Assembly: GCF_037902255.1 (NCBI RefSeq) | Contig: NZ_CP147990.1 | Coordinates: 3,960,001-3,992,000, forward strand | Direction of reading: 5' to 3' | From: Candidatus Electrothrix sp. GW3-4 | GTDB taxonomy: Bacteria > Desulfobacterota > Desulfobulbia > Desulfobulbales > Desulfobulbaceae | Length of the DNA: 32,000 nucleotides | Shown: one piece after another, positions 1-32,000 of the stretch | How the letters are laid out: every line of letters starts with the position of its first letter | Numbering within the stretch: position 1 is the stretch's first letter | Position numbers and translations under genes: made by a program | Notes under the pieces: model-generated | Databases searched by the model: none | Seen by the model: the letters and a program-made list of their open reading frames with translations, nothing else | Told to the model about the DNA's origin: nothing

Positions 1-927
1 GAACGGGAAGGCCAAGAGGTCATCTTCTCCAATCTACTGGTTCATGACCAGAAACCATACTGGCAGGACTGCGGCTATGATATTCCCGCAAGAGGGCGTA
101 ATTTCGCAGGAGAGTGGACAAAGGACTCTGGGAGCCCCATGTCCCATAAAAATGCCCGCTTCACCATCTCCCTGGATAGGCTGGCCAATTATGATCCAGC
201 CACGGAAGATCCCAAGGGCGTCAAGCTCAGCTGCCTGGTCTTCGGAGGTCGGGATTACACCACCATGCCCACTATCGTCATGGCCCATGACTGGATGAAC
301 ACGGTTGTCCACGGAGCAATTATCCGTTCCGCCACCACCGCAACAGAGCTCGGTGCCGATGGCAGTGAAAAGCGATCACCCTTTGCCAACGAGGCCTTTT
401 TTCCTGGCCCTTTGGGACAATACATCTCTCATTACAAGGCCTTTGGCGAAAACCCAGGTATTGACAAAGACTGCCTCCCCAGCGGTTTCCAGGTCAACTA
501 CTGGCTGCATAAAAGTGCCCGCCGTGAGCTCGCCCCAGGAGAAACAGATGGCCTGCTGGGAGAAAAACAAGACACCAAGGTCTGGATGCGTATCATGGCT
601 CTGATGCATCAGGACAAAGTGGCGACCATCTGGACCCCTATTGGGCTCATCCCAAAATACCCTGACCTGCAACGACTGTTCAGCGAACTGCTTGACAAGG
701 AGTACAGCCAAGAACTCTATACCCAGCAGTTTTCCCTGTACATCGAGAATCTTATCCACCGAATAGATACGTCTATTGAAGAATTCGCCCAAGAGCAGGG
801 AATGCCAGATGAATTCTTCCACACCCTGGACACCTGGAGACGGGATCTGCGCGCCCTGGAATCTGTTATTGGCCCCGTGGTCACCCCGGCGCAGGTGATT
901 GAGTACGCAGCTGCACATATGCCTTGA
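1..927 (+). CDS. pckG: Phosphoenolpyruvate carboxykinase (GTP), C-terminal part; 5' end lies outside the window
   Basis: Frame 1 is open from base 1; the ORF track only starts at the internal Met at 139. The translation ...RGRNFAGEW...SHKNARFT...GGRDYTTMP... looks like the catalytic C-terminal half of GTP-type PEPCK. Stop TGA at 925-927. Confidence 0.9.
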   Translation, partial: EREGQEVIFSNLLVHDQKPYWQDCGYDIPARGRNFAGEWTKDSGSPMSHKNARFTISLDRLANYDPATEDPKGVKLSCLVFGGRDYTTMPTIVMAHDWMNTVVHGAIIRSATTATELGADGSEKRSPFANEAFFPGPLGQYISHYKAFGENPGIDKDCLPSGFQVNYWLHKSARRELAPGETDGLLGEKQDTKVWMRIMALMHQDKVATIWTPIGLIPKYPDLQRLFSELLDKEYSQELYTQQFSLYIENLIHRIDTSIEEFAQEQGMPDEFFHTLDTWRRDLRALESVIGPVVTPAQVIEYAAAHMP

Positions 928-945
928 TAATCTATATATTTTTCT

Positions 946-2217
946 ATGAAATTCAAATTGATCTATCCCAAATGGCCCAAACTGGACAGGCAGACCGAGT
1001 TCCACCTGCCCCCGCACGGCCCTGTGGTCTTTGCCGCTGCCTTGCCTGACTTTATTGACGTCGATTTTGTCGATGAAAATCTGGAAGAGATTGACTTTGA
1101 CGATCCAGTGGATTTTGTCGGCATATCCATGATGCTCACCGTGCAGGTCAAACGGGGCTGGGAAATCGCAGACCGCTATCGCAAGCAAGGCACCAAGGTC
1201 ATCTTTGGTGGAATTGCTACCATGCTCCATGCCGAGGAAACCATGCAGCATGCAGATGCCGTTTTTCTCGGCGAGGCCGAAGGCCGGATGGAACAGGTCC
1301 TGTCGGATTTCAGAAAGGGATGCCTCCAACCCTGCTATGATTTTATCAATAACCAGCCTGATATTGCTTTGGTAGGACCAGCCCGACGGGACATCCTCAA
1401 CCGCAGGCTCTATAACCATAAGGGCGTGCAGATGGTCGATCTGGTTCATGCCTCCCGGGGCTGTCGCTTCAACTGCTACCCCTGCGCGGTTGCCTACCTG
1501 GGGGGAAGGAAGTTCCGACCCCGCCCTGTGGATAAGGTAGTGGAGGAGCTCAGCGGGATTGAGAACAACCGCCTCTTTCTCGTGGATAACTCCCTGGCCC
1601 AGGATACGGCCTGGGAGATGGATCTGTTCCGCGAGATGATCCCACTGAAAAAGAATTGGTGCTGTCATCCCATTGAGGATAAGCCCGAGGTGCTGGAGCT
1701 GGCAGCCCAGGCCGGGGCCTGGTACGTCTATCAGGCCGTGTTTGACACCTCTGATTACATCAAGGAGCGAATCAAACGCTACCATGATTACGGAATAGGG
1801 GTAGAAGGAACTATTCTGCTAGGATTGGATAACCACACAGAGGATTTTATCAAACGACTGATCGATTTTCTCCTGGAAATCGAGCTGGATCTGGCTGAGT
1901 TTACCGTCCTCACCCCCTTTCCGCACACCAAGGCCTACACCGAGCTCCATGAGCAGAAACGCATCCTCTTCTCTGATTGGGATGCGTATTCTGCTGACAA
2001 GGTGGTCTATCAGCCCAAACATATGGCCCCGGAAAGGCTCCAGGAACTGTTGGATTATGCCTGGAATACCTTTTATCAGGAGGAAAGCCAGTCCATCAAG
2101 ATGGCCAGGCTCTTCAAGGAGGTTGTGAAACGGGAGATGGCAGACAACACCTTTGTCCCCCGAGACCGGAGCCTGAGCGGCCAATCCTTTGGTAAAACCT
2201 TGCAGGACACCCCATGA
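946..2217 (+). CDS. B12-binding-domain radical SAM protein (class B rSAM)
   Basis: The N-terminal Rossmann-like B12-binding region (VDFVGISMM...VIFGGI) is followed by a radical-SAM core with the cluster motif GCRFNCYPC (CxxxCxxC). The stop overlaps the next gene's ATG (ATGA). Confidence 0.85.
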   Translation: MKFKLIYPKWPKLDRQTEFHLPPHGPVVFAAALPDFIDVDFVDENLEEIDFDDPVDFVGISMMLTVQVKRGWEIADRYRKQGTKVIFGGIATMLHAEETMQHADAVFLGEAEGRMEQVLSDFRKGCLQPCYDFINNQPDIALVGPARRDILNRRLYNHKGVQMVDLVHASRGCRFNCYPCAVAYLGGRKFRPRPVDKVVEELSGIENNRLFLVDNSLAQDTAWEMDLFREMIPLKKNWCCHPIEDKPEVLELAAQAGAWYVYQAVFDTSDYIKERIKRYHDYGIGVEGTILLGLDNHTEDFIKRLIDFLLEIELDLAEFTVLTPFPHTKAYTELHEQKRILFSDWDAYSADKVVYQPKHMAPERLQELLDYAWNTFYQEESQSIKMARLFKEVVKREMADNTFVPRDRSLSGQSFGKTLQDTP

Positions 2218-3590
2218 CGCAGCAGAATACCGAACAATTTTTTCGGGAGCTGCTGACAGGCCCAAAATTTCCTGCCAAAGAGTATACCCGTGGCGGCAGC
2301 AGTTTTGCCCAGGTCTATGCTCTGGCTGCTGACCTGCTGGCCTTTTTTGCCCAGACCGATAGCCAGGAGAAACCCGTCTGTCTGGCGGCAGATGATAAGG
2401 CGGTGATAGCAGCGGCCCTACTGGCCTCCCTGGCCGGAGGCCCTTCCCTACTCCTGCCTTACGCCCTTTCTGCAAGCAGTCTGGCCCGGATGCAGGAGGT
2501 GACAGGTTTCCAACGTGCCATTACTGATACAGAGCGGGAGCTCCCTCCTGGGGTCCAGGCAGTGCGTCCGCACCGCCCTTCGTTGACAGGAGAGCAGGAG
2601 GTCAAGCCTCTCATTTCCCCTCAGACTCCTATTTCCCCGCAGGCAGAGCTGCTGAAGATCTTTACCGGTGGTTCCACCGGTACCCCCAAGGTCTGGTCAA
2701 AAAGCGGAGAAAATATCTTTGGCGAAGCCCTCTTCCATGCCCAGCGATATAGGGTTTCCCAGCGGGACTGCATCATGGCAACGGTTCCGCCCTGGCATAT
2801 CTACGGACTCCTCTTCTCGGTGGTGCTTCCTTTAGTCTCCTCGGCAACCGTGCTCAATGCAACGCCTTCCTTTCCCAACGAGGTCGTTGAGACCGCAGCG
2901 AAGCATCAGGTGACAATCTTTGCCAGTGTACCCGCCCATTATCGGGTGCTGCGAGAAAAAGAGCTGGGCTTACGCCTGGCCTTTTCCTCAGCTGGCATGC
3001 TGGAGGAAAACGATAATACGGCCTTCTGTCATCATAACGCTGCTGGAGTAATTGAGGTCTATGGCTCTACTGAGACTGGGGGGATTGCCACCCGGAACCG
3101 GTCCCAAGGTCAAGAGTTGTTCACCCCCTTCTCAACCATTGACTGGAAGATCGTCCTCAATTGCCTGGCCGTGCGTTCTCCCTATATCTCGCCGGATCTG
3201 CCCGTTGATGAGCAGGGCTTCTTCCTGGCCAATGATCGGGCCGAGGCAACGGGAACTGATGGTTTCCTCCTCAAGGGCAGAAGCGATGCCGTGGTGAAAG
3301 TCGGGGGCAAGCGGGTGGATCTTGATGAAATCGCCGCCCTCATCAAAAAAGGATCCAACGTAACTGATTGCCTTGTCACAGCCCTGCCAGAGCCCGGAGG
3401 GCGTAGTCAACGCATAGCTGCCCTGCTTCAGGGAGAGGGCATCAATAAGGAGCAAATTAAAAAGACGCTTGAAGGCTCTCTGGAGCCCTATGCCCTGCCC
3501 CGCCTACTCAAAATCGTCGCTGCTCTCCCTGTAAAGCAGAACGGGAAATATGACTGGCCTGCTATTACCCGTCTGCTGAAGAATGCCTGA
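2214..3590 (+). CDS. AMP-dependent synthetase/ligase (acyl-activating enzyme)
   Basis: Adenylate-forming signatures TGGSTGTPK and YGSTETGG, with a C-terminal GGKRV...K region. It overlaps the upstream gene by 4 nt and the downstream gene by 8 nt. Confidence 0.8.
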   Translation: MTQQNTEQFFRELLTGPKFPAKEYTRGGSSFAQVYALAADLLAFFAQTDSQEKPVCLAADDKAVIAAALLASLAGGPSLLLPYALSASSLARMQEVTGFQRAITDTERELPPGVQAVRPHRPSLTGEQEVKPLISPQTPISPQAELLKIFTGGSTGTPKVWSKSGENIFGEALFHAQRYRVSQRDCIMATVPPWHIYGLLFSVVLPLVSSATVLNATPSFPNEVVETAAKHQVTIFASVPAHYRVLREKELGLRLAFSSAGMLEENDNTAFCHHNAAGVIEVYGSTETGGIATRNRSQGQELFTPFSTIDWKIVLNCLAVRSPYISPDLPVDEQGFFLANDRAEATGTDGFLLKGRSDAVVKVGGKRVDLDEIAALIKKGSNVTDCLVTALPEPGGRSQRIAALLQGEGINKEQIKKTLEGSLEPYALPRLLKIVAALPVKQNGKYDWPAITRLLKNA

Positions 3591-5379
3591 ACTCCGCTCC
3601 TGTTTTACTGCTGGCTATGCCTGTCTTGCTGCCTGGGCCGATCTCCTGGACCGGATTAATGTTTTTCCCGTGGCAGACGGAGACACAGGTACCAATCTTC
3701 GGATCAGCTTAACCCCACTGCGTGATTCAAAACAGGATAACGCAACCATCCGTGCTCTGCTGACCCGCCGGGCCATAGGTAATTCCGGTAATATTGCGGT
3801 CGCCTTTTTTCGGGAATTTTGCCTGGCTGAACAGGTTAGAGAGCTTGCCGAGCAAGCAGCCATTGGCAGAGAAAAGGCCTGGCAGGCCGTTGCAAGCCCT
3901 TGCAAGGGGACCATGCTTTCCGTCTTTGACAGCCTTGTTACAAGCCTTACCTCCCAAACGCTCTCTGATCTCTCCTCGCTCTACCCTCACGTCCTGCCAG
4001 AGCTGCAAAAGGCAGTCCGCTCCACCCAGGAACACCTGCCATCCCTGCAAAAAGCCGGGGTGGTGGATGCCGGGGCCCTGGGGATGTACATCTATTTTGA
4101 AGGATTCCTCAGGGCATTGACTGTTCAGATAGGCAAGGCAGATCCGATTCTTTCCGCCTTTGCGGGCCAGCTGGATATTCAAAGCTCTTTTTTTAGATCA
4201 GAGCCCGCAGCGGACACAAGCAAAAGAAGGCAATACTGTGTGAATGCGGTTCTTCATAAGGATGAACACATCGATTCTGGAACTCCTGAGATCAGCCCTG
4301 TTGCTACCCTTAATACCCTGGGAGAAAGCGTGGTTGTGCTTGAGGATGAATCCCAGCTCAAGGTCCACATTCACACGGATGAACCGGAACAACTTCGCCA
4401 GAGTCTTGCATCCTTTGTCAGCGTGATTCATTGGGAAGCCGAAGAAATGAGAGAGCCCCGTAAGGTTTCCACCATTCAAGGGGATCAGGGATCGAAAAAC
4501 TTCCCAGCCAGCCACCAATCTTTTCATATCCTTACTGATGCAGCAGGGTCACTGACTCGGGAGACCGCTGCACAGTACGGCATCACGCTTCTGGACAGCT
4601 ATATTATCGCTGGTGAAAATGTCCGCCCGGAAAGCCTCTGCGAACCAGCAGAAATCTACTCTCGGCAACGCAAGGGTGACAGAGTCACTACCGCTCAGGC
4701 TTCCTCTTTTGAGCGGTACCAATATTACGAGAGCCTTGTCCAACAATTCGGCCCCTGCCTGTATCTCTCGGTGGGTTCATCCTTTACCGGCAATTATGCC
4801 GCAGCAATGTCCTGGAAAAAAGAGCATGATCCTGACGAGCTCCTCACGGTTATCGATACAGGCACTGCCTCGGGACGTCTTGCCCTCATCACTCTGCTCA
4901 CAGCTCGCTATGCACAACAAGCCAACAAATCGAATGAGAAGAATGAGGTGCTTGCTTACACTCATGCCCTCATAGAGGAATGCCGGGAATATGTCTTTAT
5001 TGATGAGTTGAAATATTTGGTTGCTGGTGGAAGGGTCTCCAAGGCTGGAGGTTTTTTCGGAGATCTGTTCGGGGTCAAACCCATTGTCAGCCCCATCAAT
5101 AATACCGTGCAGAAGATGGGTGTTGCTCGCAATAGAAAGGGGCAACTCGCCTTTGCCCAGGAGAAATTACGGAAACAGGCAGCGGGAACCACTCCCCCGC
5201 TGATTCTGCTCCAGTACTCGGACAATGAGGAATGGCTACGGGAAACCGTGCAACAGCAGGCTCGGGAACAGCTACCGCAGGCGGAGGTCCTCGTCACACC
5301 ATTATCACTGTCCTCCGGGGTACATATGGGCCCAGGAACCTGGGCCATAGCCTTTGCCCCGCAACGCCCTGTGAGCTGA
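3583..5379 (+). CDS. DAK2-domain / DegV-domain fusion protein (FakA-N + FakB-like, single-chain fatty-acid-kinase-like)
   Basis: The N-terminus carries the DhaL/DAK2 motif FPVADGDTGTNL. The C-terminal ~290 aa (HILTDAAGSL...DTGTASGRLAL...) resembles the DegV fatty-acid-binding family. Confidence 0.8.
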   Translation: MPELRSCFTAGYACLAAWADLLDRINVFPVADGDTGTNLRISLTPLRDSKQDNATIRALLTRRAIGNSGNIAVAFFREFCLAEQVRELAEQAAIGREKAWQAVASPCKGTMLSVFDSLVTSLTSQTLSDLSSLYPHVLPELQKAVRSTQEHLPSLQKAGVVDAGALGMYIYFEGFLRALTVQIGKADPILSAFAGQLDIQSSFFRSEPAADTSKRRQYCVNAVLHKDEHIDSGTPEISPVATLNTLGESVVVLEDESQLKVHIHTDEPEQLRQSLASFVSVIHWEAEEMREPRKVSTIQGDQGSKNFPASHQSFHILTDAAGSLTRETAAQYGITLLDSYIIAGENVRPESLCEPAEIYSRQRKGDRVTTAQASSFERYQYYESLVQQFGPCLYLSVGSSFTGNYAAAMSWKKEHDPDELLTVIDTGTASGRLALITLLTARYAQQANKSNEKNEVLAYTHALIEECREYVFIDELKYLVAGGRVSKAGGFFGDLFGVKPIVSPINNTVQKMGVARNRKGQLAFAQEKLRKQAAGTTPPLILLQYSDNEEWLRETVQQQAREQLPQAEVLVTPLSLSSGVHMGPGTWAIAFAPQRPVS

Positions 5380-5393
5380 AGTCGCTAACGAAA

Positions 5394-5415
5394 CGGGGCA
5401 GAAGCTTCTGCCCCG
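5394..5415. terminator. Perfect GC-rich palindrome between convergent genes; probable bidirectional terminator
   Basis: The sequence cggggcagaag/cttctgccccg is a 22-nt perfect palindrome. On the minus strand it is followed by TTTCGTT. It lies between the stops at 5379 (+) and 5442 (-). Confidence 0.45.
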
Positions 5416-5441
5416 TGTGGACAAAAACGGAAAAACAACAA

Positions 5442-6197
5442 TCAGGCTGCTTTTGAACAGCATTCCTGGGAAGATTGTTCTGCGGGCCGTTTCAGAACCG
5501 ACATAACCGCTGCCAATTCAAGCAGAATGCCAAGCCCTTCCTGTACCTCTGGGCGTTTCATGGCAGACATCATGCCAAAAATACCCTTAACCGGTTTGAC
5601 TTCGTCAAGGTCAATTGCCTTAACCCTGGTGCTGACCCGCTCGCCGATCTCCATCATCCGCTCAAAGTCATCAAACAAACCGCGTTTCTTGAGGCTATCC
5701 AGACGCTCAATCATATCGTCAACAACTGGCCCGCCCAACTGGGCAACATCCCGTCTCATGTCCATAAAAGAACTAAGCAACTTCATCATCTCGGCCATAT
5801 TCCCCATATTGACGATGAACTGCCTGATCAGTTCCTGGAGATTTTCTCCTTCAAAGCCCTGGAAAGCGGTTTGCAGGCGAAGGGCCAGTTCCTGAAACAT
5901 ATCCTTGCTGTATGGCTCAAAATCCCTTTTAAAGTCCATAATACTGTTCAGGGTCTTGAGAGCCTCAGCAATGTTGCCGCTGGATGCCAGGGACTGGCCG
6001 ACCATGTCTCCGACATCTTCCAGTTCCACATTTTTATCCAGACCACTCAGGCGTGCTGTGGCCTCATGGACCATTGAATGGACCAGAGGTTCCAACTCCT
6101 GCTTCAGCTCCACATAGGGTCTGACAGCACGTTTTGCTTCCCGCACTTCCTCTGTGAGTTCATCAAGGCGAGCGAGAATCTTCTCTTCATTGGTCAT
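5442..6197 (-). CDS. DUF1641-like protein, the usual partner of SQR/NDH-2-like flavoproteins
   Basis: Helical, repeat-like protein (..MDFKRDF.., ..FMDMRRDV.., C-terminal GILLELAAVMSVLK) located immediately downstream of the flavoprotein gene. This pairing is typical of the DUF1641 family. Confidence 0.7.
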   Translation of the reverse strand: MTNEEKILARLDELTEEVREAKRAVRPYVELKQELEPLVHSMVHEATARLSGLDKNVELEDVGDMVGQSLASSGNIAEALKTLNSIMDFKRDFEPYSKDMFQELALRLQTAFQGFEGENLQELIRQFIVNMGNMAEMMKLLSSFMDMRRDVAQLGGPVVDDMIERLDSLKKRGLFDDFERMMEIGERVSTRVKAIDLDEVKPVKGIFGMMSAMKRPEVQEGLGILLELAAVMSVLKRPAEQSSQECCSKAA

Positions 6198-6208
6198 GAT
6201 GCTCTCCC

Positions 6209-7438
6209 TTATTCCTGAACCTTACCCGCAAGAGACATCTGGGCCTCAAGCGGCAATTCCTCACCAGTCAACAGTTTGTTCCAGTAGACCCATTTGAACA
6301 TCATCTTGCCCCAATGATTGGCCTTGGTGTCGCCAAGGAGAGAAAAGGGTCCGAGACCAGGCAGGGGGAATTTACCAGGCAGCGGCTCGTACTCATAGTT
6401 GAAGTCAATGAGAGAGGCCTTACCAAAGCCGGTTTCAATAAAGCAGTTGGAATGTCCGTCATAGTCGGGTCGAACCGGCTCATCATTGATCTCCCGCATA
6501 AAGTTCTCTACCATGATTTCTGCGGAAAAATGGGCAACTGAACCGGCCTTGGAGGTAGGTATGGTTGTATTATCCCCAAGGACATACATATTTTTGTGAT
6601 TTTCCGCCTGCAAGGTATGGTTATTCGTCTTAACGTAACCGACCTCATCCATAGCAACCTCGGAATTGACCAGATAGCGCGCTCCCACATTGGGTGGAAT
6701 GGAAACCAGCAGATCCCATTCAATTTCATCACCTGATGCGGAAATAAGCTTGTTATCGTTGCAGTCAACCTCGGCAAGGATAAAATCCGCTGTAACCTTG
6801 ATGTTCTTGTCGTGCATCATCTTGGTAAAGTAGGCGGATGCCTTGGGTTTGGTAAAGGCGCCAGTCATGGGGGTGACAAAATGGATTTCAATATCATCAC
6901 GGACCCCTCGCTCGGTAAAATACCAGTCAGCAAGGTAAACGAATTCCAACGGGGCAACCGGACATTTATAGGGAAATTCGGCAATATCCAGCACCATCTT
7001 ACCACTTTTAAAGCTGCGCAGTTTCTTTTCCAGATTTATCGCCCCTTCCAGGGTGTAAAAATCAAAGACCTTGGTCTGCCAGCCGTCCATCATGCCTGGA
7101 ATCTCTTCCGGGGCCAAACTCACACCGGAACAAACGATGACTTTGTCGTATTCATATTTACCCGCTGTGGTCTCAACGACTTGCGTCTCCGTGTCAACGC
7201 CGATGATCTCATCAATGACAAAGTTGATCCCCTTGCCGATAAACTCGCTACGGGTGCGAACAATTTCTTCGGGCTTGTACATGCCAAAAGGAATAAAGAT
7301 CAGGCCGGGCTGATAAATATGTTTGTCATCTTTATCAATGACCGTGATTGACCATTCGTCACGATCCAGCTTTTTGCGCAAATTATTTGCAACCATTGTT
7401 CCTGCACAGCCCGCTCCAAGAATAACCAACTTTTTCAT
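6209..7438 (-). CDS. FAD-dependent pyridine nucleotide-disulfide oxidoreductase (sulfide:quinone oxidoreductase / NDH-2-like)
   Basis: N-terminal dinucleotide fold MKKLVILGAGCAGTMVA and a second GD motif (YVLGDNTTIPTSKAG). Length and layout fit the SQR-like family. Confidence 0.8.
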   Translation of the reverse strand: MKKLVILGAGCAGTMVANNLRKKLDRDEWSITVIDKDDKHIYQPGLIFIPFGMYKPEEIVRTRSEFIGKGINFVIDEIIGVDTETQVVETTAGKYEYDKVIVCSGVSLAPEEIPGMMDGWQTKVFDFYTLEGAINLEKKLRSFKSGKMVLDIAEFPYKCPVAPLEFVYLADWYFTERGVRDDIEIHFVTPMTGAFTKPKASAYFTKMMHDKNIKVTADFILAEVDCNDNKLISASGDEIEWDLLVSIPPNVGARYLVNSEVAMDEVGYVKTNNHTLQAENHKNMYVLGDNTTIPTSKAGSVAHFSAEIMVENFMREINDEPVRPDYDGHSNCFIETGFGKASLIDFNYEYEPLPGKFPLPGLGPFSLLGDTKANHWGKMMFKWVYWNKLLTGEELPLEAQMSLAGKVQE

Positions 7439-8271
7439 CGTTCATCTCTCCTTTGCGACTTCTGTTCGTTGACCGATCAAGACGATCGGCCCAATTTGAC
7501 TGCCATTGGAAACAGGGAAGAGAATGTCTTCATCTCAACACCTGGATCAGCTTCATGATGAAATTTTGAAGCTAAAGAATGAAGTACCACAAAGTACAAT
7601 CCTGGTCAATGAAGTTTTTTACCACCTCGTGGTATTCAAGACACTATTCAACTCACCTGGGACATCCAGCAACACTCCGCAAAAAAGAAATATCTTTGTG
7701 AGACAAGGAAATTTCTCAATACAGACATGTGGTTCAACATCTCAGGATGCTGCTTGAATGAGCAGCAGGTAACAGAGTAAAAAAAATTCAACGACGATAA
7801 AAAAAATTACCAATCATCATGCTGCCTGAAGAACAATCTGAAAAAAAAGAAAAGGAGGAGGGGACAGAGAAAGTCTCTTTTGAACCGTACAGCCCTGCTC
7901 GGCTCTCTTGCCATAATTGACGAAGGCAATTAACGGAAACCAGAAGCCCTGCTGTGAAACTCGGCCTTCCGGCTCTATTAATTGCCCTCACTGCTATTTG
8001 ACAGCATACCGCCCCTCTTGTCAAAGAAAAACCAACGAAAATACAGCAGGTTAGATGTGCTACACCCGGTGCATTATCAACGTATAAAAAATATACACAG
8101 TATAACTGTCAAACATTGTTGAACTATATATAGACTACTATAAGCCAGACTTCAACCACCCAAAACAGTATGCGAAATTAATACTCATCACCAATAACCA
8201 TAGAATACTATCCGCAAACACAAAAGGGATGCGATTATGACGTAAGCATCTACCAGGGTCGCGTGACCAGC

Positions 8272-8298
8272 GCGTGGCCCGGTTTCTTTTTGCCCTAC
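8272..8298 (+). repeat. 27-bp direct repeat, left copy; embedded in a terminator-like hairpin plus T-tract
   Basis: gcgtgGCCCggtttctttttgccctac matches 9253-9279 at 23 of 27 positions, including 18 contiguous identical bases (ggtttctttttgccctac). The upstream GGG-T-CGCG...CGCG-TGG-CCC stem followed by GGTTTCTTTTT resembles an intrinsic terminator. Confidence 0.8.
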
Positions 8299-8700
8299 AT
8301 TTTAGATCAAATGAGACGGTCTGACCAGTGCCTTTTTTCTAATATCTCCAATTTTTTGTAACGTATCAATGAAATTTTATAACAATTATGTCAAACTTCT
8401 CTTTTAACAAACTTTTATCCTCTTTTTTTTCAAAAAAAGAGTGAGAAAAAACAAAAGTTTTCACCCTCTCCTCCCTGTGCAACTCACTTGAATAGCAACT
8501 TTTTTCATACCCACCAATAAGAAAAACAACTTACTGATAATAGATAGAGTTATCAACTTATTGTTTTTACAATATTTCCATTGACTTTAATACAATATTG
8601 AACTTATTTATCTGTTTGTTCAATGGTGGCGACGAGCTCCTTAACGTAATCATCTCTTTTTCCAATCAATTACGTCAAAATCTGTACTAGGTGTTTTTTT

Positions 8701-8985
8701 ATGAATACTAAATTGAATTGCTGGGAATTTAAAAAATGTGGAAGAGAGCCAGGAGGAAGGAATGTTACACGATATGGGCTTTGTTCAGTACCCGTAGAGA
8801 TAGATTGTGACGGTCTTAATGGCGGAAAAAATGGCGGACGATCCTGTTGGTTATGGCGAGAAGTCGCTTGTGGAAAAATCATGAAGAAATCCTCTGTGCA
8901 GAGGATTAGAGAATGTCGTGAATGTAATTTTTACATTTCAGTCAAAAAAAACAGGGTAACGGAGCTATGCGCGAAAATTTTTTGA
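8701..8985 (+). CDS. Small Cys-rich protein with two Cys-Trp motifs ('two-CW'-like), copy 1
   Basis: MNTKLNCWEFKKCGREPGG...GKNGGRSCWLW...CRECNFY. An AGGTG sequence lies 7 nt upstream of the ATG. It is a paralogue of the next ORF with the same Cys/Trp spacing. Confidence 0.7.
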   Translation: MNTKLNCWEFKKCGREPGGRNVTRYGLCSVPVEIDCDGLNGGKNGGRSCWLWREVACGKIMKKSSVQRIRECRECNFYISVKKNRVTELCAKIF

Positions 8986-9248
8986 ATTGTTGGGAGGTAA
9001 AGGATTGCGGAAGAGAACCAAACGGAAAAAATGTCCCTTTACATGGTGTTTGTCCGGTTTCGGTTGATTTTCTTGTGGATGGTATTCATAATGGAAAAAA
9101 TGGAGGGCGCTGTTGCTGGGCTTTTGCTCCTGGCGTCACAAAAGAGAGTTATGACATCTCCAGTTACTATGAAAAGGCGCTAGGATGCCTTGGGTGTGAA
9201 TTCTACAAATCAGTTAAAGATACAACTGTATTGCTTGTTCGATTATAA
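8967..9248 (+). CDS. Small Cys-rich protein with two Cys-Trp motifs ('two-CW'-like), copy 2
   Basis: MRENFLNCWEVKDCGREPNG...GKNGGRCCWAF...CLGCEFY. A GGAG sequence lies just upstream of the ATG. It overlaps copy 1 by 19 nt. Confidence 0.7.
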   Translation: MRENFLNCWEVKDCGREPNGKNVPLHGVCPVSVDFLVDGIHNGKNGGRCCWAFAPGVTKESYDISSYYEKALGCLGCEFYKSVKDTTVLLVRL

Positions 9249-9252
9249 GAGA

Positions 9253-9279
9253 GCGTGATCTGGTTTCTTTTTGCCCTAC
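9253..9279 (+). repeat. 27-bp direct repeat, right copy
   Basis: gcgtgATCTggtttctttttgccctac starts 5 nt after the stop of the second two-CW gene and pairs with 8272-8298. Confidence 0.8.
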
Positions 9280-9357
9280 CCCCAATCCCGTCTGATTTTG
9301 ACTGTGATACCTGGGTACACAGAAAAAGCCCCCTGAAGTCAGTTCTGATTATACACA

Positions 9358-9380
9358 GGACCTCTCAGAGAGGTTTTCTC
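9358..9380 (+). terminator. Weak hairpin plus T-run; possible terminator of the two-CW gene pair
   Basis: acctct-cag-agaggt followed by tttctc, located between the convergent two-CW genes and recR. Confidence 0.3.
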
Positions 9381-9439
9381 GTGATGATGTTACCCCTCCG
9401 TTCCAACACCGGTCAAGTTCACAACTTTTCTTCTCTTAT

Positions 9440-10045
9440 TCATTTTTCTATAAACTGCCTGGATTCTATAGCTCTTGAGAGCGTATGTTCGTCTGCATAC
9501 TTGATGTCCATCCCCATAGGTATACCGCAGGCAAGGCGGGTCACCTTGACCGGCAAACCCGACAAATGATCAATCAGGTAGGAGGCAGTAGCTTCGCCCG
9601 GTACTGTGGAGCTGGTCGCGATCAGAATCTCCTCAATCCCCTGGCTTCGTACCCGCTGAAAGAGCTCACGAATCTTGAGCTCATCCGGTCCGATGCCCTC
9701 CATAGGAGCCAAAACCCCGTGGAGAATATGGTACACCCCGCGAAAGGCACCGGTTTTTTCAATGGCCAGCAGATCACCGGGTTCCTCCACCACGCAAACC
9801 AAGCGGTTATTGCGGCGGGCATCCTCACAGATACGACAGGGATCGTTCTCGGAAAAGGCAAAACAACGGCTGCAAAGCTGAATAGATGAATGGAGCTCAG
9901 CCAGACTTGCTGAGAGATTGAGGGCCTCGGCAGGAGGACGGCGCAGGAGGTAGAGAGCAAGTCGGGAGGCGGTCTTCTGACCGATACCCGGCAACCGGGT
10001 CAGATCGCTCATCAGCCGTTCCAGTGCCGGGGGAACAACCTGCAT
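9440..10045 (-). CDS. recR: Recombination protein RecR
   Basis: N-terminal helix-hairpin-helix LPGIGQKTASRLALYLL, a C4 zinc finger (CSRCFAFSENDPCRIC) and a Toprim region. It sits in the conserved dnaX-ybaB-recR order. Confidence 0.95.
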   Translation of the reverse strand: MQVVPPALERLMSDLTRLPGIGQKTASRLALYLLRRPPAEALNLSASLAELHSSIQLCSRCFAFSENDPCRICEDARRNNRLVCVVEEPGDLLAIEKTGAFRGVYHILHGVLAPMEGIGPDELKIRELFQRVRSQGIEEILIATSSTVPGEATASYLIDHLSGLPVKVTRLACGIPMGMDIKYADEHTLSRAIESRQFIEK

Positions 10046-10051
10046 GGTCGC

Positions 10052-10360
10052 TTAGGACAGGCCCGGAATATTGAGGCCTCCGGTCAGCTTGGACATCTCG
10101 CCCTTGCCCATTTCAGCTGCCTTACGGGCACCATCGTTAACCGCAGCAACAATCAGGTCCTGAAGCATATCCATCTCATCAACGTTCACGATCCCAGGTT
10201 CAATGGTAAGGCCGACCAGCTCGCCCCGACCGTTCATGGTGGTCGTGACCATGCCCCCGCCCGCAGAGCCGGTAACGGTTTTGGTCGCCAACTCCTCCTG
10301 CATATCTCCCATTTTTTTCTGGAATTCCTTTGCCTGCTGCATCATATCTGAAATATTCAT
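10052..10360 (-). CDS. ybaB: Nucleoid-associated protein YbaB/EbfC
   Basis: MNISDMMQQAKEFQKKMGDMQEEL...GGGMV is typical YbaB. I chose the internal ATG at 10360 rather than the ORF-track start at 10399 because that is where the family-typical N-terminus begins. Confidence 0.9.
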   Translation of the reverse strand: MNISDMMQQAKEFQKKMGDMQEELATKTVTGSAGGGMVTTTMNGRGELVGLTIEPGIVNVDEMDMLQDLIVAAVNDGARKAAEMGKGEMSKLTGGLNIPGLS

Positions 10361-10439
10361 ATCATTCTCTATAGTATTTTCAAATGAACAAGGAAGCACA
10401 TTGCCTCTTCTCTTTGGGCAGTATAATCATTTTTTCGGA

Positions 10440-12308
10440 TTATTCGTCAACCTTTTCCTGAGGCAAAGCCCCACGAAAACGCGGTCCAACCCGAATATCG
10501 CCAACTTGGCCGCTAAAGATATCCACAGCAGCCAACACGAGCGAATCATTCGCCAATTTCTGACGTTCCTGCCGCACCGCGGCTGCACTGTCCGGATCTG
10601 TGGCACAGGCCGAAGAGTTCGGCACCTTAAAGGTCACCTCCAGCTCCTCCTGAAAAAAATCCATGGCAAACTCGGTCAACTGAACAAGATTTTCTTTGCT
10701 TCCAAGGAGCTTACAATCCGCTGATTCATCATAGTTCACGGTCAGAACACCGTTTTCCAGACGGGCTGAAGAGGAACTTTTCAGGGCAGCCCCCATCCAG
10801 GTTACCCGTTCCTGCACATAGTCGACAAACGCTGGCCAATGCTTGCGCACATCTTTTTTCTGTACACGGGATAAGGCCGGGACATCTCCGTCTTGCGCTG
10901 AAGGAGGATACTGTGCTGATGCTTCGGGCGGTTCTGGTTCTGGCGGGCGCAGTTCTTCCACAGGGGGAGGCCCTTGCGGAGGAGGTGCTACCAATTCAGG
11001 ATCTTTTTTTTTTTCGGCCTCGGCAGGAGGTACCGGCTGTGCAGACGAAGGAGGAGGTGACTTTGTCGATCCCTTGCCCTGCTCCGCCTGCGGAACCTGC
11101 TGACGTATCTGCGACGGCTGCTGTGACGGAATCGTTTGCCCGTCCCCCTGTTGTTGCGGCAGGGCTACTCCAGCCAACACATCGTCCAAGCGGGTGAGCA
11201 GGTCCGTCACCGGCACCACCTCCCCCACCTGCACGGCCCGAATAAAGGTCATCTCCACAGCGAAACGGGGACGTGAGGAGAAAGCGGCCTTTTCTAACCC
11301 CTCCAGCAGGAGATTGAACATCATGAACAGGGTTTGGGAGGAATGGGCCGCTGCGACCTCCTGCAAAAGAGCGAGTTCATCCGCAGGGAGATCAAGGAGG
11401 CGGGCCGGGTCCTGACTGACACTGCACACCACAAGGCTGCGAAACCAGGCCAGCAGCTCATTGATAAAGCGTTTGATGTCCATGCCGTAGTTGTAGACCT
11501 TATCCAGATTGCTCAGGGCAGCGCTCAGGTCTTTGCTCAAGAGGGCACGGGCAAGATCAGCTATCACCTCGTGACTAACCAGCCCCAGCACGTCAGCCAC
11601 CTCTTCACCAGTGACGTTCTCGCCGCAATAGGAAAAGACCTGGTCCAGCAGGCTAAGGCCATCGCGCACCGAACCGCCTGCCTCCCGCACCACCATATTC
11701 AAGGCAGACTCATCAATGCTGATCCCTTCCTGTTCGGCTAAAGAGGCAAAATGGGCCGCCAACTCGGCATGGGCGACCCGCTTGAGCTCGTAGCGCTGAC
11801 AGCGGGAAAGGATGGTCACCGGCACCTTGTGCAATTCCGTGGTGGCAAACATAAAGTAGACATGCTCGGGCGGCTCCTCAAGGGTCTTGAGCAAGGCATT
11901 AAAGGCCTCGGTGGTGAGCATGTGGACTTCATCAATGATGATGATCTTAAACTTGGAGCTGGTGGGCATAAAACGGATATTTTCCTTCAGCTCCCGGATC
12001 TCCTGAATACCCCGGTTGGAGGCACCATCTACCTCGTGCAGATCAACGGAACTGCCTGCCATGATCTCCTTGCAGGAACGGCATTCGTTGCAGGGTTCAG
12101 GTGGTTCTCCCTTTTCGCAATTCAGGGCCTTGGCCATGATGCGGGCAAGGGTGGTTTTACCGGTACCGCGCACCCCGCTGAAGATCAGGGCATGGGGCAC
12201 CCGGTTCTGTACTAATCCGTTTTGCAGGGTACGGACAACGGCTTTCTGGCCGACCACCTGAGCAAAGGTCTGGGGTCGGGATTTTCTGGCGAGGACGAGG
12301 TAAGACAC
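10440..12308 (-). CDS. dnaX: DNA polymerase III subunit gamma/tau
   Basis: GTG start. Clamp-loader AAA+ motifs are present: GVRGTGKTT, the zinc module CNECRSCKE, DEVHML and SRCQ. A Pro/Gln-rich linker and a tau C-terminal domain follow. Confidence 0.95.
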   Translation of the reverse strand: MSYLVLARKSRPQTFAQVVGQKAVVRTLQNGLVQNRVPHALIFSGVRGTGKTTLARIMAKALNCEKGEPPEPCNECRSCKEIMAGSSVDLHEVDGASNRGIQEIRELKENIRFMPTSSKFKIIIIDEVHMLTTEAFNALLKTLEEPPEHVYFMFATTELHKVPVTILSRCQRYELKRVAHAELAAHFASLAEQEGISIDESALNMVVREAGGSVRDGLSLLDQVFSYCGENVTGEEVADVLGLVSHEVIADLARALLSKDLSAALSNLDKVYNYGMDIKRFINELLAWFRSLVVCSVSQDPARLLDLPADELALLQEVAAAHSSQTLFMMFNLLLEGLEKAAFSSRPRFAVEMTFIRAVQVGEVVPVTDLLTRLDDVLAGVALPQQQGDGQTIPSQQPSQIRQQVPQAEQGKGSTKSPPPSSAQPVPPAEAEKKKDPELVAPPPQGPPPVEELRPPEPEPPEASAQYPPSAQDGDVPALSRVQKKDVRKHWPAFVDYVQERVTWMGAALKSSSSARLENGVLTVNYDESADCKLLGSKENLVQLTEFAMDFFQEELEVTFKVPNSSACATDPDSAAAVRQERQKLANDSLVLAAVDIFSGQVGDIRVGPRFRGALPQEKVDE

Positions 12309-12310
12309 GG
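12214..12310 (-). repeat. dnaX 5'-end repeat, copy A (the functional gene start)
   Basis: First ~32 codons of dnaX, with the GTG at 12308. This is the reference copy for copies B and C. Confidence 0.9.
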
Positions 12311-12413
12311 GATTTCAGGTTAAAGGTTCAAACGATGTGTTTATGTATTCTGTAGATGGCAGGCTGCGGATTACACAGCAACACAGCCTCTTCAGTCTTC
12401 CGTTATGATCAAA

Positions 12414-12749
12414 TCAGGAAAGAATGAGCAGCATGGAGAGCACCCCGAGCAATGTCCCGAGAGCCTGACGTATGCCAAAGGGTTCATTCCAAAAAAACGT
12501 ACCTCCTAAGATCACCAGCAACATGCAGGCAATGGTATTCACCGGGCTTGCCAAGCTGACAGGAAAGTATCGAAGCGCGACCGAGTACAGCGCCAGAGCA
12601 AGGCCGTATACCACAACGCTGCTCCCCATTGTCAGCAACCATGCCGTACTTTTCCACTCTTTCAAGGCGGCCTGCTTCAGCAGGAGCTGAGCAACGGTGG
12701 AAAAAATCACCGGGGCGAAGAGAATCAGATATTTTTTCAACGGACTCAC
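12414..12749 (-). CDS. Small four-helix membrane protein, SMR/EamA (ArnE-like) superfamily
   Basis: 111 aa and strongly hydrophobic, with four predicted TM segments. AGGAGG lies 5 nt upstream of the GTG start. That GTG overlaps (GTGA) the stop of the dnaX' leader ORF in copy B. Confidence 0.6.
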   Translation of the reverse strand: MSPLKKYLILFAPVIFSTVAQLLLKQAALKEWKSTAWLLTMGSSVVVYGLALALYSVALRYFPVSLASPVNTIACMLLVILGGTFFWNEPFGIRQALGTLLGVLSMLLILS

Positions 12750-12779
12750 TGTTCCTCCTGATTGTTCTTACTCTGCTCT

Positions 12780-12876
12780 AACCTATTTTGCAGGGTACGG
12801 GCAATGGGTTTCTGGCCGACCACCTGGGCAAAGGTCTGGGGTCGGGATTTTCTGGCGAGGACGAGGTAGGACACGG
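12780..12876 (-). repeat. dnaX 5'-end repeat, copy B (dnaX' remnant, 41-codon ORF)
   Basis: By hand alignment there are about 8 mismatches over 97 nt versus copy A. It translates (GTG at 12874) to VSYLVLARKSRPQTFAQVVGQKPIARTLQN..., against MSYLVLARKSRPQTFAQVVGQKAVVRTLQN for dnaX. Confidence 0.9.
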
Positions 12877-12893
12877 CAGCTTCTTTTTATTCC

Positions 12894-13805
12894 CTATTTT
12901 TTACGATGGATATCATCATGACAAACAGTGCAGAGCGTGACAAGATTGTCTTCTGTATTTCCTCCGCCTGTTGCATGTGTTTTTTGGTGATGGAGTTCCA
13001 AATGACGTGGGTCGGACCGGTTCCATTCCTCATGTGACCATGCGCAGACAGTGCATTTATAATCGTCTCGCCGCAGGACATTGCGTTGAACAGGATCGGG
13101 AATACGGCGGTCATGTTCAGGACTTTGGCGATCAGCTTCCAGCAGATAAACTCCGACCTCAAGGTCGGGGCGTCCTGTATTTTTAGTAACAATCGGCCAG
13201 CCGTACTCGGTGCGTAGCTCCCTCACTCTTCTTGCCCACTCCGACTTGTCCCTGGCAAGATACTTCAATTCCTCGCCGGTTATTTTCTGACCGATATTCG
13301 TCCTGAAATACTTCAACAGTCTATCACGAACAGAAATATTTTCCCTGCGTATCTCGTTCGCTACATTCCAGCGATGAGCAGCATCCCTATCCTGCTCATC
13401 GGAAAGCAATATATAGTCCGAAGTCCCCATCGCTGCTGCATCAATATCTACAAGAGGAAACTCATTTTCTTCCGCCATCTGCGTAGCTGTCAGGCCGCTC
13501 GCTATCGACCAGCCGAATTGGACTCTCAACTCACGTATCCTCCGAGCATATTCCTGAATGCCCGAGACAACAAGCAGTTCATCTCCGCTGATGATCACTC
13601 CTTGGTATTTCAAGAAATAATGCAGTATCCTGTCGCGGGCACTGCGGGCCTCTTCAGCAGGAATGAGGGATTTCCCCAGGTCGCGCAACTGATGATAGCA
13701 TGGAACAAGGGAAAGTACCTTCTGCCGCAAATTATCAGAGCACAATTCTTCTTCAAAATCTATCAACAACTCCAGCAGCTGTTTTCGTATCGCTTCCGCT
13801 TTCAT
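12894..13805 (-). CDS. HNH-family endonuclease; probable type II restriction enzyme partner of the adjacent methyltransferase
   Basis: C-terminal HNH motif CTVCAW...HLELHHQKTHATGGGNTEDNLVTLCTVCHDDIH. Two internal ~50-aa repeats (RDRILHYF...ARRIRELRVQFGWSI and RDRLLKYF...ARRVRELRTEYGWPI) lie N-terminal to it. It overlaps the dcm gene by 4 nt. Confidence 0.8.
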   Translation of the reverse strand: MKAEAIRKQLLELLIDFEEELCSDNLRQKVLSLVPCYHQLRDLGKSLIPAEEARSARDRILHYFLKYQGVIISGDELLVVSGIQEYARRIRELRVQFGWSIASGLTATQMAEENEFPLVDIDAAAMGTSDYILLSDEQDRDAAHRWNVANEIRRENISVRDRLLKYFRTNIGQKITGEELKYLARDKSEWARRVRELRTEYGWPIVTKNTGRPDLEVGVYLLEADRQSPEHDRRIPDPVQRNVLRRDDYKCTVCAWSHEEWNRSDPRHLELHHQKTHATGGGNTEDNLVTLCTVCHDDIHRKK

Positions 13806-15010
13806 GTATCACCCCTGCTGTCCAGTAATACCCTGACTATATCAGCCACCCTTGCCGCAAGCAGAGGGGGAACAGCGTTACCGATCTGTTTAGCAATTTC
13901 AATTTTCGACCCGGTAAAACGAAAGCTGTCCGGAAAACTTTGAAACCGTGCTGCTTCCCTATGAGTGATCGGACGATGCTGCTCCGGGTGCAGGTAACGA
14001 CCTTTTTCCGGCTTAAAAAACTCTGTCCGTATCGTCACCGAGGGCCGGTCCCACCAGAGCCGACCGAATAGATCTGTACCGCCGGATTTCTTTCTGATCC
14101 AGCATTTCGGAGTTAATTCGGGAGCGACTCGCTGCAAATCAAAGCGGTTCATTCCCTCCTGCGGAATAGCCCTGTATCTTTTTCGGCTGAGTTCGGTAGG
14201 ATTTCTTCCGAAATGCAAATTAAGCGGCGGAGCTGTTTCTCTGATTTCCGTCCCTTCAGGCGGAGGAAGGTCCTTAATCGCATCTCGTACCGTTTTCCAA
14301 TGTTGAGGAGAAGATAAAAACTCCTGCTTCTCAAACGGCAGCAACAGCTGCTTGCTCTTTCCGTTCGGGTTGCAATGCGTTTTTCTCGGAGGAAAGAGCA
14401 TTGAGGGATCTGCAAAAGTACAGCCGATGATAAACGCCCTGGTACGAGTCTGTGGAACACCGTAGTCGGCAGCTATCAGCTTCTCCTGATAGACTTTAAA
14501 GCCAAGGGCTTGCGCCATCCCGACAATTTCCCCATGTTCAAAGGTACCAAGCAGTTGCGGTACGTTTTCCATAACAAATACTGAAGCCCCGCATTGCTCA
14601 ACAACTTTCAGGAAAGGACGCCAGAGTTCCTTCCGAGGGTCCTCAGCGCGTTTCTTATTCAACAGACTGAAGCCTTGGCAGGGAGGGCCTCCTATCACCA
14701 CGTCGGCACGGGGAATCCTGATCTGATTGTCTTTCAGTATTTCCGCAAGATCACCGGCAACACAGTGCGGACCGAAGTTCTCATTATATGTATCAACACA
14801 AAACTGATTACAGTCATTCGCCCAAACCGATTGAAAGGGCTGTCCAAAGGACTCGGAAAACCCTAATGACATGCCGCCAGCTCCGGCAAAGAGATCAATC
14901 AGCCGGTAACGCTGCGGGGTTTCTTTGAGCAAGGCACCGGAACAGCGCGTTCCATAGGAACGTTGGTCTTCGCGTAACAGCAGCATACTCTTCATGTGGT
15001 CAGAACTCAT
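13802..15010 (-). CDS. dcm: DNA (cytosine-5)-methyltransferase
   Basis: Canonical C5-MTase motifs are present: DLFAGAGGMSLGF (I), GGPPCQGFS (IV), ENV (VI), QTRTRAFIIG (VIII) and GNAVPP (X). Confidence 0.95.
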   Translation of the reverse strand: MSSDHMKSMLLLREDQRSYGTRCSGALLKETPQRYRLIDLFAGAGGMSLGFSESFGQPFQSVWANDCNQFCVDTYNENFGPHCVAGDLAEILKDNQIRIPRADVVIGGPPCQGFSLLNKKRAEDPRKELWRPFLKVVEQCGASVFVMENVPQLLGTFEHGEIVGMAQALGFKVYQEKLIAADYGVPQTRTRAFIIGCTFADPSMLFPPRKTHCNPNGKSKQLLLPFEKQEFLSSPQHWKTVRDAIKDLPPPEGTEIRETAPPLNLHFGRNPTELSRKRYRAIPQEGMNRFDLQRVAPELTPKCWIRKKSGGTDLFGRLWWDRPSVTIRTEFFKPEKGRYLHPEQHRPITHREAARFQSFPDSFRFTGSKIEIAKQIGNAVPPLLAARVADIVRVLLDSRGDT

Positions 15011-15066
15011 AAGCCGTTTTGCAAGGTTCGGACAACGGCTTTCTGGCTAGGATGAGGTAGGACACG
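15011..15066 (-). repeat. dnaX 5'-end repeat, copy C (internally deleted dnaX' remnant, 21-codon ORF)
   Basis: GTG at 15065 gives VSYLILARK... It matches copy A on both sides of a ~41-nt internal deletion lying between the two (c/t)tttctgg repeats. The remnant ORF overlaps the dcm ATG. Confidence 0.8.
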
Positions 15067-15077
15067 TTTTTTCCTGC

Positions 15078-15742
15078 TTAATTTTTGAAGGATTGTGCTG
15101 TTTGAGCACCAGAGCAAACCAGCTCATCAATAATCTCCTTGGTTCTCCGCAAAACAGCAGCTATCTGCATAATCTCCGCCTCTTTTGTCGCATCATAGGC
15201 CAGACTTTCCGCATAGACTTTCCCATCAAGGAGGACAAAGACCAATGCCGACCGATAATATAGGCCCCGTACACAGGCTGCGCACGAGCATTTGCAGCTT
15301 GGGCCGCGACCATCTCCGCCAGCAGCTGTCCCAGCGGATCATTGGAACTATCCCTCTCCTTTTTATATTCATGGAGAAAAAAGAAGGGCTGCTTTGGAGC
15401 ATGCCTGCCCGAGGCAACAAGAAAGCCAACAATGCCCCACAGTCGCTTCCCGTCTGCATATTCAACGCTCAACTCGCGCTCAAGAAAAGGGCGATACGAA
15501 GACTGATAAAAGTTCACCATATTGAGGAGCGAGGCAATAAAATAGACCTTCAGTTCCTCCTCATTCCAGTCATGCACATGGGCCAATAGCGTCTGCGAGA
15601 GACTGAGAAGCGTCTGTTGTTCACTGTCAGTAAAGGACGGAGACACGGCAAGCCATTCCTGGAGCAATTCGTACTGCCGATCAGCAGTTAGACTGAACTC
15701 GTCTTCAATCTCTTCTTTTGTCCATTGCGAAAAAGGTTTCAT
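15078..15742 (-). pseudogene. HsdR-N-terminal-like (PD-(D/E)xK fold) protein, frameshifted near 15240
   Basis: The region WNEEELKVYFIASLL...GIVGFLVASG...PFFFLHEYKKE...DPLGQLL resembles the type I R-subunit N-terminal domain family. After ...GRHW the annotated frame becomes low-complexity (SLSSLMGKSMRKVW...). The frame reached by restoring one base reads FVLLDGKVYAESLAYDATKEAEIMQIAAVLRRTKEIIDELV... and runs to a TAA at 15078. Confidence 0.55.
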
Positions 15743-15848
15743 ACGTTGTACTCCTGACGAGAAGTTTCTTCCGCATGTTCAGATTGCCCCTGAATGTTTT
15801 ACCAGCGCAACAGACCGACAACACACGATTTACGAAAAATATCCCTTG

Positions 15849-15908
15849 AAAATGCTATGATTACATGCCCGTCACAAAATGCTATGATTACATGCCCGTC
15901 ACAAAATG
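15849..15908. repeat. Tandem 27-bp direct repeat (two perfect copies plus a 6-nt start of a third)
   Basis: aaaatgctatgattacatgcccgtcac occurs at 15849-15875 and is repeated exactly at 15876-15902. The next unit begins aaaatg and then diverges. Confidence 0.9.
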
Positions 15909-15938
15909 TCATTTCATTGTTGACGCGTCTTTTTCCTG

Positions 15939-16415
15939 TTACTTTTTCTTTTTTTTGTGTTTGAGACGGCGTTTCAATTTACGTCGCTTTTTTCGGTTGA
16001 TGGGACGTTTTATCGAGCTCGCTTGTTGATGATGGGTGGGATTCAGAAACTCGACAAGAGGAATAGGGTTGTCGTTATGTCCAAACGGAAGATGTTTCTT
16101 GTCGTCAGGAATCGCGTCTGAATTTACAATTCCAGCCACGGTAAATTCTTTTGTCGTCACCCCACTGACGACGACCATCCCTTGGACAAACTCGTCGTAA
16201 TTAAGCACCACAACAGGACAATTCGGACAAAACCACCCTCCCTTATTTCCCGCCAAATACGGTTCAACTTCTTTGCCCTGCTTAGTCACCATGAGGTACA
16301 TCTGAAAATCTTGAACCAACGGTGTCTGACATTCTGGGCACCGATGGGGTGATTCAATGTCTGTATCCCAATATCTCCGTCTTGGAAGTGATACATCTAT
16401 ATCATACGTTTTCAT
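15939..16415 (-). CDS. Hypothetical protein with a split Zn-ribbon (CPEC...CPNC) and a poly-Lys/Arg C-terminal tail
   Basis: 158-aa ORF co-directional with its neighbours. It has two CxxC pairs 39 residues apart and the C-terminus RKKRRKLKRRLKHKKKKK. I did not recognise any family. Confidence 0.5.
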   Translation of the reverse strand: MKTYDIDVSLPRRRYWDTDIESPHRCPECQTPLVQDFQMYLMVTKQGKEVEPYLAGNKGGWFCPNCPVVVLNYDEFVQGMVVVSGVTTKEFTVAGIVNSDAIPDDKKHLPFGHNDNPIPLVEFLNPTHHQQASSIKRPINRKKRRKLKRRLKHKKKKK

Positions 16416-16437
16416 TGCTCAGTCACTTTATTCTTCT

Positions 16438-16536
16438 GGCTCCCAAGCTCCAGCTTGGGAGACCTTATTCCTGAAGCTCTGCTTCTTGTATGAAGCGGAG
16501 CTTAACGGTGTCTGTGCTCGAGCAGAACTTGGGCAC
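16438..16536 (+). repeat. ~100-nt structured intergenic repeat, copy 1 (terminal inverted repeats plus internal hairpins)
   Basis: ggctcccaagctccagcttgggag...gaagctctgcttc-ttgtat-gaagcggagctta...cttgggcac. About 12 differences from copy 2 by hand alignment. Confidence 0.85.
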
Positions 16537-16543
16537 TAGAAAT

Positions 16544-16741
16544 CTACTGATTCAATTCAGGACAGGAACTCTGTCGATGAGCTTTGTTCATGAGCTTGGG
16601 TCTCAGCCTAGTCAGTCTGTCACCTACCTTTTGCTGATGGGACTTATACTCTTCGCAAATGGCATCAAGATCATAACCGAATTTCTTGGAATGCTCGTTT
16701 CGATATTGTCGTATTTCGTCTATAATCGGATCTTTCATCAT
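16544..16741 (-). CDS. Small conserved hypothetical protein (DPIIDEIRxxRxEH family), paralogue of 18163..18351
   Basis: MMKDPIIDEIRQYRNEHSKKFGYDLDAICEEY... aligns with MIDDPIVEEIRRFRREHAAEYGNNLQRIVEAL... It is flanked on both sides by the ~100-nt repeat. Confidence 0.55.
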   Translation of the reverse strand: MMKDPIIDEIRQYRNEHSKKFGYDLDAICEEYKSHQQKVGDRLTRLRPKLMNKAHRQSSCPELNQ

Positions 16742-16790
16742 TCATCACCTAGCAGTTCTTGAGGAGAGCATATTTCAGGGCAGTTGTTCT

Positions 16791-16890
16791 GGCTCCCAAG
16801 CTCCAGCTTGGGAGCACGTATTTCTGAAGCTTTGCTTCTTGTTTGAAGCGGAGCTTCACGGTGTCTGTGCGCAAGCAGAGCTTGGGTGCC
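16791..16890 (+). repeat. ~100-nt structured intergenic repeat, copy 2
   Basis: ggctcccaagctccagcttgggag...tgaagctttgcttc-ttgttt-gaagcggagcttca...gagcttgggtgcc. The ends GGCTCCCAAGCTC and GAGCTTGGGTGCC form a 13-nt inverted repeat with one mismatch. Confidence 0.85.
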
Positions 16891-16995
16891 AGCTGTAAAA
16901 ATCTCCTTGGATTGTTCGCTGTCGAAGACCTGCCTGAAGGTAAAGTCAGTTTTAACATCAAGGAAGTCCATGAGATCTGGAGTATCACTCACCAA
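16891..16995 (-). pseudogene. Possible N-terminal remnant of an Rpn/YhgA-like PD-(D/E)xK 'transposase' family gene, truncated at the repeat
   Basis: ..MDFLDVKTDFTFRQVFDSEQSKEIF.. resembles the characteristic N-terminus of that family (D..FK.iFG.e..kei). The similarity stops exactly where repeat copy 2 begins. This rests on my recollection of the family only. Confidence 0.3.
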
Positions 16996-18032
16996 TCTAC
17001 TGGTTTTATAGATTCAAATTTATTACTGACCCATAATCTTGTTTTATCAGGTAATTGCCCTCCAATGCCATTCTCTTCAGAGACCTGTTCCCATACAACC
17101 ACATGATATGCCGCTGGTTTGTCCTGGAGTTGTTTTTTTATATCTGACAAGTATAATTTTGCTAATTGCATGATTTGGTTATCATACTTAGAGGTAAGTC
17201 CGCATGAGGGCTTTGCTTTTGGAGTTCCGTTTGCAATTATTCGCTCTATTAACTCAGTTTTCGAGCCAGATTTTTTTATACTATGTTTACCGCAGATTTC
17301 TCGTAATTCCTTAACGGTGAGGGATTCAAAATATAGACTTTGGGTTTCATTAGTTTCGGGAAGTTGTTTTAACAACCCAATCTTAACCAACTGATGATGG
17401 ATAGATTTAGTCATTGGCCATTGTAGAGCTGCTTGTTCTTCTTTCATCCATCGAACTTCCTCGTGAAATGGTAGCCATCCTGCTGGAGGTTTCTTAACAC
17501 CAAGTTTCTTTAAAGTTGATGGTTTAAGCATTATATCAAACTCTTCAACTTCTATATCAAGAGCGTTAGGATCAAGGTCATTGTCAAAATCTTCTTGGCA
17601 GTATGATTTCTTGTCGTAAGCCATCTCTAAAAAATCATTTCTATAGTCCGTGAGATCTGTTATTCGGACTAAAGTTTCTTCAGTATATGGAAAGACAGGA
17701 AATTGAAATCCACTTGATGCGACTACTGGTTTCCTTGTTTTTAATGGCTTGTTCTTTACTTCATTTTTTCTTTCAATGGCTTCCGAAATAAGAACGGACA
17801 TCATTCTTAATGAAGGTTCATTCGGGATGATTATTCCTAAATCATTGGCAAAGTCAATTTGTTTTTGAGTCGCTGGTTCTTGTGGCAATTCTATTATTTC
17901 TTCGGGAGTTGTTCCGTCTGCTAATGCTTTCTGGATAGCTTCCTCTTTACTAAAAACTGAATAAATTTTTTTTCTTTTTCTGCCTGTCTTTGTCCCAACA
18001 CCTTGTATCTCAAAGTCTATTAATATCTTCAT
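16989..18032 (-). CDS. Hypothetical protein with a SAP/Rho-N-like DNA-binding motif; visibly AT-rich gene
   Basis: 347-aa ORF. The segment LTVKELREICGKHSIKKSGSKTELIERII fits the SAP / Rho-N helix-extended-helix pattern. Base composition is clearly AT-richer than flanking core genes. Confidence 0.6.
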   Translation of the reverse strand: MKILIDFEIQGVGTKTGRKRKKIYSVFSKEEAIQKALADGTTPEEIIELPQEPATQKQIDFANDLGIIIPNEPSLRMMSVLISEAIERKNEVKNKPLKTRKPVVASSGFQFPVFPYTEETLVRITDLTDYRNDFLEMAYDKKSYCQEDFDNDLDPNALDIEVEEFDIMLKPSTLKKLGVKKPPAGWLPFHEEVRWMKEEQAALQWPMTKSIHHQLVKIGLLKQLPETNETQSLYFESLTVKELREICGKHSIKKSGSKTELIERIIANGTPKAKPSCGLTSKYDNQIMQLAKLYLSDIKKQLQDKPAAYHVVVWEQVSEENGIGGQLPDKTRLWVSNKFESIKPVDW

Positions 18033-18058
18033 AACGTTGTATGCTAGTTAGAGATAAA

Positions 18059-18090
18059 CCCCAAAAATTGGGGAGAACTTAGCTCTCCCC
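18059..18090 (-). terminator. Intrinsic terminator-like hairpin downstream of 18163..18351
   Basis: On the minus strand, GGGGAGA-gctaagt-TCTCCCC is followed by AATTTTTGG. An alternative pairing CCCCAA-aaa-TTGGGG shares the same G-run. Confidence 0.45.
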
Positions 18091-18162
18091 AAACATTTCC
18101 TCTGAAAAATCAGACTATGATCTTATCGTCCCGCAAGAGACACCCGATAACAGCCCGAAAAT

Positions 18163-18351
18163 TCATCTCCGGGCCTCCTTCCTCAACCCCTTCTCAGCCA
18201 ACCGCTTCGGCCCCGGATTCAACCACACCCGATCAGACAGCCGCTCTTTCTCCCGCAATGCCTCGACAATACGCTGAAGATTATTCCCATATTCAGCCGC
18301 ATGTTCTCTGCGGAAACGACGTATCTCTTCAACAATCGGATCATCAATCAT
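18163..18351 (-). CDS. Small conserved hypothetical protein (DPIVEEIRxxRxEH family), paralogue of 16544..16741
   Basis: The N-terminal ~35 aa align with the 16544..16741 product. Confidence 0.55.
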   Translation of the reverse strand: MIDDPIVEEIRRFRREHAAEYGNNLQRIVEALREKERLSDRVWLNPGPKRLAEKGLRKEARR

Positions 18352-18525
18352 CTGTTTTTCCTACACCCACCACTAAAGCAGCAGACTCTATTCGTATCGA
18401 AAAAAATATTGCCCTGACAAGATTAACATATTGCAACGCTGTCCGACAAAAAAAAATTGCGTTCTTCCGTGTCCTACGCTACTGTTAGCTCATAGAAACT
18501 CGTTACGTTATCAATAAGCAATAAA

Positions 18526-18822
18526 ATGAAAAACTCCCTTGATGCTGTCAAACATCTCCTGGCCGAGCAAAAATCCCTGCTGAAAAACAAATACAGAATC
18601 AGCAGACTCGGCATATTTGGCTCGTATATCCGAGGAGAGCAGCGCAGTGGAAGCGATGTGGATGTCCTGATTGACTACGACAAAGCTCCCAGTCTTATCG
18701 AGCTGATCGAAATCGAAAATATGTTGAGCGATCTGCTCGGCCTGAAGGTTGATCTTGTCACCAGCAGAGGGCTGAAACCACAGCTCCGTCAACACATCCT
18801 TGATGAGGTCGTCTATCTGTGA
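18526..18822 (+). CDS. mntA: Nucleotidyltransferase-domain antitoxin (MNT/MntA)
   Basis: Minimal nucleotidyltransferase (NTase) motif GIFGSYIRGEQRSGSDVDVLIDY. Its stop overlaps the GTG start of the HepT gene (GTGA). Confidence 0.9.
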   Translation: MKNSLDAVKHLLAEQKSLLKNKYRISRLGIFGSYIRGEQRSGSDVDVLIDYDKAPSLIELIEIENMLSDLLGLKVDLVTSRGLKPQLRQHILDEVVYL

Positions 18823-19211
18823 GCAGTCGTATTGTCTCTCATTTTCTCGCCGATATCCTTGCTGCCATCAACGCAATTGCTCGATTCACCGAGCAAATGG
18901 ATTTCGAGCAGTTCCGGCGTGACGAAAAAACAATCCGCGCTGTTGAACGGGAACTTGAAATCATCGGCGAAGCGGTGAAAAAGATTCCCGAGCACATTAC
19001 CGCAGCACATCCCTCTGTTCCCTGGCGGGCAATAGCAGGAATGCGGGATCGTCTGATTCATCAGTACTGGGACACGGAAGCGGCAATCCTCTGGAGCACT
19101 GTGGAAGATTCACTGCCGGAGCTGAAAACAGAAATAATTGCGATCATCGAAGAAGAAAAGATCGACAAGCCGCAAACTCCCGATGCTCAAGGTTGCCCTC
19201 CGTCCACCTGA
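18819..19211 (+). CDS. hepT: HEPN-domain toxin (DUF86/HepT)
   Basis: HEPN Rx4-6H motif in RDRLIHQYWDTE. Its size and pairing with an MNT gene are typical. Confidence 0.9.
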   Translation: MSSRIVSHFLADILAAINAIARFTEQMDFEQFRRDEKTIRAVERELEIIGEAVKKIPEHITAAHPSVPWRAIAGMRDRLIHQYWDTEAAILWSTVEDSLPELKTEIIAIIEEEKIDKPQTPDAQGCPPST

Positions 19212-19292
19212 AGCAGCGAGATCTTTTCGTAGCGTCCCTACGCTTGTCCCTTGTGAGACATCCGATAACAACATTAGTGTCCAAAAGAACAT

Positions 19293-19553
19293 TCATTGAT
19301 ATTTCTCCCTCAGATAGCTTTGTTTCGCTTCATCAGGATCAACACCCTTGAGACAGCCTTTCCATCTTCCCAGGAAGTTGTCAACCGCTGGCGCATTCAG
19401 TGTTTCCATGATTCCATCGCACTGATGATCGGAATTTCCATCTGGCCGTAAAGAATCCTCCCGCGCCAAATCCAGCACAAGCAACTGGATAAGGTGATAT
19501 TTCTCCCGGCGTGGAAGAGCATAAATCTGTGTACGCAGTTCAGTCAGTTCCAT
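19293..19553 (-). CDS. Small hypothetical protein (antitoxin-sized, 86 aa)
   Basis: I place the start at the internal ATG 19553 because AGGAGG lies 5 nt upstream (aggaggatattATG). The longer ORF-track start at 19634 has no such signal. Confidence 0.5.
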   Translation of the reverse strand: MELTELRTQIYALPRREKYHLIQLLVLDLAREDSLRPDGNSDHQCDGIMETLNAPAVDNFLGRWKGCLKGVDPDEAKQSYLREKYQ

Positions 19554-19702
19554 AATATCCTCCTTGCTGTTCAGCAGCTTGCTTTTCTGTCGCATTTCTA
19601 TCACACAACGTTCCTCGGGGGCATATCGGTACACTTCTCGTCAACATGATACTGCCCTCCTGTTTCGTTGTATGAAAACGCAGCAGCTCTGAAGCGACAG
19701 GT

Positions 19703-19996
19703 GTATGTTGCATTGCGTGCTCTGGATTCTTTCCTGCAAGATCTCGCAACTCAATTGCAAGGACATCTTTTTTTATTGCGGCCTCTCGCAATCTTCCTGC
19801 GGCCATTCGCAAGAAGATTGCAAGACCACGCAAGCTTGTTGCGAGCTTCCGCAATTGAATTGCAAGCCGTCGCAAGAGAGTTGCAGGCTCCCGCAACTGA
19901 GTTGCCAGCCTTGGCAGGATAATTGCGAGCTACCGCTTTCTTTATGCGCCTTAGCGCTACGCCCTATCTTGCGCCCGCATTCACTGCGAAACCGCC
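19703..19996. repeat. 21-bp-periodic tandem array of CGCAA-N5-TTGCR palindromes (about 7 good units, degenerate at both ends)
   Basis: CGCAA occurs at 19745, 19787, 19808, 19829, 19850, 19871 and 19892, an exact 21-nt phase. Each is followed 5 nt later by TTGC(A/G). Degenerate in-phase units extend to ~19703 and ~19996. Confidence 0.9.
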
Positions 19997-21444
19997 GGAG
20001 CAGGTGCCTCCTTCTGCCCTGCCGTTACAGCAACACCCAGATCATTGGCCGCCTTAGCAGTCAGCAAGGAAATAAGGTCCGTGGCGTTGGGCTGACCGCC
20101 GCCCTTTCCTCCCCCGCTGATCACTATCCGTGGAACGAGCTGCTTATCCTGTAAGGCATCGGCATATGCTTTAGAAACCTCTACAAAGGCTGTCAGGCGT
20201 TTTTCCAGCGCGTTATCGGCCTGCATGAGTTTACGCCGCTTGTTTGACTCAGCTTCTGCCAAGGCTTCGATGCGTTGCGCTTCCAGCTTGGCTGTTTGCA
20301 GTTCTATTTCCCGCCGCTCTTTTTCTATCACGGATTCCTTTTTAAGCGTCTCCGCCATAGTTACACGACGATTCTGCTCCTGCTGGGCCTCTTTGGCCTT
20401 GGTCTCTGCCGCAATCACCCGCTCAATCTGGGCCTTTTCCAGCTCAATCCGCTTCTCAGCCTTTTCTGCCTCACCCTGAGCAATGATCCGCTTCTTGCGC
20501 TCTTCTTCCTTACGGGCATTCTGCCGCTCAATAGCCACCTGGGCTGCGGCCTCCCGCTGCTCAAGGAGCTTCTTTTTAAAGCCGGGATCCGGATCAACAT
20601 CCTGGACATTGGCCTGGATAAGGGTGATGCCGAATTTCTTCAGCGGGGTTTCACCGCCATCCTTGCGCAGCTCCAGACCATCCGGCCCGAGCCTCTTGCG
20701 CACATAGACCCGCATGGTCTGATCCTGTTGAATGGTCCGATCCCCATCATCGCTGATATTCTCTTTGCCGGAATAGGTAGTTTCCTCCTGGATATCAAGG
20801 AGAAAAATCCCGTTGCGAATCTGATCAAGAACCGCGTTCTCAAAGTCACCGCCCTTGCCGCCGATATATTCCTGGGCCGCATACATCCGTCCGGCGTTGC
20901 GCATGGCTTCCTGCATGGTGGGGATCAGGGTGGAATAGATCAGATTCTCCTGGCTTCGGTAGGCAACCGCCATCGGGAGAAAGCGGGCATCATCATTGGG
21001 CATCTCAAAACGGGCGGTCATTTTCATGGTTGCCGTCACCGAGTCGTGAAAACGGATTTCCTGAATAGGAGCAGTCCCGGAAAATGTATTTTTATTGGTC
21101 TTTTCATCAACAAAGGCAATGGTCAGAAACTTCTTAAACGGAATAACCTCACCAAACCATCTGGTATGAAAGCCGGGCTGCAAAACCGAACTCTGCGATC
21201 CCCAGGGATATTGAACAAGATAACTCATGCCTGGCTCGGCATAGAAAAAGATAGAATTCAAGGAAAGGATAATCAACCCGATAAAAAAAACACCGATCAA
21301 TTTTATGCTCCCGAACTTCTTAGGAAGAAACCGAAGGATGGCAGAACCTTCATCAATACCTCCCCGTATCCAGTTAAAAATCAACCCGGTTACACTGAGA
21401 ATAATAAGAATCTTACTGACGAGCGTCACAAAGGCAAAGAGCAT
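19981..21444 (-). CDS. SPFH/band-7 (flotillin/prohibitin-like) membrane protein with a long coiled-coil C-terminal region
   Basis: Two N-terminal TM segments, an SPFH-like core, then a Glu/Lys/Ala-rich coiled coil (EERKKRIIAQGEAEKAEKRIELEKAQIE...). Confidence 0.85.
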   Translation of the reverse strand: MLFAFVTLVSKILIILSVTGLIFNWIRGGIDEGSAILRFLPKKFGSIKLIGVFFIGLIILSLNSIFFYAEPGMSYLVQYPWGSQSSVLQPGFHTRWFGEVIPFKKFLTIAFVDEKTNKNTFSGTAPIQEIRFHDSVTATMKMTARFEMPNDDARFLPMAVAYRSQENLIYSTLIPTMQEAMRNAGRMYAAQEYIGGKGGDFENAVLDQIRNGIFLLDIQEETTYSGKENISDDGDRTIQQDQTMRVYVRKRLGPDGLELRKDGGETPLKKFGITLIQANVQDVDPDPGFKKKLLEQREAAAQVAIERQNARKEEERKKRIIAQGEAEKAEKRIELEKAQIERVIAAETKAKEAQQEQNRRVTMAETLKKESVIEKERREIELQTAKLEAQRIEALAEAESNKRRKLMQADNALEKRLTAFVEVSKAYADALQDKQLVPRIVISGGGKGGGQPNATDLISLLTAKAANDLGVAVTAGQKEAPAPAVSQ

Positions 21445-21625
21445 GGCTATTTCTCCCTGATCATGTTGATGAAATATAAATCACGTAGAGAACAGAGTAC
21501 CATCTCTGCAAAATTTTGTCTCGCCTGTTAAAGCTCTTTACTGGTGATGAAGTTGGAAGATCCGCTGAAAAGCGGTTCGCGTGAAGGGAAAAGACGATGA
21601 GAAGAAAAAAACTGCAATAAAAAAA

Positions 21626-21720
21626 GCCGGGCAACCCTGCAACACACAAAGGGACTCGCTGCCGCTGCTTCCTCCCGGACCTGACGGAGTTCACGATTCT
21701 TTGTTGTGCAGGACCCGGCT
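21626..21720 (-). ncRNA. ffs: Signal recognition particle RNA (4.5S-type SRP RNA)
   Basis: The minus strand reads AGCCGGGUCCUGCA...CCGUCAGGUCCGGGAGGAAGCAGCGGCAG...UGCAGGGUUGCCCGGCU followed by U7. It contains the conserved domain IV sequence GUCAGGUCC-GGGA-GGAAGCAGC with a GNRA tetraloop, and the 5' and 3' ends pair. Ends are accurate to roughly 5 nt. Confidence 0.85.
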
Positions 21721-21746
21721 ATCAAAACGTGGGTCAAATATGTAAT

Positions 21747-21832
21747 TGGCGGAGAGGGTGAGATTCGAACTCACGGTACTTGCGTACACACGCGTTCCAG
21801 GCGTGCACCTTAAGCCACTCGGTCACCTCTCC
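21747..21832 (-). tRNA. tRNA-Ser (anticodon GGA), CCA encoded
   Basis: The minus strand GGAGAGGUGACCGAGUGGCUUAAGGUGCACGCCUGGAACGCGUG-UGUACGCAAGUACC-GUGAGUUCGAAUCUCACCCUCUCCGCCA folds as a cloverleaf. It has a 7-bp acceptor stem, the anticodon loop CU-GGA-AC, a long variable arm and a GTTCGAATC T-loop. Confidence 0.95.
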
Positions 21833-21956
21833 TGCTCCATAAAAAGCAACCAGTTGGGACAAAGTAGAAGTTTTATTCTCCAGCCGTTACTTATATTACC
21901 TTGGGCACATGTATATAAACCGCATGGGCTTTTTTGACAAGGAAAAAATTCCCTGC

Positions 21957-22436
21957 TCATCCTTTTTTTCTTCGCCGCCGAAAAAAATCCTTGAGAAGCG
22001 TGGCACATTCCTCGGCCCTGACCCCTCCGGCAATTGCAAAACGATGATTCAGTTTCCCATCGCTACCTATTGTATATAAAGATTGCAGGGCCCCGCCCTT
22101 TGGATCGATAGCCCCAAAGACGATACGCTCCACCCGAGCCTGAATCATGGCTGCTGCACACATGGGGCAAGGTTCCAGGGTCACATACATAGTGGTTTCA
22201 GGAAGGCGGTAGTTACCCAGCTTCTCCGCAGCTGCCCGCAAGGTGTGGATTTCAGCATGACCAGTAGGATCATGAGCGTGAATGCAATCATTACCTGCCC
22301 CGGCGATAATCTTATAATCCCGATCCACCAGGACCGCTCCCACAGGAACCTCATCCTGCGTTGCGGCATAGGCGGCAAAATCAAGGGCCTTGCCCATACA
22401 ATAGAAATCCCGCGCTTCCTGCTCCTCTCTTTTCAT
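21957..22436 (-). CDS. tadA: tRNA adenosine(34) deaminase
   Basis: CDA-fold zinc motifs HAEIHTLR and TLEPCPMCAAAM. Its position next to tRNA / ffs / dnaX matches many other bacteria. Confidence 0.9.
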   Translation of the reverse strand: MKREEQEARDFYCMGKALDFAAYAATQDEVPVGAVLVDRDYKIIAGAGNDCIHAHDPTGHAEIHTLRAAAEKLGNYRLPETTMYVTLEPCPMCAAAMIQARVERIVFGAIDPKGGALQSLYTIGSDGKLNHRFAIAGGVRAEECATLLKDFFRRRRKKG

Positions 22437-22544
22437 CTGCGATCCTCAACAGCATCAATTTATCCGTAGCTCCTTTCTGAACAGAGGGAAAAGATACCGG
22501 AAGCACAGGAAAGAGACAAGTCTTGCATTTCCATAATCTCCATA

Positions 22545-22582
22545 TTGACAGATCACCTCTTAATCTCTATATTGCTATATAG
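22545..22582 (+). promoter_or_regulatory. Sigma70-type promoter of arsR with an overlapping inverted-repeat operator
   Basis: TTGACA (22545-22550), a 17-nt spacer, then TATATT (22568-22573). The palindrome CTATAT-tgct-ATATAG (22567-22582) overlaps the -10 element, which fits ArsR/SmtB autoregulation. Confidence 0.5.
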
Positions 22583-22620
22583 GAATATGGCAATTAACAA
22601 GCAAAACGAGAAGAGGAACA

Positions 22621-22968
22621 ATGCGGCAATTCATCCAAGCCATGAAGGCTCTTTCCGACCCGAGCAGAGTTGCTGTTCTCAAAATACTGGAACAGGGAGA
22701 GCTCTGCGTCTGTGAAATCCAGCATCTTTTAGGCCTGGCACAACCAACGGTTTCCAAGCACATGAAGATCCTTGAAGAGGCTGGTTTGGTCAAGCGAAGA
22801 CGAGAGGGCACTTGGATACTGTACAGCCTCAGTGCTGGCGAAGAATCTCCCTATGCCCAGACCATGCTCACCCAGCTCAAAGACTGGCTGCAAGACGATC
22901 CGGGTGTTCGAAAAATGATTCAACTACTTCCCGAAGCAGCGGCCTTACGTTCTAACAAGAACAGCTAA
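22621..22968 (+). CDS. arsR: ArsR/SmtB-family metalloregulatory transcriptional repressor
   Basis: Winged-helix region with the ELCVCEIQHLLGLAQPTVSKHMKILEEAGLV signature, including the CVC metal(loid) site. Confidence 0.85.
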   Translation: MRQFIQAMKALSDPSRVAVLKILEQGELCVCEIQHLLGLAQPTVSKHMKILEEAGLVKRRREGTWILYSLSAGEESPYAQTMLTQLKDWLQDDPGVRKMIQLLPEAAALRSNKNS

Positions 22969-23013
22969 GAAAAAAAACATCCACCCCTTCCATAAATAAC
23001 GAAAGGAAACGAT

Positions 23014-24126
23014 ATGGAACCCTTACAACCTTTACAGCCCATACAGCCTGCGGGTTGCGGCTGCGAGAAAAAGCCAACCGGTCAGACGACCAGCATAAAA
23101 AAATTGAGCAAAGCGCAGGCATGGTTACTTGCTACTCTGGGTCTTGGCCTTTGGTACCTGATCTATAGCCAACTCCTGCCCTTCTCCCATTTCTTCACCT
23201 ACAGCCTCCTGGGCATCAACAAAGGAAGCCACCTCGGCGAGTCGATCCAATTCTTTGTCTATGACACCCCCAAGGTCATGATGTTGCTCACCCTTGTGGT
23301 GTTCCTTATCGGAGTCGTCCGCTCTTTCTTCACCCCGGAGCGAACTCGCCGCTATCTCGCAGGCAAAAAAGAGTTTGCCGGGAATATGTTAGCAGCTCTA
23401 TTGGGCATCATCACCCCATTTTGTTCCTGCTCCGCCGTCCCCCTTTTCCTCGGCTTTGTCCAGGCAGGTGTGCCCCTCGGTGTCACCTTTTCCTTCCTTA
23501 TTGCCGCGCCTATGGTGAACGAGGTTGCCCTGATCCTTCTTTACGGCCTCTTGGGCTGGAAAGTTGCCTCAATCTATCTTATTTCAGGCCTGCTCATTGC
23601 CATTATCGCAGGCTGGATTATTGGTCGCCTGAAGCTTGAGCACTGGGTTGAAGACTGGGTACAGGAGATGCGGACAGGACAGCCACTGGTTCTTACAAAA
23701 AAACTCACCTGGCATGACCGGGTAGACATGGGCTGGGTAGCGGTCAAAGAAATCATTGGCAAAGTCTGGCTCTATGTTATTGCCGGAATAGCCGTCGGGG
23801 CAGGTATTCACGGCTATGTGCCGGAAAAGGTCATGGCTACTGTGATGGGCGGTGACCAGTGGTGGTCGGTGCCAGCAGCTGTCTTAATCGGCATTCCCAT
23901 GTACTCCAATGCGGCCGGAATCGTGCCTGTGCTGGAGGCCCTGCTCGGCAAGGGAGCAGCCTTAGGAACAGCTCTGGCCTTTATGATGAGCGTCATCGCC
24001 CTGTCCCTGCCGGAAATGGTTATCCTGCGCAAGGTGCTTAAACCGAAACTGATTGCAGTCTTTGTCGGCGTGGTGGGATCAGGGATCCTTTTTACCGGGT
24101 ATCTCTTTAATCAGTACATAATGTGA
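23014..24126 (+). CDS. Permease (DUF318 / ArsP-like putative organoarsenical efflux permease)
   Basis: Polytopic membrane protein with the TPFCSCSAVPLF motif characteristic of this permease family. It lies downstream of arsR. Confidence 0.7.
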   Translation: MEPLQPLQPIQPAGCGCEKKPTGQTTSIKKLSKAQAWLLATLGLGLWYLIYSQLLPFSHFFTYSLLGINKGSHLGESIQFFVYDTPKVMMLLTLVVFLIGVVRSFFTPERTRRYLAGKKEFAGNMLAALLGIITPFCSCSAVPLFLGFVQAGVPLGVTFSFLIAAPMVNEVALILLYGLLGWKVASIYLISGLLIAIIAGWIIGRLKLEHWVEDWVQEMRTGQPLVLTKKLTWHDRVDMGWVAVKEIIGKVWLYVIAGIAVGAGIHGYVPEKVMATVMGGDQWWSVPAAVLIGIPMYSNAAGIVPVLEALLGKGAALGTALAFMMSVIALSLPEMVILRKVLKPKLIAVFVGVVGSGILFTGYLFNQYIM

Positions 24127-24810
24127 TTACGATACAATATCTTCAACCTGTTGAATAAAATTCTGCAGGCTATGCAGGCAATTTGGATCTGACTTTATCC
24201 TGCTGCGCAACTCATCAATATAATAGGATTCCGTAACCCCCCTTGGCTCGGATTTGCGGTAGGAAGAGGTTATTTTTTTCTCACGCAACATGGTTTTTAA
24301 GTAATGGAAATGATAATCACCGATTGATCCGCTATATCCTTGAGGTTGTCTCATCTTTTCAGGATCGTTTTGAGCCGTATTATAGTGACCGGTAAAAGCG
24401 GAAACTTCAGCAGAAGAAGGGTTTCGTGCGTAAATACGGCGGTTGCCGAGAAACCATGTCTCCATGCAGACAACCTGCGGCAGGATGACAACTTCACAGT
24501 TATTGAAGACAACATTATGATCAATGATGAATTCTTCGACTTCTTTCACTTTCTCCGTTGCCGAAACATCATCAGTATCAATCGCCAGAACAAAATAGTC
24601 AAATTTTCCCGAAGCATTCACATCAGCAGCAGAATCAACAAGATGATTATCAAGGATACTTGGAAAGCCGCCGCCGCTGATCAAATAGTAGTTATCCGCG
24701 AGAACATCAGAGGGAAAATCAACCCGTTTCAGCTGAGGCGCAAGATATGCCAGCCATTTCGGATACACCTTCCGCTCGGTTTTTCCCTCCACCAAAAAAT
24801 AGACATTCAC
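24127..24810 (-). CDS. Toprim-like protein (DUF4276 / RloB / AriB-like), putative nuclease effector
   Basis: The N-terminal MNVYFLVEGKTE supplies the Toprim Glu, and a later FVLAIDTDD supplies DxD. It overlaps the upstream ATPase gene by 4 nt. The gene is AT-rich. Confidence 0.65.
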   Translation of the reverse strand: MNVYFLVEGKTERKVYPKWLAYLAPQLKRVDFPSDVLADNYYLISGGGFPSILDNHLVDSAADVNASGKFDYFVLAIDTDDVSATEKVKEVEEFIIDHNVVFNNCEVVILPQVVCMETWFLGNRRIYARNPSSAEVSAFTGHYNTAQNDPEKMRQPQGYSGSIGDYHFHYLKTMLREKKITSSYRKSEPRGVTESYYIDELRSRIKSDPNCLHSLQNFIQQVEDIVS

Positions 24811-25913
24811 GACTCCACTCCTTCGGAGTAGATATCAAGATTGATTAATTGGGTAAAGGCTTGATGCTTTGATTTATCGAAATGAAACTCGGCAGCATCG
24901 CGGGCGGTCACTACACTGCCTTTTCTGGTAACGATCTTCCAGTTTGTATGATTGATGTTGTTGATTATATACGGATGATGACTTGTAATAATAAACTGAA
25001 GCCCTCTTTCAGAAGAAAGAATACTACTGGTCAGTTCGTCAATGCAGTTTATGCCAAGGCTGTTTTCAAATTCATCTATTAAGATCAGGCTGGAATCTGC
25101 GCATAAATGAAGCTGCGCTATATGAAGCAGCGTCTTGAGCATACCTGATGATATGTTAGAAATCCAATCAGCTACGCCCATTTCTTTAATTTGAATCTCA
25201 AGAGTAAAATGTTTTACAGCAGTTTCTATTGAAAACGGCACAGGTTCAATTCGCACTTCTTCAACAGAAGGAAAAATATCAATAAAACTGTTTACGATGC
25301 TGTCAAACAGTTGTCTTTCTTTCTTGCAGGCAAAATACAATTTCTCATCAAGAGGTATTGGGAGGTTGCGAACTTCGCCTATCCCAGAATATTTATTTAT
25401 ATCTTTGTCAAAAGACGAAGAGAAAGATGCCTTTATATCCATAACAGGAAATATGATTTTTTCAAATTCCTTTGCTGCTTCCTTTATTTGCTCTTCTTCC
25501 CTGAGTAGATACAATATACTTTGATCATTAGAAAGTTTTACTGTTTTTTTATTATTAAACAATATCCCGTTACGATCTCTCGTTACGATCAGCTCATTTT
25601 CCCTCTTAACCGATTCAGTTATGATAGATATCCCACTTGTATGATTTTCATCATTTTTAAACGAAACGTCAGTATCTTCAAATTCCCCCTCCCATGTATA
25701 CAGAGTTCCGCCTGATGATAAAAATTCAATATACCACTTAACACCTTTTAACGATTCCCCTTTTACTATCCTTTTTAAATCAAGAATTGAGTTCAATATA
25801 CGCGTCTTGCCCACTCCAGATGCCCCGACAAGCAACGTGAGCTGATCAAGGGACAGGGGTTGAAGCTCCCAGCCCGTTGTTCTGTCAGCAAAAAAAAATG
25901 TTTGTATCCGCAT
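24807..25913 (-). CDS. ABC/AAA_21-type ATPase, partner of the Toprim protein
   Basis: Walker A GASGVGKT, a signature-like SSGMLKTL, Walker B LILIDEFENSLG and an H-loop ITSHHP. The gene is AT-rich. Confidence 0.8.
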   Translation of the reverse strand: MRIQTFFFADRTTGWELQPLSLDQLTLLVGASGVGKTRILNSILDLKRIVKGESLKGVKWYIEFLSSGGTLYTWEGEFEDTDVSFKNDENHTSGISIITESVKRENELIVTRDRNGILFNNKKTVKLSNDQSILYLLREEEQIKEAAKEFEKIIFPVMDIKASFSSSFDKDINKYSGIGEVRNLPIPLDEKLYFACKKERQLFDSIVNSFIDIFPSVEEVRIEPVPFSIETAVKHFTLEIQIKEMGVADWISNISSGMLKTLLHIAQLHLCADSSLILIDEFENSLGINCIDELTSSILSSERGLQFIITSHHPYIINNINHTNWKIVTRKGSVVTARDAAEFHFDKSKHQAFTQLINLDIYSEGVES

Positions 25914-26008
25914 TATATAGCCTCGTTCTGATAACGATTACCCCGTACATACGTATCCACGTCATTAGCTACAATCACGCCGTAGTTGATCACGCCCAGC
26001 TTCCTTAC

Positions 26009-27031
26009 TTAACCCAAACCAGTACGTGATGTAATCTCTTCTATCTGTTGAATAAAATTCTTTTCATTCACAAAGCTCACATCATACATGCTCGTCAACC
26101 CTTGGCTCTGTTTGTCACTCAACCCCACAGCACAAATCAGAAACTGGCCGTCATCAAGCTTCAGGCGTTTCTTCAAGACGGAGTATTTCTCAATATCCTT
26201 GCGAAATTCTCCGGTCTTGCACTCAATGCATAGCGGTATGGTACCGTTGATAAGAAAAAATACATCAAGTTCATGCTGGTCTTCGTTTTGAAAAATCACA
26301 GAGAGATTACGAAGACAGGCAACAGGAATGTCCTTTTCACGGAAAAAATCCAACAGCTTCATAAAGACAAACCACTCCATCCATTCTCCGTTAAAGAAGT
26401 TCACTATTTTAGGCGCAGTTTGCAGCGTCAACCGAACGATCTTTTCCTGCTTTTGATAAAAATATTTGGCAACAAACGAGTAGTCATACAAATCCTTGCA
26501 GAATTGAGTTATGACCTTAATATCTTTTTGGCTTTTTTTATTGAGTGTGAGTTTAACCGTTGTATACCCTTTCCGCTGGATGTATTTAATTTTATCACTT
26601 ACAAGCCTGAGCGTGTCATAATGATCTCCCAGCTGCACTGCAACCTCATCGAAAAAACCGGTGGTATCAAGAGCCTGCTGGTTAACATTAACCTGAACAT
26701 GACGCTCTTGAAAAAACTTCACTATCGGTTCATATTGCTGTTTGCTTTTAAGCTCAGCAGTATTGTAAATATCAACCTCAGATAAAGATTGAAGCGACTC
26801 ATTTTCTTCTGGGGTTGATGCATCCTGAGATGCTTGTGGATCAACCTGACTGCGTAATTGCTGCAACTCTTTTTTCTGAGCCACAAACTGTTCAATAACC
26901 TTTGTAACAAAGGCGACGGTATCATAAATGGGACTCGGTGTTTTGCAGTGAGGACATTTTACAGATTTCCCCTGATAATCATTAGAAACTTCCCGAAGAT
27001 GTCCACATTTGCTACACCGAAAGAGGGCCAT
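26009..27031 (-). CDS. Zn-ribbon protein with a C-terminal PD-(D/E)xK nuclease domain (Card1/DUF1887-like)
   Basis: The N-terminus is CSKCGH...CPHCKT. The C-terminus GEWMEWFVFMKLL...HELDVFFLINGTIPLCIECKTGEF fits the E...D...ExK restriction-endonuclease-like core. The ~200-aa middle region is unrecognised. Confidence 0.6.
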   Translation of the reverse strand: MALFRCSKCGHLREVSNDYQGKSVKCPHCKTPSPIYDTVAFVTKVIEQFVAQKKELQQLRSQVDPQASQDASTPEENESLQSLSEVDIYNTAELKSKQQYEPIVKFFQERHVQVNVNQQALDTTGFFDEVAVQLGDHYDTLRLVSDKIKYIQRKGYTTVKLTLNKKSQKDIKVITQFCKDLYDYSFVAKYFYQKQEKIVRLTLQTAPKIVNFFNGEWMEWFVFMKLLDFFREKDIPVACLRNLSVIFQNEDQHELDVFFLINGTIPLCIECKTGEFRKDIEKYSVLKKRLKLDDGQFLICAVGLSDKQSQGLTSMYDVSFVNEKNFIQQIEEITSRTGLG

Positions 27032-27112
27032 TTTTTCTCCTGCTATCTTATCGAATCATTTTCCATCCACTCCCCATGGGGAAGGACAACAAAACATAAA
27101 AGTTTATCCACC

Positions 27113-27661
27113 TTATTCCTCTGCCATCTTCCTGCCCATGGCCTCCCGCTCCTGGGTCGCTTGCAGGAGGCGAAAAATCTCACGGCTATGCTGCTTATTC
27201 CGGCTCATGGCAAAGAGGAAGGCTAAACGATGCAGTTCATGTTGATCCACAGAAGGCAGTTCAACAGCAATATCCTTCACCACCTTGGACGACCAATCCT
27301 CGGTTAAATCCATATACTCTGCCTTGGCTGCACGCCGAGCTACAATAGCCTCCTCAACAAGGATATCCCGCAGGTACTCAAGCTCATGGAACTGTTTTTT
27401 CTTTTGCAGCTCTGTGCCCTTGCGCTTTCGCAAAAAGGCATAGAGTTCCTCGTTCGGCTCATCACGAAGAAGCTTGGTAATATACTTGATCTGTCGTTTT
27501 CTCGAGCCAGCTTTAAGACCTGCGACCTCGAGAAAGAGCTGCCGAACCTCCTCATCCACAGGGAGTTCACCCAACAGACCTGCTGGAAGAACAGCCAACT
27601 CTTGCACCAGTTCTTCGACCTGCTTTATCCTGCGCTTTTGCTCAGATCTACTCAGCTTCAT
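27113..27661 (-). CDS. yjgA: Ribosome-associated protein YjgA/DarP (DUF615)
   Basis: SRSEQKRRIKQVEELVQEL...SRKRQIKYITKLLR matches the YjgA family pattern. It overlaps the coaBC 3' end by 14 nt. Confidence 0.75.
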   Translation of the reverse strand: MKLSRSEQKRRIKQVEELVQELAVLPAGLLGELPVDEEVRQLFLEVAGLKAGSRKRQIKYITKLLRDEPNEELYAFLRKRKGTELQKKKQFHELEYLRDILVEEAIVARRAAKAEYMDLTEDWSSKVVKDIAVELPSVDQHELHRLAFLFAMSRNKQHSREIFRLLQATQEREAMGRKMAEE

Positions 27662-28856
27662 TCTTTGCCACCTTGCCCAAGGTCATAACTTTATCCCAAA
27701 TACTGTTTGCGGTTTCTTCCTTGGAAAGAAGAGCGAGCTGTTCTGCACCATCTCGCGTAATCAGCGTAACCTGATTGGTATCTACATCAAAGCCAGTTCG
27801 TTTGCCAAGAATATCGTTAACCACTATCATATCAGCCTTTTTGGCTTCGAGCTTGCGTCGCCCTTCGTCCTCGTGATTATTGCTTTCAGCAGCAAAGCCA
27901 ATCAGGATCTGATCTGATCGCCGCTCTCTGCCCAAGGTTGCCAGAATATCCTGATTAGGAACCAGGTCAAGCTGAAGGTCTGCGTCTTGCTTTTTAATTT
28001 TCAGCGAAGCAACCTCTTTCGGCCGAAAATCAGCCACAGCCGCTGCCTTGATAATGATATGGGCAGCAGGAGCATGTTCTCTCACGGCTTCGGCCATTTC
28101 TGCGGCTGTCTGCACCAAAATCAAATTGACTTCAGGAGGAACAGGAAGATTTGTCGGGCCGGAGATCAAGGTCACTTGAGCCCCCCGCCGCCTCGCCGTT
28201 CGAGCCAGGGCATAGCCCATTTTTCCGCTGGAACGATTGCTCAAATAACGGGCTGGGTCCAAGGCCTCTCTGGTTGGGCCCGCTGTGATCAGCACCTGTT
28301 GTTGGGTCAAATCCTGCTCCGCAAAAAGCCTCTGTAAAACCTCTCGCACGGTCTCCCATTCTGCCAAACGACCAGAGCCAACCTCGCCGCAGGCCAAGGA
28401 GCCACTTTCCGGTTCTACTATGAGGTAGCCCAGTTCCTGTAAAGTTGCGAGGTTACGTTGGGTGGCGGGATGGGCAAGCATCTTGGTATTCATTGCAGGG
28501 CAAACAACAACCGGAGCAGCTGCGGCAAGGACAGCGGCAGAGAGCAGATTATCGGCCATACCCTGCGCCAAGCGGGCAATGGTCTGGGCAGTTGCCGGGG
28601 CAATTAGGATCGCATCAGCATCACCTGACAAGGTGATGTGGGCCATCATCTCCTCAGCGCCGATACTGAACATGTCTGTGTAGACCTGATGGCCAGAAAG
28701 CGCGCCAAAGGTCAGGGGAGTGACAAAGTGCGTGGCGGCTTCCGTCATCATCACCGTCACTTGTGCATCCTCCTTCACCAGAGAACTCACCCAACCAGCT
28801 ACTTTAAAGGCGGCAACAGAGCCGGTTATCCCAAAGAGAATCTTTCGTCCCTGCAT
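27648..28856 (-). CDS. coaBC: Bifunctional phosphopantothenoylcysteine decarboxylase / phosphopantothenate-cysteine ligase
   Basis: N-terminal flavoprotein domain ILFGITGSVAAFK...PAMN. C-terminal CoaB domain ITAGPTRE...SNRSSGKMG...AAAVADFRP. Confidence 0.95.
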   Translation of the reverse strand: MQGRKILFGITGSVAAFKVAGWVSSLVKEDAQVTVMMTEAATHFVTPLTFGALSGHQVYTDMFSIGAEEMMAHITLSGDADAILIAPATAQTIARLAQGMADNLLSAAVLAAAAPVVVCPAMNTKMLAHPATQRNLATLQELGYLIVEPESGSLACGEVGSGRLAEWETVREVLQRLFAEQDLTQQQVLITAGPTREALDPARYLSNRSSGKMGYALARTARRRGAQVTLISGPTNLPVPPEVNLILVQTAAEMAEAVREHAPAAHIIIKAAAVADFRPKEVASLKIKKQDADLQLDLVPNQDILATLGRERRSDQILIGFAAESNNHEDEGRRKLEAKKADMIVVNDILGKRTGFDVDTNQVTLITRDGAEQLALLSKEETANSIWDKVMTLGKVAKNEAE

Positions 28857-28946
28857 GGTTTAATAAAAAAGCATCTTTCGGTTGAGTCATACAAGCTCCC
28901 TCAAACGAGGAAGCTTTTTCGTGGAGGGAGCCAGGATATTGAGGAG

Positions 28947-29450
28947 TTACTCGGTAGGAATGGCTTCGCCAAAGGGATTGAGACCGATGGCAGCGGTCTT
29001 ATCAATGGTCACATAGAGAGTAAGGCTGGTTTTGCGAAAATCATGCTCTGAGATGGTCATCATGCAGGTCTTATGCGGTTTAACAAAGGCAAGCATAATG
29101 TCACCAGAGGCTGCTTCGCCAACCAGTTTCCAGTTGGTATCCTCCATAGCCCGGGTCATGTAATCCTTCAGCGAGGCGGTTTCTACCAAGCCTGAGTAAT
29201 GCCAGATTCCGCCATGAAAGGATTCTGTCTTAATCGCCATAGATTTATCCCGGTCCCACTCCATCTCAACCGGAACAACAATATCCTGGATATCATCAGC
29301 AAAGCCCCCCACAGCGGGCAGCATATCGCCGACCCCCGCACCCTGCATGCCGGTGCCGGGAAAAATTGTGCTGATGCAGCCAGATAGAAACAAGGTGCCA
29401 GCTATCAAAAAAAAGAGCAGAATTCTACTGATTGACGAACAACTTTTCAT
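28947..29450 (-). CDS. Putative lipoprotein
   Basis: Signal peptide ending in the lipobox LFLSGC. I did not recognise any family. Confidence 0.6.
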   Translation of the reverse strand: MKSCSSISRILLFFLIAGTLFLSGCISTIFPGTGMQGAGVGDMLPAVGGFADDIQDIVVPVEMEWDRDKSMAIKTESFHGGIWHYSGLVETASLKDYMTRAMEDTNWKLVGEAASGDIMLAFVKPHKTCMMTISEHDFRKTSLTLYVTIDKTAAIGLNPFGEAIPTE

Positions 29451-29971
29451 GGGGCGGTTCCTCCAAATTCGTGTAAGATAAAATCTGCCAGCGGTAATCG
29501 TTGGGATTGCTGGTTTCTGTGTAATGGATACCCTAAAGCTACAACAGCCATAAGGTCGTATTGATCACTGAGCTGCAGGACGCCATTGACCTGCTCTTTA
29601 TTTTTAAGAATCTGACCAAGCCAAACTGCTCCAAGCCCCAGCTCGTGCGCGGCAAGGAGCATATTCTGAATACATGCACCTGCGGCCTGATGATCCTTGA
29701 CGGAATCATACATCTTTTCCTGATCAAGGTAAACAGCAATAAGCGCCGGTGCCGCTTCAACAATATGGGCATAATGGGTTAGAGGAGCAAGGCGGGCGGA
29801 AATTTCATCATCCTGGATCGTGACAAATCGCCAAGGCTGGTTATTCAATCCAGATGGCGCCCAGATACCTGCGAAAATAATCTTATGGAGCAGTTCCAGT
29901 TCTACTGATTTCTCGCTGAATTCACGAATACTGCGTCGTTCTTTAATTGCTTGCTGAATATGCTGTTCCAT
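29447..29971 (-). CDS. Nitroreductase-family protein
   Basis: RRSIREF...APSGLNNQPWRF is the nitroreductase N-terminal signature. The size is typical. Confidence 0.85.
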   Translation of the reverse strand: MEQHIQQAIKERRSIREFSEKSVELELLHKIIFAGIWAPSGLNNQPWRFVTIQDDEISARLAPLTHYAHIVEAAPALIAVYLDQEKMYDSVKDHQAAGACIQNMLLAAHELGLGAVWLGQILKNKEQVNGVLQLSDQYDLMAVVALGYPLHRNQQSQRLPLADFILHEFGGTAP

Positions 29972-30223
29972 TATCTTTCATTACCTTTGAGAGCAGTCAG
30001 TTGGCGTCTGTATTCTCAACAGATCACTCTCATCGGGTTTAATCGGGTTGGTGTTTGTGAAATATATCGTTACTGTTTAAAAAAATACTTTCCTCATGTC
30101 AATAATCATCGGGCAATAATTATCGTGCTCAACTGCCCAGCAATACTTTGCGTCTTGTCCTGTCCCCTCCTTTCTGGTATGACTGCATAATAAAGTCCAT
30201 TTTATCTCATTTTTTATAGGATA

Positions 30224-31048
30224 ATGAAAAAAAGAACCCTGCCGCCTGCCCTCTCTCCTGGATATGGCCTGATCGACTCACATTGTCATCTTGACATGGA
30301 AGCCTGTCAGGATGATATTGAAGATATTATTCGTTGCGCCGAACAAGGGCAGGTGCATACAATCATCACCATCGGCATTGACCTTGCCAGCTCTCAACGG
30401 GCCGTTGAACTCGCCGATACCTATCCCGGAGTCTATGCCTCTGTTGGTATTCACCCACACGATGCAGAAGAAGGGGATGATATCGTTTATCAACAGCTGA
30501 AAGAATTGGCCACCTCTGAAAAGGTGGTCGCCTACGGAGAGATAGGCCTTGATTATGCCAAGCAATATGCACCTGTGGAACGCCAGCGCTTGGAATTCGC
30601 CCGCCAACTCGCACTTGCCAAGGAATTAGACCTGCCGATCATCATTCATGACCGGGAGGCCCATGAAGACACCGTACAGATCATCAGGGAACATGGACCA
30701 TTCCCAGCAGGCGGTGTGATGCATTGTTTTTCTGGAGACACGGCCTTTGCCCATCAGGTACTCGATCTAGGCTTACATATTTCTATACCCGGTATCGTCA
30801 CCTTTAACAAGGCCTCGGAGCTCCAAAAGGTTGCCCAGAAAATCCCCTTAGATCGAATGCTGCTGGAGACTGACGCTCCTTTCCTCACCCCTGCCCCTTT
30901 TCGAGGCAAGCCGAATCGCCCTGAATATCTTCTCTACACGGCTGCAAAGGTGGCAACGTTGCGAGGCATTTCAATCGATGAGGTTGCTCAACAGACCTCG
31001 CAGAATACCAAGCAGCTCTTTTCCTTACCCGATCAAGAGGGCGAGTAA
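30224..31048 (+). CDS. tatD: TatD-family metal-dependent hydrolase/DNase
   Basis: IDSHCHLD...GEIGLDY...HDREAHED...MHCFSG...ETDAPFL are the conserved TatD metal-binding motifs. Confidence 0.9.
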   Translation: MKKRTLPPALSPGYGLIDSHCHLDMEACQDDIEDIIRCAEQGQVHTIITIGIDLASSQRAVELADTYPGVYASVGIHPHDAEEGDDIVYQQLKELATSEKVVAYGEIGLDYAKQYAPVERQRLEFARQLALAKELDLPIIIHDREAHEDTVQIIREHGPFPAGGVMHCFSGDTAFAHQVLDLGLHISIPGIVTFNKASELQKVAQKIPLDRMLLETDAPFLTPAPFRGKPNRPEYLLYTAAKVATLRGISIDEVAQQTSQNTKQLFSLPDQEGE

Positions 31049-31737
31049 TGATCTGTGCCAATCTGGAACGAATACGATCGATTATTCAAAAAACAGCCAG
31101 AGACTGTGGGAGAGATCCTCAGGAGATCAAGCTCGTTGCTGTCTCAAAACGTATGCCCGCCGAGATGATCGCAGCAGCGCATCAATGCGAGCAAATGCTG
31201 TTCGGGGAAAACTATCTTCAAGATGCTGCAGCAAAAATCAGCCAGTTACCTTCTTCCCTACGCTGGCATTTTATCGGCCATTTGCAGAGCAATAAGGCGA
31301 AAACGGCTGCTGAGCTCTTTCAGATGATAGAGACGGTTGATCGACCAAAAATTGCCCAAGCTCTGGATCGTCAGGCAGGTTTCTTCCAGAAAAAGCTTGA
31401 TATCCTGATCCAGGTGAATGTAGGAAGGGAACCGCAAAAATCCGGGGTACTCCCCGAAGATGCAAGCGATCTCCTCCGAGCTATGCAGCCCCTGACAAAC
31501 CTGCGCGTACGCGGATTAATGACCATGCCTCCCTACGGACGCGAGGCCGAGGCAAGCCGTCCATGGTTTCAAGCCTTGAAAAAATTATCTGTGGAACTTG
31601 CAGGTACAAACAGTTTTTATGACAATAAGGCTGTTGAGCTTTCTATGGGTATGTCAGGTGACTTCAAAGTTGCCATTGAGGAAGGCGCAACCTTGGTTCG
31701 AGTTGGCACGGCGATCTTTGGCGAAAGGCCGCGGTAA
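31048..31737 (+). CDS. yggS: YggS-family pyridoxal-phosphate homeostasis protein
   Basis: KLVAVSK (PLP lysine)...HFIGHLQSNK...SMGMSGDF...VRVGTAIFG are typical YggS signatures. The start overlaps the tatD stop. Confidence 0.9.
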   Translation: MICANLERIRSIIQKTARDCGRDPQEIKLVAVSKRMPAEMIAAAHQCEQMLFGENYLQDAAAKISQLPSSLRWHFIGHLQSNKAKTAAELFQMIETVDRPKIAQALDRQAGFFQKKLDILIQVNVGREPQKSGVLPEDASDLLRAMQPLTNLRVRGLMTMPPYGREAEASRPWFQALKKLSVELAGTNSFYDNKAVELSMGMSGDFKVAIEEGATLVRVGTAIFGERPR

Positions 31738-31780
31738 TAAACGACCTTACGCCAAAGATCAGCGCATGGGGCCATGTCCT

Positions 31781-31814
31781 CCTTCCCTCATAGAAGAAAG
31801 CCTATGAGGGAAGG
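31781..31814. terminator. 13-bp perfect stem-loop downstream of yggS; possible terminator
   Basis: ccttccctcatag-aagaaagc-ctatgagggaagg. A T9 run follows, but only ~14 nt later. Confidence 0.4.
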
Positions 31815-31882
31815 CCCATTATGAGAATTTTTTTTTCAGCTCTCACGCTATATTTTCAAATTACCCAAAGAAAGGAAAAATA

Positions 31883-32000
31883 ATGAAGATAGCAATGATT
31901 GGAACAGGTTATGTTGGATTAGTGACCGGAACCTGCTTTGCCGAGTTCGGCCATCACGTTACCTGCGTCGATAAACTTGAGGAGAAGATCCAGACCCTCA
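31883..32000 (+). CDS. ugd: UDP-glucose/GDP-mannose dehydrogenase family protein, N-terminal fragment; runs off the window
   Basis: [30 protein letters not shown] is the NAD-binding N-terminus typical of UDP-glucose 6-dehydrogenases. GGAAA lies upstream of the ATG. Confidence 0.75.

Follow-up and report, generated by a model that had tools for sequence, protein, structure and literature searches.

Several known small domains can be set beside the proteins described here. CZB (chemoreceptor zinc-binding) and hemerythrin, the latter known from chemoreceptors such as DcrH, sense by way of a metal in the cytoplasm and are found as independent proteins too. The WhiB-like proteins, FNR and the PAS domain of NreB are Fe-S sensors, in which a small module with a Cys-bound cofactor responds to O2, NO or redox state. 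The eukaryotic zf-CW domain, a CW-type zinc finger, has four Cys and reads histone tails. We describe here two adjacent ORFs, A and B, from the cable bacterium Candidatus Electrothrix sp. GW3-4, which lie in a stretch of 32,000 nucleotides (contig NZ_CP147990.1, positions 3,960,001 to 3,992,000) referred to below as the window. Each of these paralogous ORFs encodes a stand-alone two-CW domain (NCBIfam NF045718), and the nearest comparisons outside that family are with the domains above.

A sequence-only reading of the window, made without database searches, had described two overlapping, paralogous, Cys-rich ORFs with two Cys-Trp (CW) motifs, had regarded them as real and selected proteins, and had named an NCBI model, 'two-CW domain', as their possible family. 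The coordinates (Table 1) and the 19-nt overlap of the ORFs were confirmed, and A and B are 46% identical over 83 aa (BLASTP, E = 1e-23). They have in common C7, W8, C13, C28, C49, W50, C72 and C75 (A numbering is used throughout), so that the CW dipeptides of A, C7-W8 and C49-W50, have equivalents in B, and C57 of A has no counterpart there. Both proteins match NF045718 across profile positions 1-79 of 80, with bit scores of 89.6 for A and 87.4 for B (E ~1e-25), against a curated cutoff of 35 bits for the whole protein; the model named was therefore the right one. With many homologues and the dN/dS values given below, a spurious origin is excluded for either ORF. No signal peptide or hydrophobic segment was seen in A or B when the sequences were read by eye, and the window holds no two-CW copies besides these two. 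A weak tblastn match at 8230-8268 was considered as a decayed third copy and rejected, because a filter-free HMM search of the six frames of 7400-8720 and local DNA alignment returned only the 30-nt repeat described below.

Table 1. Positions of the two-CW genes and associated sequence features within the window.
Feature	Position	Strand	Remarks
ORF A	8701..8985	+	94 aa, two-CW domain only; C7, C13, C28, C49, C57, C72, C75 (all seven family Cys)
ORF B	8967..9248	+	93 aa, paralogue of A; lacks the near-invariant C57
Shine-Dalgarno-like AGGTG	8689..8693	+	7 nt 5' of the A ATG; read from the sequence, putative function
ATTGAC block, candidate promoter	8580..8609	+	candidate -35 TTGACT at 8581-8586; 17 nt on, weak TTATTT at 8604-8609; putative promoter
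Left repeat copy and terminator-like hairpin	8269-8298 (repeat); 8256-8290 (hairpin)	+	overlapping; hairpin with T-run
Right repeat copy	9250..9279	+	begins 2 nt after the B stop; one hairpin arm missing

A word-indexed protein search recovered 601 homologues of A and B, the best of which (60-78% identical) come from Candidatus Electrothrix, and an exhaustive profile search placed the family at 1,641 clusters (50% identity) at E <= 1e-3 and 1,060 at E <= 1e-10. The exact sequence of A had no match in the assembly index. Relative to the NF045718 consensus there is no essential difference, as both proteins carry the two CW dipeptides and the six invariant Cys; A of the Electrothrix type diverges between C49 and C72, B lacks C57, and the C-terminal tails of both are shortened. 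Pfam gave no family for A or B at E <= 1 except a sub-threshold TBCC match for A, and thus no match to its ferredoxin-type, WhiB-like or CZB models or to zf-CW (PF07496). The anti-phage defence models of PADLOC did not match either protein, and full-text literature searches for the two-CW domain or NF045718 found no relevant paper. The family is already catalogued yet uncharacterised, and A and B are ordinary members of it.

The conserved Cys and Trp positions that had been noted in the pair alone hold for the family at large. Among 361 unique domains, C7, C13, C28, C49, C72, C75 and W8 are 100% conserved, W50 is conserved in 98% and C57, which sits in a CGG motif, in 94%; C57 is therefore not strictly defining. 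A and B each have all six invariant Cys, and most members have a Pro directly after C28. A and B are under purifying selection. Compared with Electrothrix orthologues, A has dN/dS values of 0.13-0.21; with the A genes of Electrothrix loci L001 to L003 specifically, its identity is 76-79% and dN/dS 0.13-0.16. B evolves faster, with a dN/dS of 0.43 and 65% identity to the B gene of L001. In E. laxa (L002) the reading frame of the B counterpart is broken by a frameshift and a TAA stop, which points to a pseudogene or a gene in decay, or else to assembly errors. This counterpart is the sole split domain among the 80 loci that were searched for selenocysteine variants, of which none were found.

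A confident AlphaFold2 (AF2) model of A, built from a 122-sequence alignment (pLDDT 82.4, pTM 0.69), has short helices at residues 7-11, 22-25, 49-61 and 69-73 and a long C-terminal helix at 76-93, with loops elsewhere, much as would be expected for a metal-stabilised mini-domain. A Foldseek search of the PDB with this model returned 0 matches at a threshold as loose as E <= 10, and PDB sequences searched by profile likewise gave 0. The two halves of the domain align with each other, C7/W8/C13/C28 onto C49/W50/C57/C72 (hhalign, E = 0.014), which is weak evidence for an internal duplication that would place three Cys in each half, with C75 in addition. Six to seven invariant Cys within about 80 aa of little regular secondary structure could also describe a zinc-finger-like protein, in which Zn would serve for folding only and the domain would bind DNA, RNA or protein as an adaptor or targeting module and not as a sensor. 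Its many conserved Lys and Arg residues (NCWEFKKCGRE, GGKNGGR) and the failure of Pfam to match a classic Fe-S motif are in keeping with such a role. However, no known Zn-finger model in Pfam matched, zf-CW included, and the company kept by the domain in larger proteins argues otherwise, as follows.

We surveyed the architectures of two-CW proteins in two samples, the 80 genomic loci fetched and the top 150 representative clusters. The loci contain 94 two-CW domains, 74 of them stand-alone and 20 followed by at least 60 residues. Stand-alone proteins of about 100 aa make up 95 of the 150 clusters (63%); a further 30 have an N-terminal two-CW domain with a C-terminal extension, 18 have the reverse arrangement, 5 consist of two two-CW domains only, and 2 have other architectures. 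As the N-terminal part of a protein the domain precedes HisKA plus HATPase_c, a hybrid histidine kinase (REC, Hpt), PAS, a cNMP-binding domain with a Ser/Thr kinase, or PP2C. In other proteins it forms the C-terminal part, after GGDEF (P0130), a histidine kinase (P0196) or a chemoreceptor (P0192), in the last case behind the cytoplasmic signalling domain. Four Desulfobulbaceae loci (L051, L053, L064 and L030) encode an adjoining kinase and phosphatase, each starting with its own two-CW domain. Both domains of the two-domain polypeptides P0121 and P0122 were confirmed with NF045718, and P0124 and P0187 have the same double layout according to their sequence and a purpose-built HMM. The sequence-only reading had described two-CW as usually an N-terminal module of signalling proteins. 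The link to signalling proteins stands; 'usually N-terminal' needs correction, since the stand-alone form is commonest and C-terminal fusions occur too. That the module is stand-alone and duplicated in the window is likewise true of A and B and is not unusual, given the stand-alone majority and the tandem pairs also present in L014, L040, L044 and L057.

Judged by these architectures, the distribution of the family is that of a cytoplasmic input (sensor) domain. Attachment at both ends of histidine kinases, chemoreceptors, GGDEF proteins, PP2C and Ser/Thr kinases is the pattern of an input domain and not of a nucleic-acid-binding one. The family spans bacteria and methanogenic archaea, and the sampled hosts, judged by their names, belong mostly to anaerobic lineages (Desulfobulbaceae/Electrothrix, Thermodesulfovibrionales, Methanomicrobiales, Anaerolineae/Dehalococcoidia, Coriobacteriia and Elusimicrobia), a preference for which a plain Zn finger would have no need. 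We thus regard a purely structural zinc protein as rather unlikely. Searches of viral contigs and of phage and plasmid records gave no relatives.

In the window, the pair is flanked by a gene for a type III sulfide:quinone reductase (SQR; 6209-7438, minus strand; NF049943, 629 bits), from which it diverges, and by recR-ybaB-dnaX. In Electrothrix locus L001 the A/B pair is instead divergent from a TonB-dependent receptor, and a 653-aa homologue of that receptor is in the equivalent position in L002 and L003. None of the window neighbours SQR, DUF1641, recR, ybaB and dnaX occurs in the Electrothrix two-CW loci, and DNA-level alignment between these loci and the window is restricted to the two genes, so that the A/B pair of the window occupies a different chromosomal site. 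No conserved neighbourhood was found across the 80 loci, either by BLAST clustering of 713 neighbour ORFs or by a Pfam scan of 117 immediate neighbours. Recurrent neighbours are lineage-specific only, namely the selB/selA flanks of 6-7 Thermodesulfovibrionales loci, and no family of neighbours is shared by more than 5-7 loci, these being close relatives.

These neighbourhoods bear on two further accounts of the stand-alone proteins. They might be small ferredoxin-like electron carriers with no regulatory role, an idea that would suit the prevalence of the ~100-aa form, the mostly anaerobic host lineages and the divergent SQR gene, and for which seven Cys could accommodate two clusters. We consider it quite unlikely, as the SQR neighbour is specific to the window and no conserved link to a redox enzyme was found, no ferredoxin motif or Pfam match was detected, and about one third of the family carries a signalling output in the same polypeptide. 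Small Cys-rich paralogous ORFs in tandem also recall RiPP precursors or secreted Cys-rich peptides, and radical-SAM proteins do occur among the immediate neighbours (6 of the 117 proteins scanned). Here, however, the whole 80-aa domain is conserved in place of a leader and variable core, no signal or leader cleavage motif was seen by eye, no maturase or transporter is conserved nearby, and the domain is fused within cytoplasmic signalling proteins; an origin of this kind seems very improbable.

The overlap of A and B in the window is not conserved in L001 or L003. In L001 about 140 nt separate the two genes, and in L003 the A stop (AAAAAATGA) lies about 20 nt 5' of B, which is in a different relative frame (+1). 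The overlap in the window looks like the result of a recent indel in an A-run that removed the original stop of A and added 13 non-conserved residues; it thus looks like a lineage-specific accident and not a conserved coupling device. In the window B is in the -1 frame relative to A, which ends with AAAATTTTTTGA, and a -1 slip on T TTT TGA could in principle yield an A-B fusion that mimics the natural double-domain proteins, with a hypothetical linker of about 17 aa, near the linker lengths of P0122 and P0187. Since the arrangement is not conserved, such a programmed fusion is unlikely, and we judge it barely credible once the apparent recency of the indel and the absence of a canonical X XXY YYZ slippery heptamer are taken into account.

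The GC content of 7500-9400 is 35-43%, compared with ~52% elsewhere in the window. Two-CW genes are at 37-43% GC in all Electrothrix loci examined, against 48-53% in neighbouring ORFs; family-wide the deficit is only ~2 points. The region 5' of A had been called a long AT-rich leader. It is AT-rich, but consists mostly of upstream intergenic DNA in which a single block, ATTGAC (8580-8586), is conserved across the Electrothrix loci; this block is invariant 5' of the A gene in five aligned Electrothrix upstream regions and lies about 115 nt before the ATG. A scan for consensus promoters did not call it. Rfam yielded nothing significant in 7400-9450, nor in L088 or L005, and ARAGORN predicted no tRNA genes in L088, L005, L086, L094 or the five Electrothrix loci, from which we conclude that the tRNA-like flank is not a tRNA.

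The direct repeats said to bracket the pair are real: the two copies, 981 nt apart, agree at 26 of 30 positions and share an identical 18-mer core that is found nowhere else in the window, and no shuffle of the window gave such a match. Two metagenome contigs, L086 and L088, have related modules of a hairpin plus GGTTTCTTTTTGCCCTAC whose stems differ. Searching metagenomes with the 18-mer core returned 15 contigs, estimated to be no more than expected by chance for a collection of that size. None of the 15 represents the empty site, and L086 and L088, which are among them, carry the related terminator module. Significant locus-specific direct repeats bracket 7 of 62 stand-alone two-CW loci, compared with 13 of 593 control ORFs in the same loci (Fisher p = 0.0014), although L056 and L061, which are apparently orthologous, are not independent within this count. 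The bracketed loci are L037 (51 nt), L041 (~100 nt), L056 and L061 (~65 nt), the window, L005 and L039; the repeat of L056 and L061 duplicates the start of the downstream FAD oxidoreductase gene. This signature would fit insertion of a segment carrying a short stretch of homology. In our reading it indicates frequent insertion or relocation of stand-alone two-CW genes, but it does not show a dedicated mobility mechanism. The same signature surrounds a restriction-modification cassette nearby, at the 5' end of dnaX.

Taken together, the best explanation, toward which we lean with modest confidence, is that A and B are cytoplasmic Cys-ligated metal sensor modules, Fe-S or Zn, that act as dimers and possibly as an A/B heterodimer. 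The two-CW domain would be a small input module whose fold is held by a metal centre, with the six invariant Cys and, in most members, the seventh as ligands; a metal-binding or redox-sensor role would fit these six Cys. The metal would probably be an Fe-S cluster, with Zn as the alternative. Fe-S is favoured because the hosts are mostly of anaerobic lineages and because of the Cys-Pro motif; the anaerobic hosts fit an oxygen-labile cofactor, but they and the Pro after C28 are only suggestive. Oxidation, loss or gain of the metal, or binding of a small molecule at the centre might alter the domain and the helix after it, and this helix could then act on a fused output domain or, where the protein consists of the domain alone as in A and B, on a second protein. 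Within this scheme the bound metal and its identity, the signal, the dimer and the protein acted upon are features that we infer from the evidence above.

The domain is probably dimeric, and A and B might form homodimers or a heterodimer in which B would be a degenerate and more dispensable subunit. Working as a pair is indirectly backed by the natural proteins with two two-CW domains, and the enzyme classes fused to two-CW work as dimers. An AF2 prediction for the double-domain protein P0122 rested on a 4-sequence alignment only and was unusable (pLDDT 36). The lack of C57 in B and its apparent pseudogene in E. laxa make it doubtful that A and B form an obligate heterodimer. Against the sensor reading stand the failure of the ferredoxin-type, WhiB-like and CZB models to match A or B, the fact that a domain for protein interaction or localisation could show these architectures too, and that no partner can be proposed, with neighbourhoods not conserved across the 80 loci.

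A bolder version of the sensor reading, which we offer as possible but tentative, would make two-CW an unrecognised class of redox or oxygen sensor, with a Cys6-7 metal cluster (probably Fe-S) and a fold absent from the PDB, occurring on kinases, phosphatases, cyclases and chemoreceptors and in free-standing dimeric form. The diverged and unusually AT-rich A/B pair of cable bacteria would then be a heterodimeric sensor, and the stand-alone genes would spread as small cassettes inserted with target-derived direct repeats. If two-CW is a metal-cluster sensor, it would be a new kind of input domain in the signalling of anaerobes and provide a handle on redox sensing by cable bacteria, which span oxygen-sulfide gradients. 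The interest lies in the family, which is unstudied, sharply conserved, devoid of structural relatives and probably a metal-based sensor, and not in this locus. It is a 'known unknown' of ~1,600 clusters with no Pfam entry, solved or fold-matched structure, or literature, yet it is linked to every major prokaryotic signalling output class, and the small stand-alone A and B would be convenient for metal analysis and structure determination.

Of the domains introduced at the outset, zf-CW resembles two-CW in name and in having conserved Cys and Trp within a small domain, and is by sequence unrelated to it. The likeness to WhiB-like proteins lies in a stand-alone form of ~100 aa that acts via binding to a partner. 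The differences are that WhiB-like proteins, FNR and NreB use four Cys where two-CW has six or seven, that they share no motif or Pfam match with it, and that the cluster of two-CW is a putative one; the CxxCxxCxxxCP motif does not occur in A or B. CZB and hemerythrin are four-helix bundles with His plus Cys or His plus carboxylate ligands, whereas two-CW has an all-Cys pattern and no fold match in the PDB, and since no Pfam match was obtained we take two-CW to have no sequence relationship to either. In its layout the family resembles these two: like them, it is a small cytoplasmic module that occurs C-terminal to chemoreceptors, on GGDEF proteins and kinases, or alone, with what would be a comparable dependence on metal.

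In every Electrothrix locus examined (L001-L005, L046 and window 8701-9248), the two-CW genes have a GC content of 37-43%, versus 48-53% for neighbouring ORFs. This AT bias has been kept in all of these loci despite divergence of the orthologues at dS values of 0.4-1.0; across the whole two-CW family, GC content falls short by no more than about 2 points.

The divergent upstream neighbour of the two-CW pair encodes a sulfide:quinone reductase. The 1.26 kb of low-GC DNA between them contains no convincing ORF and has no Rfam match. Upstream of the conserved ATTGAC block lies an inverted repeat, TGATAA-N9-TTATCA. The positions aligned to it in three further Electrothrix loci (L001, L003 and L004) are also short palindromes, with differing arm sequences. 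The repeat may serve as an operator or form a hairpin.

In Electrothrix-like contigs, a conserved element of ~75 nt with a tRNA-like TTCGAA core (GGATTCGAAyyTGCGACCCCG...CCCGCATCACTGCG...CTCTGrTTTTGCCCTGTGATACC) adjoins two-CW genes or terminator modules. ARAGORN predicted no tRNA in this element and Rfam assigned it to no family. The direct repeat flanking the two-CW gene of E. laxa locus L005 consists of a 35-nt stretch of this element, and the DDE transposase gene beside that two-CW gene is consistent with a plastic region.

Features of the window and of related loci (window coordinates unless a locus is named)
Feature	Position	Strand	Remarks
DUF1641 protein	5442-6197	minus	next after sulfide:quinone reductase
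Type III sulfide:quinone reductase	6209-7438	minus	NF049943 'selenoprotein subtype', 629 bits vs cutoff 525
Inverted repeat	8535-8555		
~75-nt TTCGAA-core element	9283-9311; L005 9751-9830; L088	reverse (L088)	L088, metagenome contig
DDE transposase gene	L005 10483-11523	minus	E. laxa, directly downstream of repeat-flanked two-CW gene
dnaX CDS start, first ~100 nt	12206-12310	minus	first copy of repeat
dnaX-start repeat, second copy	12772-12876		90% identity
HNH endonuclease	12894-13805		type II restriction-modification module
Dcm methylase	13802-15010		type II restriction-modification module
dnaX-start repeat, partial third copy	15010-15066		92-93% identity
27-nt tandem duplication	15849-15902		perfect
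103-nt direct repeat	16431-16533; 16784-16886		89% identity
90-aa ORF	16490-16762		
AAA_21/AbiLi/AriA-like ATPase	24807-25913	minus	in low-GC island
CARF/Card1-like PD-DExK nuclease	26009-27031	minus	in low-GC island

Stand-alone two-CW genes also occur in six to seven related Thermodesulfovibrionales genomes (loci L022, L038, L050, L067, L069 and L071 among them), where they sit in the interval from selB to selA and are encoded on the other strand; none of the two-CW variants observed contained selenocysteine. A longer form of 204-237 aa, in which the two-CW domain precedes a conserved C-terminal domain of ~110 aa (…KEPGFL.H.Y.KSK…SLCPS…L.GSKRLCK.DLVDELM.IDA…), was found in five Nitrospirae MAGs (L010, L023, L048, L062 and L078), one of them labelled Magnetobacteriaceae. 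A Pfam scan of one representative, L048, gave no match, and the five share no common gene context.

Direct repeats are found elsewhere in the window as well. The start of dnaX recurs in a second and a partial third copy. A segment of 460 nt lies between the copies, as does a type II restriction-modification module. The whole region (12206-15066) looks as though a cassette had inserted at the dnaX 5' end, with direct repeats derived from the target. Further along, a short tandem duplication is present, and a 90-aa ORF is flanked by a 103-nt direct repeat. Finally, the ATPase and nuclease genes listed in the table occupy a minus-strand island of low GC content (24807-27031, 37-41% GC), which is probably a defence island.

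Follow-up and report, generated by a model that had tools for sequence, protein, structure and literature searches.

Three direct copies of the dnaX 5' end interleaved with cargo genes in Candidatus Electrothrix

The first 96 nt of dnaX occur three times, in direct orientation, in a 32,000-nt stretch of the Candidatus Electrothrix sp. GW3-4 genome (GCF_037902255.1 NZ_CP147990.1:3960001-3992000; the window). One copy, A, is the start of the working gene; two others, B and C, lie upstream as displaced fragments (stubs), and cargo genes fill the intervals. The arrangement looks as if "insertion with long target duplication", a known process, had occurred serially, in this case at the start codon of an essential gene. 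The account that we hold slightly better than an even bet is that illegitimate insertions with long target duplication took place at the dnaX start and that homologous recombination then spread, homogenised and deleted the products. The interval from ffs to the dnaX start is a gene-flux hotspot, mostly for defence genes, in marine Ca. Electrothrix.

Organization of the Array

The features of the array and its borders are as follows.

9440-10045, minus strand: recR (Pfam)
10052-10399, minus strand: ybaB (Pfam)
10440..12308, minus strand: dnaX (DNA polymerase III tau/gamma), 622 aa; Pfam DNA_pol3_delta2 5e-46, DNA_pol3_gamma3 9e-26
12213..12308, minus strand: copy A, functional dnaX nt 1-96 (32 codons), the repeated unit
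12309..12413, minus strand: spacer and dnaX 5'UTR
12414..12749, minus strand: cargo 2, EamA-family (SMR-like) membrane protein, 111 aa; Pfam EamA 4e-8
12746..12876 (homology 12772-12876), minus strand: copy B, displaced dnaX 5' fragment; 8/96 mismatches
12894..13805, minus strand: cargo 1b, HNH endonuclease, putative restriction partner, 303 aa; Pfam HNH 2.5e-6, PADLOC REase_II 1e-12
13802..15010, minus strand: cargo 1a, C5 cytosine DNA methyltransferase (Dcm), 402 aa; Pfam DNA_methylase 1.6e-57
15000..15066 (homology 15010-15066), minus strand: copy C, displaced dnaX 5' fragment
15078..15742, minus strand: PD-(D/E)xK-like gene, frameshifted
21622-21720, minus strand: SRP RNA (ffs; Rfam)
21747-21832, minus strand: tRNA-Ser (ARAGORN)

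The ybaB and recR genes are conserved operon partners 3' of dnaX, and ffs/tRNA-Ser (21622..21832) forms the conserved far boundary of the variable interval upstream of it. All genes of the array have the same orientation and are closely spaced, so the array is probably co-transcribed as one operon ending in dnaX-ybaB-recR; no strong terminator was found within it. The dnaX gene starts at a GTG (12308, minus strand) and has no obvious Shine-Dalgarno sequence.

The cargo between copies A and B encodes a four-helix protein of the EamA family. Its Multi_Drug_Res match falls below the family cutoff, and the "SMR-like" label of the sequence-only reading was approximately right. The gene has a GTG start with its own strong Shine-Dalgarno sequence (AGGAGG); homologues elsewhere do not sit at dnaX but in the vicinity of glycosyltransferase or helicase genes. 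The Dcm and HNH pair that had been recognised between B and C is borne out by the Pfam methyltransferase match and the PADLOC type II restriction enzyme match. The dcm stop overlaps the HNH start. The HNH protein consists of two winged-helix-like repeats and a C-terminal HNH domain, and its gene was truncated independently in two relatives (L002 and L087). The PD-(D/E)xK-like gene encodes 193 aa plus a 55-aa tail ORF here, 221 aa in L002 and 219 aa in L087. The UTR that precedes copy C, also found in L083, consists of the 3' end of this gene and the following ~25 nt. As had been noticed, none of the sizeable ORFs of the 32-kb window has an integrase or a transposase domain.

The Three dnaX 5' Copies

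All three copies were found where the sequence-only reading had placed them. Two sub-patterns of the repeated unit each give three matches in the window and none in 100 shuffles. Copy B carries the roughly eight mismatches first estimated. Copy C retains dnaX nt 1-26 and 67-96; the intervening deletion lies between two GCCAGAAA repeats, as described, and measures 40 nt instead of 41. The same deletion is found in L087, and the copy is intact (96 nt) in L013 and L002. No inverted repeat was found inside or at the copies.

Homology begins at C-GTG in 3/3 copies, which agrees with the first description. A precise recombination site at the start codon is not needed to account for this: homology begins there because donor and recipient UTRs are unrelated, the 5'UTRs simply differing between lineages. 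The spacer at 12309..12413 is unrelated to the sequences preceding copies B and C, and its final ~12 nt resemble the dnaX UTR of L005. L013 and L081 have the orthologue of copy B and its UTR as their functional dnaX start and UTR; in the window the working start is copy A, with a different UTR. The copies had also been said to share their other end. They do not: inside the gene the stubs stop at nt 96 (Dcm), about 105 (EamA) and about 53-72 (L002), which argues against one fixed crossover point.

Copy C has a single origin and is the oldest displaced dnaX 5' fragment. The stub-Dcm junction (TTA/TGAGT) is identical in four genomes, and a T at nt 36 is common to both intact distal stubs and absent from 11/11 functional copies. 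Upstream of the stub, L013 and the group of the window and L002 differ in sequence as far as the GTG. A shared junction and a shared T beneath a differing upstream flank are the pattern expected if the stub serves as a homology arm. The copies are also mosaic. A stub differs at 7-8 positions from the functional copy of its own genome and at 11 from the orthologous stub, a pattern that suggests gene conversion involving the selected copy; 9/11 of the differences between orthologous distal stubs are synonymous.

Stub Reading Frames

Both stubs of the window remain open into the cargo start codons. The copy B ORF (12746-12874) has 42 codons, one more than first counted; its TGA does overlap the GTG of the EamA gene (GTGA), and the AGGAGG ends 4 nt, not 5, ahead of that GTG. 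The copy C ORF (15065-15000) was correctly given 21 codons and overlaps the ATG of dcm, located at 15010. These frames had been taken for leader peptides that couple translation into the cargo. In its adaptive form this reading, which we find doubtful, holds that the stubs are kept because they are translated, the overlapping stop and start driving or tuning dcm and EamA translation and tying it to the dnaX operon. In every genome the stub ORF closes at the cargo start codon or shortly past it: L013 and L002 have ATGA, the window and L087 have GTGA, and copy C of the window overlaps by 11 nt. The copy B ORF of L087 survives a 9-nt in-frame insertion. However, descent from dnaX and a short run of codons free of stops would by chance yield such open frames, 8-12 extra open codons being expected about half the time, and the 40-nt frameshifting deletion destroys the peptide in the window and L087. 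That dcm has no Shine-Dalgarno sequence speaks for this reading, but L003, L004 and L094 have no leader and their dcm lacks one too. An AGGAGG of its own precedes the EamA gene, which L092 retains although nearly all of copy B is gone there. The mostly synonymous differences of the distal stubs fit a translated leader, but gene conversion from the real dnaX accounts for them equally well. The lack of a strong internal terminator also speaks for the leader reading. Leader-peptide coupling is possible, but the array can be explained without it.

States of the Locus in Relatives

Relatives with one, two and three copies and with differing cargo, the states that the sequence-only reading had proposed to look for, all exist. 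In the outgroup (L006), ffs is followed by 210 nt and dnaX, with no insertion. L003 and L094 have ffs-Dcm-R-dnaX and no stub, and in L004, L082 and L001 Dcm is accompanied by other partners abutting dnaX, L004 having no dnaX' copy before Dcm. L013 carries two copies (stub-Dcm-HNH-dnaX). L002 carries three, with a different second cargo: stub-Dcm-HNH'-stub-(Mrr-like and DUF4276-like)-dnaX. L087 (Ca. Electrothrix scaldis) has the same array as the window, C-Dcm-HNH'-B-EamA-A. In L083 the UTR that precedes copy C of the window is joined directly to an intact dnaX; this sequence is only 1166 nt long and could reflect a repeat-mediated deletion or even a collapsed assembly instead of a naive site. 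Both a donor-like form (L003/L094 type) and a recipient-like form (L083 type) exist. The postulated donor of the EamA cassette, a genome in which this gene immediately precedes dnaX with no stub B, was not found.

All marine Electrothrix relatives examined have Dcm upstream of dnaX, and the Dcm and dnaX trees are congruent; Dcm is vertically inherited and old in the genus, and a recent arrival is rejected. The structure that the sequence-only reading described is genuine; its claim that the cassettes were inserted at the dnaX 5' end is supported in part and needs amending for Dcm, which sits stub-free in L003, L004 and L094. Stub C could be ancestral and have been lost in these three.

An assembly artefact, in which repeats were misjoined or collapsed, had been named as a possible refutation. 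Short-read contigs do break inside copy B. The same order of the three copies is, however, present in the closed L087 genome, built from native long and short reads (PMC10926707), and the related arrays of L002 and L013 come from other studies. Assemblers do not invent 8% divergence and a 40-nt deletion between copies, and independent Logan short-read contigs are 100% identical to window positions 12839-15878. The chance of an artefact is negligible.

A Model for the Origin of the Array

As had been proposed, an intact dnaX start is always regenerated beside the gene body, and the cassettes lie between displaced dnaX 5' fragments. In the favoured model, at least two and probably three rare events would each have brought in a DNA of the form [cargo - own UTR - dnaX 5' end...]. 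The left end of the incoming DNA would be joined illegitimately 50-105 nt inside the resident dnaX, and the right end would recombine homologously with the dnaX body. We infer that the route was homology-facilitated illegitimate recombination (HFIR), which would be equivalent to insertion with a long duplication of the target, or another illegitimate event. Only products that recreate a complete dnaX would survive, so the resident 5' end would be displaced upstream to form a stub (first C, later B), leaving the imported 5' end to do the work. Once formed, the stub in [stub-cargo-dnaX] would offer a ready left homology arm, with no integrase required. The cassette could then enter other lineages by plain double crossover, acquiring the recipient's UTR, while the stub would be partly homogenised with the real dnaX by gene conversion and the cassette occasionally lost through repeat-repeat deletion.

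The right side of the insert is continuous dnaX homology. At the left junction of Dcm, GGATTA/TGAGT, comparison with L003/L094 (CTGTGAGT) and dnaX (GGATTATTG) leaves 1 nt of possible microhomology, which is compatible with HFIR without being diagnostic and lends the model no positive signature. It counts against the model that two or three independent illegitimate junctions would all have to fall, by coincidence, in the first ~105 nt of dnaX. Such clustering needs either a local hotspot of breaks or selection under which short stubs are tolerated and longer ones may be toxic.

Site-specific integration is a rival reading. The cassettes would be small integrase-less mobilisable units (CIME-like or integron-cassette-like) whose att site mimics dnaX codons 1-32, and a tyrosine or serine recombinase encoded elsewhere would insert them at about codon 32, much as dusA islands enter the 5' end of dusA. 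One site has received three different cargos in a common orientation, the repeated units begin at the same base, and the working 5' end always adjoins the newest cargo with the displaced original upstream, as in those islands (PMC4482086). The first 32 dnaX codons are also somewhat more conserved synonymously (identical codons 0.84 vs 0.74 for the following codons). This reading is nonetheless unlikely. The inner ends of the stubs are tens of nucleotides apart and the cargo-side junctions have no shared core motif. No recombinase was found in the 32-kb window or adjoining the array in the related loci L002, L013 and L087, and Dcm, vertically inherited, occupies the same place in some relatives with no stub at all. 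Among 80 loci and metagenomes, only three or four closely related genomes have the dnaX' arrays. The dnaX' pattern was absent from the viral contigs searched, and plasmid and phage searches gave no array match, only two distant matches to the methyltransferase gene alone.

A purely local origin is more improbable still. Here a segment ending inside dnaX would have been duplicated in tandem, and the duplicated cargo would later have been replaced or have decayed, no foreign DNA being imported. The direct repeats are in tandem register, and recombination between repeats clearly occurs, as seen in the mosaic copies and the HNH deletions. Yet the segments between the copies have no mutual homology, nor are the sequences immediately upstream of each copy related. 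Sister genomes carry different cargo (EamA vs Mrr-like/DUF4276-like), and EamA homologues normally reside at other loci.

Comparison with Known Systems

The array resembles integron cassettes in being co-oriented, promoterless and packed, with a repeated element between the cassettes and the newest one beside a fixed point. It differs in having no IntI, attI or Pc and only two cassettes; no integrase was found in the window, and the repeated element is a gene fragment that has no attC imperfect palindrome.

In the dusA islands (Farrugia et al. 2015, PMC4482086), insertion is likewise into a gene 5' end, a new 5' end is supplied and the remnant stays upstream, much as copy A works here and copy B is displaced. 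Those islands carry their own tyrosine integrase, of which none was found at this array, and excise as circles. They use a 21-bp semi-conserved att core at one position, whereas the stub ends here are scattered.

Orphan arrays at T6SS effector-immunity, Rhs and CDI loci arise by sequential displacement attributed to HFIR (Kirchberger et al. 2017, PMC5361080). They share serial accretion beside a conserved anchor gene with no integrase, older modules pushed aside together with conserved-gene fragments, and a proposed pairing of one homologous with one illegitimate junction. Those orphans lie downstream of an anchor formed by the 5' part of the gene; here the gene body is the anchor, with stubs upstream of the start. 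Their cargo is toxin-immunity modules, and here it is defence and transport genes.

The parallel drawn in the sequence-only reading proved the right one. Insertion of R-M units with long target duplication was reportedly described by Nobusato et al. in 2000. Published criteria for it (Furuta, Abe & Kobayashi 2010, PMC2853133) agree with this architecture in the R+M pair, size and repeats. An R and an M gene lie between C and B, in a unit of 2.19 kb (limit, < 20 kb) with no linked transposase or integrase; the second cassette carries an EamA transporter instead. The flanking direct repeats exceed 30 bp (a 96-nt unit, with the 40-nt deletion in copy C of the window). In the known cases the repeat is a single-copy target in related genomes and can mediate later amplification or loss. 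Candidates here for an insert-free relative with a single repeat are L083 (1.2 kb, possibly a deletion or collapsed) and the outgroup ffs-dnaX arrangement; other relatives have Dcm with no repeat. The present array differs in its target, codons 1-32 of an essential gene, so that of the two repeats one has to remain functional while the other turns into a short ORF. It differs also in being serial, with two stubs and a second cargo that is not R-M, and in an R-M unit that is old and vertically inherited in the genus.

Displaced copies of the dnaX 5' end

The first 96 nt of dnaX occur twice more upstream of the gene, in the same orientation, and cargo genes lie between the copies. The array consists of the following features:

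10440-12308, minus strand: dnaX with a GTG start (ORF call with clear Pfam support), followed downstream by ybaB and then recR; its first 96 nt are copy A
between copies A and B: an EamA-family (SMR-like) membrane protein of 111 aa, the sole gene there
12772-12876, minus strand: copy B, with 8/96 mismatches to the dnaX start
between copies B and C: a C5 cytosine methyltransferase (Dcm) and an HNH protein, the methyltransferase stop overlapping the HNH start
15010-15066, minus strand: copy C, retaining dnaX nt 1-26 and 67-96

Sub-patterns of the 96-nt unit gave three matches in the window and none in 100 shuffles. The 40 nt absent from copy C are bounded exactly by two GCCAGAAA repeats, and the loss looks like a typical slippage deletion. 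The HNH protein matches a type II restriction-enzyme profile. Copy B forms an ORF of 42 codons whose TGA overlaps the EamA GTG, and the 21-codon ORF of copy C overlaps the dcm ATG. Domain searches detected no integrase or transposase domain in any ORF of the 32-kb window. The sequence-only reading had described these copies, their cargo and the absence of a recombinase, and was borne out on re-examination of the window; the internal deletion it reported in copy C is indeed present between the repeats, at a length of 40 nt and not 41.

In this clade (the window and loci L001-L007), dnaX starts with GTG, TTG or ATG interchangeably. These starts are preceded by an A-rich leader only (window 12309-12330), with no recognisable Shine-Dalgarno sequence, and the upstream genes often end 3-50 nt from the start codon.

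An assembly artefact was dismissed, as the array recurs in the closed genome of Ca. E. scaldis (L087) and short-read contigs agree with the window. Logan contigs assembled from two runs match window 12839-15878 at 100% identity and end inside copy B, where repeats would halt assemblers. The 42-aa ORF of copy B and the methyltransferase correspond to annotated proteins of Candidatus Electrothrix sp. GW3-4, a cable bacterium. The E. scaldis genome, closed from native long and short reads (PMC10926707), carries the same order: 219-aa gene, C, Dcm, HNH, B, EamA, dnaX. Its copy C has the identical 40-nt deletion and its EamA protein is 100% identical to that of the window; its HNH gene has a 460-nt deletion and its copy B a 9-nt in-frame insertion. 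No description of this locus was found in the E. scaldis genome paper.

Copy states in related genomes

Two queries, the copy from the window and the dnaX start of the locus itself, were run against each of 80 related loci; extra dnaX' copies were found in L002, L013 and, later, L087 only. The one-, two- and three-copy states that had been proposed for comparison are all represented, by L083 and the L003 type, by L013, and by L002 and L087. L003 (E. gigas) and L094/L095 have the order ffs (the SRP RNA gene), spacer, Dcm, R gene, dnaX without a dnaX' copy, and their dcm start is CTGTGAGT. L004/L082 and L001 likewise lack a dnaX' copy and carry Dcm with other partners that reach the dnaX start codon. 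In L083 (1166 nt), which has no Dcm, an antitoxin gene lies upstream, and the ~25-nt UTR found before copy C in the window and L002 is joined directly to intact dnaX.

The two-copy state of L013 (E. marina) consists of a 761-aa gene, an intact 96-nt copy, Dcm, HNH and dnaX. L002 has three copies in the order copy, Dcm, truncated HNH, partial copy (nt 11-72), Mrr-like nuclease and DUF4276-like protein, dnaX; this second cargo differs from the EamA gene of the window. EamA accompanies the three copies in the window and in L087. In L092, a 522-nt contig, the EamA gene is preceded by merely the last ~17 nt of copy B.

Wider searches added no further lineages. A metagenome pattern scan for dnaX' gave just three short contigs, and a protein search with the leader ORF returned only the window, its counterpart in E. 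scaldis, and dnaX calls broken into fragments, among which L100 looks like a frameshifted long-read assembly. The dnaX' pattern was absent from viral contigs in two scans, and plasmid and phage BLAST gave no relevant match, the hits being distant Dcm genes carried by two plasmids. An exact look-up of the window DnaX had no match. An EamA gene directly upstream of dnaX, the expected donor, was not found; the homologues instead follow a DEAD helicase or belong to glycosyltransferase clusters.

Age and descent of Dcm and copy C

The Dcm and dnaX trees show the same grouping, (window, L087), L002 / L003 / (L004, L013, ...), which indicates that Dcm already occupied this position before these species diverged and did not arrive recently. 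Copy C has a single origin: i) in each of four genomes the copy-Dcm junction reads GGATTA|TGAGT, making ATGA in L013 and L002; and ii) a T at nt 36 is common to both intact distal copies and occurs in 0/11 functional copies. The sequence directly upstream of C differs between L013 and the window/L002 group up to the GTG. Each distal copy has 7-8 differences from the functional copy of its own genome and 11, nine of them synonymous, from the other distal copy. This mosaic, concerted pattern points to recombination between the stub and the functional dnaX 5' end. A GCC-GTT allele was dropped as a marker of stub-to-gene conversion, being polymorphic among functional copies.

The HNH gene is independently truncated in L002 (3117-3380) and L087 (about 9404-9847) with the methyltransferase intact, a decay toward an orphan methylase. 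Downstream partners of Dcm vary by Electrothrix lineage: HNH, an unrelated 311-aa protein, a PD-(D/E)xK-like protein, or a second Dcm set. The last comprises Dcm, a HEF_HK ATPase and a receiver-domain protein (L004, 3981-9957); other non-HNH partners lie at L094 8727-9662 and L001 about 880-1760 (PD-(D/E)xK-like). This amounts to allelic replacement of the restriction partner, with Dcm and dnaX as the fixed arms on either side. The methyltransferase family (13802-15010 in the window) is unusually conserved between distant taxa, with 75-83% aa identity in Desulfuromonas, Desulfobacterales, Bacteroidales and Ignavibacteria and 3822 matches below 1e-100. Outside Electrothrix the family occurs as Dcm-Vsr-HNH; the Electrothrix versions have no Vsr. 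L096 and L097, from other phyla, show the Dcm-Vsr-HNH arrangement, once adjoining an integrase, and no direct repeats flank Dcm in either.

Junctions and recombination

The 20-30 nt before the GTG are of unrelated types, each tied to the upstream gene.

UTR types before dnaX start codons
Type 1: after HNH; window B, L013, L081
Type 2: after the PD-(D/E)xK-like gene; window C, L002 distal copy, L083
Type 3: after EamA; window A, L087

Because these UTRs are unrelated between lineages, recombined dnaX alleles show homology from the start codon, and a homology edge at this position would need no precise cut. The gene-internal ends of the stubs lie at nt 96 (Dcm), about 105 (EamA) and about 53-72 (L002). 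A strongly constrained RNA or recombination element in codons 1-32 was dropped as a candidate; synonymous-site conservation there is mildly raised (0.84 vs 0.74).

A recombinase dedicated to the array is not favoured. The architecture is similar to that of dusA-type islands, in which the island gives the gene a new 5' end and displaces the old one. However, those islands encode an integrase of their own and have a 21-bp att core (PMC4482086), neither of which was found here. All versions of the array are without a recombinase nearby, the gene-internal stub ends differ, the cargo-side junctions share no common motif, and no dnaX mimic occurs in the viral, plasmid and phage sequences searched.

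Coupling of the stubs to their cargo as leader peptides is possible. The stub ORFs end at or just beyond the cargo start codon in all genomes and the array interior has no strong terminator. Against a required coupling function, dcm lacks a Shine-Dalgarno sequence whether or not the leader is present, the EamA gene has an AGGAGG of its own, the 40-nt deletion scrambles the peptide in the window and L087, L092 has lost B, the few additional stop-free codons are expected by chance, and the synonymous bias in the stubs would stem from gene conversion. Promoter and terminator scans were uninformative.

A wider reading is unlikely: that stub and dnaX body are portable arms with which defence and other cassettes move between cable-bacterium lineages by ordinary homologous recombination and stack, the start codon and ORF of the stub supplying each new cargo with a translated leader in the dnaX operon, or that a recombinase still to be discovered acts at dnaX codon ~32. 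Stacking by portable arms would resemble an integron that lacks an integrase, and would take place before an essential gene, which could not be lost together with the cassettes.

The ffs-dnaX interval and its neighbours

Upstream of the array lie tadA, tRNA-Ser and ffs. The ffs-dnaX gap is 210 nt in the outgroup L006 compared with 9.3 kb in the window, where it holds, besides both cassettes, a SAP-domain protein, an MNT/HepT toxin-antitoxin pair (18526-19211), an SPFH protein and unknowns. Gap length and predicted gene content mark the interval as a variable, largely defence-type hotspot.

The PD-(D/E)xK-like gene (15078-15742; PADLOC PD_DExK, 2e-12) is split by a frameshift into ORFs of 193 and 55 aa; since L002 (221 aa) and L087 (219 aa) have it unbroken, the GW3-4 version is probably a pseudogene. 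On its 5' side a perfect 27-nt tandem duplication (AAAATGCTATGATTACATGCCCGTCAC x2, 15849-15902) overlaps a promoter-like match; the unit is single copy in L002. Two 103-nt direct repeats (16431-16533 and 16784-16886; 89% identical) contain the palindrome GCTCCCAAGCTCCAGCTTGGGAGC and flank a 65-aa ORF (16544-16741) that has a 62-aa paralogue at 18163-18351. L003 (7732-7819) and L087 (6405-6515) also carry copies of the element in their ffs-dcm interval; it resembles a dispersed element of the REP/MITE type in Electrothrix.

More genes of defence type follow beyond tadA: at 24127-25913 a pair made up of a DUF4276 protein and an AAA_21 ATPase, and at 26009-27031 a protein with a Card1-like endonuclease domain. 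In L013 the ArsR/permease and DUF4276/AAA_21 portion is missing, but a 333-aa protein occupies the same position between darP and tadA; from these differences, both sides of tadA-ffs may be variable. Just past recR are two adjacent paralogous cysteine-rich ORFs of ~94 aa (8701-8985 and 8967-9248) without a Pfam match, with N-terminal motifs CWEFKKCGREPGG and CWEVKDCGREPNG.

Proposed origin and relation to known systems

The best explanation, held with moderate confidence, is insertion by homology-facilitated illegitimate recombination (HFIR) with target duplication, followed by spread through the homology arms of stub and dnaX body. An incoming fragment (cargo-UTR-dnaX...) would anchor by homology in dnaX on the right, its left end would be joined illegitimately inside the resident dnaX, and the resident 5' end would be left as a stub. 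Survivors keep one whole dnaX because the gene is essential. Stub and dnaX body would then be two homology arms, allowing plain double crossover of the cassette into naive alleles, gene conversion, or deletion; the same recombination would also explain why HNH was truncated separately in L002 and in L087. A donor-like form exists in L003/L094 and a recipient-like form in L083, the latter over 1166 nt only. Weak points of the HFIR route are that the junctions all cluster within the first ~105 nt of dnaX, that microhomology is 1 nt only, that the EamA donor was not found, that copy C could be polarised as ancestral or derived, and that L083 is short.

Cable bacteria have not yet been obtained in pure culture, and their gene-flow mechanisms are little known. 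The locus, with its intermediate states kept in relatives, suggests how genes can pile up right at the start of an essential replication gene when no dedicated recombinase is involved, and how a target duplication can later supply the homology arm through which cassettes spread, undergo gene conversion or are lost. It also identifies the ffs-dnaX interval as a defence hotspot in these bacteria. If the stubs are true translated leaders, expression signals of an essential gene would be recycled.

Restriction-modification (R-M) 'insertion with long target duplication' is recognised by R and M inside, a length <20 kb, repeats >30 bp and no mobility genes (PMC2853133); the Dcm-HNH unit shows all of these. 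HFIR was put forward earlier to account for the serial displacement arrays of T6SS and Rhs loci (PMC5361080). The present locus differs from the known R-M duplications in that insertion took place in the coding 5' end of an essential gene, one repeat being functional and the other a short ORF, and in that it is serial and includes non-R-M cargo. Kobayashi-type R-M mobility would thereby come to include coding 5' ends as targets, events in series, and cargo other than R-M genes. The comparative evidence for the stub as a recombination arm and the setting in cable bacteria are further features of the variant. The kind of event is known, and the locus is a neat, moderately surprising case of it, not a new principle.

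Follow-up and report, generated by a model that had tools for sequence, protein, structure and literature searches.

Layout of the locus

The window analysed here is a 32,000-nt stretch of Candidatus Electrothrix sp. GW3-4 (NZ_CP147990.1, positions 3,960,001-3,992,000). Between an arsP-like permease gene and darP, it carries three minus-strand genes for a Toprim-type protein, an ATPase and a Zn-ribbon nuclease, the last of which we call P3. All three are real genes, each having hundreds of full-length homologues (Table 1). An earlier sequence-only reading had described the three open reading frames exactly, with their lengths, the 4-nt overlap and the 95-nt gap. The overlap, GTGA, couples the ATPase and Toprim genes translationally. 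The claimed zero-base convergent junction was found as well, with arsP ending at 24126 and the Toprim stop codon starting from 24127, and the block is indeed AT-rich, with GC fractions of 0.43, 0.377 and 0.404 in the three genes versus 0.50-0.53 in the flanks and 0.487 in the window. Synteny of darP with the nuclease gene is seen in loci L001, L003 and L011.

A perfect 12-nt palindrome, TCCCCATGGGGA, occurs once in the window, with 0 occurrences expected by chance. Its existence had been noted correctly, but it does not mark an edge of the island: it lies in the darP-nuclease intergenic region, and neither E. gigas nor E. marina has it, although both retain the nuclease gene. The palindrome is specific to the lineage of the window.

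Table 1. Genes and other features at the locus (positions in the window; strand given where one applies).
Feature	Position	Strand	Remarks
arsP-like permease gene	23014-24126	+	Pfam ArsP_1 3e-78; ancestral convergent neighbour of the nuclease gene
Toprim-type gene	24127-24810	-	227 aa, GTG start
Left copy of 34-nt direct repeat	24131-24164		Original 3' tail of the nuclease gene; still adjoins arsP
ATPase gene	24807-25913	-	368 aa; 4-nt overlap with the Toprim gene
95-nt spacer	25914-26008	-	Nuclease stop to ATPase start; upstream edge of the inserted cassette
Zn-ribbon nuclease gene (P3)	26009-27031	-	340 aa
Right copy of 34-nt direct repeat	26028-26061		Inside the 3' end of the nuclease gene
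P3 middle alpha/beta domain, coding region	26417-26776	-	Residues 86-205; stands where Card1/Can2 have CARF
Palindrome TCCCCATGGGGA	27071-27082		Perfect, 12 nt; darP-nuclease intergenic region
darP (yjgA) gene	27113-27661	-	Pfam DarP 1e-24; upstream neighbour of the nuclease gene, conserved in Electrothrix

The ATPase and Toprim genes form a mobile two-gene cassette

The ATPase is of the ABC type, as had been read from its motifs, and belongs to AAA_21 (Pfam, 4.3e-18), with SMC_N and ABC_tran also matching. Its Walker A (GASGVGKT), signature (SSGM), Walker B (LILIDEF, extended by ENSLG) and H-loop (TSHHP) motifs are conserved across 54 homologues, in which GxSGxGKT, SSGM, LIDEFENSLG and TSHHP are kept. 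Among the PADLOC profiles, AbiLi gives the best match (3e-20), followed by AriA (3e-18), HEC-01A (4.5e-11) and mad3 (1.7e-10), and the NCBIfam MADS3 model reaches 21 bits, compared to a cut-off of 420 bits.

In the Toprim protein, residues E8, E12, D78, D80 and E117 are invariant among 25 homologues. Pfam DUF4276 matches the window protein at 1e-3 (19.8 bits, below the 30.2-bit cut-off) and 23 of the 25 family members, while RloB matches five and DUF4435 neither the window protein nor any of the homologues, placing the partner nearer to DUF4276/RloB than to DUF4435, as had been suggested. In PADLOC, AbiLii matches 21 of the 25 homologues weakly (best E 6e-7) and the window protein at E 0.01 over profile positions 31-63 of 170 only; HEC-01B models match up to 10 of the 25 (best 8.6e-7). 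AriB matches neither the window protein nor its homologues, and no PADLOC match to the window protein was obtained at E<=0.01. DUF4276 and RloB have both been assigned to the Toprim superfamily in the literature, and a Toprim fold is predicted for the partner from family membership, motifs and that assignment.

In all 81 related loci the Toprim gene immediately follows the ATPase gene, with gaps of 0-13 nt, and no third gene is conserved beside the two, no neighbouring family being common to more than 3 of these loci. The ATPase-Toprim pair is an obligate two-gene cassette, in which we predict the ATPase to be the sensor or antitoxin and the Toprim-type nuclease the effector or toxin. The cassette is also mobile. 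Elsewhere it sits between dnaK and dnaJ or between hisG and hisD, and its site in E. aarhusensis differs from that in the window. One locus is on a P2-type phage contig, where the cassette adjoins the portal and terminase genes. On one small plasmid it lies between IS copies adjoining a RelE/ParE pair, and on a second it is found alongside a Zot gene and an integrase.

P3 is a resident nuclease without a detectable CARF domain

In the AF2 model (pLDDT 84.5), P3 is built from a Zn ribbon (residues 1-37), a long helix (38-63), a disordered linker (64-85), an alpha/beta domain (about 86-205) and a PD-(D/E)xK nuclease of the Card1/Can2 type (about 206-336). The Zn ribbon and the PD-(D/E)xK core proposed by the sequence-only reading are thus both borne out. 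The middle region of ~200 aa is present too, but it is not the single domain that had been supposed: in the model it divides into helix, linker and an alpha/beta domain of ~120 aa. Residues C6, C9, C26, C29, D256, E270 and K272 are invariant in 24 homologues. Pfam Card1_endonuc (PF09002) scores 28.2 bits (cut-off 26.4), and a Foldseek search with the model returned VC1899 (1xmx) at 1e-10, plus Cdn1, Can2 and Card1. The nuclease domain has its catalytic residues intact.

The middle domain has 3-4 strands and an invariant motif, DTTGFFDE. Outside the nuclease domain, P3 has no sequence match in the PDB. When the middle domain was searched alone, no Foldseek match was found at E<=1e-3, the best plausible one being an Smr domain (E 0.2); VC1899 aligns with this domain at E 0.26 and an rmsd of 9.3 A. 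No CARF domain was detected in P3. In other proteins, the module of middle domain and nuclease is combined with TerD, with different Zn ribbons or with additional C-terminal domains.

P3 has 315 relatives, distributed patchily among about 185,000 species genomes, and 233 representative clusters were counted at E<=1e-30. Identity is ~50-65% across phyla, and gene order is stable within lineages; Ca. Electrothrix gigas and marina, for instance, have the gene in the same darP-arsP slot. The neighbours vary by lineage, no gene family being common to more than 18 of 80 P3 loci. Twenty immediate neighbours from 15 lineages, scanned with Pfam, are housekeeping genes, none of them a cas gene. The ATPase-Toprim pair adjoins P3 in just one of 80 P3-bearing genomes, a near-identical MAG (L001), and the Zn-ribbon nuclease is found in none of the 81 pair-bearing loci. 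P3 is a resident, solitary and strongly conserved gene, under strong purifying selection in many phyla. Such conservation, with stable synteny within lineages, is unusual for a defence gene.

The cassette is inserted where arsP and P3 overlap

The junction between the two units can be read from uninserted loci. An alignment shows that E. gigas and E. marina have a darP-nuclease-arsP slot without the cassette, and in E. gigas the 3' end of arsP overlaps the 3' end of the nuclease gene. In the window, a repeat search identified two 34-nt direct repeat copies (85% identity, spacing 1897 nt) that bracket the cassette. The cassette, ~1.9 kb at about 24165-26027, was inserted where the convergent arsP and P3 genes overlap at their 3' ends. 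The left repeat copy now encodes the C-terminus of the Toprim protein, whose last ~11 codons (NFIQQVEDIVS) match the tail of the nuclease and are unique in comparison with close homologues, where the C-termini differ (e.g., NFLMFLENSKK). The Toprim C-terminus is chimeric, derived from the tail of the nuclease gene. Since ~34 nt were duplicated at insertion, P3 retained a functional tail while the Toprim protein gained a P3-derived C-terminus. The 95-nt spacer contains no consensus promoter or terminator on the minus strand. Given that P3 and the cassette lie on the same strand with no terminator detected between them, they may be co-transcribed in this strain.

Two independent units and the alternatives

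We think it likely that the locus consists of two independent units, the mobile ATPase-Toprim cassette and the resident nuclease P3, working by the mechanisms proposed here. The anatomy, motif conservation, linkage or its absence, and insertion junction are observed, and the biochemical activities, triggers and phenotypes of both units are inferred. PARIS and the AAA/TOPRIM toxin-antitoxin pairs serve as models for the cassette: an oligomer of the ATPase would hold the Toprim nuclease inactive and sense an invader-derived trigger. ATP-dependent release would then allow the nuclease to cut nucleic acid (tRNA or DNA), arresting the cell or the invader. The same property of holding and release would also let the cassette act as an addiction module when carried by plasmids or phages; AAA and TOPRIM_OLD pairs have been experimentally validated as toxin-antitoxin pairs. 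P3 is most likely a dimeric, metal-dependent nuclease that may act in defence, stress response or DNA repair, and in which a Zn ribbon, a dimerising helix and the alpha/beta domain with DTTGFFDE would take the place of the CARF sensor. These N-terminal modules would gate the nuclease in response to a signal other than the cyclic oligoadenylates of type III CRISPR.

The sequence-only reading had instead proposed that the three genes are one defence module, with the Zn-ribbon nuclease as a second, sensor-linked effector of the pair. In favour of this, the genes lie side by side on one strand, all three are AT-rich, and a terminator separating the nuclease gene from the ATPase gene was not detected. 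However, co-occurrence had been set beforehand as the check that could speak against such a module, and it did so: linkage is confined to 1 of 80 nuclease genomes, the near-identical MAG, and 0 of 81 pair loci. Moreover, the slot in sister species holds the nuclease without the pair, and the insertion scar is visible, so that we regard a three-gene module as very improbable. No more credible is the idea that the pair belongs, as a fragment, to a larger system based on methylation, such as MADS or a type I R-M locus carrying RloA/RloB-like genes. The mad3 matches (1.7e-10 in PADLOC, 21 bits for NCBIfam MADS3) and a C5 methyltransferase and HNH pair about 9-10 kb away in the window fit this idea. 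On the other hand, the matches are weak and the 420-bit cut-off of NCBIfam is far from reached, MAD4 has no match, core genes intervene between the methyltransferase and the pair, and neither a methyltransferase nor any other gene is conserved beside the pair in the 81 loci. A more serious alternative, although still an unlikely one, is that the pair is a purely selfish addiction (toxin-antitoxin) cassette, the loss of which kills the cell, and that it has no anti-phage role. Such a role is conceivable because the cassette is mostly found among housekeeping genes and not in evident defence islands, and it agrees with the pair being wedged between the essential dnaK and dnaJ, with its occurrence on small plasmids beside another toxin-antitoxin pair and with the action of AAA/TOPRIM pairs as toxin-antitoxin systems. 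Against it, the AbiL, PARIS and MAD3-4 relatives protect against phage, and one locus lies beside P2-type portal and terminase genes, a position that we take to resemble a known defence hotspot of P2-like phages. Addiction and anti-phage roles of the pair are not mutually exclusive.

For P3, the NCBI name "DUF1887 family CARF protein" implies a genuine CARF effector, activated by cyclic oligoadenylates from type III CRISPR or a similar source. Consistent with this, the full-length model aligns with CARF-nuclease proteins over 240-270 columns, and the CARF_PDDEXK models of PADLOC match P3 at 2e-11. However, sequence similarity is confined to the nuclease domain, the middle domain (~120 aa, 3-4 strands) has no significant structural match alone, no family is common to more than 18 of 80 loci and none of the 20 scanned immediate neighbours is a cas gene, making a cyclic-oligoadenylate effector improbable. 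We give somewhat more weight, while still considering it doubtful, to P3 being a housekeeping or stress-related nuclease that processes DNA together with repair helicases and topoisomerases and has no part in defence. This would fit the ~50-65% identity across phyla, the stable synteny and the housekeeping neighbours, as well as a DinG-like helicase that adjoins P3 in Methyloprofundus (Pfam-checked). To these we add two genes with putative assignments read from sequence: a topoisomerase III-like gene that adjoins P3 in seven Desulfobulbaceae loci (P3 lying directly upstream in two) and a RecQ-like gene directly downstream of P3 in Zoogloea loci. However, each of these repair-gene adjacencies is confined to one lineage, P3 is patchy (315 relatives in about 185,000 species genomes) and AT-rich versus its host in three Electrothrix genomes, and its relatives swap N-terminal modules, as in conflict systems. 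A more novel reading of P3 is tentative, at somewhat less than even confidence: it may be an undescribed branch of the Card1/Can2 nucleases in which interchangeable N-terminal modules and the DTTGFFDE domain replace CARF, leaving a solitary nuclease gated by a signal that is not a cyclic oligoadenylate. The interchangeable modules of this branch would comprise Zn ribbon plus coiled coil, TerD and other ribbons, and its signal could be, for example, the end of a nucleic acid, a stress signal involving a metal or Ca2+, or a small ligand of a new kind.

Significance

The pair adds a compact and widespread clade with a DUF4276-type partner to the ABC-ATPase and Toprim family of defence systems and toxins. 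This clade is barely detected by current PADLOC and NCBIfam models, and it consists of just two ORFs, found between essential genes as well as on plasmids and phage contigs. At 368 aa, its ATPase could be a handy minimal model for the gating of a Toprim nuclease by an ATPase. The junction is a clean, datable case of a defence-type cassette in the overlapping ends of two convergent genes, in which a short duplication repaired both reading frames. The P3 family has recruited a nuclease domain of the Card1 type with no detectable CARF domain alongside it, and our tests lend no support to the name "CARF protein" that NCBI gives the family. If the trigger of P3 were found, a Card1-type effector would be seen working outside cyclic-oligoadenylate signalling. 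The P3 nuclease family is more novel than the pair; overall, the locus is of moderate interest.

Comparison with known systems

From its motifs and profile matches, we assign the pair to the split OLD-like kind, together with AbiL, PARIS, MAD3-4 and HEC-01, as an apparently separate clade with a DUF4276-type Toprim partner. It has the general features of this kind, i.e., ABC ATPase motifs, the Glu and DxD residues of Toprim, and obligate linkage, and the OLD/PARIS/AbiL logic that had been recognised in the split ABC ATPase and Toprim genes holds. The Toprim family resembles every named system weakly. Gabija and other class 2 OLD systems were rejected, since they combine a fused ATPase-Toprim protein (GajA) with a UvrD-like helicase, whereas the genes in the window are separate and no helicase is conserved beside the pair.

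AbiL and MADS3-4 have been grouped with the ABC ATPase and TOPRIM systems in the literature. AbiL of Lactococcus and RloA/RloB-type pairs share the layout seen in the window, a two-gene operon in which a small Toprim-type nuclease follows an ABC/Rad50-like ATPase. However, the matches to AbiL are weak (for AbiLii, 6e-7 at best and 0.01 for the window protein), and the partner is DUF4276 rather than RloB; the pair looks like a sister clade of AbiL and not AbiL itself. PARIS is likewise a split ABC ATPase and Toprim nuclease, its AriA profile matching the ATPase, and it is the only relative of the split OLD-like kind with a worked-out mechanism: the nuclease is sequestered on the ATPase scaffold until a trigger sets it free to cleave tRNA. 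AriB is a DUF4435 protein, however, and the Toprim family of the window has neither a DUF4435 nor an AriB match, so that membership of PARIS was rejected. In addition, AriA has 464 aa versus 368 aa for the window ATPase, and its PDB structure aligns over residues 251-319 only.

MAD3-MAD4 and the DUF4276 domains of Menshen NsnC resemble the pair in combining a DUF4276-type Toprim with an AAA ATPase. MADS, however, has eight genes, is associated with methylation and requires MAD6-8, whereas the pair stands alone across 81 loci. Membership was rejected on the MADS3 score (21 versus 420 bits), the lack of any MAD4 model match to the pair in PADLOC and the lack of a conserved neighbour in those loci. 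HEC-01 is similar in that HEC-01A matches the ATPase and HEC-01B up to 10 of the 25 Toprim homologues, but it is an untested PADLOC candidate, and the matches are weak, with none for the window Toprim protein at E<=0.01.

For P3, the best sequence and fold matches are Card1, Can2, Cdn1 and VC1899 (DUF1887), which share with it the PD-(D/E)xK domain and the FxNGxWxE, ELD and ExK motifs. Whereas the Card1/Can2-type proteins bind cA4 or cA6 through a CARF domain at the N-terminus and keep company with type III CRISPR, P3 combines its nuclease with a Zn ribbon, a helix and a ~120-aa domain, and is solitary.

A recent insertion between P3 and arsP

The three minus-strand ORFs proposed in the sequence-only reading lie exactly where it had placed them, and the junction with the convergent arsP gene indeed has no intergenic base, with arsP ending at 24126 and the stop codon of the Toprim gene starting at 24127. 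The block is AT-rich, as had also been noticed: GC contents are 0.43, 0.377 and 0.404 for the three genes, compared to 0.50-0.53 for the flanking genes. In three Electrothrix genomes, P3, the Zn-ribbon nuclease gene, is likewise richer in AT than the host. A P3 protein with the same sequence is recorded for Candidatus Electrothrix sp. GW3-4, a cable bacterium that is most likely the source of the window. Promoter and terminator scans of the locus gave counts equal to chance expectation, and the only Rfam matches, SRP RNA and tRNA-Ser, lie outside it.

Features of the locus, of the window and of the P3 protein
Feature	Position	Strand	Remarks	Source
Toprim-type gene	24127-24810	-	227 aa	ORF
ABC-type ATPase gene	24807-25913	-	368 aa; 4-nt GTGA overlap with Toprim gene	ORF
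P3 gene	26009-27031	-	340 aa; beyond 95-nt gap	ORF
Direct repeat, left copy	24131-24164		34 nt
Direct repeat, right copy	26028-26061		34 nt
Palindrome TCCCCATGGGGA	27071-27082		12 nt, perfect
HNH endonuclease-domain protein	12894-13805	-	4-nt overlap with methyltransferase gene
C5 cytosine DNA methyltransferase	13802-15010	-
Bacterial small SRP RNA	21622-21720	-	upstream of tadA
tRNA-Ser(GGA)	21747-21832	-	upstream of tadA
Stretch of ~2 kb with no ORF of at least 150 aa	7438-9440	both
P3 Zn ribbon	residues 1-37		four invariant Cys	AF2 model
P3 long helix	residues 38-63			AF2 model
P3 disordered linker	between long helix and alpha/beta domain			AF2 model
P3 alpha/beta (middle) domain	about residues 86-205			AF2 model
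P3 nuclease domain	C-terminal			AF2 model

The copies of the 34-nt direct repeat (85% identity, 17-nt exact core, spacing 1897 nt) bracket the ATPase-Toprim cassette. Alignment with uninserted genomes identifies the left copy as the ancestral tail of P3, still abutting arsP; it departs from P3 exactly at the start of the Toprim body. The right copy is the current tail of P3. Because the left copy is the former P3 tail, the Toprim protein in the window ends in NFIQQVEDIVS, compared to NFIQQIEEITS... in P3; its closest homologues (82-91% identical) terminate in NFLMFLENSKK, DFLIFLERS or NFFTLLENF. The identities of the repeat copies, together with this tail, show that the cassette inserted where two convergent genes overlapped at their ends, the duplication patching both reading frames. 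E. gigas has darP, P3 (86% identical) and arsP without a cassette, the last two genes overlapping at their 3' ends; the order in E. marina is darP, P3, an arsP remnant and tadA. The make-up of the "island" is settled: it combines a gene acquired earlier with a recent 1.9-kb insertion.

The proposal that the three genes form one defence module is therefore abandoned, given the insertion scar and the absence of P3 from all 81 loci at which we found the pair. Linkage of P3 to ATPase-Toprim pairs elsewhere, raised as a question in the sequence-only reading, fared no better: in tblastn searches over the P3 loci, the two genes adjoin P3 solely in a near-identical MAG (L001), whose P3 is 99% identical.

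The pair as a self-contained mobile cassette

The 81 pair loci come from metagenome and viral scans with a Toprim alignment. In every one of them, the Toprim gene is immediately preceded by ATPase sequence, with a gap of 0-13 nt. A search for a conserved third gene yielded no candidate, the largest neighbour family occurring at 3 of the 81 loci. In one metagenomic contig (L125, 2935-5591), the ATPase gene is split, with its last 73 codons directly upstream of the Toprim gene and its first 287 codons approximately 0.9 kb downstream; either the copy is rearranged or decaying, or the contig was mis-assembled.

The sites occupied by the pair are highly diverse, and include the dnaK/dnaJ and hisG/hisD intervals and, on a viral contig, a position beside a P2-type portal and terminase. 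The dnaK-dnaJ and hisG-hisD cassettes belong to two different organisms (L085, 2888-4704; L097, 2850-4693), and in neither case was a recombinase gene seen in the few kb that were mapped; at hisG-hisD, the spacers around the cassette are just 37-48 nt. In E. aarhusensis, the pair is found at another chromosomal site. It is also carried by small plasmids, such as Acinetobacter pAV2, where it is flanked by two ISNCY copies with a RelE/ParE pair alongside, and Methylovorus pMsip02, where a Zot gene and an integrase accompany it.

Flanking repeats are not a general signature of insertion, as six other insertion sites have no bracketing direct repeats; the 34-nt duplication is specific to the insertion in the window. 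A homing-like target motif or conserved cassette ends were likewise rejected, with no 8-mer enriched in the 150 nt on either side of approximately 48 cassettes. Nothing suggests that the cassette is self-mobile.

The ATPase and Toprim proteins

Pfam assigns the ATPase to the ABC-type AAA_21 family (4e-18); SMC_N and ABC_tran match it less strongly. Its PADLOC matches are to AbiLi (3e-20) and AriA (3e-18), and also to the HEC-01A, mad3 and PtuA models. Among 54 homologues (38-56% identity to the window ATPase), the motifs Walker A, signature, Walker B/D-loop and H-loop are conserved.

The 227-aa partner itself matches DUF4276 weakly (1e-3, below the cut-off). Among 25 homologues, however, 23 match DUF4276, 5 match RloB and none matches DUF4435, bearing out the earlier impression that this protein is closer to DUF4276/RloB than to DUF4435. 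Residues E8, E12, D78, D80 and E117 are invariant in the same 25 homologues. A 2025 study placed DUF4276 and RloB within the Toprim superfamily, with the same E...DxD signature, and identified Mad4 as a DUF4276 homologue. No sequence relative of the family with a solved structure is present in the PDB, and a Toprim fold is predicted here from sequence.

P3, a predicted nuclease from a family with variable N-terminal modules

The AF2 model of P3 (pLDDT 84.5, pTM 0.75) supports the Zn ribbon and the C-terminal nuclease core of the sequence-only reading; the middle domain of approximately 200 aa dissolves into a helix, a linker and a smaller alpha/beta domain. The best Foldseek matches are VC1899 (1e-10), Cdn1, Can2 and Card1. 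Sequence similarity is limited to the nuclease domain (profile positions 191-308; motifs FFNGEWxEW, ELD and ECK), in which D256, E270 and K272 are invariant. In a model of its own (pLDDT 75.5), the middle domain has no structural match at E<=1e-3, and its sole plausible likeness is to an Smr-like beta-alpha-beta sandwich (E 0.2). Assignment as a CARF domain is unsupported, given the values for VC1899 (E 0.26, rmsd 9.3 A) and the restriction of sequence similarity to the nuclease domain. A search of a viral structure library with P3 gave nothing significant.

An exhaustive profile search recovered 1161 representative clusters, of which 233 reach E<=1e-30. Within these relatives, the middle-domain and nuclease module is also fused with TerD, a different Zn ribbon, long coiled coils or an extra C-terminal domain. 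In three (P0262, P0274 and P0370), an N-terminal TerD (tellurite-resistance/Ca-binding) domain replaces the Zn ribbon, while the DTSGFFDE motif and the nuclease core are kept; a search of the literature for DUF1887 combined with TerD returned nothing useful. Another subfamily (P0314, P0321, P0329, P0343 and P0355) has an extra conserved C-terminal domain of approximately 170 aa with no Pfam match. Conflict systems typically exchange their sensor-like modules while the effector stays the same; the strong conservation of P3, and the absence of a defence island around it, argue in the opposite direction.

A scan of one genome per species gave 315 P3 relatives, of which 80 loci were kept. No conserved partner emerged: the largest neighbour family, which we take from its sequence to be ABC-F/ABC ATPase-like, occurs at 18 of the 80 loci and at variable distances. 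Outside Electrothrix, the neighbours are lineage-specific and mainly housekeeping. Those assigned by Pfam include IspG, SecA, Pta, a heptosyltransferase, CFA synthase and a DinG-like helicase; others are, by our reading of their sequences, presumably ABC-F ATPases, an MBL-fold hydrolase, RecQ and topoisomerase III. The scanned neighbours include no cas genes, and no recurring family is cas-like. In seven Desulfobulbaceae loci (L009, L012, L013, L023, L024, L046 and L056), P3 adjoins a gene that we take to be topoisomerase III-like, and lies directly upstream of it in L009 and L012. In Zoogloea-type loci (L040, L053, L054 and L066), it is directly upstream of a presumably RecQ-like gene, and in a Methyloprofundus MAG (L031) it adjoins the Pfam-assigned DinG-like helicase gene. 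These adjacencies, in three separate lineages, provide a weak hint at a role for P3 in DNA metabolism.

Other features of the window

The palindrome was confirmed and occurs only once in the window; the idea that it marks an edge of the island was rejected. It lies within a stretch of approximately 50 nt in the darP-P3 intergenic region (L001, 4538-4650) that is confined to the window strain and its near-identical relative, the spacer being shorter in E. gigas and E. marina. The stretch may represent an operator, or may have arisen as a small insertion.

The methyltransferase gene and the HNH gene that directly follows it, with dnaX on one side and the SRP RNA/tRNA-Ser region on the other, resemble a type II R-M pair; they are separated from the locus by 9 kb. 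Near the adjacent SRP RNA and tRNA-Ser(GGA) genes, neither an integrase nor an attachment-site repeat was seen. The ORF-poor stretch has no Rfam match at the gathering threshold.

Proposed mechanisms and relation to known systems

By analogy with PARIS and the AAA/TOPRIM toxin-antitoxin logic of its relatives, and from the anatomy found here, the ATPase would form an oligomer that sequesters the Toprim nuclease and acts as a sensor; the nuclease, once released, would cut nucleic acid. The pair is likely a toxic effector gated by an ATPase, and we lean slightly towards anti-phage or anti-plasmid defence as its main role. P3 would act as a dimeric nuclease that depends on metal and is gated by N-terminal modules other than CARF; its predicted nuclease activity is probable.

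With regard to known systems, P3 is a new form of Card1/Can2-type nuclease. The pair would work like AbiL, PARIS and MAD3-4 but, by the tests made, is a clear member of none. Unlike PARIS, it has no DUF4435; its matches to AbiLii and HEC-01B are weak; and compared to MADS, its similarity to MAD3 is far below the cut-off and MADS neighbours are absent. The pair is a new clade of the AbiL/PARIS/MAD3-4 kind.
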